Positions 1 through 38,896 of a stretch of DNA of 38,896 bases are shown in pieces (the first letter of the stretch is position 1; every line of letters starts with the position of its first letter). Location: positions 1 to 38,896 of IMG/VR virus record IMGVR_UViG_3300020045_014315; one strand, given 5' to 3'. Both the position numbers and the translations under genes were made by a program. The stretch is from a virus. Its lineage: Duplodnaviria; Caudoviricetes. The notes under the pieces are model-generated. The model had not been told where the DNA came from, searched no databases, and saw only the letters and a program-made list of their open reading frames with translations.

Positions 1-1185
1 GAATGTATCACATGGGATGAGGGTAAACCGGAAACCGCTAGATGCGCCTGTCCGAATTGCGGTGGTATCCACGAGGAAAGGCATAAAACTAAAATGTTTG
101 CAGAAAAAGATTTTAGCATAGATGGCCGGGCCGAATGGATAGCGACTAGAGTGAGTAAGGATCCAAAACGGGTTAGTATGCACATATCCGCATTATATTC
201 TCCGGCAGGATTCTATTCATGGGAAAAAGCCGTTAGGGAGTACGAGGACGCTTTGGGAGATGAGAATGCCATGATATCCTGGACAAACTTAACGCTTGGA
301 ATTACTTACAAAGTATCTGGAGAGGTTCCTGATTATGAAAATCTTTATAACAAAAGAGAATCATATCAGATAGGAACAATCCCTGATCCAGTATATTTTT
401 TAACAATGGGCGTGGACATTCAAAGAGACAGGATAGAATTTGAAACTGTTGGATGGTGTCCGGGTCGTAGGAGTTATTCAATTGAATATAGAGTATTGCA
501 AGGGGACACTACCTCGCTGGATAATGATGTATGGCAGGAATTAAGAAACTGCATAAATCATCATTATCCAACAAAAGAGGGTACGTTGATGTCTGTAAAA
601 ATGGTTACTGTCGATTCAGGAGATGGAACCAGTACCAGTGTGGTTTATGATTTTTGCTCCTCTATGGGCAACGAAAGAGTTAAACCAATCAAAGGAATGC
701 CGGATAGTTTTAATTTGATGGTTGGCTCTCCAAAAATCACCACGATAAACAAAGCGGGAAAAAAAATAGGAAAATCGAAAGTTTGGGGAGTTGGAGTTTC
801 AATGATAAAAACTGAATTTTACGGATTTTTAAAACTGAAATCAAAAAAAGATGATGATGGAAACGAAACGTTTCCTAATGGATATTGTCATTTTCCGATG
901 TATAACGAGGCTTATTTTAAAATGCTCACAGCGGAGGAGTACAGGCTTGTTCGAAATAAAAAAACAGGGTTTGCAAAACATCAATGGGTAAAAACAAGAG
1001 ACAGAAATGAGGCTCTGGACTGCAGGGTATATGCTAGGGCAGCTGCCTACCTTGTAGGTATTGACCGATTGAGTGATAAGCAATGGGAAATGATAAAATC
1101 AAGCTCTACCACATTTAGCCAATCGGATAATATTACTACTCAAAAAGTGATTAAAAAAAGAAGTAGTTTCTGGGATAAAAAATAA
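1..1185 (+). CDS. Terminase large subunit, lambda GpA family (5' truncated; C-terminal nuclease region)
   Basis: Frame is open from base 1 (ECITWDEGKPETARCACPNCGG...). GpA-type motifs HISALYSP, LTMGVDIQRDR, VDSG, RNEALDCRVYA. Confidence 0.92.
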   Translation, partial: ECITWDEGKPETARCACPNCGGIHEERHKTKMFAEKDFSIDGRAEWIATRVSKDPKRVSMHISALYSPAGFYSWEKAVREYEDALGDENAMISWTNLTLGITYKVSGEVPDYENLYNKRESYQIGTIPDPVYFLTMGVDIQRDRIEFETVGWCPGRRSYSIEYRVLQGDTTSLDNDVWQELRNCINHHYPTKEGTLMSVKMVTVDSGDGTSTSVVYDFCSSMGNERVKPIKGMPDSFNLMVGSPKITTINKAGKKIGKSKVWGVGVSMIKTEFYGFLKLKSKKDDDGNETFPNGYCHFPMYNEAYFKMLTAEEYRLVRNKKTGFAKHQWVKTRDRNEALDCRVYARAAAYLVGIDRLSDKQWEMIKSSSTTFSQSDNITTQKVIKKRSSFWDKK

Positions 1186-1221
1186 AATAAAAAATCATTA
1201 TATTTACGAAAATTTTATAAT

Positions 1222-1464
1222 ATGGCTACTCCTGTGATTATTTACACTATAGAGCAATACACAATATTGTCTGAGGCTATTGCTTCTGGAGCATTAAAAG
1301 TCAAGTATGGCGATAAAGATGTTGAGTACAGAAGTTTGGAGGATATGCTTCGAATTCAAAAAATAATGTGCGATCAATTATTTCCTTCTCAAAATAAAAA
1401 TAACGGACGTGTTTATTCTGCCTTTAGTAAAGGCACCGGATGCAGTCATAGAAATAAATACTAA
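1222..1464 (+). CDS. gpW-like head-tail joining protein
   Basis: 80 aa between terminase and portal; motif AIASGALKVKYGDKDVEYRSLEDM. Confidence 0.85.
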   Translation: MATPVIIYTIEQYTILSEAIASGALKVKYGDKDVEYRSLEDMLRIQKIMCDQLFPSQNKNNGRVYSAFSKGTGCSHRNKY

Positions 1465-3165
1465 ATGAATCTACTGGACAATATAATTTCGTACGTTAAC
1501 CCAAAGTTAGGTATAGAGCGTTCTCGATACAGAGCACAACAAAAAGCTATAAAGGCCAGACAACGTGCTTATGATGCAGCGGATAAAGGCAGGCGTGGCG
1601 ATGGATGGAATGCCAGGAATTCAGGCAATATAAATTCTGATATCCAAAAATCTCTAAAAACACTTAGAGAAAGATCTATTCATGGATATAAAAATAATTC
1701 CTCTGTATTTTCTGCTCATAGAAAAATACAAAATAATGTCATTGGAACCGGAATAATGCCTACTCCAGTTTCTATAATTGGAGAACCGAAACTTACCGAA
1801 AATGATATTAAAAAAATAAAAGAAGAGTGGAGGGCTTTTGCTGAAACAACAGCCTGTGATTTTAACGGAATGATGTATTTTGGAGGAATTCAATCTTTGG
1901 CTGTTAGAACCATGTCAGTTCAAGGAGAGGCATTCATGATGAAGCAAAGAGATAAAGATGCCAGGACTACATTTAGACTACAGGTATTAGGTCCTCACAT
2001 GGTAGATTCAAATAAAACCACTTATCATCTATCGGAAAGAAAAGGAAATTTTGTGAACCAGGGAATTGAATTTGATTCTCGCGGTAGAAAAGTTGGTTAT
2101 TGGGTTTTTGACTCTGATCCTAGGAATGAGTATCAGATGAAATTGGAGCCTGTTTTTGTTCCAGTTTCGGACATGATTCAAATGTATTATATAGATTTTC
2201 CAGAGCAAGTAAGAGGCGTTCCGTTCGGAGTTCCTGCAATGTTAAACATGCGAGATCTTGACGATTATGAGGATGCTCAGTTATTGCTTCAAAAAGTATC
2301 CGCTTGTCATGTCGGTGTAACAACTAGACCGGAGCCTGTAGAAAATGACCCTAATCAATACGAAACTTACGACCACTTAGAACCCGGAATGATGCAGCAT
2401 TTGGCACCGGGCGAGGAAATTTTATTTAACACTCCTCCAACTCCCGGAAATTATTCTGATTACGTCTCCAAAAATCAACAAAAAAACGCTGCGGGTTTTG
2501 GTATTACTTATGAGGCTTTGACTGGAGATTATTCGAATGTAAATTTTAGTTCTGGCCGAATGGGATGGATTGAGATGAGCAGACAGATTGAGGATTGGCA
2601 ATACAATGTAGTTATTCCTCAATTGTGTGATAAGATTTGGGATTGGTTTATTGATGGCTTAATTATTCGTGGAATCATAAATAAAAGAGCGGGCGTAGAA
2701 TGGACTCCTCCAGGACGTGAAATGATTGATCCAGTTAAAGAAATGAATGGTTTGATTTTGGAATTAAAAACAGGTTTAGTTTCATGGACCGAAGCATGTA
2801 AACGTAGAGGGTACAATCCTGAAACTCTTTTGGAGCAAATCAAAAAAGATAAAAAAGTTTTTGAGGAAGCAGGGATAGATGTAGAGTGGATTATAAAACC
2901 AGAAGCTTCTGCGGATCCACAAAATAATCCGGGCATGGATGGAACTATGACTCCAGAAGATTTGAAAAGAGTTCTGGACGCTTACGGGGTTGGTGTAAGA
3001 GCCGGAACTATTACCCCTACTGAAAATGATGAGGAGTATTTCCGTAATCTGGCTAAGTTCCCAGAAATGGGAGAATCCGTGGTAAATGCATGGAAAGAAG
3101 ACGGAGGATTTAGAAGACCGATTACTTTGGCTATACCTGTGGATAATTCGGATTTTGAAGCATAA
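1465..3165 (+). CDS. Phage portal protein, lambda family
   Basis: Motifs RAYDAA, GIEFD, EQVRGVP, GITYEALTGDYSNVNFSSGRMG, IDPVKE; expected position. Confidence 0.93.
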   Translation: MNLLDNIISYVNPKLGIERSRYRAQQKAIKARQRAYDAADKGRRGDGWNARNSGNINSDIQKSLKTLRERSIHGYKNNSSVFSAHRKIQNNVIGTGIMPTPVSIIGEPKLTENDIKKIKEEWRAFAETTACDFNGMMYFGGIQSLAVRTMSVQGEAFMMKQRDKDARTTFRLQVLGPHMVDSNKTTYHLSERKGNFVNQGIEFDSRGRKVGYWVFDSDPRNEYQMKLEPVFVPVSDMIQMYYIDFPEQVRGVPFGVPAMLNMRDLDDYEDAQLLLQKVSACHVGVTTRPEPVENDPNQYETYDHLEPGMMQHLAPGEEILFNTPPTPGNYSDYVSKNQQKNAAGFGITYEALTGDYSNVNFSSGRMGWIEMSRQIEDWQYNVVIPQLCDKIWDWFIDGLIIRGIINKRAGVEWTPPGREMIDPVKEMNGLILELKTGLVSWTEACKRRGYNPETLLEQIKKDKKVFEEAGIDVEWIIKPEASADPQNNPGMDGTMTPEDLKRVLDAYGVGVRAGTITPTENDEEYFRNLAKFPEMGESVVNAWKEDGGFRRPITLAIPVDNSDFEA

Positions 3166-3207
3166 TAAAAAATAATTGCAAAATCATATATTAATTAAAA
3201 AAAATTA

Positions 3208-3215
3208 TACATTTG
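3208..3215 (+). promoter_or_regulatory. Putative Bacteroidota -7 promoter element (TACATTTG) 4 nt before the capsid ATG
   Basis: Matches TAnnTTTG in an intergenic position. Confidence 0.5.
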
Positions 3216-3219
3216 TATT

Positions 3220-5250
3220 ATGTCAGACAAAAAGAAAATAATCAAACATTTACCTACTCAGCAAACTAGAGCTGAGTTTAGGGCTGATACATTTGACACC
3301 GAGAACAGAACCGTTGAGGTTTCGTTCGCTACGGAGACAGCAGTAAGAACTTTCGACTGGGATTCTTACGAAAATATCAATGAGATTTTAGTGTGTACGC
3401 CAGAGGCGGGAGACTTGACTAGATTGAATTCTGGTGCGCCTGTTTTGGACAATCACAATAAATGGGGCCAAACCTCCAAAGTTGTTGTAGGTGTTGTAGA
3501 ATCTGCTCGATTTGAAAATGGAATAGGTATCGCAAAATTAAGATTTGGAAATTCAGAGGATGATACTGAATTAATGAATAAAGTTCGTGACAAAATAGTT
3601 ACTGGAATTTCTGTTGGATACAATGTGAAAGAATATCAAGTTACTAGAACCGAAGGCGAAACGCCTATTTACCGTGCTACAAAATGGGAACCTACAGAAA
3701 TTTCTTTTTGTCCAGTTCAGGCCGATGTGAATAGCCGAGTTCGAAGTGACGAAGGCAACAATGAAGTAATTATAAATGATGTCACTCCAATTGCGGAACC
3801 TGATACAACAGAAATTCCTGCAACGGAAGAAAATATAACCACCGAAGAAAATATTAATAACGAAAATAACGACAGCGAAATGACTGAAGAAGAAAAAAGA
3901 GCAGCGGAGGCCGCTACTCGCACACAGGCGGCAAAAGACGAACGTGTGAGAATCTCAGGTATCCAAAGTAAAGTTAGGCTTTTAGGTCTTCCTGAAACTG
4001 TTGCGACTACCCTGATAGACGAAGGCGTTAGTGTAGATGTTGCATCTACCAGAGCTTTGGCAGAATGGGAAAAATTACAGCCTGCTAATCCGGTACCTAC
4101 AGCTAATCAAGCTCATGCAGATGCAGAGCAAACGCGTTCTGCTATGGCGAACTCGTTAGTTCTTAGAATTGACCCTAGATCTGCTAGCGTTATAGGAGCT
4201 GATAATGTTAGAGCGGCTGAGGATTTCAAAGGCATGACGCTTTTGAGATTAGCAGAGGAATCTTTGATTCGTTCAGGGGTTAAAACTGCTGGATTAAGCC
4301 CTAAACAAATTGCAACTGCGGCATTAGGTGGTAAAGTTCGTGGATTACACCACACAACTGATTTCCCTCTATTGTTGATGAGTACTGTCAACAGAACCTT
4401 ATTGGCACAATACGCGATCCAAGAACGTACTTTTACTGAATGGGCTAGACGCTCTACAATAAACGATTTCCGTCCTATGACTAGAGTTCGTTTATCTGAG
4501 ATACTAGGTAATTTGGAGGAAGTTAAAGAAGGTGCTGAGTACAAATATGGAACTTTCTCAGAATCTGGAGAGACTTACAAATTAGCCAAATACGGTAAAA
4601 TTATCGGTATTACATGGGAGGCAATTATCAATGATGATTTATCAGCATTCGATAGAATTCCGCAGGCATTCGCTGTAAAAGCGGCTCAATTGCAATCTGA
4701 TATTGTCTACAGCATGATTTTAGCAAACGGATTCGCTGTTATGTCGGATGGAAATGCTTTGTTTTCTGCCGCTCACGGAAATTTCGTAGGAACAGCAAAC
4801 AGTCAAACGGCTGGGGGTTCTGCTTTATCTGAGGTAACTTTGACTGCAGCATATACTGCTTTTAGATCTCAAAAAGGATCTGATGGAAGTTATTTAAACT
4901 TACGTCCGAAATTCTTAATTGTTGGACCTAAAAATGAATTTTTAGCTCAAAAATTAACTTCTGTTAACTTTGTAGCTACTAAACAGTCAGATACTCCAGT
5001 GGGAGCATTGACAGGTTTAACTCTTGTAGTTGATGCCAGAATTACCAATTACGAATGGTTTTTATCTGCGGATCCTGCTTCATTGGATACTGTAGAGTAT
5101 GCATTCTTAGCGGGCGAGGAGGAGTTGTTTATTGACGAAAGAGAAGGATTCAATATTGATGGCGTTGAGGTAAAAGCTAGAGTAGTTTTTGCAGCCAAAG
5201 CTATCGACTGGAGAGGTCTTTACCGAAATAACGGAGCTGCACCAGCATAG
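3220..5250 (+). CDS. Prohead protease / major capsid protein fusion
   Basis: N-terminal HK97-type protease (VLDNH, ISVGY, WEPTEISFCPVQAD), acidic/coiled linker, C-terminal capsid domain (TTDFPLLL, YGKIIGITWEAIINDDL, AIDWRGLY). Confidence 0.9.
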   Translation: MSDKKKIIKHLPTQQTRAEFRADTFDTENRTVEVSFATETAVRTFDWDSYENINEILVCTPEAGDLTRLNSGAPVLDNHNKWGQTSKVVVGVVESARFENGIGIAKLRFGNSEDDTELMNKVRDKIVTGISVGYNVKEYQVTRTEGETPIYRATKWEPTEISFCPVQADVNSRVRSDEGNNEVIINDVTPIAEPDTTEIPATEENITTEENINNENNDSEMTEEEKRAAEAATRTQAAKDERVRISGIQSKVRLLGLPETVATTLIDEGVSVDVASTRALAEWEKLQPANPVPTANQAHADAEQTRSAMANSLVLRIDPRSASVIGADNVRAAEDFKGMTLLRLAEESLIRSGVKTAGLSPKQIATAALGGKVRGLHHTTDFPLLLMSTVNRTLLAQYAIQERTFTEWARRSTINDFRPMTRVRLSEILGNLEEVKEGAEYKYGTFSESGETYKLAKYGKIIGITWEAIINDDLSAFDRIPQAFAVKAAQLQSDIVYSMILANGFAVMSDGNALFSAAHGNFVGTANSQTAGGSALSEVTLTAAYTAFRSQKGSDGSYLNLRPKFLIVGPKNEFLAQKLTSVNFVATKQSDTPVGALTGLTLVVDARITNYEWFLSADPASLDTVEYAFLAGEEELFIDEREGFNIDGVEVKARVVFAAKAIDWRGLYRNNGAAPA

Positions 5251-5275
5251 TCGGAGTAACAAACAAAAAAATAAC

Positions 5276-5291
5276 GGGGTCTTAGGACCCC
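5276..5291 (+). terminator. GC-rich hairpin after capsid gene (weak terminator or stabilising stem)
   Basis: GGGGTC-TTAG-GACCCC; poor U-tract. Confidence 0.45.
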
Positions 5292-5308
5292 TTAATAAAA
5301 TATAAAAT

Positions 5309-5626
5309 ATGAAAAATTTTGTTGAAAAAGGAGAGACTATTAATGTGGTTCTTACAGCGGATGCCGCTTCTGGATCCATAGTTACAATAGGGTCTGTTGC
5401 TGGAATCGCTTCTGGAGCTTATTTGTCTGGAGAAACTGCTGTAGTTAATTTATGTGGAGTTTATTCCGTGCCTAAAGTTTCTGCCGATGTGATCGCTCAG
5501 GGAACCAAAGTTTACGCTATTGCTGGACAGGCAGGAATTACTGCATCAACTAATGTATTTTTAGGATATGCCTACGAATCTGTTGGAGCAGGAGCCGGAA
5601 ACATTGCTGTTTTATTAGCTAGATAA
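5309..5626 (+). CDS. DUF2190-family capsid cement/decoration protein
   Basis: MKNFVEKGETI start, Gly/Ala-rich 105 aa directly after the capsid gene. Confidence 0.8.
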   Translation: MKNFVEKGETINVVLTADAASGSIVTIGSVAGIASGAYLSGETAVVNLCGVYSVPKVSADVIAQGTKVYAIAGQAGITASTNVFLGYAYESVGAGAGNIAVLLAR

Positions 5627-5627
5627 C

Positions 5628-5978
5628 ATGAACATTTTTGATTCATTAAAAAGACAGGTGTTTGATGTCGTAACTCAGCAAATGGGTTACGATGCTACGT
5701 GGACCTCTAGTGAATCAGGAAGTTTAGAATTGAAGGCTAGAATAGGTTTTAAGGATCCCTCTGAAAAACAGGAATTATCCGGTATTGATTCGTGGAATCC
5801 AGATGAGCCATTTATGGAATATCGAAAAGATTTCTTTGAAGGGTTAAAACAGAGAGTTGATAGTGGAAATGCTGAATTTGTGGATATAGATACTAAAGGG
5901 CGTTTTGCTGTTGTTTCCGTTCCGACGATATACGATGGCGATACATTTGTAGCTAGACTTAGAAAAGTACCAGTATGA
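5628..5978 (+). CDS. Putative head-tail joining/closure protein
   Basis: Position and size within the head completion cluster. Confidence 0.55.
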   Translation: MNIFDSLKRQVFDVVTQQMGYDATWTSSESGSLELKARIGFKDPSEKQELSGIDSWNPDEPFMEYRKDFFEGLKQRVDSGNAEFVDIDTKGRFAVVSVPTIYDGDTFVARLRKVPV

Positions 5979-6496
5979 ATTATGAAGTTTTAGAATCTCA
6001 GATAGTTGGAAGACTCTCATTTATGGAGTCTGCAAATATATCTGTTGAGAAAATGCCAGAGATAGAATCGGAAAGAAAAAAGCCGTTACCTACAAAAGCA
6101 AAAATAACAGTTATTTATGCAGGTTCTGAGTATCCTCCTCCAAATTCAACATCTCAGGTAAGACAAGAGGAAAAAATTTTTATTCAAATACTTATAGAGA
6201 GTACTTTTTTGAGAGGTCCGCAAGGTGTTTATAATTTGATTTCGGTATTAAAAGAGGCTTTGATTGGGTATCAGCCTAGTTTTTGCACTAGAATACAGGC
6301 TGTTAAACATCATACTATTGGGAGTGATGATGCAGATAGAATCAATAATATGTGGTCCTATAACATAATTTTCCAGACTACTGGAATAGCGGTTGAGAAC
6401 TATAATGAAGACACATCTGTTTTATTGAAAAAAATAACATTGATTGACATTCCTGATGGAGAACTCACAATAATACCAAATCCAAACAATGATTAA
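5975..6496 (+). CDS. Gp37-like tail completion protein
   Basis: Precedes sheath; ITVIYAGSEY and LIGYQP motifs; ATGA overlap with upstream gene. Confidence 0.6.
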   Translation: MNYEVLESQIVGRLSFMESANISVEKMPEIESERKKPLPTKAKITVIYAGSEYPPPNSTSQVRQEEKIFIQILIESTFLRGPQGVYNLISVLKEALIGYQPSFCTRIQAVKHHTIGSDDADRINNMWSYNIIFQTTGIAVENYNEDTSVLLKKITLIDIPDGELTIIPNPNND

Positions 6497-6516
6497 TAAA
6501 AATAAAAAAAAATAAT

Positions 6517-7932
6517 ATGGCAGCTAATTATTTACATGGAGTCGAGACTATAGAAGTAGATCAAGGCGCCAGATCCATAAACATTATAAAATCTTCGGTT
6601 ATTGTTTTGGTTGGTATTGCTCCGATAGGTCCAGTAAATGAACTTACTTTGGTTCTGTCTCCAACAGATGCCGCTCAATTTGGGCAACAATTACCAGGTT
6701 TTACTATTCCGCAGGCTTTGGATGCTATTTTTAAACAAGGTCCAGCAACTGTGATTGTAGTGAATACATTCTCGTTTTCTTCGAATACTGTTGATGTTCT
6801 TTTGGAATCAAAAACCATCACAGGAGGAAAACTTAAATTGAGTTCAGCTCCGGTAAATACCGCAGCTATATTTTTGACGGATGGCACTACTGAATACACT
6901 GGAGTTAAAGATGTGGATTACACATTGGACGCTTTTGGTAATTTCACTGCTTTATCTGCAGTAGCTTCTGAAGGATTGGTTCTTAAGTTTAGCTATAAAA
7001 AACTAGATACAGGAACAATTACATCCTCTCAAATTATCGGTACAATTACGGGTCAAGTTAAAACAGGTACTAAATTATTTGAAAACATTTTTAATACTTA
7101 CGGTTTTTATCCTAAGATATTATTAGCTCCTGTTTCTGTGGAAATGCCTGCAGTAGCCACTGAGTTGATTGCTTTGGCTAGTAAGTACAGAGCGATTGCT
7201 TTAATAGATGCTCCGGCAGGAACAACGGTAACCGCTGCGATTGCAGGAAGAGGACCAGCATCTACCATAAATTTTAAAACGGATAGCGAAAGAGCTTATT
7301 TGCTTTGTCCTCACGTGAAGGTTTATGACGCAGATACAAACGCCAATATAAACGCTCCTTTTAGTTCGTTTATGGCCGGTGTTATATCATCTGTTGATTT
7401 GAATGAGGGTTATTGGATATCTCCATCAAATCACTCCATTCAAGGGGTTATAGGTCCAGAGTATTTGATTACAGCCTCAGTTAATGACGCTACAACGGAT
7501 GCTAATTTATTGAACGAAAAAGGAATTACTACTTTATTCTCTGGATACGGTACAGGTTTGCGCACATGGGGTAATAGATCGGCTGCATTTCCGACAAATA
7601 CAACTGTGAAAAACTTCATCCCTATTCGTAGGATGGCAGATGTGGTCCACGAATCACTAGAACAGGGAATGCTTCAATTTATTGATAAACCAATTAATCA
7701 GGCTACTATTGATGCTATTAGAGAGACTGGAAATTCATTTTTTAGAACTCTTATAGGACGTGGAGCTTGTTTACCTGGTTCAAGATGTGAATTCAAAGCA
7801 GAGGATAATCCACCTACGGAGTTAGCGGCTGGACATGTAACGTTTCAGCTTATATTTATGGGGCCAACTCCTGCCGAAAGAATTACTTTCAAATCATTCC
7901 TAGATATTAACTTATTATCACAAATAATCTAA
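6517..7932 (+). CDS. Contractile tail sheath protein
   Basis: MAANYLHGVETIEV start; GYWISPSN, LNEKGITT, GLRTWGNRS, PTPAERITF. Confidence 0.93.
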   Translation: MAANYLHGVETIEVDQGARSINIIKSSVIVLVGIAPIGPVNELTLVLSPTDAAQFGQQLPGFTIPQALDAIFKQGPATVIVVNTFSFSSNTVDVLLESKTITGGKLKLSSAPVNTAAIFLTDGTTEYTGVKDVDYTLDAFGNFTALSAVASEGLVLKFSYKKLDTGTITSSQIIGTITGQVKTGTKLFENIFNTYGFYPKILLAPVSVEMPAVATELIALASKYRAIALIDAPAGTTVTAAIAGRGPASTINFKTDSERAYLLCPHVKVYDADTNANINAPFSSFMAGVISSVDLNEGYWISPSNHSIQGVIGPEYLITASVNDATTDANLLNEKGITTLFSGYGTGLRTWGNRSAAFPTNTTVKNFIPIRRMADVVHESLEQGMLQFIDKPINQATIDAIRETGNSFFRTLIGRGACLPGSRCEFKAEDNPPTELAAGHVTFQLIFMGPTPAERITFKSFLDINLLSQII

Positions 7933-8453
7933 TGGCACAGATACAAGTAAACAGACTGACAAACGCGAATGTCTATGTAGATGGAACTTCGCATCTGGGT
8001 AAAGTTGAGGAAATCAACCTACCGGATATCACTTTCATGTTAGCAGAACACAAAGCTCTTGGAATGATTGGAAAATTCGAGTTGTTCTCAGGAATAGATA
8101 AGATGGAGGCTACTATTAAGTGGAATGCTTTTTATGCCGATGTTTTGAAAAAATTTGCGGATCCTCGAAAAGCATTGAAATTGCAGGTAAGGAGTTCATT
8201 GGAAACTTACAACTCTGATGGGTTATTGAGCGAGGTTCCTTGCGTGGCTTACTTGACAGGTCAAGCTAAGAATTTCCCAGGAGGTAATTTCAAGCAGCAC
8301 GACAATGTGGAGGCTACGTCTAAAATGACGTTGACTGCTTATAAGCTAGAAATCGATGGCGTTCCTGTAATTGAATATGATGCTATGGCTAATATTTACA
8401 TGGTGGACGGAGTAGATATTTTTGCAAAATATACCTCCAATATTGGAGGGTAA
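7932..8453 (+). CDS. Major tail tube protein (P2 FII-like)
   Basis: 173 aa after sheath; NANVYVDG..LGKVEEINLP and YKLEIDG motifs. Confidence 0.9.
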   Translation: MAQIQVNRLTNANVYVDGTSHLGKVEEINLPDITFMLAEHKALGMIGKFELFSGIDKMEATIKWNAFYADVLKKFADPRKALKLQVRSSLETYNSDGLLSEVPCVAYLTGQAKNFPGGNFKQHDNVEATSKMTLTAYKLEIDGVPVIEYDAMANIYMVDGVDIFAKYTSNIGG

Positions 8454-8459
8454 AAATAC

Positions 8460-8481
8460 ACCGCCTGTTAACTCAGGCGGT
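8460..8481 (+). terminator. Hairpin after tail tube gene
   Basis: ACCGCCTG-TTAACT-CAGGCGGT; weak U-tract. Confidence 0.5.
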
Positions 8482-8512
8482 TAAATTAAATAATTAAAAA
8501 CACCTAATCAAA

Positions 8513-8818
8513 ATGGAATCAAAAACACCAAAGACGCAACCGTCAAAAAATCCCGCTGCATTATCTGCAGAAGAAAGAAATGTTTATTTAGAGTTCGATT
8601 TACCTAGCGGTAAAAAATGCGTTATAAAAAGATTCAAAGGCAAACACGTTCAACAGGCACAAAGGTTAATGAATGAGGATGGTTCGGATATGGCTGATTG
8701 TTTAGCAGCAATCCTGATAGAAATTGACGGAAAGCCAATTTTTAAAGAAGAACTTCCTGAGATGGATGGAGTTGATTATTTAAAAATAATCACGCCTATA
8801 AATCAGCTTTTTGTGTAA
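8513..8818 (+). CDS. Tail assembly chaperone (P2 gpE-like)
   Basis: 101 aa between tube and tape measure; ends at CTT TTT GTG TAA slippery site. Confidence 0.8.
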   Translation: MESKTPKTQPSKNPAALSAEERNVYLEFDLPSGKKCVIKRFKGKHVQQAQRLMNEDGSDMADCLAAILIEIDGKPIFKEELPEMDGVDYLKIITPINQLFV

Positions 8819-8958
8819 CGCCGGAGCAATTAATGTTTCTGGCACATTTTAGCGGAACGTCATTGATTGAATTATTCGAAATGGATGGCAATGATGTTCA
8901 TTACTGGTATGTTGAAGCGATAAAGATTCATAACAAAATGAATCCTAGAGAGGATTAA
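8812..8958 (+). CDS. -1 frameshift extension of the tail chaperone (gpE+E'-like), not in ORF track
   Basis: -1 frame reads CVTPEQLMFLAHFSGTSLIELFEMDGNDVHYWYVEAIKIHNKMNPRED*, resembling the P2 E' pattern. Confidence 0.75.
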   Translation, partial: CVTPEQLMFLAHFSGTSLIELFEMDGNDVHYWYVEAIKIHNKMNPRED

Positions 8959-8962
8959 TTAT

Positions 8963-8993
8963 AAACCGCACCGTAATTCGGTTGCGGTTTTTT
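8963..8993 (+). terminator. Intrinsic terminator before tape measure gene
   Basis: AAACCGCACCG-TAATT-CGGTTGCGGTTTTTT stem with one bulge and a U-tract. Confidence 0.65.
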
Positions 8994-9006
8994 AATACAA
9001 AAAAAT

Positions 9007-10713
9007 ATGTCATCAAAAAAGGTATTTGAAGTTGCGTTATTACTGACGGCCAAAGATGAGGCTACGAAAACAATTGCGGCAGCCACTGCAGCTCAAAAAA
9101 AAGCGTTACAGGTTTCTCAGATGGGAGATAAGGCCTTTGGATTTGGAACAAAAGCAGGAATTGCTGGAGCAGCTATATTAGCTCCTATGGTTGGTTTCAT
9201 AAATGCAGCAGAGGAAAGCGAGGTAGCAGGAAAGAGGCTTACCAATGTATTCAGGACAATGGGTGAGGCTAATGATGATGCGGCCAAAGCTTCCGCTGAT
9301 TATGCTGATAAACTTCAATATAAGATTGGAGTTGAGGATGAGGAGATAATGATGGTACAATCTAAAATTGCCACATTTAAAAAAGTTTCCGACGAAACGG
9401 CTAGAATGTCTGGATTATTCGATAGAGCTACTGAGGCAGCATTTGATTTAGCAGCTGGTGGTTTTGGTGAGGCATCAAATAACGCTGTGATGCTTGGTAA
9501 GGCGTTGCAAAATCCAGCTTTGGGAGCTGCTGCATTAGCGAAAGCAGGAACATTGAACAAAGCAGATATTCCTTTGATTAAACAAATACAAGCCACTTAT
9601 GGGCTTGGAGCGGCTCAGCAATATGTGATGAAACTTGTCGAAAAACAAGTAAAAGGACAGGCTGCCAATATAGCTACCGATACTCAAAAAATGAGAATAC
9701 GATTGGCTGCAGTTCAGGAAACTTTAGGAAATAAATTACTGCCTACTTTTGTAAAATTAACTCAAAAAGTATCTGAGATTGCGGATAAGTTTTCTTCATG
9801 GGCCGACAAGAATCCAAAATTATTGGGAACAATTGTTATGCTTGCCGCCAAAGCAGGAGTGTTTTTGTTGGCTATATCAGCCACTAGTTTTGCAATTGGA
9901 GGATTGTTCAAAGTTATATCTTTCGGAATGTCTATCATGAACGCGTATAGAGCTGTGATGGTAACTGTCACCGCTGTCCAGACAGCAATGGCATTCTCTG
10001 CATTGTCTGGAGCGACTGCTATGGAAACATTGTCTTTTGCTTTAAAAGCGGCAAACCTAGCGTTTTTAACCTCACCTATTTTTTGGATAGTGGCAGCCAT
10101 AGCAGTTGCAGCATTTTTGATTATAAAATATTGGAACCCTATAAAAAAGTTTTTCGGAATGTTATGGGATGGAATCAAAGCTATTTTTTGGAAGGCTCTG
10201 GATTGGGGTAAAAAATGGGGTATATTGTTTTTGGGTCCAATTGGAATCATGATTAAAATATGGCAATTATTACCAGACAAATTTAAAAATATAGGTTCGG
10301 ATATATTAATGGGGCTTTGGAATGGATTGAAATCAAAAGCCACTATGTTATTTAATTTCGTGAAAGGAATCGGAAAGTCTATTGCCAACGCATTTAAAAC
10401 GGTTTTGGGCATTGCTTCACCTTCAAAGGTATTTATGGACTACGGGGTGAATATAACGGAAGGCGCAAAAAAAGGAATCGAAAAAGGATCTCCTGGAGTT
10501 GTATCTAGTAGCAAAGGAATGGGTAAATCTATTTCTCCAAATGCTAAATCATCAGGCGGTGGAGCTTCTGGAGGAATGACGGTTAATTTCGCTCCTGTGA
10601 TTAATGGTGGTGGTGATTCTGGAAATATTTTAGCAGAATTAAAAAAATATACGCCACAACTTATTAAGGAAATTGAAAATGCTTTGGCTAGAAAAAGCAG
10701 ACTTTCGTATTAA
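9007..10713 (+). CDS. Tail tape measure protein
   Basis: Ala/Gly-rich helical protein, hydrophobic middle, Trp-periodic repeats, LGIASPSKVF motif; expected position. Confidence 0.9.
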   Translation: MSSKKVFEVALLLTAKDEATKTIAAATAAQKKALQVSQMGDKAFGFGTKAGIAGAAILAPMVGFINAAEESEVAGKRLTNVFRTMGEANDDAAKASADYADKLQYKIGVEDEEIMMVQSKIATFKKVSDETARMSGLFDRATEAAFDLAAGGFGEASNNAVMLGKALQNPALGAAALAKAGTLNKADIPLIKQIQATYGLGAAQQYVMKLVEKQVKGQAANIATDTQKMRIRLAAVQETLGNKLLPTFVKLTQKVSEIADKFSSWADKNPKLLGTIVMLAAKAGVFLLAISATSFAIGGLFKVISFGMSIMNAYRAVMVTVTAVQTAMAFSALSGATAMETLSFALKAANLAFLTSPIFWIVAAIAVAAFLIIKYWNPIKKFFGMLWDGIKAIFWKALDWGKKWGILFLGPIGIMIKIWQLLPDKFKNIGSDILMGLWNGLKSKATMLFNFVKGIGKSIANAFKTVLGIASPSKVFMDYGVNITEGAKKGIEKGSPGVVSSSKGMGKSISPNAKSSGGGASGGMTVNFAPVINGGGDSGNILAELKKYTPQLIKEIENALARKSRLSY

Positions 10714-10751
10714 TTATTTAAAAACCTCCGTGACTTAATTTTAAATTTTGT

Positions 10752-10759
10752 TATCTTTG
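10752..10759 (+). promoter_or_regulatory. Putative -7 promoter element (TATCTTTG) 4 nt before gpU ATG
   Basis: Matches TAnnTTTG; same spacing as at 3208. Confidence 0.5.
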
Positions 10760-10763
10760 AAAT

Positions 10764-11621
10764 ATGTATGCACAACTAGGCACAATTAGATTTGAAGGCG
10801 TCAAAGGTTTTACTTCTTTAGAAGAAAACTTTGCTGTGAATTATGCTCAACACGATAGGATAAAAGGAAAGCCCCGATTAGAGTTCGTTGGTGATGTTTT
10901 GGATACAATTTCTTTTAGTATGTTTTTGCATTCGGATTTCACCAATCCAGAGGATGATATAGAGGCTCTGAAAGTTTACATGTTGAATAAGGAAATATTG
11001 CCTTTGATACTCGGAAACGGGAAATTAGTAGGTAATTTTGTGATTCCAAATTTTTCAAAAACTACGGAGTTTACAGATCCATCAGGAAACATTATTTCAG
11101 CAACATTATCTGTTGATTTAATTGAATCATTTACCGAGGATCCGTTAAAAGATGCCGATAAAAAAGCTAAAGAAAAGGCATTTGCCACAACTTCCAGAAA
11201 TTCAAATATACGCTCAATAACTACGCCTGAATTATCACAGGGGATGGTGGTTTCAAAAAATGTATCTGAAATTCAAAGCTCATCAAAAATAGTTGTTCAG
11301 CAGACATTTTCGGTAGAGAAAGACCCATCTACAGCGGCTTATTATTCTAAAAAAATAAATAAGTCTTTGGATATTATGGAAGGGCAGATAGTTAATACTA
11401 ACGATGCTCTGAATTCGTCTCCAGATTTACAGGAGTTAGGTCCAAATATGCCTACTTCATTAAACGGTGTAAATACAGATATTCAAAACATGAAAGCGGC
11501 TTTGCCAATTTCCGATATAGATTCGTTTAAAATTTTAACCGCTAATCTGCAAACATCTACAGCTATTTTAAAAGCGGATAGTTCGGACATTGATAGACAG
11601 GCGATAATTAGAGGGATATGA
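10764..11621 (+). CDS. Phage tail protein, P2 GpU-like with C-terminal extension
   Basis: MYAQLGTIRF, YAQHDRIKGKPRLEFVG, PLILGNG motifs; follows tape measure. Confidence 0.8.
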   Translation: MYAQLGTIRFEGVKGFTSLEENFAVNYAQHDRIKGKPRLEFVGDVLDTISFSMFLHSDFTNPEDDIEALKVYMLNKEILPLILGNGKLVGNFVIPNFSKTTEFTDPSGNIISATLSVDLIESFTEDPLKDADKKAKEKAFATTSRNSNIRSITTPELSQGMVVSKNVSEIQSSSKIVVQQTFSVEKDPSTAAYYSKKINKSLDIMEGQIVNTNDALNSSPDLQELGPNMPTSLNGVNTDIQNMKAALPISDIDSFKILTANLQTSTAILKADSSDIDRQAIIRGI

Positions 11622-11836
11622 ATGTAGTAGAATATGTAGTTAAGGATGGTGACAGATGGGATACTGTGGCATATAAAGCCTATGGTGATGCTTCGATGTT
11701 TAATAATATCATTGACGCTAATCCGTCAGTAGTTGTAACGGCTACGCTTACTGCAGGGACTCGTCTGACTATTCCTATATTGGAGGATAGCGACATAGTT
11801 GTAGATTCTCAATTATTACCACCTTGGAAAAGATAA
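11618..11836 (+). CDS. Tail protein X (LysM-like)
   Basis: GDRWDTVAYKAYG...IIDANP...LPPWKR. Confidence 0.88.
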   Translation: MNVVEYVVKDGDRWDTVAYKAYGDASMFNNIIDANPSVVVTATLTAGTRLTIPILEDSDIVVDSQLLPPWKR

Positions 11837-11847
11837 AAATCAAAATT

Positions 11848-12054
11848 ATGAAGCTATTAAAAAATATTGGAATTGTTTATTTAGAAACATTGATGCTAAT
11901 TGGAATCGGAATCTTTTTATTCTTTCCTATAGCTTTGGTTTATTATTTTAAAAATCAAAATTATTATTGGTTATTTTTAATCAATTTACCTTTATTTTTT
12001 GGATTCGCGTTTACGTATATGGATGCTGGATCTAGCCGACCTAAACGAAGATAA
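11848..12054 (+). CDS. Small AT-rich membrane protein inserted in tail operon
   Basis: Two hydrophobic segments; ATG at 11848 preferred over the TTG at 11824. Confidence 0.55.
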   Translation: MKLLKNIGIVYLETLMLIGIGIFLFFPIALVYYFKNQNYYWLFLINLPLFFGFAFTYMDAGSSRPKRR

Positions 12055-12057
12055 ATT

Positions 12058-13191
12058 ATGAATGTATCCGAAACTAAATTCAGCCTGCTATACGATAACA
12101 AAAATATCACTTCGGATATTTCGAAGTATTTATTATCTATTACTTACTCAGATAAGACTGAGGGGGAATCAGATGATATTGATATAGAGTTAGAAGATGT
12201 TTCTGCATTGTGGCAAAATTCATGGTATCCAGAAAAAGGAGCGAGTCTGGATCTGATCATAGGTGGTTTGAAATGCGGAGTATTTGAGATTGACGAAATA
12301 GAGGTAAAAGGACCTCCTAGCACTGTGAATATTAAAGGAGCTGCAGTAGGTATGAAAAACTCCCTCCGCACCCGTAAGTCAGATGCTCATGAAAATAAAA
12401 CACTAAAACAGATTGCGGAAAAAGTTGCTCAAAAAAATGGACTTACATTGTCTGGAACTATTCCAAGTATAACCATAAACAGAATTACTCAGAATAAAGA
12501 AACGGATTTAGGATTTTTAAAACGAGTATCCAAAGAGTATGGAATTGTATTCTCTGTTAGAGGTAAAAATATGATTTTCACGTCCATTTATGATTTGGAG
12601 GCTAGGGATAGTTCGCTAACACTTGACATTTCTGAATTGTCTTCGTATTCATTAAAAGACAAAACGGATGCTCCCAAAGAATCGAAATCAATTCATACCA
12701 ATTCCAAGGCTAATGAAAAGGTAGAGTCTAACTTGGCATTCGAGGCTTATAAAAAAGAACATGGATATACAGCTCCTGCCACAAAATCGGGAGATCAAGC
12801 AGTGACTTATTCGAGATCCGAAAATAAGAAGCAGGCAGAGGCAAAAGCCAAAGCCGTTATGCATACCTCATCAATGAATCAGTTTGAGGGATCAGTTGAA
12901 TTTGGAGGTGATAATCCTAAGATAGATTTAATGGTGGCAGGGAATAATTTCCAATTAAACGGAATCGGGATTTTATCTGGTAAGTACCACATAGTATCTA
13001 GTTCTCATAGATTGGACAAATCAGGAGCTAGAACTGTATCTGTTGAAATAAAACGCTTGAATACGCCTGCAAAACATCAGCAGGTTTCAATCAAAAAGAA
13101 AAAACAACAACCAAAAAGCGTTAAGGTAATCAAAGGCAGTTTAGATTTCAACAAAAATATATTTGGGCACTATGACCCGTTTAATAATTAA
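12058..13191 (+). CDS. Late control gene D / baseplate hub protein (GpD family)
   Basis: YSDKTEGESDDIDIEL, CGVFEIDEIE, QNKETDLGFLKR motifs. Confidence 0.88.
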   Translation: MNVSETKFSLLYDNKNITSDISKYLLSITYSDKTEGESDDIDIELEDVSALWQNSWYPEKGASLDLIIGGLKCGVFEIDEIEVKGPPSTVNIKGAAVGMKNSLRTRKSDAHENKTLKQIAEKVAQKNGLTLSGTIPSITINRITQNKETDLGFLKRVSKEYGIVFSVRGKNMIFTSIYDLEARDSSLTLDISELSSYSLKDKTDAPKESKSIHTNSKANEKVESNLAFEAYKKEHGYTAPATKSGDQAVTYSRSENKKQAEAKAKAVMHTSSMNQFEGSVEFGGDNPKIDLMVAGNNFQLNGIGILSGKYHIVSSSHRLDKSGARTVSVEIKRLNTPAKHQQVSIKKKKQQPKSVKVIKGSLDFNKNIFGHYDPFNN

Positions 13192-13194
13192 TAT

Positions 13195-13884
13195 ATGCTA
13201 AGATTCGGAGAAATATCAGACATAGACCCCAGCAAGTGTTATGCTAGAGTAAAATTCACAGATGATGGAATAGTCTCTGATTGGCTTCAAATAATTGTTT
13301 TGGGAGCAATTTCGAATCAATTCTTTCATATATTTGACATAAACGAACAGGTAGCCTGTTTAATGGACGATAATTCAGAAGACGGAGTAATTATTGGTGC
13401 GGTGTTTAATAACAAAACAACGCCATCCAACGGGGGCAAGGATATAGTTAGAGTTAGTTTTTCAGATGATTCTTTTGTAGAATATAATCGAGCCTCGCAT
13501 GAGTACACGATGGACATTAAAGGGAAAATAAATATTTCTGCAGAATCGGAAATAAACATCTCATCTGAATCAAAAATAAATATAACCGGAGCCACTGAGG
13601 TAAGCGTAAAAAGTGATGTAGCAATGAAAGTAGAAGCATTGAATGCAACGGTTACAGCGACTGCTTTGGCAAAAATAGAGGCTCCTGCAATTCAATTAAA
13701 CGGAGCGGTATCTATTGGAGGTAATTTATCACTAGGCGGTTCAATTTCAGGAACAGCAGGCGCGCCAATATCAGGAAATATTGAAGTAACCGGAGATATG
13801 AAGGCAGGAACTGTGTCTTTAAAAACACATATTCATCCGGGAGTACAAACTGGAGCTGGATCCACAGGAATACCAACACCTTAA
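13195..13884 (+). CDS. Baseplate assembly protein V (tail spike)
   Basis: N-terminal OB-like ARVKF..SDWL, beta-helix repeats, C-terminal HxH (SLKTHIHPGV). Confidence 0.9.
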   Translation: MLRFGEISDIDPSKCYARVKFTDDGIVSDWLQIIVLGAISNQFFHIFDINEQVACLMDDNSEDGVIIGAVFNNKTTPSNGGKDIVRVSFSDDSFVEYNRASHEYTMDIKGKINISAESEINISSESKINITGATEVSVKSDVAMKVEALNATVTATALAKIEAPAIQLNGAVSIGGNLSLGGSISGTAGAPISGNIEVTGDMKAGTVSLKTHIHPGVQTGAGSTGIPTP

Positions 13885-13888
13885 AATT

Positions 13889-14323
13889 ATGGCAGTTAAA
13901 ATACAGGACATAAAAGCAACTAATTGGCAATTATCAGTTAATGGAATCGGACAAATATCCGAGGGTATTGACGATATACGTCAATGTATCGGGATAATAC
14001 TTACTAGCACCAAAGGAAGCGACCCAATGCGCCCGCAATTTGGCTCTAACATTTGGCAATTTATGGATGACCAGATTACGACAGCAATAGCGGATATGTC
14101 TGCTGAAATCGTTGATTGTATTTCCAAATGGGAGACTAGAGTTATCATAAAAAAGTTGACGTATGAAGCTACTGGAAGCAGAATCGATTATAATTTGTCT
14201 GTTCAATTGCTAGAATCTGGACAGGTTACAGAGATACTATTTTACATAGATCGTCAAAAACAGATAGAGCCGGTGGCTATAGGTCACGCATTTAGTAACG
14301 GATTCGATTTCGGATTTTCATAA
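13889..14323 (+). CDS. Baseplate protein W / gp25 family
   Basis: DIRQCIGIILTSTKGSDPMRPQFGS and ISKWETRV motifs. Confidence 0.9.
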   Translation: MAVKIQDIKATNWQLSVNGIGQISEGIDDIRQCIGIILTSTKGSDPMRPQFGSNIWQFMDDQITTAIADMSAEIVDCISKWETRVIIKKLTYEATGSRIDYNLSVQLLESGQVTEILFYIDRQKQIEPVAIGHAFSNGFDFGFS

Positions 14324-14335
14324 AAATATATCAAA

Positions 14336-16531
14336 ATGACTTATTCACAAGAGGAATTAAATAACATAGTTGATGTTCTTATTCTAGACAACAATTTAAA
14401 CCTGGTTACGCCTGCAAAAGTTAGACAGGCTATGAAAGCGGTTATTTCCAGTTTGGATCAGACAAATGCTGGATCCGTTTCCGCATCGCCTCCTTTAGAT
14501 TATGACGGTTTCACTAACATATTTTCTATATTAAAAGCAGATGCTGACAATGACGGTTATTTATCCAAAGAAGATTGGGAGTTATTTAATTCTGCAGTAG
14601 GGTTAGAAACCCCAGACGCAACTACTACAATAAAAGGTAAATTAAAACTAGCAGGTGATTTGGGAGGTACTGCAGATGCTCCTACGGTTCCTGCATTGGC
14701 GAATAAAGCAGATTTGGTCTCTGGAAAAGTACCATCCTCGCAATTACCAAGTTATGTAGATGATATTTTAGAAGGTTATTTGTTTGGTGGAGTTTTTTAT
14801 AACGAAGTAGGACATACTACGGTTATTCCTGCCGAAACTGGTAAAATATATATTGACTTAACAACAGGTCAAAAAAATAAAGAATATCGTTATTCAGGAT
14901 CTGCATATATTCAAATCACAAATGGTTTAATTGCGTCTACAGATGATGTTCCGGAAAGCGCAACTAATCTGTATTATACAGCTAGTAGGTCTGCTGCAAA
15001 ACAAGATAACTTAGTTTCTGGAACGAATATTAAAACGATTAACGGAACTACTGTATTAGGCTCTGGAAACATTACGACTCCTGACATGGATACTACAACG
15101 GCTCAAAATGTATCTGGAGTTAAAACATTCTTTGCGGGAATGTTCGGCTTAAGAAATACAGCAAACACTTTCACTTCATTTTTTGCAAGTGCTGTTACGG
15201 CTTCAAGGACTTGGACTTTACAAGACAGAAACGGAACATTATTAGATAATACCGATTTATCTACAATAAATACAGCATTAGGCACTAAGCAATCTGTATT
15301 TTCTGGAGTTGCAAATTATTTAACTAAATCAATAACTTCTACAACGTTAGGAGTAAGTAGGTTGTTTGATAATGGAACTTTTTTTGGAATAGGAACAGTT
15401 AATGCCCCTACGAAAGATATTACTATGGGTAGAGGCAATAAGGAAATTGGCGTTGAAAACTCAGACAATAGCAGTAAAGGCGGTGATTTGATTGTTTCTG
15501 CGGCAAGTACGGCAAATACATCTTCAGCTCTTCTTGAACCATTATTACAAGCTTTAAAGCAATGGTTTCACATGTCAACGGCTCCGAACGGAGATATTTA
15601 TGCAACTGAGTATAACGGTGGCAAAATTTGGAAAAGAGCTGGAGGGGTTGGAAATTTTATAGATACAGGTAATAATGGAGGATTAGGTATAACTGTGGAT
15701 ATTTCAGGAAATGTTTATATATGTAGGAATAATCAAGATATTTATAAACAAACAGGAGGTGTTGGGGCGTTAGTTGCTCTTGGTCAGACATATAGGGGAT
15801 GGTGGGGGATGGGTTCTTCTCTAGTGAATAATAATGTCTATAGCTGTGTAGCTGGAGGTGATATTTATATGCAAACCGCTGGAATTGGAAATTTTAATCC
15901 TTTAGGACAAACAAGTAGGGCTTGGCAAGGTGTTACGGGGCATCCTAACAGCAATATGTATGCTATCGTTAACGGAGGTGATATTTATATGCAAACCGCT
16001 GGAATTGGAAATTTTAATCCTTTAGGACAAACTAGTAGAGCATGGAGTGCGATTTACTGTTCGCCTAGTGGTAATGTATATGCTACAGTAGTTAACGGGG
16101 ATGTGTATATGCAAACGAATGGAATTGGAAATTTTGTCGCTACGGGACAGGTAAGTAGAAATTATGGGGGAATCTGTGTGGATGCAAGTAATAATATTTA
16201 TGCAGGAGTTGGACATAACTCTGCTGCGGGGGATATTTATTACATAGCAACAGGAACTGGTCCTGCCAATTTAGATGGAGGAGCATTAATCCAAAAAGCT
16301 GGATTGGCAAAAGGTACAGGTAAATCAAGAATAGAAGGATACACCGGACAAAAAACTGCATCAGGGACAAATATGCAACTTATGACAAAAAGATATGTGT
16401 GGGATGAAGATGGAAATTATGCAAGAATCGGAACTCCTGTCTATGCAGATAATACCGCTGCGCTAGCTGGAGGATTGACTGCGGGTATGGAATATCGAAC
16501 AGCTACAGGAATAAAAATGGAAGTTTATTAA
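14336..16531 (+). CDS. Putative tail fibre / receptor-binding protein with C-terminal ~40-aa repeats (beta-propeller-like)
   Basis: Fibre-type segments (DATTTIKGKLKLAGDLGGTA, GKVPSSQLPSYVDD, LVSGTNIKTING) followed by repeats of GDIYMQTAGIGNFNPLGQTSRAW. Confidence 0.7.
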   Translation: MTYSQEELNNIVDVLILDNNLNLVTPAKVRQAMKAVISSLDQTNAGSVSASPPLDYDGFTNIFSILKADADNDGYLSKEDWELFNSAVGLETPDATTTIKGKLKLAGDLGGTADAPTVPALANKADLVSGKVPSSQLPSYVDDILEGYLFGGVFYNEVGHTTVIPAETGKIYIDLTTGQKNKEYRYSGSAYIQITNGLIASTDDVPESATNLYYTASRSAAKQDNLVSGTNIKTINGTTVLGSGNITTPDMDTTTAQNVSGVKTFFAGMFGLRNTANTFTSFFASAVTASRTWTLQDRNGTLLDNTDLSTINTALGTKQSVFSGVANYLTKSITSTTLGVSRLFDNGTFFGIGTVNAPTKDITMGRGNKEIGVENSDNSSKGGDLIVSAASTANTSSALLEPLLQALKQWFHMSTAPNGDIYATEYNGGKIWKRAGGVGNFIDTGNNGGLGITVDISGNVYICRNNQDIYKQTGGVGALVALGQTYRGWWGMGSSLVNNNVYSCVAGGDIYMQTAGIGNFNPLGQTSRAWQGVTGHPNSNMYAIVNGGDIYMQTAGIGNFNPLGQTSRAWSAIYCSPSGNVYATVVNGDVYMQTNGIGNFVATGQVSRNYGGICVDASNNIYAGVGHNSAAGDIYYIATGTGPANLDGGALIQKAGLAKGTGKSRIEGYTGQKTASGTNMQLMTKRYVWDEDGNYARIGTPVYADNTAALAGGLTAGMEYRTATGIKMEVY
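15854..16032 (+). repeat. 59-bp identical direct repeat at 120-bp period inside the fibre gene
   Basis: 15854-15912 equals 15974-16032 (ggaggtgatatttatatgcaaaccgctggaattggaaattttaatcctttaggacaaac); degenerate copies flank them. Confidence 0.9.
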
Positions 16532-16544
16532 AAAAAATAAAGAT

Positions 16545-16913
16545 ATGATACAAACTAAATTACCTATAATCTACGGATCAAGAAATGAAAAAAAAGGAAT
16601 CATAAAAATAGAAGTTAGGCCTGAAACACCAACTAAAGAAGGTACGGAGTACTTGGTTATTGATTGGGACACTGCGGACACAAAAGACGCTTATTTTTCA
16701 AAAAAAGTATTCTACGATAATGCAAAGATTGAGCAATTAGATGCCTATATCGAGGCTAATTATTCAGAAGAATTAGCCGGCTTGACAAAAGCAGAAAAAG
16801 AATGGAAAAAGATTCAAATCGGTTTGATGATAGATACCCAAACAAATCTTTTGCCGTCAGGAAAAACTATTTACGGACTTAATCCCGAAGATTGGGAATT
16901 TACGGAGTTATGA
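16545..16913 (+). CDS. Hypothetical protein (possible fibre chaperone)
   Basis: 122-aa ORF immediately after fibre gene with A-rich start region. Confidence 0.6.
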   Translation: MIQTKLPIIYGSRNEKKGIIKIEVRPETPTKEGTEYLVIDWDTADTKDAYFSKKVFYDNAKIEQLDAYIEANYSEELAGLTKAEKEWKKIQIGLMIDTQTNLLPSGKTIYGLNPEDWEFTEL

Positions 16914-17245
16914 TTGGGTTTCTACTTTTCGTCATCGCATTAATCCTTATTTTCTTTTTGACAATTGTCAATTATTTTTATGTGGAAAATAAAAAAGGGT
17001 ATTTTTTAAGTACTGCTAAGAACTTGGACATTTTCGCTAATCGGGAGTTTAGAGCCTTATGGAACGCTGTTTTAATTGAGCCGGACGGTTATAAATTTGG
17101 AAAGGAGGGTGAAACGCTTTCCAGCGCGTTGGGCAAAAATCAACGCTTAGAGAAGCTGAAACCTAAAGGTTGGTGGTTGGTTCGTCAACTTGATCGGTTA
17201 GACGAAAATCATTGCTTAGAATCGATAAATGAATCGATTGTTTAA
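16910..17245 (+). CDS. Hypothetical phage membrane protein
   Basis: ATGA-coupled start at 16910; N-terminal TM helix; ETLSSALGKN...LDRLDENHC. Confidence 0.65.
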   Translation: MIGFLLFVIALILIFFLTIVNYFYVENKKGYFLSTAKNLDIFANREFRALWNAVLIEPDGYKFGKEGETLSSALGKNQRLEKLKPKGWWLVRQLDRLDENHCLESINESIV

Positions 17246-17252
17246 AAGGTAA

Positions 17253-17393
17253 TTCTCAGGAGGACGGGAATTAAAAAGTAGTCCTCCAACAAATTAATAC
17301 TTTCTCAGGGTAATTAAAATTTAGCACAAAGCCAACGTTGGAGGACATAAGTCTTCTAATGTTGGCTTTGTTATTTTAATAATTATCCTGAGA
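17253..17393 (+). ncRNA. Candidate structured cis-regulatory RNA leader upstream of the TS-fold gene
   Basis: 21-bp stem 17326-17346/17351-17371 and 13-bp outer stem 17303-17315/17381-17393; all four non-Watson-Crick pairs are G-U on the + strand. Additional stem 17259-17265/17281-17287. Confidence 0.65.
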
Positions 17394-17433
17394 GCTGCAA
17401 ATATAGAATAATCAATCATCAATCAAAAATCAA

Positions 17434-18075
17434 ATGAATAAGTATCACCAAATCTTAAACAAAATTATAGCCAAGGGCAAGAACCAGCAAAATAAAAAGG
17501 GTTCAATCACCTATCTCATTAATCAAACACTGGAATTAAAGCCAATAGACCTGTTGGAGTTGTTCGAGGGGCATTCTGTGGCACGAAAAAAGCTAAAAGA
17601 TGAATTAGGTCTATTTATGGCAGGCGAACGCTCTACGGAGGCTTATCGTGAAGTTGGTGTAAGTTGGTGGGATTATTGCGGTCCTATCCTTGTCAATAGC
17701 TATCCAACGTACTTTGAGCAGTTGCCTAAACTGTTAGAGAAAATCAATAAAGAAAAGCGTACGTCAAAGAATTATGTGTTGTTTCTCGGTTCCAACAACA
17801 CCGAGAGCAACCAACAGCCGTGTTTGAGTCTTATACAGTTCCAAATAGAGAAAGGAAAGCTTATTGTTACTGCGTATCAGCGTAGCTCTGACGCTAATCT
17901 AGGCCTGCCCGCTGATATTTATCATTTGTATTTGATAAGTAAGCAGATTGCCCTGCCATTGAAGTCTATTACGTTGTTTTTGGGTAACGTGCATGTGTAT
18001 GAGAATAATGTGGAGGGTACTAAGGAGTTGCTGAGCGGTCGGGAGGCGGTTAAGTTTAGTTTAAATGTTGTTTAA
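17434..18075 (+). CDS. Thymidylate synthase (ThyA)-fold protein, short and divergent; possibly dCMP-specific
   Basis: PC130, QR150SSD153, H187VY motifs retained; D161 at the position of E. coli ThyA N177. Confidence 0.85.
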   Translation: MNKYHQILNKIIAKGKNQQNKKGSITYLINQTLELKPIDLLELFEGHSVARKKLKDELGLFMAGERSTEAYREVGVSWWDYCGPILVNSYPTYFEQLPKLLEKINKEKRTSKNYVLFLGSNNTESNQQPCLSLIQFQIEKGKLIVTAYQRSSDANLGLPADIYHLYLISKQIALPLKSITLFLGNVHVYENNVEGTKELLSGREAVKFSLNVV

Positions 18076-18085
18076 AGGGTAATTA

Positions 18086-18114
18086 AAAAGGCTTCACGTA
18101 GTGTGAAGCCTTTT
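18086..18114. terminator. Bidirectional intrinsic terminator
   Basis: AAAAGGCTTCAC-GTAGT-GTGAAGCCTTTT. Confidence 0.85.
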
Positions 18115-18136
18115 GTATGTTTGTTGGGAAAAAGGT

Positions 18137-18170
18137 ACATTTTAATTTATATTTGTGGACATTTTAATTT
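18137..18170. repeat. 12-bp direct repeat ACATTTTAATTT x2 at 22-bp spacing, flanking TATATTTG
   Basis: Copies at 18137-18148 and 18159-18170. Confidence 0.7.
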
Positions 18171-18229
18171 TTCGATTATATATACTTCCATGAAAAATGA
18201 ATTGAATAAAAAAAAATGCTGCTGAATTA

Positions 18230-18442
18230 GTGGCTAAGAATATTAAAAAGATAGGCGTTAAAGTAAAATCTAAACGAGTGGAGTTGAATTATACACAGTT
18301 TGATTTGGCGGTTTATTCCAACTGTAGTCTATCTATAATATCCGAGTTAGAAACAGGCGTTTCCACAGGAGTAACGCTGTGTACACTAATAAAATTAGCC
18401 GAAGCATTAGAAATAAATGTAGATTCATTATTTTGCCAATAA
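18230..18442 (+). CDS. XRE-family HTH transcriptional regulator (GTG start; upstream ATG 18190 is out of frame at an A9 tract)
   Basis: KRVELNYTQFDLA...SIISELETG...TLIKLAEALEI HTH_3 pattern. Confidence 0.85.
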   Translation: MAKNIKKIGVKVKSKRVELNYTQFDLAVYSNCSLSIISELETGVSTGVTLCTLIKLAEALEINVDSLFCQ

Positions 18443-18480
18443 TTTTTGTATTTTTGTTTAAATGTAAATAGATATTAAGT

Positions 18481-18720
18481 ATGAAAAACTGGAGAACAAC
18501 ACTTACAGGAATACTATTAAGCGTACCATTTGCCGCTCAGTCATTGATTGAGGCTTACACAGCCGGATACTTCACGGATAAAACAGGATGGCAATTAGGA
18601 CTTTCGATAGCCGTTATCGTTATCGCTACAATATTAAAGGATCCAAAAAAAATAAATACAAAAGACATATCGGCAGACGGAGATGGAGACGGAGCTGTTC
18701 AACCCGGAAAAGGACTATGA
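18481..18720 (+). CDS. Putative holin
   Basis: MKNWRTTLTG start, two hydrophobic helices, charged tail. Confidence 0.55.
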   Translation: MKNWRTTLTGILLSVPFAAQSLIEAYTAGYFTDKTGWQLGLSIAVIVIATILKDPKKINTKDISADGDGDGAVQPGKGL

Positions 18721-19028
18721 TAAAAGTAAGCGAAATACCCATAATCATATATTTCTGCTTCATGCTTGCCTATTGTGCTATCGGAAATAGAGACAATGAA
18801 ACATGGAGCGGTTTATTTTTTTGCATGACTTATATGGCTTTATTTTGCATGTTTAGAAAAGAGAAAAATAAAACGATTAGAAACGTAGGTATTTCATTGT
18901 CTATCAGTCTTTTTTTATATGCCTCTTCTAAATTATTTATTGAGTACGATATTGAAAAATATTACACATTTATACCGTTCACCATTATATTTACAGGGTT
19001 GTTTTGCCTCCAAAATCGAGATAAGTAA
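18717..19028 (+). CDS. Multi-pass membrane protein
   Basis: ATGA-coupled start at 18717 (in frame with the track ORF at 18588); about four hydrophobic segments. Confidence 0.6.
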   Translation: MIKVSEIPIIIYFCFMLAYCAIGNRDNETWSGLFFCMTYMALFCMFRKEKNKTIRNVGISLSISLFLYASSKLFIEYDIEKYYTFIPFTIIFTGLFCLQNRDK

Positions 19029-19214
19029 ATGAATCAAGTTAAAGAATTCCTATTTTCAGGAGTAACATATGGCGTAGCCGGAACAGGTTTCTTTGTAAAC
19101 TTTTTCAACCCTGCTACTTTTAAAAGTGATGTATTATTTATAGGCGGTGTATTTTTACTGATGCTTCAAATCATACATCAATTGTTGAAATTTTTTGAAA
19201 AAAAAGAACCATGA
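19029..19214 (+). CDS. Small membrane protein (holin/antiholin-like)
   Basis: 61 aa, hydrophobic, abuts upstream stop. Confidence 0.55.
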   Translation: MNQVKEFLFSGVTYGVAGTGFFVNFFNPATFKSDVLFIGGVFLLMLQIIHQLLKFFEKKEP

Positions 19215-19357
19215 AAAAAAACACGTATTCTACAGGTAAATCACCCAGACAGTTTAAAGGCTTGTTAAAAATATATTTTTGGATAGGTGTCAATATTATA
19301 AGCTTGCCTGTTTTTCACGCTCACGAATTAAGTACTTATAAATACACTTCAATATAA
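19211..19357 (+). CDS. Small 48-aa ORF (MKKNTYSTGKSPRQFKGLLKIYFWIGV...), not in ORF track
   Basis: ATGA overlap at start and TAATG overlap with baseplate J start. Confidence 0.5.
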   Translation: MKKNTYSTGKSPRQFKGLLKIYFWIGVNIISLPVFHAHELSTYKYTSI

Positions 19358-20514
19358 TGGCATTACCGATTCCTGATTTTATAGAAAGAGACGGGCCTAC
19401 TATATTGGCTGAAATAACTACGTATTATGAGCAGTTAGTAGGCAGGACCCTAGAGCCTGCTCAGGTGGAATCTTTGGTTTTGAATGCGTTTGCTTATCGT
19501 GAGGTTCTGGTTAGGAATCAAATACAATACGCAGCCCTCCAGAATTTGGTGGCTTTTGCTGTTTACCCTGCTTTGGATTATTTAGGGGAATTGGTAGGCG
19601 TAGTTAGACTACCGTCTCAACCTGCTCAGACTACATTACTTCTCACGCTTATAGAGGGACATGGAGATATTTTGATACCGGAAGGATTAAGAGTTTCTAC
19701 CACTGATGGACGGGTCAATTTTGAGCTTATAAAATCAACTACTGTCCCGATGGGAACAGATACCGTCTCTGTTGTAGCTATTGCCCAGGAGAATGGAATT
19801 GCAGGAAATGATTATGCGCTTGGAACAGTTTCTTTGATTCTGGATCCACAGCCTTATTTGACGTCTGCTTCAAATACAACTATTACAGAAGGAGGTACAG
19901 AGGAAGAAAGCGACATTCAATTAAGAGAGCGAATTAAATTGGCTCCAAATTCGTTTTCTACTGCAGGACCTAATAAAGCCTATGAGTTTTGGACCAGAAC
20001 CGCCTCACCTCTTATTATAGATGTAGCGGTAGATAATCGAAAATATCAATCAGGAGATACAATTCCGGCAGGAAAAGCCATTGGAGATCCAATACCGGGA
20101 ACAGTTGAGGTTTTTCCACTAGTTCAAGGATTGGCAGTTACACCTCCCGAAATATTGTCCTCTGTTCTGGCTATTTTAACAGCCGATAGAATCAGACCAT
20201 TAAGCGATACCGTTTATGCATCTTCGCCAACAGCCATAGATACGACAATTGAGGTGGATTTGACAATATTAGACGGTTCTGTATCTGGAGATATTGCCCC
20301 TGTAGTACAAAAATTATTAGAAGGGTTTAGAGATGGACGTAGGAAATTTTTAGGACAGGATATTGTTAAGAATCAAATCGTTCAGTTATCGATGGTGGAT
20401 GGAGTTTACAATGTAAATGTAACATCACCTGCAACCGATTTAATTATTTCGGAAACTGAATTTGCAAATATAACAGATATTATAGTAAACGTTACAGGAA
20501 CTAATCCGGGATAA
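19357..20514 (+). CDS. Baseplate J family protein
   Basis: AYREVLVR, LDYLGELVGVVR, GGTEEESDIQLRERI, FSTAGP..AY, IRPLSDTV. Confidence 0.93.
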   Translation: MALPIPDFIERDGPTILAEITTYYEQLVGRTLEPAQVESLVLNAFAYREVLVRNQIQYAALQNLVAFAVYPALDYLGELVGVVRLPSQPAQTTLLLTLIEGHGDILIPEGLRVSTTDGRVNFELIKSTTVPMGTDTVSVVAIAQENGIAGNDYALGTVSLILDPQPYLTSASNTTITEGGTEEESDIQLRERIKLAPNSFSTAGPNKAYEFWTRTASPLIIDVAVDNRKYQSGDTIPAGKAIGDPIPGTVEVFPLVQGLAVTPPEILSSVLAILTADRIRPLSDTVYASSPTAIDTTIEVDLTILDGSVSGDIAPVVQKLLEGFRDGRRKFLGQDIVKNQIVQLSMVDGVYNVNVTSPATDLIISETEFANITDIIVNVTGTNPG

Positions 20515-20517
20515 TAA

Positions 20518-21195
20518 ATGTCACAGACTGAAAAAAACATATTATCCGATTCTATTGCCAGCGTTCCGCATTTGGCTGCATTTGATGCGGTGGCTCAACT
20601 TAGAATGTCGGATATTGAAATAGAGAACCTGCTTGTTTACATTATCGATATGGTTGATGCTTCGGCTCTTCCTATTTTGGCCCGTCAATTTGATGTGGAA
20701 GGGTTCAGGGGTTACGGATTAGCAACAACTGACGCTCAACGTCGAAGTATTATAAAACAGGCTATCGAACTAAAGCGTTACATGGGTACCGTTTGGGCGA
20801 TTAAACAGGCAATGATTGCTGTAGGTTATACGGATGCCGTTTTAATTGAAGGAATAGACACGGGTGATGTTGATACGGATTGGGCTAGATTTAAGATAGA
20901 ATCTGATTTGGGAGATACTATAGGTGTTTCCGGGGATTCTCAATCAGATTTAGCGAAATTGGTTCGAGAATACAAACCTACGCGTTCTTATTTAGAGGGG
21001 ATATCATATCGAATTACAATTTCTGATATTTTGGACCCTATAGATGACACTTTGAATATAAATTATGAAGCTCCATCTATGGAGGAGTATTTAGGTTATA
21101 TTGCTAGATTTTACAATGGAATTCATAACTATGATGGATCCATAAAATATATAGAGTCTCATGACTCATTAATTATTAACATTCAAAATTTATAA
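20518..21195 (+). CDS. Phage tail protein I (P2 gpI-like)
   Basis: ALPILARQFDV, IKQAIELKRYMGTVWAIK, EYKPTRS; follows J. Confidence 0.85.
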   Translation: MSQTEKNILSDSIASVPHLAAFDAVAQLRMSDIEIENLLVYIIDMVDASALPILARQFDVEGFRGYGLATTDAQRRSIIKQAIELKRYMGTVWAIKQAMIAVGYTDAVLIEGIDTGDVDTDWARFKIESDLGDTIGVSGDSQSDLAKLVREYKPTRSYLEGISYRITISDILDPIDDTLNINYEAPSMEEYLGYIARFYNGIHNYDGSIKYIESHDSLIINIQNL

Positions 21196-21196
21196 A

Positions 21197-21634
21197 ATGA
21201 ATGAATCACTAGGAAATTTAAAGGGCCGTTTTGAATTAACGGTTTTGGATATTGAAGGCAATATAATTGAGAAATATATTGATAATAATTTAGTCGTAAA
21301 CGGAGGGCGTACCGCAGTAATGAATCTATTGGGTGCCGCTACTTCTGGAAAGCAATTAACCAAATTATCAGTAGGAACCAGCGGAACAGCTCCTACTGGG
21401 TCTGATACAGCTATTACTGGAGCGTTCACTAAATCATTGGGTGCGGTTTCATATCCTACAATATCATCCGTAAAATTTGACTGGACTATAGGCGCATCAG
21501 AGGCAAACGGAATAGCCATCAAAGAATTTGGACTATTGTGTACAGATAATACTCTTTTTGCTCGAAAAGTGAGGGAAGTAATTAACAAAAATTCAGATAT
21601 CATTTTAAACGGTAACTGGACAATTTCATTTTAA
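21197..21634 (+). CDS. Tail/baseplate protein (fibre attachment type)
   Basis: NLVVNGG, EANGIAIKEFGL, LFARK motifs. Confidence 0.7.
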   Translation: MNESLGNLKGRFELTVLDIEGNIIEKYIDNNLVVNGGRTAVMNLLGAATSGKQLTKLSVGTSGTAPTGSDTAITGAFTKSLGAVSYPTISSVKFDWTIGASEANGIAIKEFGLLCTDNTLFARKVREVINKNSDIILNGNWTISF

Positions 21635-21643
21635 AATTAAATT

Positions 21644-22231
21644 ATGGCAAATGTTACTGAAATATCGCAATTTGATACAGGAATATATCAATTAGAAATA
21701 ACTGATCCTGTAGAGGGCGGGCCGGGTGGAATCTCAAACGCGCAAGCTATTGGATTGGCTAATAGAACTAGATGGCTAAAAGATAATGCCATTGCGTATT
21801 TTGCAGGGGAATTAAAATGGCTTGGGAGCAAAGATCAGGCTTTTATAGATGCTAATTTCCCATCCGGTTTAGGAACTGGTATTTATTCAGGATGGGCGGT
21901 AGCTAATGGAGCCAATGGAACTGATGACATGGGGGGAAAGGTTCCTGTGGCTTATGGAAATGGGTATGCTGTGGGTGCAGTTGGAGGTTCTGCAGATGCA
22001 GTAGTAGTTTCACACATACATAAAACAGTAGCAACTGTAAATCCATCTAGTGACTATAATTCAACATCTAAATACACGGCAGCATATAGAGGTTCTGGAG
22101 GTAATGCTGAGTACGGACTTCAAGGAACGGCATCAGCTCCAAACACAGGAGACACTACATCTACAGGCGTTAGCGGAACGGATAAAAATATGCAACCCTA
22201 TCGAGTTATTTTATGTATTCAAAAAATTTAG
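21644..22231 (+). CDS. Short tail fibre protein with collar-like C-terminus
   Basis: IYQLEITDPVEGGPGGISN..LANRTRWLK N-terminus; HxH; NMQPYRVILCIQKI. Confidence 0.75.
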   Translation: MANVTEISQFDTGIYQLEITDPVEGGPGGISNAQAIGLANRTRWLKDNAIAYFAGELKWLGSKDQAFIDANFPSGLGTGIYSGWAVANGANGTDDMGGKVPVAYGNGYAVGAVGGSADAVVVSHIHKTVATVNPSSDYNSTSKYTAAYRGSGGNAEYGLQGTASAPNTGDTTSTGVSGTDKNMQPYRVILCIQKI

Positions 22232-22234
22232 ATT

Positions 22235-22753
22235 ATGGCAGATGTAAAAAAATTAGCCCCAATTATTGGGAAGTGGGAGGGAAAATTTGTTAATGATCCT
22301 GCAGACAAAGGCGGTGCCACAAATATGGGTATCACAATCGGAACATGGAAACAAATAGGACACGACAAAGATGGTGATGGAGATATAGATGTGCAGGATA
22401 TTCAGTTATTGGATTACAATGATTTTTGCGCGGTTCTGAAACGATATTGGAACAGATGGGTAGCTGATAGCATAATTAATCAATCAGTAGCAGACATTCT
22501 AGTGGACTGGGTTTGGTCTTCTGGTTCTTGGGGTATAAAATTACCTCAGAGAATTTTGGGATTGAAAGAGGACGGAATTGTGGGGGTTGTTACTTTGAAG
22601 GCAATTAACTCAGCAAATCAAAAAGAGCTATTTGAAAAGATATTCAAAGCAAGGGAGGAATTTTATAGAAAAATAGTAAAGAGAGATCCTTCACAACAAA
22701 AATTCATAAAAGGTTGGTTAAACAGGCTTAACGATTTCAAGTATCGCGAGTAA
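22235..22753 (+). CDS. Endolysin, glycoside hydrolase family 108 with C-terminal peptidoglycan-binding domain
   Basis: [21 protein letters not shown]; DGIVG..TL; F.KGWLNRL. Confidence 0.92.
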
Positions 22754-22755
22754 GC

Positions 22756-22786
22756 AAAAAAAATAGCGATCCGAAAACCGCTATTT
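22756..22786 (-). terminator. Minus-strand intrinsic terminator
   Basis: On minus strand AAATAGCGGT-TTTCGG-ATCGCTATTT ending in a T8 run; G-U pair works only on minus strand. Confidence 0.7.
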
Positions 22787-22807
22787 ATTAACTAACCAAA
22801 ACTAATT

Positions 22808-22861
22808 AAAAACCACCTGAGTGTAAAAGTAATAAATTATTTTATATCAGGTGGGTTTTTT
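22808..22861 (+). terminator. Plus-strand long hairpin terminator ending the late operon
   Basis: AAAAACCACCTGA...TCAGGTGGGTTTTTT with inner TGTAAAA/TTTTATA pairing. Confidence 0.6.
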
Positions 22862-22872
22862 GTAAATAATCG

Positions 22873-23163
22873 TTATTTACGATTCAATAAAATTCTTGAA
22901 AATTCCAGTATGAAATCCCCATCGTATTTAGCAGGAGTCTCTTCTGGAATTGCTTCCAGTTCATTTTTAAAATTAACTGCTCCATTAAAAACAGATTCAG
23001 GAACTATGCAATAATTCATTTCTATTGTTTTATCCACAAATCTTAAATCGGAATTTCCTTTTTTTATTTTTACAACAAACAGTCCGCTGTTTGGGTAATT
23101 ATCATTTTTACTCGCTAATACAATGTCTTCAAATTCGATATAATGTATCTGTACTGTTTTCAT
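22873..23163 (-). CDS. Hypothetical protein
   Basis: 96-aa ORF at end of leftward operon with A-rich start region. Confidence 0.65.
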   Translation of the reverse strand: MKTVQIHYIEFEDIVLASKNDNYPNSGLFVVKIKKGNSDLRFVDKTIEMNYCIVPESVFNGAVNFKNELEAIPEETPAKYDGDFILEFSRILLNRK

Positions 23164-23187
23164 TATGTGTGTGTTTTATTAAATTAA

Positions 23188-23934
23188 TTAAAAATCATCA
23201 TCCTCGATACGTTCTGCAACTACAGGCTCTGCTTCTGAAACCTGTTCATGCGTTACATGTAAATCATTGACCTGTTCCTGATTAATCTCCTCCGCTTCAT
23301 AGTATTCGGTTTCCTGATTTTGTATTTTTGAGTTCAAAGATTCTGCAACCGTTTTATTAATGGTTTCAGTTTCAATATAACCGATGTCAATAGCTTCGTC
23401 TTGTGTGTGCATACCCATAGCCACTCCAGGACAATGAACTCTCTGAAAAAAAGCGGCTGCTCTGTATTGTAGCATTAATTCAGTCATGGTTGGCCACTTA
23501 GATCCTTTTTTATCCCACCATCCTTCTGACTTTGCCATAGCCACTGAAACCTTAGCCCCTTTAACTTCTTTTCCGTTTTTTCTGGTGGTATAAGCGTAGC
23601 ATGACCATGAATCTCCTTCTCCTTCAAAAACGAATTCTAAAGGCTCAGCAAATCCTGCCTTATCATTTACTAAGGCAATAAGAAATTTTGAATCTAAGGA
23701 TGGTTTTCCATAAATAACGGAGGTATTTTGCATTACCATCAAAACTGATTCTCCTAGTCTGTGAGACATTTCTAGTGCTACAATGCAGTTAGACACGTTG
23801 CCCTGATACGCCATTGGCACCATTGTAGATCTAGACAGTGGAATAGCTACCCTGTTTGCGTATTCAAAAGCATTCACGTCCTCAAATATGGATACGGATT
23901 GTGTTTTTCGTAATTCTGTTGTTAAATCACTCAT
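23188..23934 (-). CDS. RecT-like single-strand annealing protein
   Basis: STMVPMAYQGNVSNCIVALEM..R.G..LMVMQN..VIYGKPS and KWPTMTELMLQYRAAAFF; acidic tail; next to SSB and RecE-like gene. Confidence 0.7.
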   Translation of the reverse strand: MSDLTTELRKTQSVSIFEDVNAFEYANRVAIPLSRSTMVPMAYQGNVSNCIVALEMSHRLGESVLMVMQNTSVIYGKPSLDSKFLIALVNDKAGFAEPLEFVFEGEGDSWSCYAYTTRKNGKEVKGAKVSVAMAKSEGWWDKKGSKWPTMTELMLQYRAAAFFQRVHCPGVAMGMHTQDEAIDIGYIETETINKTVAESLNSKIQNQETEYYEAEEINQEQVNDLHVTHEQVSEAEPVVAERIEDDDF

Positions 23935-23937
23935 AGC

Positions 23938-24303
23938 TTAAAAAATTTCGCCATCATTAGTAGCTTGTAGATTTGCAGGCAATTGTTGTTGCTGTGCGGA
24001 ATTTTGTGGAGTTTCAGCAGGAGCTGGATGTACTGATGATATTCTCCATCCTTGGATAGTATTGAAATATCTTTTTTCTCCTTGTGGATTAATCCATTCT
24101 CTACCTCTCAGATTGATGTCGATTTTAACCGTTTCTCCGATCTTGAAACTAGTCAATAGATTGCATTTATCCTGAACGAATTGCACTAAAATATGCTGTG
24201 GGTATTGCTCATCCGTTGTAACAACACATTCTCTATTTTGAAATCCATTTGTACCGATATCTTTAGTATCGTAAATCTCTTTTAATTTTCCTTCTACTGT
24301 CAT
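23938..24303 (-). CDS. DUF3127-family single-stranded DNA-binding protein
   Basis: EQYPQHILVQFVQDKC, INLRGREW, YFNTIQGWRI. Confidence 0.88.
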   Translation of the reverse strand: MTVEGKLKEIYDTKDIGTNGFQNRECVVTTDEQYPQHILVQFVQDKCNLLTSFKIGETVKIDINLRGREWINPQGEKRYFNTIQGWRISSVHPAPAETPQNSAQQQQLPANLQATNDGEIF

Positions 24304-24328
24304 AGTTTTATGCGTTTACCCGCCGGTA

Positions 24329-25546
24329 TTAATTATTTTTAGGTTTTGGCATTATGATCCTGAGTCCTTCAGGTGTTTTTAGTCTGCTTAGTGCTACATA
24401 TAATTGACCCTCTGCAAAACACGGAACGGTTAAATCTAAAGTGGCTTGCTCAAATGTTAATCCTTGTGATTTGTGAATAGTCAAAGCATACGCCAGTTTA
24501 AAAGGATACTGCTTTATGGATCCGATGTCTCGAAGTTCCAATTTATTTTCTTCCTGATTTAAAACATACTCTTTTTTGGTTGCTTCAATTATTTCCATTA
24601 CATACTGGATTCCGTCAACTTCAATAAAGTATTTTTGTCCCTCATCTGTATCTCTTTGGCGAAAAATACCCAAAGTGCCATTTATGAGATTGTTATTTTT
24701 ACTGTTTGTCAAATACATAATTTTGCACCCGTCTTTTACTTTGATTTCAGCCTCCAAATTAAAATCAGTGGCTTTGGCGTTTCCCGTAACCGTTGCTTTG
24801 AAAATATATTCTTTGCCTTCGGCAGCATTAAACCCATCAATGTTATATTTATTGACTGTGGCATTATGTGGAGCCAGAATAATTCCCTGTGGTTCTGTGT
24901 GAGCGAATTTTTTAAAATACGGTGCTTTTCCTCCATCCCTAACAATATTCAGATTTTCTATAAACTCACTATCTGTCTGTCTGAGTATTTCGGTAAGTTC
25001 GATTTCTTTGATGTTTAATTTAGGGTAAATAAAAGCGTTGTAAAATTCTACGCCATCATAAACTCCCAGCATCATGCTTTTCATGTTATCATCAGCAACG
25101 GCTTTTAATTGCTTCAGGTCTCCAACGAATACTACCTGTTTTTCTTGAAGGCCTCCGCATCCGTTTTTCAAAAGAGTCCAGTTCAGGGCGTCCAAAATAT
25201 CAGCACGTAACATTGAAACCTCATCTATAAATATAACGTCCACGGCTTTTAAAACACGTCGTTTTTCTGATTTTAAAAACTGACAAGCCTCAAAGTCTAA
25301 AACGCCAAAAGGAGTGAGCGCAAAAGTAGAATGAAGTGTAGTTCCTCCGATATTATTGGCAGCAATTCCTGTAGGAGCCATGGCAATAACATTTTTACCT
25401 CTGTCCTGTAATTTTTGGATAGCCATTTTTGTAATGAATGACTTTCCGGTCCCTGCTTTGCCATCCAGATAAACAGATTCTCCAGCTAAAACACGCCTGA
25501 GAAACTCATCCTGTGATTTTGATAATTGTAAGGTGGTACCTGTCAT
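24329..25546 (-). CDS. Pif1-family (SF1B) DNA helicase
   Basis: GKAGTGKS, APTGIAA, TLHS, IDEVSM, GDLKQL, LTEILRQ, LAYALTIHKSQGLT, GQLYVALSR. Confidence 0.92.
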   Translation of the reverse strand: MTGTTLQLSKSQDEFLRRVLAGESVYLDGKAGTGKSFITKMAIQKLQDRGKNVIAMAPTGIAANNIGGTTLHSTFALTPFGVLDFEACQFLKSEKRRVLKAVDVIFIDEVSMLRADILDALNWTLLKNGCGGLQEKQVVFVGDLKQLKAVADDNMKSMMLGVYDGVEFYNAFIYPKLNIKEIELTEILRQTDSEFIENLNIVRDGGKAPYFKKFAHTEPQGIILAPHNATVNKYNIDGFNAAEGKEYIFKATVTGNAKATDFNLEAEIKVKDGCKIMYLTNSKNNNLINGTLGIFRQRDTDEGQKYFIEVDGIQYVMEIIEATKKEYVLNQEENKLELRDIGSIKQYPFKLAYALTIHKSQGLTFEQATLDLTVPCFAEGQLYVALSRLKTPEGLRIIMPKPKNN

Positions 25547-25550
25547 ATTA

Positions 25551-26333
25551 TTAGTTTTTATAAGCCCAATTAGGCAAATTAACTGCAGTTATTTCTGGAC
25601 TGAGACCAGGCCATTTTCCAGAGATTACACATTCTTTAAATGTGAGGCAGTTTTTTTTATAGGTTTCAATTCCTAATGCCATTGCTCTCTCATCTGGATA
25701 AAACATATTTATTTTATGAGGAGCGTTTCTCTCTACAGCAACAAATAAAAATCCATGATTAACTTCGGTAATCGATCTCATTCCGTCAACTTGTATGGCT
25801 GATTTTTTGTGTTGTTTGAATAGCCACATATCCTTAGCCACATTATCCATGGTTGCATCTTTGGTACTGGACAAACTAACTATCAAAGGTTCTGATGCAC
25901 TAATCCAGTGTGGTTTGAAATTGATTAAAACTCCTGAATTTTCCTCCTCAAAATCTAACTGTTTATCTGGATACCCTTTTGAGAAAATGACTTTAAACAA
26001 AGGGTGTTTTTCTAATTCTGCCTTCATTGCCATAATATCATTATAATCCTCTTCATTTATGATATTGTGTCCCGAAGTAGAGGCAGTTTCCATGAGTCTC
26101 GACATTTCGGCTTTTCCTATATTGGTTTTTAAATTTAATTTAGGAATCTTAACATAGGTTTTAGAGAATTCCTCCGGTTGCAGAACAGCACATCTAAAAG
26201 CAATATCGAAAACAGTTTCTTTGCTCGGAAAATATGGATCCTTATTTTCTTTTAGATATGCATACCAGTAATCTATAGGACTAGAATCTATTTTGTCTAG
26301 TCCTGTTTTATCGATGGTGGTTAGGTCGTTCAT
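25551..26333 (-). CDS. RecE/exonuclease VIII (DUF3799)-like PD-(D/E)XK-fold protein, catalytic motifs substituted
   Basis: Family outline present (GLDKIDSSPIDY, AVLQPEEF, FLFVAVER..P, C...GKWPG, LPNWA), but PD reads PH and DLK reads SLS. Confidence 0.72.
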   Translation of the reverse strand: MNDLTTIDKTGLDKIDSSPIDYWYAYLKENKDPYFPSKETVFDIAFRCAVLQPEEFSKTYVKIPKLNLKTNIGKAEMSRLMETASTSGHNIINEEDYNDIMAMKAELEKHPLFKVIFSKGYPDKQLDFEEENSGVLINFKPHWISASEPLIVSLSSTKDATMDNVAKDMWLFKQHKKSAIQVDGMRSITEVNHGFLFVAVERNAPHKINMFYPDERAMALGIETYKKNCLTFKECVISGKWPGLSPEITAVNLPNWAYKN

Positions 26334-26335
26334 AA

Positions 26336-26521
26336 TTACCTCGGAACTCCGTAACCGATATGCTCGTTTTTATTGTTGAATAAAGGATACACGTAAGACC
26401 TAGTTTGGTCGGCTCGTTTTATGGCTAAATCTTTGTTTACAAAAAAATAAGTCATTCCGCTACTGATTCGAGGTCTTACGTCAACACCTTCTGCAGTTTT
26501 GATTAACAGTTTATTTTCCAT
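26336..26521 (-). CDS. Hypothetical protein (61 aa, start MENKLL)
   Basis: ATG at 26521 follows the upstream stop at 26524; the track's longer start overlaps the previous gene. Confidence 0.6.
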   Translation of the reverse strand: MENKLLIKTAEGVDVRPRISSGMTYFFVNKDLAIKRADQTRSYVYPLFNNKNEHIGYGVPR

Positions 26522-26523
26522 GA

Positions 26524-27225
26524 CTAAAAATTTATAAGTTTTTTGAATTGCGTAAACCCGTAAGCATTTGTTCTTTCCAGAATTGGAAGTAGTTCTTTGG
26601 CGGTGATTTTTTCCTGAGTAATTCCGTTTTGTTGCCTCCATTGCTTTACGCCAAATTCACAGGCTCCAGTAACTATTCTATAATATTGATCCGTGATAAT
26701 GGTCTCTGCATTAATCGGCTCTTTTTTCAGTTTTTCAGAGACTACTTTAAATTGAAGGTCTGAAATAGCTTTTTTAAGATTTTCGCCATGAGCTGAGAAA
26801 CCGTCTTTTTCAACAACAAAACTAGAGTCCGTTTGAACTAAAGAATCAAAGATTGTAACATTATGGTAACCGGAATAGATTTTAATTCCTTTGGAGGTTC
26901 TTTCATTGGTAACATAAAAACAAAGACCGTCATTGTTAATTACCTTATGTTCTTTTTTGTCAAAAAAAGCTGTATTGTTTTTTCCAGCCAACGCTGGAGC
27001 GGTAAAGGTTGCGCCCTCTTGAACGTAAACGGAGCCTGATTCAGCCAACGCTGTAGCGGTAAAGGTTGCGCCCTCTTGAACGTAAACGGAGCCTGATACT
27101 TTCACCAACGCTGGAGCGGTAAAGGTTGCGCCCTCTTGAACGTCAACGGAGCCTGATACTTCGGTTAATTCCTTGAAGGTTTTTTGATTCTCTTTAGTTA
27201 CAATTAAATTGCCATTGATTTTCAT
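26524..27225 (-). CDS. Hypothetical protein with three near-identical 19-20-aa repeats
   Basis: SGSV(Y/D)VQEGATFTA(P/T)AL x3; C-terminal SAHGENLKKAISDL..YRIVTGACEFG. Confidence 0.75.
   Translation of the reverse strand: MKINGNLIVTKENQKTFKELTEVSGSVDVQEGATFTAPALVKVSGSVYVQEGATFTATALAESGSVYVQEGATFTAPALAGKNNTAFFDKKEHKVINNDGLCFYVTNERTSKGIKIYSGYHNVTIFDSLVQTDSSFVVEKDGFSAHGENLKKAISDLQFKVVSEKLKKEPINAETIITDQYYRIVTGACEFGVKQWRQQNGITQEKITAKELLPILERTNAYGFTQFKKLINF
26988..27157. repeat. Three 53-bp near-identical tandem units (period 57 and 60 bp)
   Basis: Units at 26988-27040, 27045-27097 and 27105-27157; units 2 and 3 each differ from unit 1 by a single substitution. Confidence 0.92.
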
Positions 27226-27272
27226 AATAGGGTGTTTTAAATTTTAATAATCGTTTTGGTCTTATAACGGAG

Positions 27273-27335
27273 CAAACCTACGAAGAACTTTTTTATAAAA
27301 AAAGCTTTTTTATTAAAATTAATATATTATTTTTG
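27273..27335. promoter_or_regulatory. Divergent promoter region with A/T palindromes
   Basis: Minus-strand TAGGTTTG (27280-27273), plus-strand TATTTTTG (27328-27335), and overlapping imperfect palindromes in CTTTTTTATAAAAAAAGCTTTTTTAT between them. Confidence 0.55.
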
Positions 27336-27361
27336 TGAAGTAATAAAAACATAAAAACATA

Positions 27362-27571
27362 ATGGATCCACAAAAAAAACAAATTGATATTATCAGAGAC
27401 AAATGCAAAGATGCTGGATTAAGTATCTATAAAGTATTTATGAAGGCTCAGGTTCCTATTCCTACTATTCAAAATTGGGACAGAAAAGAACCTAGTGCTT
27501 TTGATGTAGTTTATAAAATCGATAAAGCCATAAAGGAGTTAATTGAAGAAACTGAGAAAACTGAAATCTAA
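27362..27571 (+). CDS. Small Cro-like HTH regulator (putative)
   Basis: 69 aa, GLSIYKVFMKAQVPIPTIQNWDRKEP helix-turn-helix pattern; first gene of rightward operon. Confidence 0.6.
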   Translation: MDPQKKQIDIIRDKCKDAGLSIYKVFMKAQVPIPTIQNWDRKEPSAFDVVYKIDKAIKELIEETEKTEI

Positions 27572-27588
27572 AACTTAAGTACCACCAA

Positions 27589-29202
27589 ATGATAAGTTTA
27601 AGAAACTACCAAAACAACGGTGTGGAAGGTATCAGGGAATGCTTCCGCAGATTAATAAAATTCGTTTTGTTTGTACTTCCAACCGGAGGAGGGAAAACTG
27701 TAGTTTTTACATATCTGGCCCAGAGAATGAGCTTGAAGGAAAAGAAAGTTATAATTCTGGTCCACAGGGTTGAACTACTCCGTCAAACATCTGCTGCTTT
27801 ATCGAAATTCGATGTAGAGCATGGAATGATTAATCCTCAATATACGCCAAATTTTTTACACAAGGTGCAAGTAGCCAGTGTTCAGACTATAATAAGAAGG
27901 CTTAATTATTTTGCCGCTTCGAACTGGATTCCTGATGTAATAATCATAGATGAGGCGCACCATGCTAATTCTAAATCATGGAAAACAATCGTTGATACAT
28001 TTATAACACTTAATCCTGATTTAAAAGTAATCGGAGTAACGGCTACTCCGATAAGGGGAGACGGTCAAGGACTTGGAATTGAAGCAGGAGGAATGTTTCA
28101 GGAAATGGTTTTAGGACCACAATTGTCTTATTTAATTGAAGAGGGTTTTTTGGTACGTCCTAAAATATTTGGGCCTCCTGAAAAACTAGACTTAAGCGGA
28201 GTGCATTCTGCAAAAGGAGACTATAATAAAGATGACCTTATAAATTTGGTGGATAAACCAAGGATAATAGGAGATGCAGTTTCTCATTATGCGCAATTAT
28301 GTCCAGGAGTGCCTACTATTGTTTTTTGCGTATCTGTGGCTCATGCTGAACATGTGGCTAAGCAGTTTCAAGACGGAGGATATAGATTTTATTCTATTGA
28401 TGGATCCATGGATGATGATACTCGGAAAAACCTAATCGATGGATTAACAAGCGGAACAGTTCAGGGATTAACTACTTGTGATTTGATTTCAGAGGGAACA
28501 GATATTCCTAGAGCCACGTGCGCCATAGAACTCAGGCCTACAAAAAGTAAGGGGCTGAATTTTCAACAAAAGGGCCGTGTATTGCGCCCTGTTTATGAGC
28601 CTGGTTATGATTTGAATACCAAAGAGGGCCGATTATTAGCTATAGCCAATTCTGAGAAACCGTTTGCGTGGATATTGGACCATGTAGGTAATACAGATGA
28701 GCATGGATTACCTTATGAGGACCAAGATTGGAATCTCGACGGTGAAACTAAAAAATCACGTGGTAAAAAACAGGAGGCTACTATAAGAGTTCAGACTTGC
28801 CTCAGTTGTTTTGCCTGTCATGAACCCGCTCCTGTTTGTCCTGAATGCGGTCATATTTATGAAACTAGGGATAATACTCCAAAACAAATAGATGGACAGC
28901 TAAGAGAGATAACAGAGGAAACTATCCGTAAAAAAAACGCCCGGAAAGAAGTTGGTAAATCCAGTTCCCTAGAAGAATTATTAAGAATTGGAGCAGAGAG
29001 AGGTTATAAAGAAAATTGGGCGCATATTCAATTTTCGCTTAAAGAGCAAAAACGCCAGGCGCAATTGGAAAGAATGCAGGCCAAAATAGATTTGCATAAA
29101 TCCACTGAAATAGAATTTGCAGAATTCGAAGAAATAACAGTTTCTGAGGAAGAATTTGAGAGTTGGACCAAAAAGGAATTTGAAGGAGACTTTAATTTTT
29201 AA
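27589..29202 (+). CDS. SF2 DEAD/DEAH-box helicase with C-terminal zinc finger
   Basis: LPTGGGKT, DEAHH, TATP, QQKGRVLR, LDHVGN, CxxC...CPECG. Confidence 0.92.
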   Translation: MISLRNYQNNGVEGIRECFRRLIKFVLFVLPTGGGKTVVFTYLAQRMSLKEKKVIILVHRVELLRQTSAALSKFDVEHGMINPQYTPNFLHKVQVASVQTIIRRLNYFAASNWIPDVIIIDEAHHANSKSWKTIVDTFITLNPDLKVIGVTATPIRGDGQGLGIEAGGMFQEMVLGPQLSYLIEEGFLVRPKIFGPPEKLDLSGVHSAKGDYNKDDLINLVDKPRIIGDAVSHYAQLCPGVPTIVFCVSVAHAEHVAKQFQDGGYRFYSIDGSMDDDTRKNLIDGLTSGTVQGLTTCDLISEGTDIPRATCAIELRPTKSKGLNFQQKGRVLRPVYEPGYDLNTKEGRLLAIANSEKPFAWILDHVGNTDEHGLPYEDQDWNLDGETKKSRGKKQEATIRVQTCLSCFACHEPAPVCPECGHIYETRDNTPKQIDGQLREITEETIRKKNARKEVGKSSSLEELLRIGAERGYKENWAHIQFSLKEQKRQAQLERMQAKIDLHKSTEIEFAEFEEITVSEEEFESWTKKEFEGDFNF

Positions 29203-29206
29203 AAAT

Positions 29207-29647
29207 ATGTTTGTCCCTAAAAAATTAGAGTTCAAAATCTCAGAGGCAAAAAAAAAGGAAGGTGTATTTTGTTGCGCGTATGCTTGTAAAAACAAACCTC
29301 ATCCAAAGAAAAGCGGATTTTGTCACAAGCATTACGGAATACACCGCAGGATTATAGATCCAGTTTACGACAGGTATGTAAATTTTAAAGGAAACGCACT
29401 CCGTCGCGGGAAAGATTTTTGCATTTCGTTAATTGAATTCAGAGGTTTTTGTCAGGATACAGGTTACATCGTAACTAAAGGAATGAGAGGTAGAAAATGT
29501 TCTGTAGATAGGAAAGACAATCGTTTTGGTTATTATATTTGGAACATTCAATTGCTGACTATGAAACAGAATGTAGCAAAATACCACAACGAAGACAGGC
29601 ATGTGACTGAATTACCACAAGACCACGAAGATTATTCACCATTTTAA
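29207..29647 (+). CDS. Putative HNH-like endonuclease with N-terminal Cys/His cluster
   Basis: CCAYAC...FCHKH; SVDRKDNRFGYYIWNI...N..K. ATG at 29207. Confidence 0.6.
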   Translation: MFVPKKLEFKISEAKKKEGVFCCAYACKNKPHPKKSGFCHKHYGIHRRIIDPVYDRYVNFKGNALRRGKDFCISLIEFRGFCQDTGYIVTKGMRGRKCSVDRKDNRFGYYIWNIQLLTMKQNVAKYHNEDRHVTELPQDHEDYSPF

Positions 29648-29658
29648 AACAAATAGAT

Positions 29659-29877
29659 ATGAAATTATATGCAATTTTTTCAGCCATAAGCCTGATAATA
29701 GTTTTGTCGGTAATGGGGTTACAAGAGGAATCTATAATTAATCTTAATTATGAATTATATTTTAAAATAAAACTCGGGCTGACTCTTAATTATGCGTTTT
29801 GGTCCATATTATTCATAGCATCTATTATCTTGGATATTTTAAAAATTATTATTGATATTAAAAATTTAACAAAATGA
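29659..29877 (+). CDS. Small membrane protein
   Basis: Two hydrophobic segments; ATGA coupling to next gene. Confidence 0.6.
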   Translation: MKLYAIFSAISLIIVLSVMGLQEESIINLNYELYFKIKLGLTLNYAFWSILFIASIILDILKIIIDIKNLTK

Positions 29878-30278
29878 ATGAAACTAACATAGTCAGGACT
29901 ATAATGATAGCCATTGGAAAAATAAAAGGAGTCCGAATTTTTAGGAATAATGTAGGCGTATCATGGACTGGAAAATCAGTTCAATTTAGCACTTCCAGAA
30001 CTGTAAACGTAGAAAAAGGCGACGTACTCATAAAAAACGGCCGTGTATTCCATGCAGGGCTATGTACAGGAAGCTCCGATTTAATTGGGTTAAAATCTGA
30101 AATTGTCACTCAGGAAATGGTAGGTAAAAAAGTAGCTATATTTGTCGCTACCGAAGTCAAGACAAAAACAGGAAAAGCCTCCAAAGAACAAATCGCATTT
30201 ATAGAAATGGTAAACAATTTAGGAGGAAGAGGATTTATTGTTACTGATGAAACGCAAGCCACTGAATATCTAAAATAA
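29874..30278 (+). CDS. VRR-NUC domain nuclease
   Basis: FRNNVG, GSSDLIG, EVKTKTGKASKEQIAF, GGRGFI. Confidence 0.88.
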   Translation: MNETNIVRTIMIAIGKIKGVRIFRNNVGVSWTGKSVQFSTSRTVNVEKGDVLIKNGRVFHAGLCTGSSDLIGLKSEIVTQEMVGKKVAIFVATEVKTKTGKASKEQIAFIEMVNNLGGRGFIVTDETQATEYLK

Positions 30279-30301
30279 CCACCATAATAACCTACGCCAC
30301 C

Positions 30302-33019
30302 GTGAACATCCAAGAAATAAAACAAACATACCGTATTGAAGAAGTTATAGGCAGATCCGTTACGTTAAAACGTCAAGGTACTGAACTTGTAGGCAACTGT
30401 CCATTTCACGATGACCACCACGCCTCGATGAAGGTAAATCCGGTTAAACAACAATTCAAATGCTTTGTATGTGGAGCGAGTAAAGACATGTTTGACTTTT
30501 TCACACTACAAGGCTATTCGTTGCCAGAAGCAGGAAAATTAATCACCTCTGGAACGATTATCGAATCAGTAACTCCATCTGAAAAAATAGCTGAGGTTAT
30601 CTGGTCGGATGATGTTCCGAATCAGGAAAATTTACCTAATCCATTAAACGTAATGTTTCCGAAATACGGCAAGCCTGATGCATTTTGGCCATACACTACT
30701 GCTGACAATAAAATAAACGGATATGTGTGCAGATTCAACTTGCCAGAAGGCAAAAAAGACGTTATTCCGTACACTTATAAAAAACGAACAGAAAACGGAA
30801 CATCTAAATCAGGCTGGTATTGGAAAGGATTTGAGGTAAAACGACCTCTGTATAATCTAGGCGAACTTACTGAACGAAAAACAGCCATTGTTTTGATGGT
30901 AGAAGGCGAAAAGACTGCAGATGCAGCAAAACGCCTGTTTCCTCAATATGTAGTTACAACTTGGATAGGCGGAGGCGAGAATGTTAAAAACGCAGATTTA
31001 ACTCCGCTAATTGGCAGAAATATATTCCTATGGCCAGACAATGACATCCCAGGAATACACTGCATGTTTGGAGGCTGGAGCAAGAATGATAAAACAGGCG
31101 TTTACCGTCGTGTTATAGGAATTACTGAACTTATAGAAGCCAATTTCAAATGGATAAAAAACAGCCAAGAGTTCCCCAAAAAATGGGATGTAGCAGACGC
31201 AGATTGGACTCCTGAACAAGCTATCGAATATTTAAAATCCAATAAAACAGAAATTCCTAAAATATCTGAACACGCGCCAAATGATGTTCCTGAACCTGTA
31301 GCTCCTGCGATATTACCAAAACATACGCCTGCTCCAACACCAACTGTAAAACAACCTGAGACCCAACCCAAAAACCCATATTTCAAATGTTTAGGTATAG
31401 AAAACAATGACCAAAATTTATATATTTTTTTCGTGTTTAGAGCTAATGTGATTGTAAAATTATCTGCCAGCGGAATATCAACTTCAAATTTATTGCAATT
31501 AGCACCACTCAATTATTGGGAAGGCAATTACCCTAAACAATCCAGATCCGCTTCTGGAGTAAAATACGATATAAACGTAATCGCAGATAATCTAATATCT
31601 ATATGTCTTCGATTAGGTATTTTTAACACCGGAAAAATTAGAGGCCGTGGCGCATGGATAGACAACGGAGTTCCGGTTATTCATTGTGGAGATAGTTTGA
31701 TAGTTGATGGAAAATATAAAAAATTCAGCGAGCATAAATCTAAATTCACTTATGAAGCTGGTCAGGAACTTGGATTTAAATTAACGAATCCATTGCCAAA
31801 AAAAGAAGCCTACAAATTAATTACATTAATGGAACGCCTAAACTGGTCCAGAGAAGTTAACGCTAGATTAATAGCCGGATGGATTGTTATCGCTCCATTA
31901 TGCGGGGCGTTGAAGTGGAGGCCTCATGTATGGCTTACTGGCCCATCTGGATCTGGAAAATCCGAAATAATGAAATTCATTAAATCATTCATGGGGGAAT
32001 TTTTTGTGGATGCTCAATCTGAAACTACAGAGGCAGGAATCAGGCAATTTTTAAGAGCAGATGCATTATCAGTAATTTTTGATGAAGCAGAATCAGAAGA
32101 TCGAAAAGCAGAGGAAAGGATGCAATCAATATTGAATATCGTAAGAGCCAGCTCCACCTCTGATTCAGGAAAAATAATCAAAGGATCCTCCAGTGGTAAT
32201 GCAGCACAATTTGATCTTAGAAGTTGTTTTGCGTTTGCCTCAATTGGAGCCAATTTAACTCAGAGATCCGATATCTCCAGAATTACAGTTTTGGAGGTAA
32301 AAACAGATATTTCTACTGATAAAAAAACCAAATGGCAGAAAACACTTGAAATGTTTAACGAAATGTTTACTCCAGAATATGTGCAAGGATTACAATCCAG
32401 ATCACTGATGATGTTACCCACTATTTTAGCCAATGCAAAAACATTTGCAAACGCTGCCGCTTCGGAATTAGATAACCAACGTGCAGGGGATCAATTGGGG
32501 GCATTATTGGCCGGTGCATATAGTTTGACCTCAGATAGTATAATTTCATTCGAGGATGCCACGAAATGGATAAAACAAAGAGATTGGTCAGAGGAACGTT
32601 TAGCCGATAGTACTAGAGACGAAACCAAAGTGATTAATAAAATAATGAATTCAGAGACTCAGGTAGAAACATCAGGAGGCGAGAGACTTACTAGAACTAT
32701 TGGAGAGATTGTCATGGCAAGTTGGAAAAATACAACTTCTGAATATATTTCCCGAGAAACATGTTCCACATGGCTAGGTCGTTTAGGCATGAAAATAGAT
32801 GGAAACTCATTGGTAATATCTGATAATTCTGAATTTATTAAAAAGGCATTGTCTAGCACGGCATATTCCAAAAACTACCATACTATCCTAATCCGAGTAA
32901 ACGGAGCCGAAAAAATAGAAGGGACTCCGTTTGGTTCTCATATAAAATCTAGAGCCACAAGAATAGGAATGAATGAGATTTTCGGGATAAAAACAGATAA
33001 CCTGTTCCGCCAGTCATAA
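30302..33019 (+). CDS. Primase-helicase fusion (CHC2 zinc finger, TOPRIM, P-loop NTPase)
   Basis: CPFHDD..FKCFVC; VEGEKTADAA; WPDNDIPG; KKWDVAD; GPSGSGKS; FDEAE. Confidence 0.88.
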   Translation: MNIQEIKQTYRIEEVIGRSVTLKRQGTELVGNCPFHDDHHASMKVNPVKQQFKCFVCGASKDMFDFFTLQGYSLPEAGKLITSGTIIESVTPSEKIAEVIWSDDVPNQENLPNPLNVMFPKYGKPDAFWPYTTADNKINGYVCRFNLPEGKKDVIPYTYKKRTENGTSKSGWYWKGFEVKRPLYNLGELTERKTAIVLMVEGEKTADAAKRLFPQYVVTTWIGGGENVKNADLTPLIGRNIFLWPDNDIPGIHCMFGGWSKNDKTGVYRRVIGITELIEANFKWIKNSQEFPKKWDVADADWTPEQAIEYLKSNKTEIPKISEHAPNDVPEPVAPAILPKHTPAPTPTVKQPETQPKNPYFKCLGIENNDQNLYIFFVFRANVIVKLSASGISTSNLLQLAPLNYWEGNYPKQSRSASGVKYDINVIADNLISICLRLGIFNTGKIRGRGAWIDNGVPVIHCGDSLIVDGKYKKFSEHKSKFTYEAGQELGFKLTNPLPKKEAYKLITLMERLNWSREVNARLIAGWIVIAPLCGALKWRPHVWLTGPSGSGKSEIMKFIKSFMGEFFVDAQSETTEAGIRQFLRADALSVIFDEAESEDRKAEERMQSILNIVRASSTSDSGKIIKGSSSGNAAQFDLRSCFAFASIGANLTQRSDISRITVLEVKTDISTDKKTKWQKTLEMFNEMFTPEYVQGLQSRSLMMLPTILANAKTFANAAASELDNQRAGDQLGALLAGAYSLTSDSIISFEDATKWIKQRDWSEERLADSTRDETKVINKIMNSETQVETSGGERLTRTIGEIVMASWKNTTSEYISRETCSTWLGRLGMKIDGNSLVISDNSEFIKKALSSTAYSKNYHTILIRVNGAEKIEGTPFGSHIKSRATRIGMNEIFGIKTDNLFRQS

Positions 33020-33117
33020 AACTCCATCCTGAAAAACAGGCTGAAATAAAATTTTCTAATTAAATTTGATATATTAAATTTAATGTGTATATTTACACAA
33101 AATTAAAAACACGTATC

Positions 33118-33255
33118 ATGAAAAACTACACAGAAGAAGAAAAACAATATATCCTGTCAAAAATAACGGATATGCAATGGTATTTAATATCTGATAGAAT
33201 CAAGTTATTTTGGATCGATTGGAGAAACAGAAACGAACTAAAATCAGTATCATGA
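33118..33255 (+). CDS. Small 45-aa ORF (MKNYTEEEKQYILSK...), not in ORF track
   Basis: A-rich start region; ATGA coupling to next ORF. Confidence 0.5.
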   Translation: MKNYTEEEKQYILSKITDMQWYLISDRIKLFWIDWRNRNELKSVS

Positions 33256-33377
33256 AAAAACTATTCAAACTTACACCGCCAAAAACCAAGGAAGATATTA
33301 GGGTAATTAGACTGCTTTGGTTTTCACTCGGATTTATATCCGCATTAATATTAATTTTTATCGCTTTTCACGAATGA
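33252..33377 (+). CDS. Small 41-aa membrane ORF (MKKLFKLTPPKTKEDIRVIRLLWFSLGF...), not in ORF track
   Basis: ATGA coupling at both ends; one hydrophobic helix. Confidence 0.55.
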   Translation: MKKLFKLTPPKTKEDIRVIRLLWFSLGFISALILIFIAFHE

Positions 33378-33607
33378 AACCACTACTGGAACAACTCGAA
33401 AATATTGTAAAAGAAACATATAATTGTGAATTCCGAATAGCAATAATCAGAGGCGAATGGAATATTTACATCGTAAAAACAAAAACAATATTCGTAGGCA
33501 GTTTTGATGAGGTTATAAAATTAGCTATTGAAGAATTTACCAGTTACCGAGTTTTAGCTGAAAATAATAAACATGTGAAAAATTTTAAAACACACACTTA
33601 TAAATGA
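33374..33607 (+). CDS. Hypothetical protein (start MKPLLEQ)
   Basis: ATG at 33374 overlaps upstream stop; in frame with track ORF 33317. Confidence 0.6.
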   Translation: MKPLLEQLENIVKETYNCEFRIAIIRGEWNIYIVKTKTIFVGSFDEVIKLAIEEFTSYRVLAENNKHVKNFKTHTYK

Positions 33608-35394
33608 AACCACTAAAAAAACCTTTTGAAGCTTCTGAGAATAACGTGCATATCTTTATTGAAGGAAAAACGTATAGATGTGCCAATTTGCTGAAATCAG
33701 GCATCACGAATCAATCTAAAATACTTATAGGGGTCGATGATGTTTGGCATGAGATAAACGTCCTGAACCTTGGAGCAGACAATAGTAATCTGAATGATTT
33801 TAAAAATCATGTCTCACTACACAATTATACTTTGGCTGATTTCGGGATATTTACAACCGATAAAAAACAGATTGATTACACGTTGAAACATGATGATTTC
33901 ATAGCCTTACAAAACGAGTTTCCTCCTTACGATTACATTCAAATATCTCACCTGAATGACTATCAGGTAAAATTAGGATTAAAAGCTAGTAGGCACGCCA
34001 TAGTACAAACTCTGAAACATATTTCAAAAAAACAAATGTCCATAAAGGATTATATATCTGAATGTGAATCAATAAAGAACGAAATAATTAACTCAAATAC
34101 AAATAAAATGGAAAACACCCAAAATGAGAGAGAATCTCAATTATTAGAATTAGGATTTGTTTACAATGAATCAACTACAGACTTTGATATTTCATGGGAA
34201 GCGAACGGAACTCCGCATAGTTTCTCAATATCATTGAAAGCCATAGATGAGGATTCAGATCAAGACTGGCAAATGACAATTGATAACATCAGAACCAATT
34301 TGCCTGTGGATCCAGAACCGGAAACAAACGAAACCCATGAAGCGGTTCCGGTTACCGAGGAGCCAAAACCAGATAAAAAACCAGTGTCAGTTGCGACTAT
34401 TGGAAACCTTTCTCCTGCTAGAATTCTGGAGTTTCAAAAAATAAAAGAGAACCAGGAGAAAATCGTAAAAGACAATCCTGTTGTTACTGTTACAGATGAG
34501 GCTACCCTTAAAAAAGCAGAAGCTACGGCCAAAATCCTTTTGAAGGCATCAACGAATATAGATGCTCCAAAAACAGGAATTTTATCCACTTTTGTAACTC
34601 ACGCAAACCAATTCATTAAAATGGGTAAGGATTATTTGGAGCCTATTGCAAAAATGACTAGAGATCCGTATTCCAAGCAAAAAACGCTTATTGATGCTTA
34701 TAAATCAGCAGAGGAATTGCGCAAGCAAAAAGAGCAAAAAGAAAAGCTAGAAAAGATGCAAAAACGTACTGCTGAATTATTCGCGATTCCAATGGTTTTT
34801 AATGGATCTCAGTACACAATTGGAACATTATATATTTTACCATCACAAATAGAAAGCAGTACGGATGAGCAATTTTTGGCTTTGGTTAATCAGGCCAATG
34901 AAATAAAAAAGGCTCAGGATGCAGAAATAAGTGCCAATGCCGAAAAAGACAAATTAATTAAAGAATTGCAGGAAAAACTTGCTGCGCTTACCACTCCTCC
35001 AGTAACGACTGCTGTAGATAATCAGCCTACAAAACAATCGGCTCCTGTTTCAGCTCCTGTTAATAATACAGCCCCTAATCCGCAGCACAAAACGTTTTCA
35101 GCAGCTACTACTACAGCGACAAAAACTACAGCACCTGCACCGGCCCAAAATAATGCAAAATACCAATACGCAACTGAGTATGTAGAACCTACTTCTGATA
35201 ACGCTATTTTACTTAAATTAGACTTGGAAAACGTTGCACACATCCAAAATCCAAATTTTATAAAATGCAGGTCATTTTATGTTAGAGGAGTTTTGGATAC
35301 TGCTGCAGAGATCAGAAAAATATTCGCGTCTGACAGCACAACTAAGGCGGTAGATATCAGAGCATTTTTGGATATAATCGAAAAATCTAAATAA
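33604..35394 (+). CDS. Hypothetical protein with coiled-coil and Pro/Thr/Ala linker; likely internal start at 34108
   Basis: 596-aa open frame; A-rich start context before MENTQNER. Confidence 0.7.
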   Translation: MKPLKKPFEASENNVHIFIEGKTYRCANLLKSGITNQSKILIGVDDVWHEINVLNLGADNSNLNDFKNHVSLHNYTLADFGIFTTDKKQIDYTLKHDDFIALQNEFPPYDYIQISHLNDYQVKLGLKASRHAIVQTLKHISKKQMSIKDYISECESIKNEIINSNTNKMENTQNERESQLLELGFVYNESTTDFDISWEANGTPHSFSISLKAIDEDSDQDWQMTIDNIRTNLPVDPEPETNETHEAVPVTEEPKPDKKPVSVATIGNLSPARILEFQKIKENQEKIVKDNPVVTVTDEATLKKAEATAKILLKASTNIDAPKTGILSTFVTHANQFIKMGKDYLEPIAKMTRDPYSKQKTLIDAYKSAEELRKQKEQKEKLEKMQKRTAELFAIPMVFNGSQYTIGTLYILPSQIESSTDEQFLALVNQANEIKKAQDAEISANAEKDKLIKELQEKLAALTTPPVTTAVDNQPTKQSAPVSAPVNNTAPNPQHKTFSAATTTATKTTAPAPAQNNAKYQYATEYVEPTSDNAILLKLDLENVAHIQNPNFIKCRSFYVRGVLDTAAEIRKIFASDSTTKAVDIRAFLDIIEKSK

Positions 35395-35395
35395 T

Positions 35396-35716
35396 ATGGA
35401 TTCAAACACCAAATTTAAAATAATCCTGTTCATGCTTTGGACAGGATTAACAATCGGAATTACTTGGTATATTCTGGACATCAGAAACGAGCGAAATAAC
35501 CGAGAAAAAACCAAACAGATACAAATTGGAGTAAAAAAAATAGACTCCATTAAAACTATTCGAAATGATAAATTAGACTCCATTAAATCTGAGTCTGATT
35601 CTTCTGTAAAAAAATCAAGTGAATTATTAAAAAAAATCAACCATGAAAAAATTATTATTCCAGATGCTGATTATGACGTTATGTGTCAATACATCGAAAA
35701 TTATCGCCCAAAATAA
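35396..35716 (+). CDS. Membrane-anchored coiled-coil protein (i-spanin-like, tentative)
   Basis: N-terminal TM helix then Lys-rich coiled coil. Confidence 0.5.
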   Translation: MDSNTKFKIILFMLWTGLTIGITWYILDIRNERNNREKTKQIQIGVKKIDSIKTIRNDKLDSIKSESDSSVKKSSELLKKINHEKIIIPDADYDVMCQYIENYRPK

Positions 35717-36029
35717 ACCTTTGACCATTGCGCCAGAGCAGGTAAAAAATGTATATACTGGATTAGTCCAGAATGACAGTCTAAGAAATCGGTTATCTAT
35801 TTGTGAATACACTTCGGTAAAATTTGACAGCTTAATCAGGTCTGAGAACAAAAAAACCGTAAATTTAATGATTCAAGTAAATGATTTGAATTCAGAAATG
35901 GACAGGAATCAAATTGTAGTCAATAAAAATATGGCAGAATTGACTAAATACGAAAAGATTTCTTCAGTATGGTATATTACTGGATTTTTACTAGGGATAG
36001 CAGGAGGCATATATCTAGGCAATTTATAA
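35643..36029 (+). CDS. Secreted/membrane coiled-coil protein (spanin-like, tentative)
   Basis: Signal-peptide-like N-terminus with Cys14, coiled coil, C-terminal TM; overlaps previous gene by 74 nt. Confidence 0.5.
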   Translation: MKKLLFQMLIMTLCVNTSKIIAQNKPLTIAPEQVKNVYTGLVQNDSLRNRLSICEYTSVKFDSLIRSENKKTVNLMIQVNDLNSEMDRNQIVVNKNMAELTKYEKISSVWYITGFLLGIAGGIYLGNL

Positions 36030-36041
36030 AAAATATTTATC

Positions 36042-36164
36042 ATGGAAATAACATTAGCAATTACATTTATTATTCTGTCCATTTCTATTATATTTTACGA
36101 TACTATCCAGATTTATTTAAATAACGGAAAATCAGTATCAACACCAGAAATGAAATCATTTTAA
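36042..36164 (+). CDS. Small 40-aa membrane ORF (MEITLAITFIILSISIIFY...), not in ORF track
   Basis: Fills the intergenic gap; one hydrophobic helix. Confidence 0.45.
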   Translation: MEITLAITFIILSISIIFYDTIQIYLNNGKSVSTPEMKSF

Positions 36165-36185
36165 CCACTAAAATAAAAAAAAAAC

Positions 36186-36425
36186 ATGTTCGAAAATATC
36201 ACTAAAAAAATAAAGAAACAATTACAAGGAAAATCGAGGACTGAAATAATTGATTCCAAAATTCAGGATATATCTGCTGATTTAATAGTATCAGGATTTA
36301 CTAATGAGGAATTATCGCTTATTGTCAGTCATCTAGGCAAAGACATTAAAGAGCTTTTGCAGCACCGAAAAGAATTATTAACCAAAGAGCTAGAGCAGAC
36401 CATTCGAGCCATTAATAAATTGTAG
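36186..36425 (+). CDS. Hypothetical protein
   Basis: 79-aa helical ORF with A-rich start region. Confidence 0.65.
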   Translation: MFENITKKIKKQLQGKSRTEIIDSKIQDISADLIVSGFTNEELSLIVSHLGKDIKELLQHRKELLTKELEQTIRAINKL

Positions 36426-36427
36426 GC

Positions 36428-36655
36428 ATGAGCGACAAAGACACAGTAATTAGCATAATTTCGATGGTAGTTGGTTGCTTAATAGATAAGGTAGAATCAG
36501 CAAAAAACTTAAAGGAAGACATTGGGATGGATTCTTTGGATGAAATCGAGATAGTAATGGAAATGGAGAAGGAATTTGACGTTTCCATACCAGATGAGTC
36601 TTATGGAGGATTTACAACTGTAAATCAATTTGTAAACCTATTAGATTCTAATTGA
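36428..36655 (+). CDS. acpP: Acyl carrier protein (phage-encoded)
   Basis: 75 aa, acidic; DIGMDS36LDEIEIVMEMEKEFDVSIPDE...TTV matches the ACP phosphopantetheine attachment motif. Confidence 0.9.
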   Translation: MSDKDTVISIISMVVGCLIDKVESAKNLKEDIGMDSLDEIEIVMEMEKEFDVSIPDESYGGFTTVNQFVNLLDSN

Positions 36656-36656
36656 T

Positions 36657-36872
36657 ATGGAGATATTCACAAAACAGGATTTAGAAAACGCATTTGCTGC
36701 AGGGTTCAATTCAGGATCAGTATTCAACGGAGTTGGAATCAATAAAATAGATTCAGAATTTTTCTTTGATTTTAACGATTATTATACGTTCAAACACGGA
36801 AATAAATTGGACAAAATAATTCCAGAACGAGATACATTTGACCCCAAGCAAGTTCCTCCAGAATACTATTAA
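36657..36872 (+). CDS. Hypothetical phage protein
   Basis: 71 aa; FTKQDLENAFAAGF...FNDYY. Confidence 0.65.
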   Translation: MEIFTKQDLENAFAAGFNSGSVFNGVGINKIDSEFFFDFNDYYTFKHGNKLDKIIPERDTFDPKQVPPEYY

Positions 36873-36876
36873 AAAT

Positions 36877-36906
36877 AAAACCCTCTTAAATTAATAAGAG
36901 GGTTTT
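36877..36906. terminator. Bidirectional intrinsic terminator between convergent genes
   Basis: AAAACCCTCTTA-AATTAA-TAAGAGGGTTTT with A/T tracts on both sides. Confidence 0.85.
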
Positions 36907-36929
36907 TTATTGCTACATGATTTTTTTTA

Positions 36930-37880
36930 TTAAAAGTCATCGTCTTCTATTTTTTCTTCTAATGCAGCAATATTATATTGCTGCATTCCATCAACTTCTC
37001 TAGTCTGACCATTGATATCTAGATTCGGATTATTAGCTAAAAATTCTGCTGCCTCTGCTTCATAATCGCGTTCTACTGGTTCGTCTTCGTAGTCGTCTTC
37101 ATAATCCAAGTCTTCCACGTCTTCTAAGTTTTCTTTATCCAATAACGGTATAAATTTATGTCCGCTTAATTTATATATCTGAGAGGCTAAAACGTCATGT
37201 ATTTGATCTTTTGTTAATTTATCAGTGAACCGTTCTATTACTGTTTTTATCTCTTCCTCAAAAGCATCTTTAGGATTAGGCTCTTTGAACCAAATTGTCA
37301 TAACTCCATTGCCCACTGAACATCTAAATTTTTTGCCGTGAATACTTCCTATATTACTTGCATAGCATCTGAGAGTCGTGGCTACGTGTTTGTTTAACTC
37401 AAAGCGTATATTAGTATCTCCACGAAAATAAGCATCTGTTATTTGAGTTGAAACAGGCTTTTCTTTTGATAATCCAGAAAACATATATTCGTCTCCATTC
37501 TGAATAAATTTAACACCGTTTCGTTTACCTATTTTGAAGGCGTGTTTTATCATTACTGGATTTATAGATAAGTTGTAGATATTTTTTCCTCTAAAAGCAA
37601 ATTTAGCCAACGAATCTAGTAAAAAATCATGCTCATTCAAGACTGGAAAAACATAATCCCTTTCTGTTACTATGATTTCAAAAATATCGTTTTCAAACTC
37701 GTTTCCGAGTTGTCTAAATCGCATTATTTCGGCGGAGCAGGCCAAATTATATGTCTCCAGAATATTAAAAAATTCGTCTCTTTTGATAGCTTTATCTATG
37801 GATAAAGAATTAATACCGTACTTCAAACTATTTACAAATGAGTAAATATTTCGTTTTGTTAAATTGATCGTGTTTTCCAT
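36930..37880 (-). CDS. Hypothetical protein with long acidic C-terminus ending IEDDDF
   Basis: 316-aa ORF; minus-strand TATATTTG at 37912-37905 upstream. Confidence 0.75.
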   Translation of the reverse strand: MENTINLTKRNIYSFVNSLKYGINSLSIDKAIKRDEFFNILETYNLACSAEIMRFRQLGNEFENDIFEIIVTERDYVFPVLNEHDFLLDSLAKFAFRGKNIYNLSINPVMIKHAFKIGKRNGVKFIQNGDEYMFSGLSKEKPVSTQITDAYFRGDTNIRFELNKHVATTLRCYASNIGSIHGKKFRCSVGNGVMTIWFKEPNPKDAFEEEIKTVIERFTDKLTKDQIHDVLASQIYKLSGHKFIPLLDKENLEDVEDLDYEDDYEDEPVERDYEAEAAEFLANNPNLDINGQTREVDGMQQYNIAALEEKIEDDDF

Positions 37881-37897
37881 ATTGTTTTATTTTAAAT

Positions 37898-38320
37898 TTA
37901 TTTACAAATATATAAATTTTTTAGTTTAAATATATAAAGAATAAATAATGATTTTTCTGTATCAATGAATGTATTTATCATATAATCATCAACTCCATAC
38001 ATTCCTTTTTTTTTATTTTCCATATCAATTGCTGGAAGTAGTAATATTGATGAATAATTCAATTTATCTTCATATATCTCAAAAACATTGTCTTTAACCA
38101 TTTCAATATAATTGCATTTAAATACGGTATGACCTACTTTAATTTTATCTTGTAACTTAATTGTATTTTGATTTATTAATAATTCAGTTATGTATTTTTG
38201 TTTGTTTTCATTAGTTTTCTGTGTATATTGGGCATTTGTATTGCTAATTAACCTAATCTTTCTAGCATTTTCTATGTTAATTAGAATATTTGAATTTTCT
38301 TCAAAATTAATAATACACAT
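37898..38320 (-). CDS. Hypothetical protein, very AT-rich, possibly 3' truncated
   Basis: 140-aa ORF whose C-terminus runs into the promoter region of the next gene. Confidence 0.5.
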   Translation of the reverse strand: MCIINFEENSNILINIENARKIRLISNTNAQYTQKTNENKQKYITELLINQNTIKLQDKIKVGHTVFKCNYIEMVKDNVFEIYEDKLNYSSILLLPAIDMENKKKGMYGVDDYMINTFIDTEKSLFILYIFKLKNLYICK

Positions 38321-38384
38321 ATTGTTATTAATAAATTATTAATGGAAATATTCCATTATATTCTTTGGAGATGAGTTTTACTTA

Positions 38385-38846
38385 TTATGCACTAGTATCA
38401 GGAGTATTTGCTAATCTAACAGTATAATGTTCTTGTCTTTCTAATTCTACATTTATAGCTTCATTTAATGTCATACCCATATCTAAATTATGATTTTGAG
38501 ATAAGGCTGCAACAACTTCTTCAAAATCCACATCTTCCTCTTCGTTAAATAAAGATTCTAATTCTACTTCAGTGTTAGATTCAGGTTCAGGCATAGTTTC
38601 AGTTATTGCTGGACTAGCAGCCTCTTGAAAAGACTTTATAATAGAATTAGATATTTCTTTTTTCCATTTAGTTAATTCTTCAATAGAATTAAAACTAGGA
38701 ACACAAGCCTTAGTATATAATAAATCATCAATAGAATCAACATACTTAATCTCTATACCTTCAATTTCACGATCTAATAGATATTCTTTAATACCCTTAA
38801 CAATACGACCACTTTGTAATATTTCATAAATATTCTTATGAACCAA
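38385..38846 (-). CDS. Hypothetical acidic protein
   Basis: 153-aa ORF in the AT-rich terminal segment; start codon uncertain. Confidence 0.55.
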   Translation of the reverse strand: MVHKNIYEILQSGRIVKGIKEYLLDREIEGIEIKYVDSIDDLLYTKACVPSFNSIEELTKWKKEISNSIIKSFQEAASPAITETMPEPESNTEVELESLFNEEEDVDFEEVVAALSQNHNLDMGMTLNEAINVELERQEHYTVRLANTPDTSA

Positions 38847-38896
38847 AATAGTTAAACATTTATTAAGGAAAACTACTACTAACTAAAACCAAGCTG

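What the first reader, a model, noticed from the sequence alone, without database searches (positions are those of the whole stretch)
17253..17405. Two-state RNA structure with strand-specific G-U pairs and an opposing promoter
Seen: a long hairpin (17303-17393) whose four non-Watson-Crick stem pairs are all G-U on the + strand, which suggests selection on the sense RNA. GTCCTCCAAC (17281-17290) can pair either with GGAGGAC (17259-17265) or perfectly with GTTGGAGGAC (17337-17346), which would break the long hairpin. TTCTCAGG occurs twice (17253, 17302), and both copies can pair with CCTGAGA (17387-17393). A minus-strand TATATTTG (17404-17397) would start an antisense RNA right at the hairpin base. 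Inference: an attenuator or riboswitch, or an antisense-controlled leader. I do not recognise it as a named RNA family.
Basis: partly seen in the sequence, partly recalled or inferred. Interest (0 to 1): 0.72.

Follow-up and report, generated by a model that had tools for sequence, protein, structure and literature searches.

The report
Two-strand RNA switch guarding phage methylases
A conserved RNA element of about 150 bases sits in front of interchangeable DNA-modifying genes in many phages of Bacteroides and Flavobacterium, is built to fold differently on its two strands, and likely uses a predicted stop-signal hairpin plus a predicted antisense RNA to keep those genes off until the phage's late lytic phase.

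Summary
The element is real (fold z = -11.3) and belongs to a family absent from Rfam. I collected 250 non-redundant candidates from Bacteroidota temperate phages, Hankyphage included. It sits behind a late-operon stop codon and before swappable cargo: cytosine-type thymidylate-synthase homologue (here), Dam/Dcm, Mom, ABC-GNAT module or a Mor-like ORF. A host-type TAnnTTTG promoter box faces backwards at the hairpin base (86 of 96; background 1.3%). The key result is opposite wobble polarity. The hairpin tip has G-U pairs on the sense strand (111:3). Both strands therefore look selected: a sense terminator and an antisense RNA of about 120 nt. Best model (0.5): antisense-reinforced attenuation silencing DNA-modification genes in lysogens. 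Transcription and regulation are untested. A riboswitch is unlikely; the duplicated TTCTCAGG is not conserved. The family may be the uncharacterised candidate HMP2_1881 (Fremin and Bhatt 2021; sequence not visible). This scan noted similar antisense RNAs beside phage methylases on other DNA.

The parts
16892..17245 (+). Upstream gene of the tail region (phrog_3342, unknown function); its stop codon lies 35 nt before B
   Evidence: a same-strand long ORF ends within 76 nt of B in 89 of 94 relatives
17251..17272 (+). H0: small hairpin that holds segment A in its loop
   Evidence: a hairpin of -4 kcal/mol or better in 45 of 91 relatives against 19.3 in shuffles
17259..17265 (+). A (GGAGGAC), pairs with B
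   Evidence: A:B perfect run of 5 bp or more in 77 of 95 against 15.0 shuffled
17272..17280 (-). U tract of the predicted antisense RNA (A tract on +), directly after the B helix
   Evidence: 5 or more A in the 8 nt before B in 217 of 221; mirror control 4 of 221
17281..17290 (.). B (GTCCTCCAAC), pairs with B'; wobble polarity points to the minus strand
17294..17317 (.).
   Evidence: run of 6 bp or more in 67 of 94 TS-anchored elements against 15.9 shuffled
17302..17394 (+). Long hairpin: outer stem C 17302-16 with C' 17380-94; D 17326-36 with D' 17361-71; B' 17337-46 with E 17351-60; loop 17347-50
17326..17379 (+). Predicted sense intrinsic terminator (D/B'/E/D' hairpin plus U-rich tail 17368-79)
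   Evidence: 5 or more T in 8 nt after the last G-C pair in 185 of 221, mirror 118
17273..17393 (-). Predicted antisense RNA, about 120 nt (family median 125), 5' end near 17393
   Evidence: inferred from promoter position, wobble polarity and U tract; not observed
17398..17405 (-). TATATTTG, Bacteroidota primary-sigma -7 box (TAnnTTTG)
   Evidence: 86 of 96 hairpins found without a promoter criterion have it, 83 at 1-4 nt from the stem end; background 1.3%, mirror 0; consensus from PMC7366714
17434..18075 (+). Short thymidylate-synthase homologue, 213 aa, with Asp at the Asn177 position; likely acts on dCMP
   Evidence: Asp in 159 of 160 relatives; specificity rule from PMC8670742
18086..18114 (.). 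Terminator-like hairpin with A and T flanks closing the cassette

Best explanation
The element is a conserved two-strand RNA structure between a phage late gene and a DNA-modification gene; it likely acts as an antisense-reinforced attenuator, in which a predicted sense terminator hairpin stops read-through and a predicted antisense RNA from a host promoter would keep that terminator forming in the lysogen. SHOWN: family, position, covariation, a backward promoter box at a fixed distance, opposite G-U polarity of two competing helices, and U tracts on both strands. INFERRED: (1) late-operon mRNA runs into the element, since no sense promoter box is enriched upstream; (2) the sense RNA folds D/B':E/D' and terminates at the U-rich tail; (3) host polymerase makes an antisense RNA of about 120 nt whose tip stays loose, because sense G-U pairs become A-C there, and whose 3' end closes a B/F three-way junction before a U tract; (4) this RNA, together with convergent transcription, pairs with the nascent leader across F and B, so B cannot capture B' and the terminator wins; (5) strong late transcription after induction outruns or occludes the antisense promoter, B:B' with F:F' forms first on the nascent sense RNA, and the modification gene is read, marking progeny DNA against host restriction.
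For: B:B' internal non-Watson-Crick pairs are G-U on the minus strand: 38 minus, 1 plus, 3 mismatches in 95 of 97 TS-anchored elements; 32:1:6 in 51 of 55 found by the outer-stem pattern; 21:0:0 in 18 of 19 ABC-GNAT-anchored; 19 distinct sequence contexts against 1. B':E is 111 plus: 3 minus. The B..B' domain is more stable as antisense in 235 of 239. Promoter box in 86 of 96. U tract after B on minus in 217 of 221; sense U tract of 6 or more in 112 against 32 mirror. 13 of 16 tested pairs change on both sides, 0 of 500 shuffles as high. On the window's nascent sense RNA B:B' with F:F' is the best fold when B' emerges and the terminator takes over later. The element follows the cargo: 77 of 79 ABC-GNAT loci, 129 of 161 TS loci by a looser detector.
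Against: No transcript, start site or regulation was observed. Forcing B:B' costs on average 19.1 kcal/mol on the full antisense RNA and 25.8 on the sense RNA, and is within 5 kcal/mol in only 4 and 3 of 221 (pseudoknots not modelled), so how and when the junction forms is unexplained. About 40% of elements carry a C-A mismatch in B:B' on the sense strand, which argues that a sense antiterminator is weak or dispensable (step 5). B and B' have other partners on the sense strand that could bias the substitution spectrum. D:D' and C:C' show no consistent polarity. No -33 box is evident. The sense U tract is only moderately above its mirror at 5 of 8 (185 against 118). Counts are sequences, not independent events.
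Confidence: 0.5

Rival explanations
1. No switch: the sense hairpin is a constitutive terminator that a phage late antiterminator overrides; the antisense RNA only removes leak (duplex cleavage or promoter interference), and B:B' is simply its terminator while A:B protects the upstream mRNA end.
For: B:B' polarity is antisense only; the terminator state beats forced B:B' on the sense strand by about 26 kcal/mol; A:B is conserved.
Against: The antisense RNA could end with a simple local hairpin; a long-range helix that shares B' with the sense tip, plus F:F' exclusive with the outer stem, is more than that needs.
Confidence: 0.25
2. The minus-strand transcript is the switch. The long hairpin forms first and hides B', so transcription passes the U tract and makes a long antisense RNA over the upstream late genes; when sense RNA captures its 5' half, the B/F junction forms and terminates it short (a mutual toggle).
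For: Order of synthesis and energy both favour the long hairpin on the free antisense RNA, yet the B/F junction with U tract is selected on that strand. Long antisense RNAs over prophage structural genes exist (STnc6030, PMC7067206).
Against: The antisense tip is relatively open (unpaired probability 0.33 against 0.13 on sense), so B' may be reachable without help; if HMP2_1881 is this family, a short abundant RNA fits its expression.
Confidence: 0.13
3. A free-standing small RNA that acts in trans (immunity, superinfection exclusion or a protein-binding RNA), with the position next to modification genes a by-product.
For: Own promoter, own predicted end, compact predicted fold; high expression of the possible match HMP2_1881.
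Against: The sense-strand G-U polarity and U tract and the fixed place before the first cargo gene point to action in cis.
Confidence: 0.07
4. Metabolite riboswitch for folate or nucleotides.
For: Alternative pairings before a thymidylate-synthase homologue.
Against: Only 9 of 134 elements found by motif alone precede the TS-like gene; the rest precede methylases, Mom, ABC-GNAT or a Mor-like ORF. The switch helix is selected on the opposite strand. No Rfam match.
Confidence: 0.02
5. A DNA-level inverted repeat (cruciform, retroelement or packaging signal).
For: Both strands fold; in Hankyphage it follows the DGR cassette.
Against: Strand-specific G-U wobble in two helices and the fixed promoter box; upstream genes vary (lysin, holin-like, hypothetical).
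Confidence: 0.03

Closest known systems
Antisense-RNA-mediated transcription attenuation (pT181, pIP501, pAMbeta1; Shigella RnaG/icsA)
   Same: Convergent promoter, antisense RNA over a leader, intrinsic terminator in the leader; RnaG also acts by transcriptional interference (PMC2879508, passages).
   Different: Here the leader is an intercistronic read-through stretch of a phage late operon, the antisense RNA covers the terminator itself, and the competing helix is selected on the antisense strand. Untested.
Phage Mu mom control (C, Com, translation-inhibition hairpin); recalled
   Same: Guards a DNA-modification gene; true Mom homologues sit behind the element (PF25680); a Mor-like ORF often leads the operon.
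   Different: No Com; the hairpin ends 20-50 nt before the start codon, so it does not cover it in these leaders; control appears to be at termination.
P22 sar and lambda OOP/aQ antisense RNAs (sar, aQ recalled; OOP from PMC7067206)
   Same: Short phage antisense RNA from a host-type promoter that silences a gene reached by read-through.
   Different: Different fold and phylum; sar blocks a ribosome-binding site.
HMP2_1881 (partner HMP2_1576), candidate structured RNA of Fremin and Bhatt 2021, PMC8040213
   Same: Model 108 nt, instances 108-126 nt, 139 of 142 Bacteroidales, called on both strands, near Radical_SAM, NAT_SF, CcmA-like ABC, Dam, thyA and Phage_Mu_F; the same cargo as behind this element; expressed 13 of 13 times, RPKM 304-28,854.
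   Different: Identity could not be checked: the alignment files were too large to read. The passages seen give no mechanism, promoter, polarity or Flavobacterium members.
GUCCY-hairpin (Weinberg 2010, PMC2864571)
   Same: Bacteroidetes hairpin motif outside Rfam with a similar name motif.
   Different: About 35 nt single hairpin with unlike sequences; not this element.

Membership tests
Any Rfam 15 family | Score at the gathering threshold | tested here: not met
   0 in the window; best E-value hits are generic hairpins far below threshold, e.g. mir-7131 37.2 of 74 bits; only tRNAs in 20 related loci
Antisense-mediated attenuators (pT181 kind) | Convergent promoter over the leader | tested here: met
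   sequence level: 86 of 96, background 1.3%
Antisense-mediated attenuators (pT181 kind) | Intrinsic terminator in the sense leader before the gene | tested here: met
   sequence level: (not detected by the simple scan in L286, whose stem has bulges)
Antisense-mediated attenuators (pT181 kind) | Alternative antiterminator fold on the sense RNA | tested here: inconclusive
   best fold of the nascent window RNA, but polarity is antisense and the energy gap large
Antisense-mediated attenuators (pT181 kind) | Antisense RNA is made and causes premature termination | not testable with these tools
   only unstranded contigs were available
Riboswitch | Consistent metabolic gene context and ligand-dependent fold | tested here: not met
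   context is varied DNA-modification and regulator genes; ligand binding not testable
HMP2_1881 | Match to its covariance model or alignment | not testable with these tools
   files too large
HMP2_1881 | Length, taxon, both-strand call and neighbouring domains | tested here: met
   against 68, 102-104
GUCCY-hairpin | 35-nt single hairpin of its alignment | tested here: not met
   compared by eye with the first rows of its alignment
Mu com-mom translational control | Hairpin covering the start codon, com gene upstream | tested here: not met
   start codons lie 10-45 nt beyond the promoter box, outside the hairpin; no com seen at the element

The most novel reading that the evidence does not exclude
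A bidirectional RNA toggle: one 150-bp stretch encodes two mutually exclusive folds, each tuned by G-U wobble to one strand, so that sense and antisense transcripts each decide whether the other terminates; the antisense RNA may adopt a doubly pseudoknotted B/F junction. It would be the general late switch for DNA-modification cassettes across Bacteroidota temperate phages, Hankyphage included.
Probability: 0.2. Interest if true: 0.82.

Novelty: new variant of a known kind. Interest (0 to 1): 0.62.

Why it matters
Temperate phages must keep DNA-modifying enzymes off while they are prophages and on when they package DNA. For Mu this control is a classic; for Bacteroidota phages, which lack Shine-Dalgarno control, my searches found no described mechanism. 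The element gives a concrete, testable candidate in a common gut phage that already has an inducible laboratory system (PMC12135933). It also marks modification cassettes of unknown chemistry (cytosine-type TS, ABC-GNAT-formyltransferase-radical SAM), and it shows that wobble polarity per helix can assign overlapping RNA structures to strands.

Tried and rejected
Rfam: nothing. RNA runs: only Logan contigs of a Hankyphage-like locus (L286) were available. Of 7 RNA runs laid, 2 were continuous across the element and 5 (4 studies) broke in or beside it, at 1460-1604, while one run of unknown kind went on. Contigs give no strand, ends or level, and strong hairpins disturb libraries, so this is a weak hint only and is not used as evidence. 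Apparent back-to-back double elements were palindromic double matches. The B-pattern set admits C-A but not T-G in B:B', so I left it out of the polarity claim. FopS and GUCCY-hairpin are different. rSAM_mob_pairB loci in 15 genomes and 10 viral contigs had no element. A pattern search of 301 Bacteroidaceae genomes gave 4 matches against 2 in the control, so uninformative; the pattern was mistyped and found nothing. No -33 box and no sense promoter enrichment. No covariance model was built (one search failed, not repeated). One search timed out and was redone. The window's own row was anchored one base off and corrected; this touches one row. Paper searches found no description of this element; subscription papers are not covered.

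Full report
Setting. The window is a whole 38.9-kb virus record with lambda-type terminase and portal and a contractile P2-like tail. Its closest relatives lie in Flavobacterium. The element sits in the tail region, between the stop of a gene of unknown function (17245) and a 213-aa thymidylate-synthase homologue (17434-18075), which is followed by its own terminator-like hairpin.

Observation. The stretch folds far better than shuffles on both strands (z -11.3 plus, -7.3 minus). It matches no Rfam family. It is the only such promoter-plus-strong-hairpin in the window: two other candidates are near -34 kcal/mol against -51.

Family. I took the best 80 of 587 viral and 80 of 352 genomic TS relatives. 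A hairpin-plus-box detector fired in 129 of 161 loci, window included, either before TS or before the first gene of its operon. A fourth set anchored on an ABC-GNAT gene had the element in 77 of 79 loci. Together there are 250 non-redundant candidates, 239 of which parse. Hankyphage p00 carries it before its 80-aa ORF, TS and methylase; Flavobacterium phage fF4 has a match before a methylase. A pattern matched 18 of 301 Flavobacterium genomes, with 0 in the control.

Cargo. Among 134 elements found by motif alone, the next gene was: Mor-like 80-aa ORF 55, phrog_56 methylase 20, Dam D12 18, 42-aa ORF plus ABC-GNAT 10, TS-like 9, unknown 61-75 aa 4, a small ORF before lysis genes 3, Mom 2, Dcm 1, other or none 12 (families). 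The TS homologue keeps the catalytic Cys and has Asp at the Asn177 position in 159 of 160 relatives, which switches specificity to dCMP (PMC8670742, passage). That these modules are anti-restriction DNA modifiers follows from established knowledge of Dam, Dcm and Mom and is inferred for the rest.

Anatomy. On the + strand: stop codon, H0/A, A tract, B, F, C, F', D, B', loop, E, D', U-rich tail, C', promoter box. A:B is conserved (77 of 95 against 15), as is F:F' (67 of 94 against 15.9). B:B' and C:C' covary (13 of 16 pairs, 0 of 500 shuffles; relatedness inflates this test). The upstream TTCTCAGG is not a conserved partner of C'. With a detector that ignores the promoter, 86 of 96 hairpins have the reverse TAnnTTTG box, 83 of them 1-4 nt from the stem end; the background is 393 of 30,898 windows and the mirror control 0. 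TAnnTTTG is the Bacteroidota primary-sigma -7 box (PMC7366714, passages). No sense box is enriched upstream (8 hits in 94 stretches of 300 nt), and 89 of 94 have a same-strand stop within 76 nt, so the sense RNA is likely read-through.

Strand assignment. A G-U pair on one strand is an A-C mismatch on the other. I scored registers neutrally and classed the internal non-Watson-Crick pairs. B':E gave 111 plus, 3 minus, 22 other. B:B' gave 38 minus, 1 plus, 3 other (95 of 97 parsed), repeated in two sets not selected on B: 32:1:6 and 21:0:0. F:F' leans the same way (14:1 in the TS set, with 33 other mismatches). C-to-T changes in the C-rich B would be harmless if only the sense helix mattered, yet they are almost absent. 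B is preceded by an A tract in 217 of 221, a U tract on the minus strand directly after the helix. Folded alone, B..B' forms a three-way junction that is more stable as antisense in 235 of 239. The sense hairpin has a U-rich tail (6 or more of 8 in 112, mirror 32). I conclude that both strands are selected as RNA.

What does not fit. On the full-length antisense RNA the long hairpin beats the B junction by 19 kcal/mol on average and would form first. Either pseudoknots that the folding program cannot model close the gap, or the junction forms only when the 5' half is bound or cut. That opens the toggle reading. The frequent C-A mismatch in sense B:B' weakens the antiterminator step of the best model. 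D:D' and C:C' have no consistent polarity. No stranded RNA data were available.

Mechanism. Best (0.5): antisense-reinforced attenuation, like pT181 or RnaG (PMC2879508, passages), holding the cassette off in the lysogen and released by late transcription. Rivals: constitutive terminator plus clean-up RNA (0.25), minus-strand toggle (0.13), trans-acting RNA (0.07), DNA structure (0.03), riboswitch (0.02).

Prior art. Ten paper searches found no description of the element. The Hankyphage paper (PMC12135933, passages) has one use of 'antisense', about gene orientation; its supplements were not read. Fremin and Bhatt 2021 (passages and supplementary tables; alignments unreadable) list HMP2_1881 with matching length, taxon, both-strand call and neighbours, highly expressed. 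One operon behind this element reads 80-aa ORF, ABC-GNAT, formyltransferase-like (by eye), radical SAM, which fits. I put the chance that it is the same family at about 0.6. If so, the structure was catalogued, but the passages I saw give no promoter, strand logic or role. Weinberg 2010 (passages and supplement rows): GUCCY-hairpin is different. Also seen as passages only: PMC11697453, PMC10367356, PMC7067206, PMC13326640. Mu com-mom, P22 sar and lambda aQ are recalled.

Verdict. A real, widespread, uncurated regulatory RNA family of Bacteroidota temperate phages: a new variant of antisense control of a phage terminator, with function predicted and untested. Interest 0.62.

Noticed in passing
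window 17434-18075: The TS homologue has Asp at the Asn177 site in 159 of 160 relatives, so it is likely a dCMP-modifying enzyme misannotated as thymidylate synthase; other reports of this scan noted the same.
   Followed up: partly
L286:1653-1892 and L401:3680-4000: The 80-aa Mor-like ORF ends in a short inverted repeat followed by a sense TAnnTTTG box before TS in 41 of 41 loci with that tail; the element may control an activator or repressor that controls the enzymes.
   Followed up: partly
L602:4468-7555; L449; L181: Alternative cargo: 42-aa ORF, ABC ATPase-GNAT fusion, formyltransferase-like gene and radical SAM gene; an uncharacterised probable DNA-modification module.
   Followed up: partly
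L456:1696-2001, L353, L301, L473: In a few phages the element precedes a membrane protein and lysis genes instead of a modification gene.
   Followed up: no
window 18116-18155 and 18230-18442: Two sense TAnnTTTG boxes (18116, 18148) after the TS terminator, before an XRE HTH gene, in the middle of the tail operon; a further box at 18449.
   Followed up: no
window 17460-17467, minus strand: A second reverse TAnnTTTG box inside the start of the TS gene.
   Followed up: no
window 17410-17433: An ATCA/ATC-repeat, A-rich stretch before the start codon recurs in many Flavobacterium relatives; possibly a translation enhancer or the upstream promoter part.
   Followed up: no
L286:1474-1490 and other Bacteroidales elements: H0 is often a C-UUCG-G tetraloop hairpin on the sense strand, starting at the upstream stop codon, so a terminating ribosome could affect A:B pairing.
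   Followed up: no
L161, L181, L229, L435: The ABC-GNAT gene appears split into two ORFs in several Flavobacteriales phages, possibly by a frameshift.
   Followed up: no
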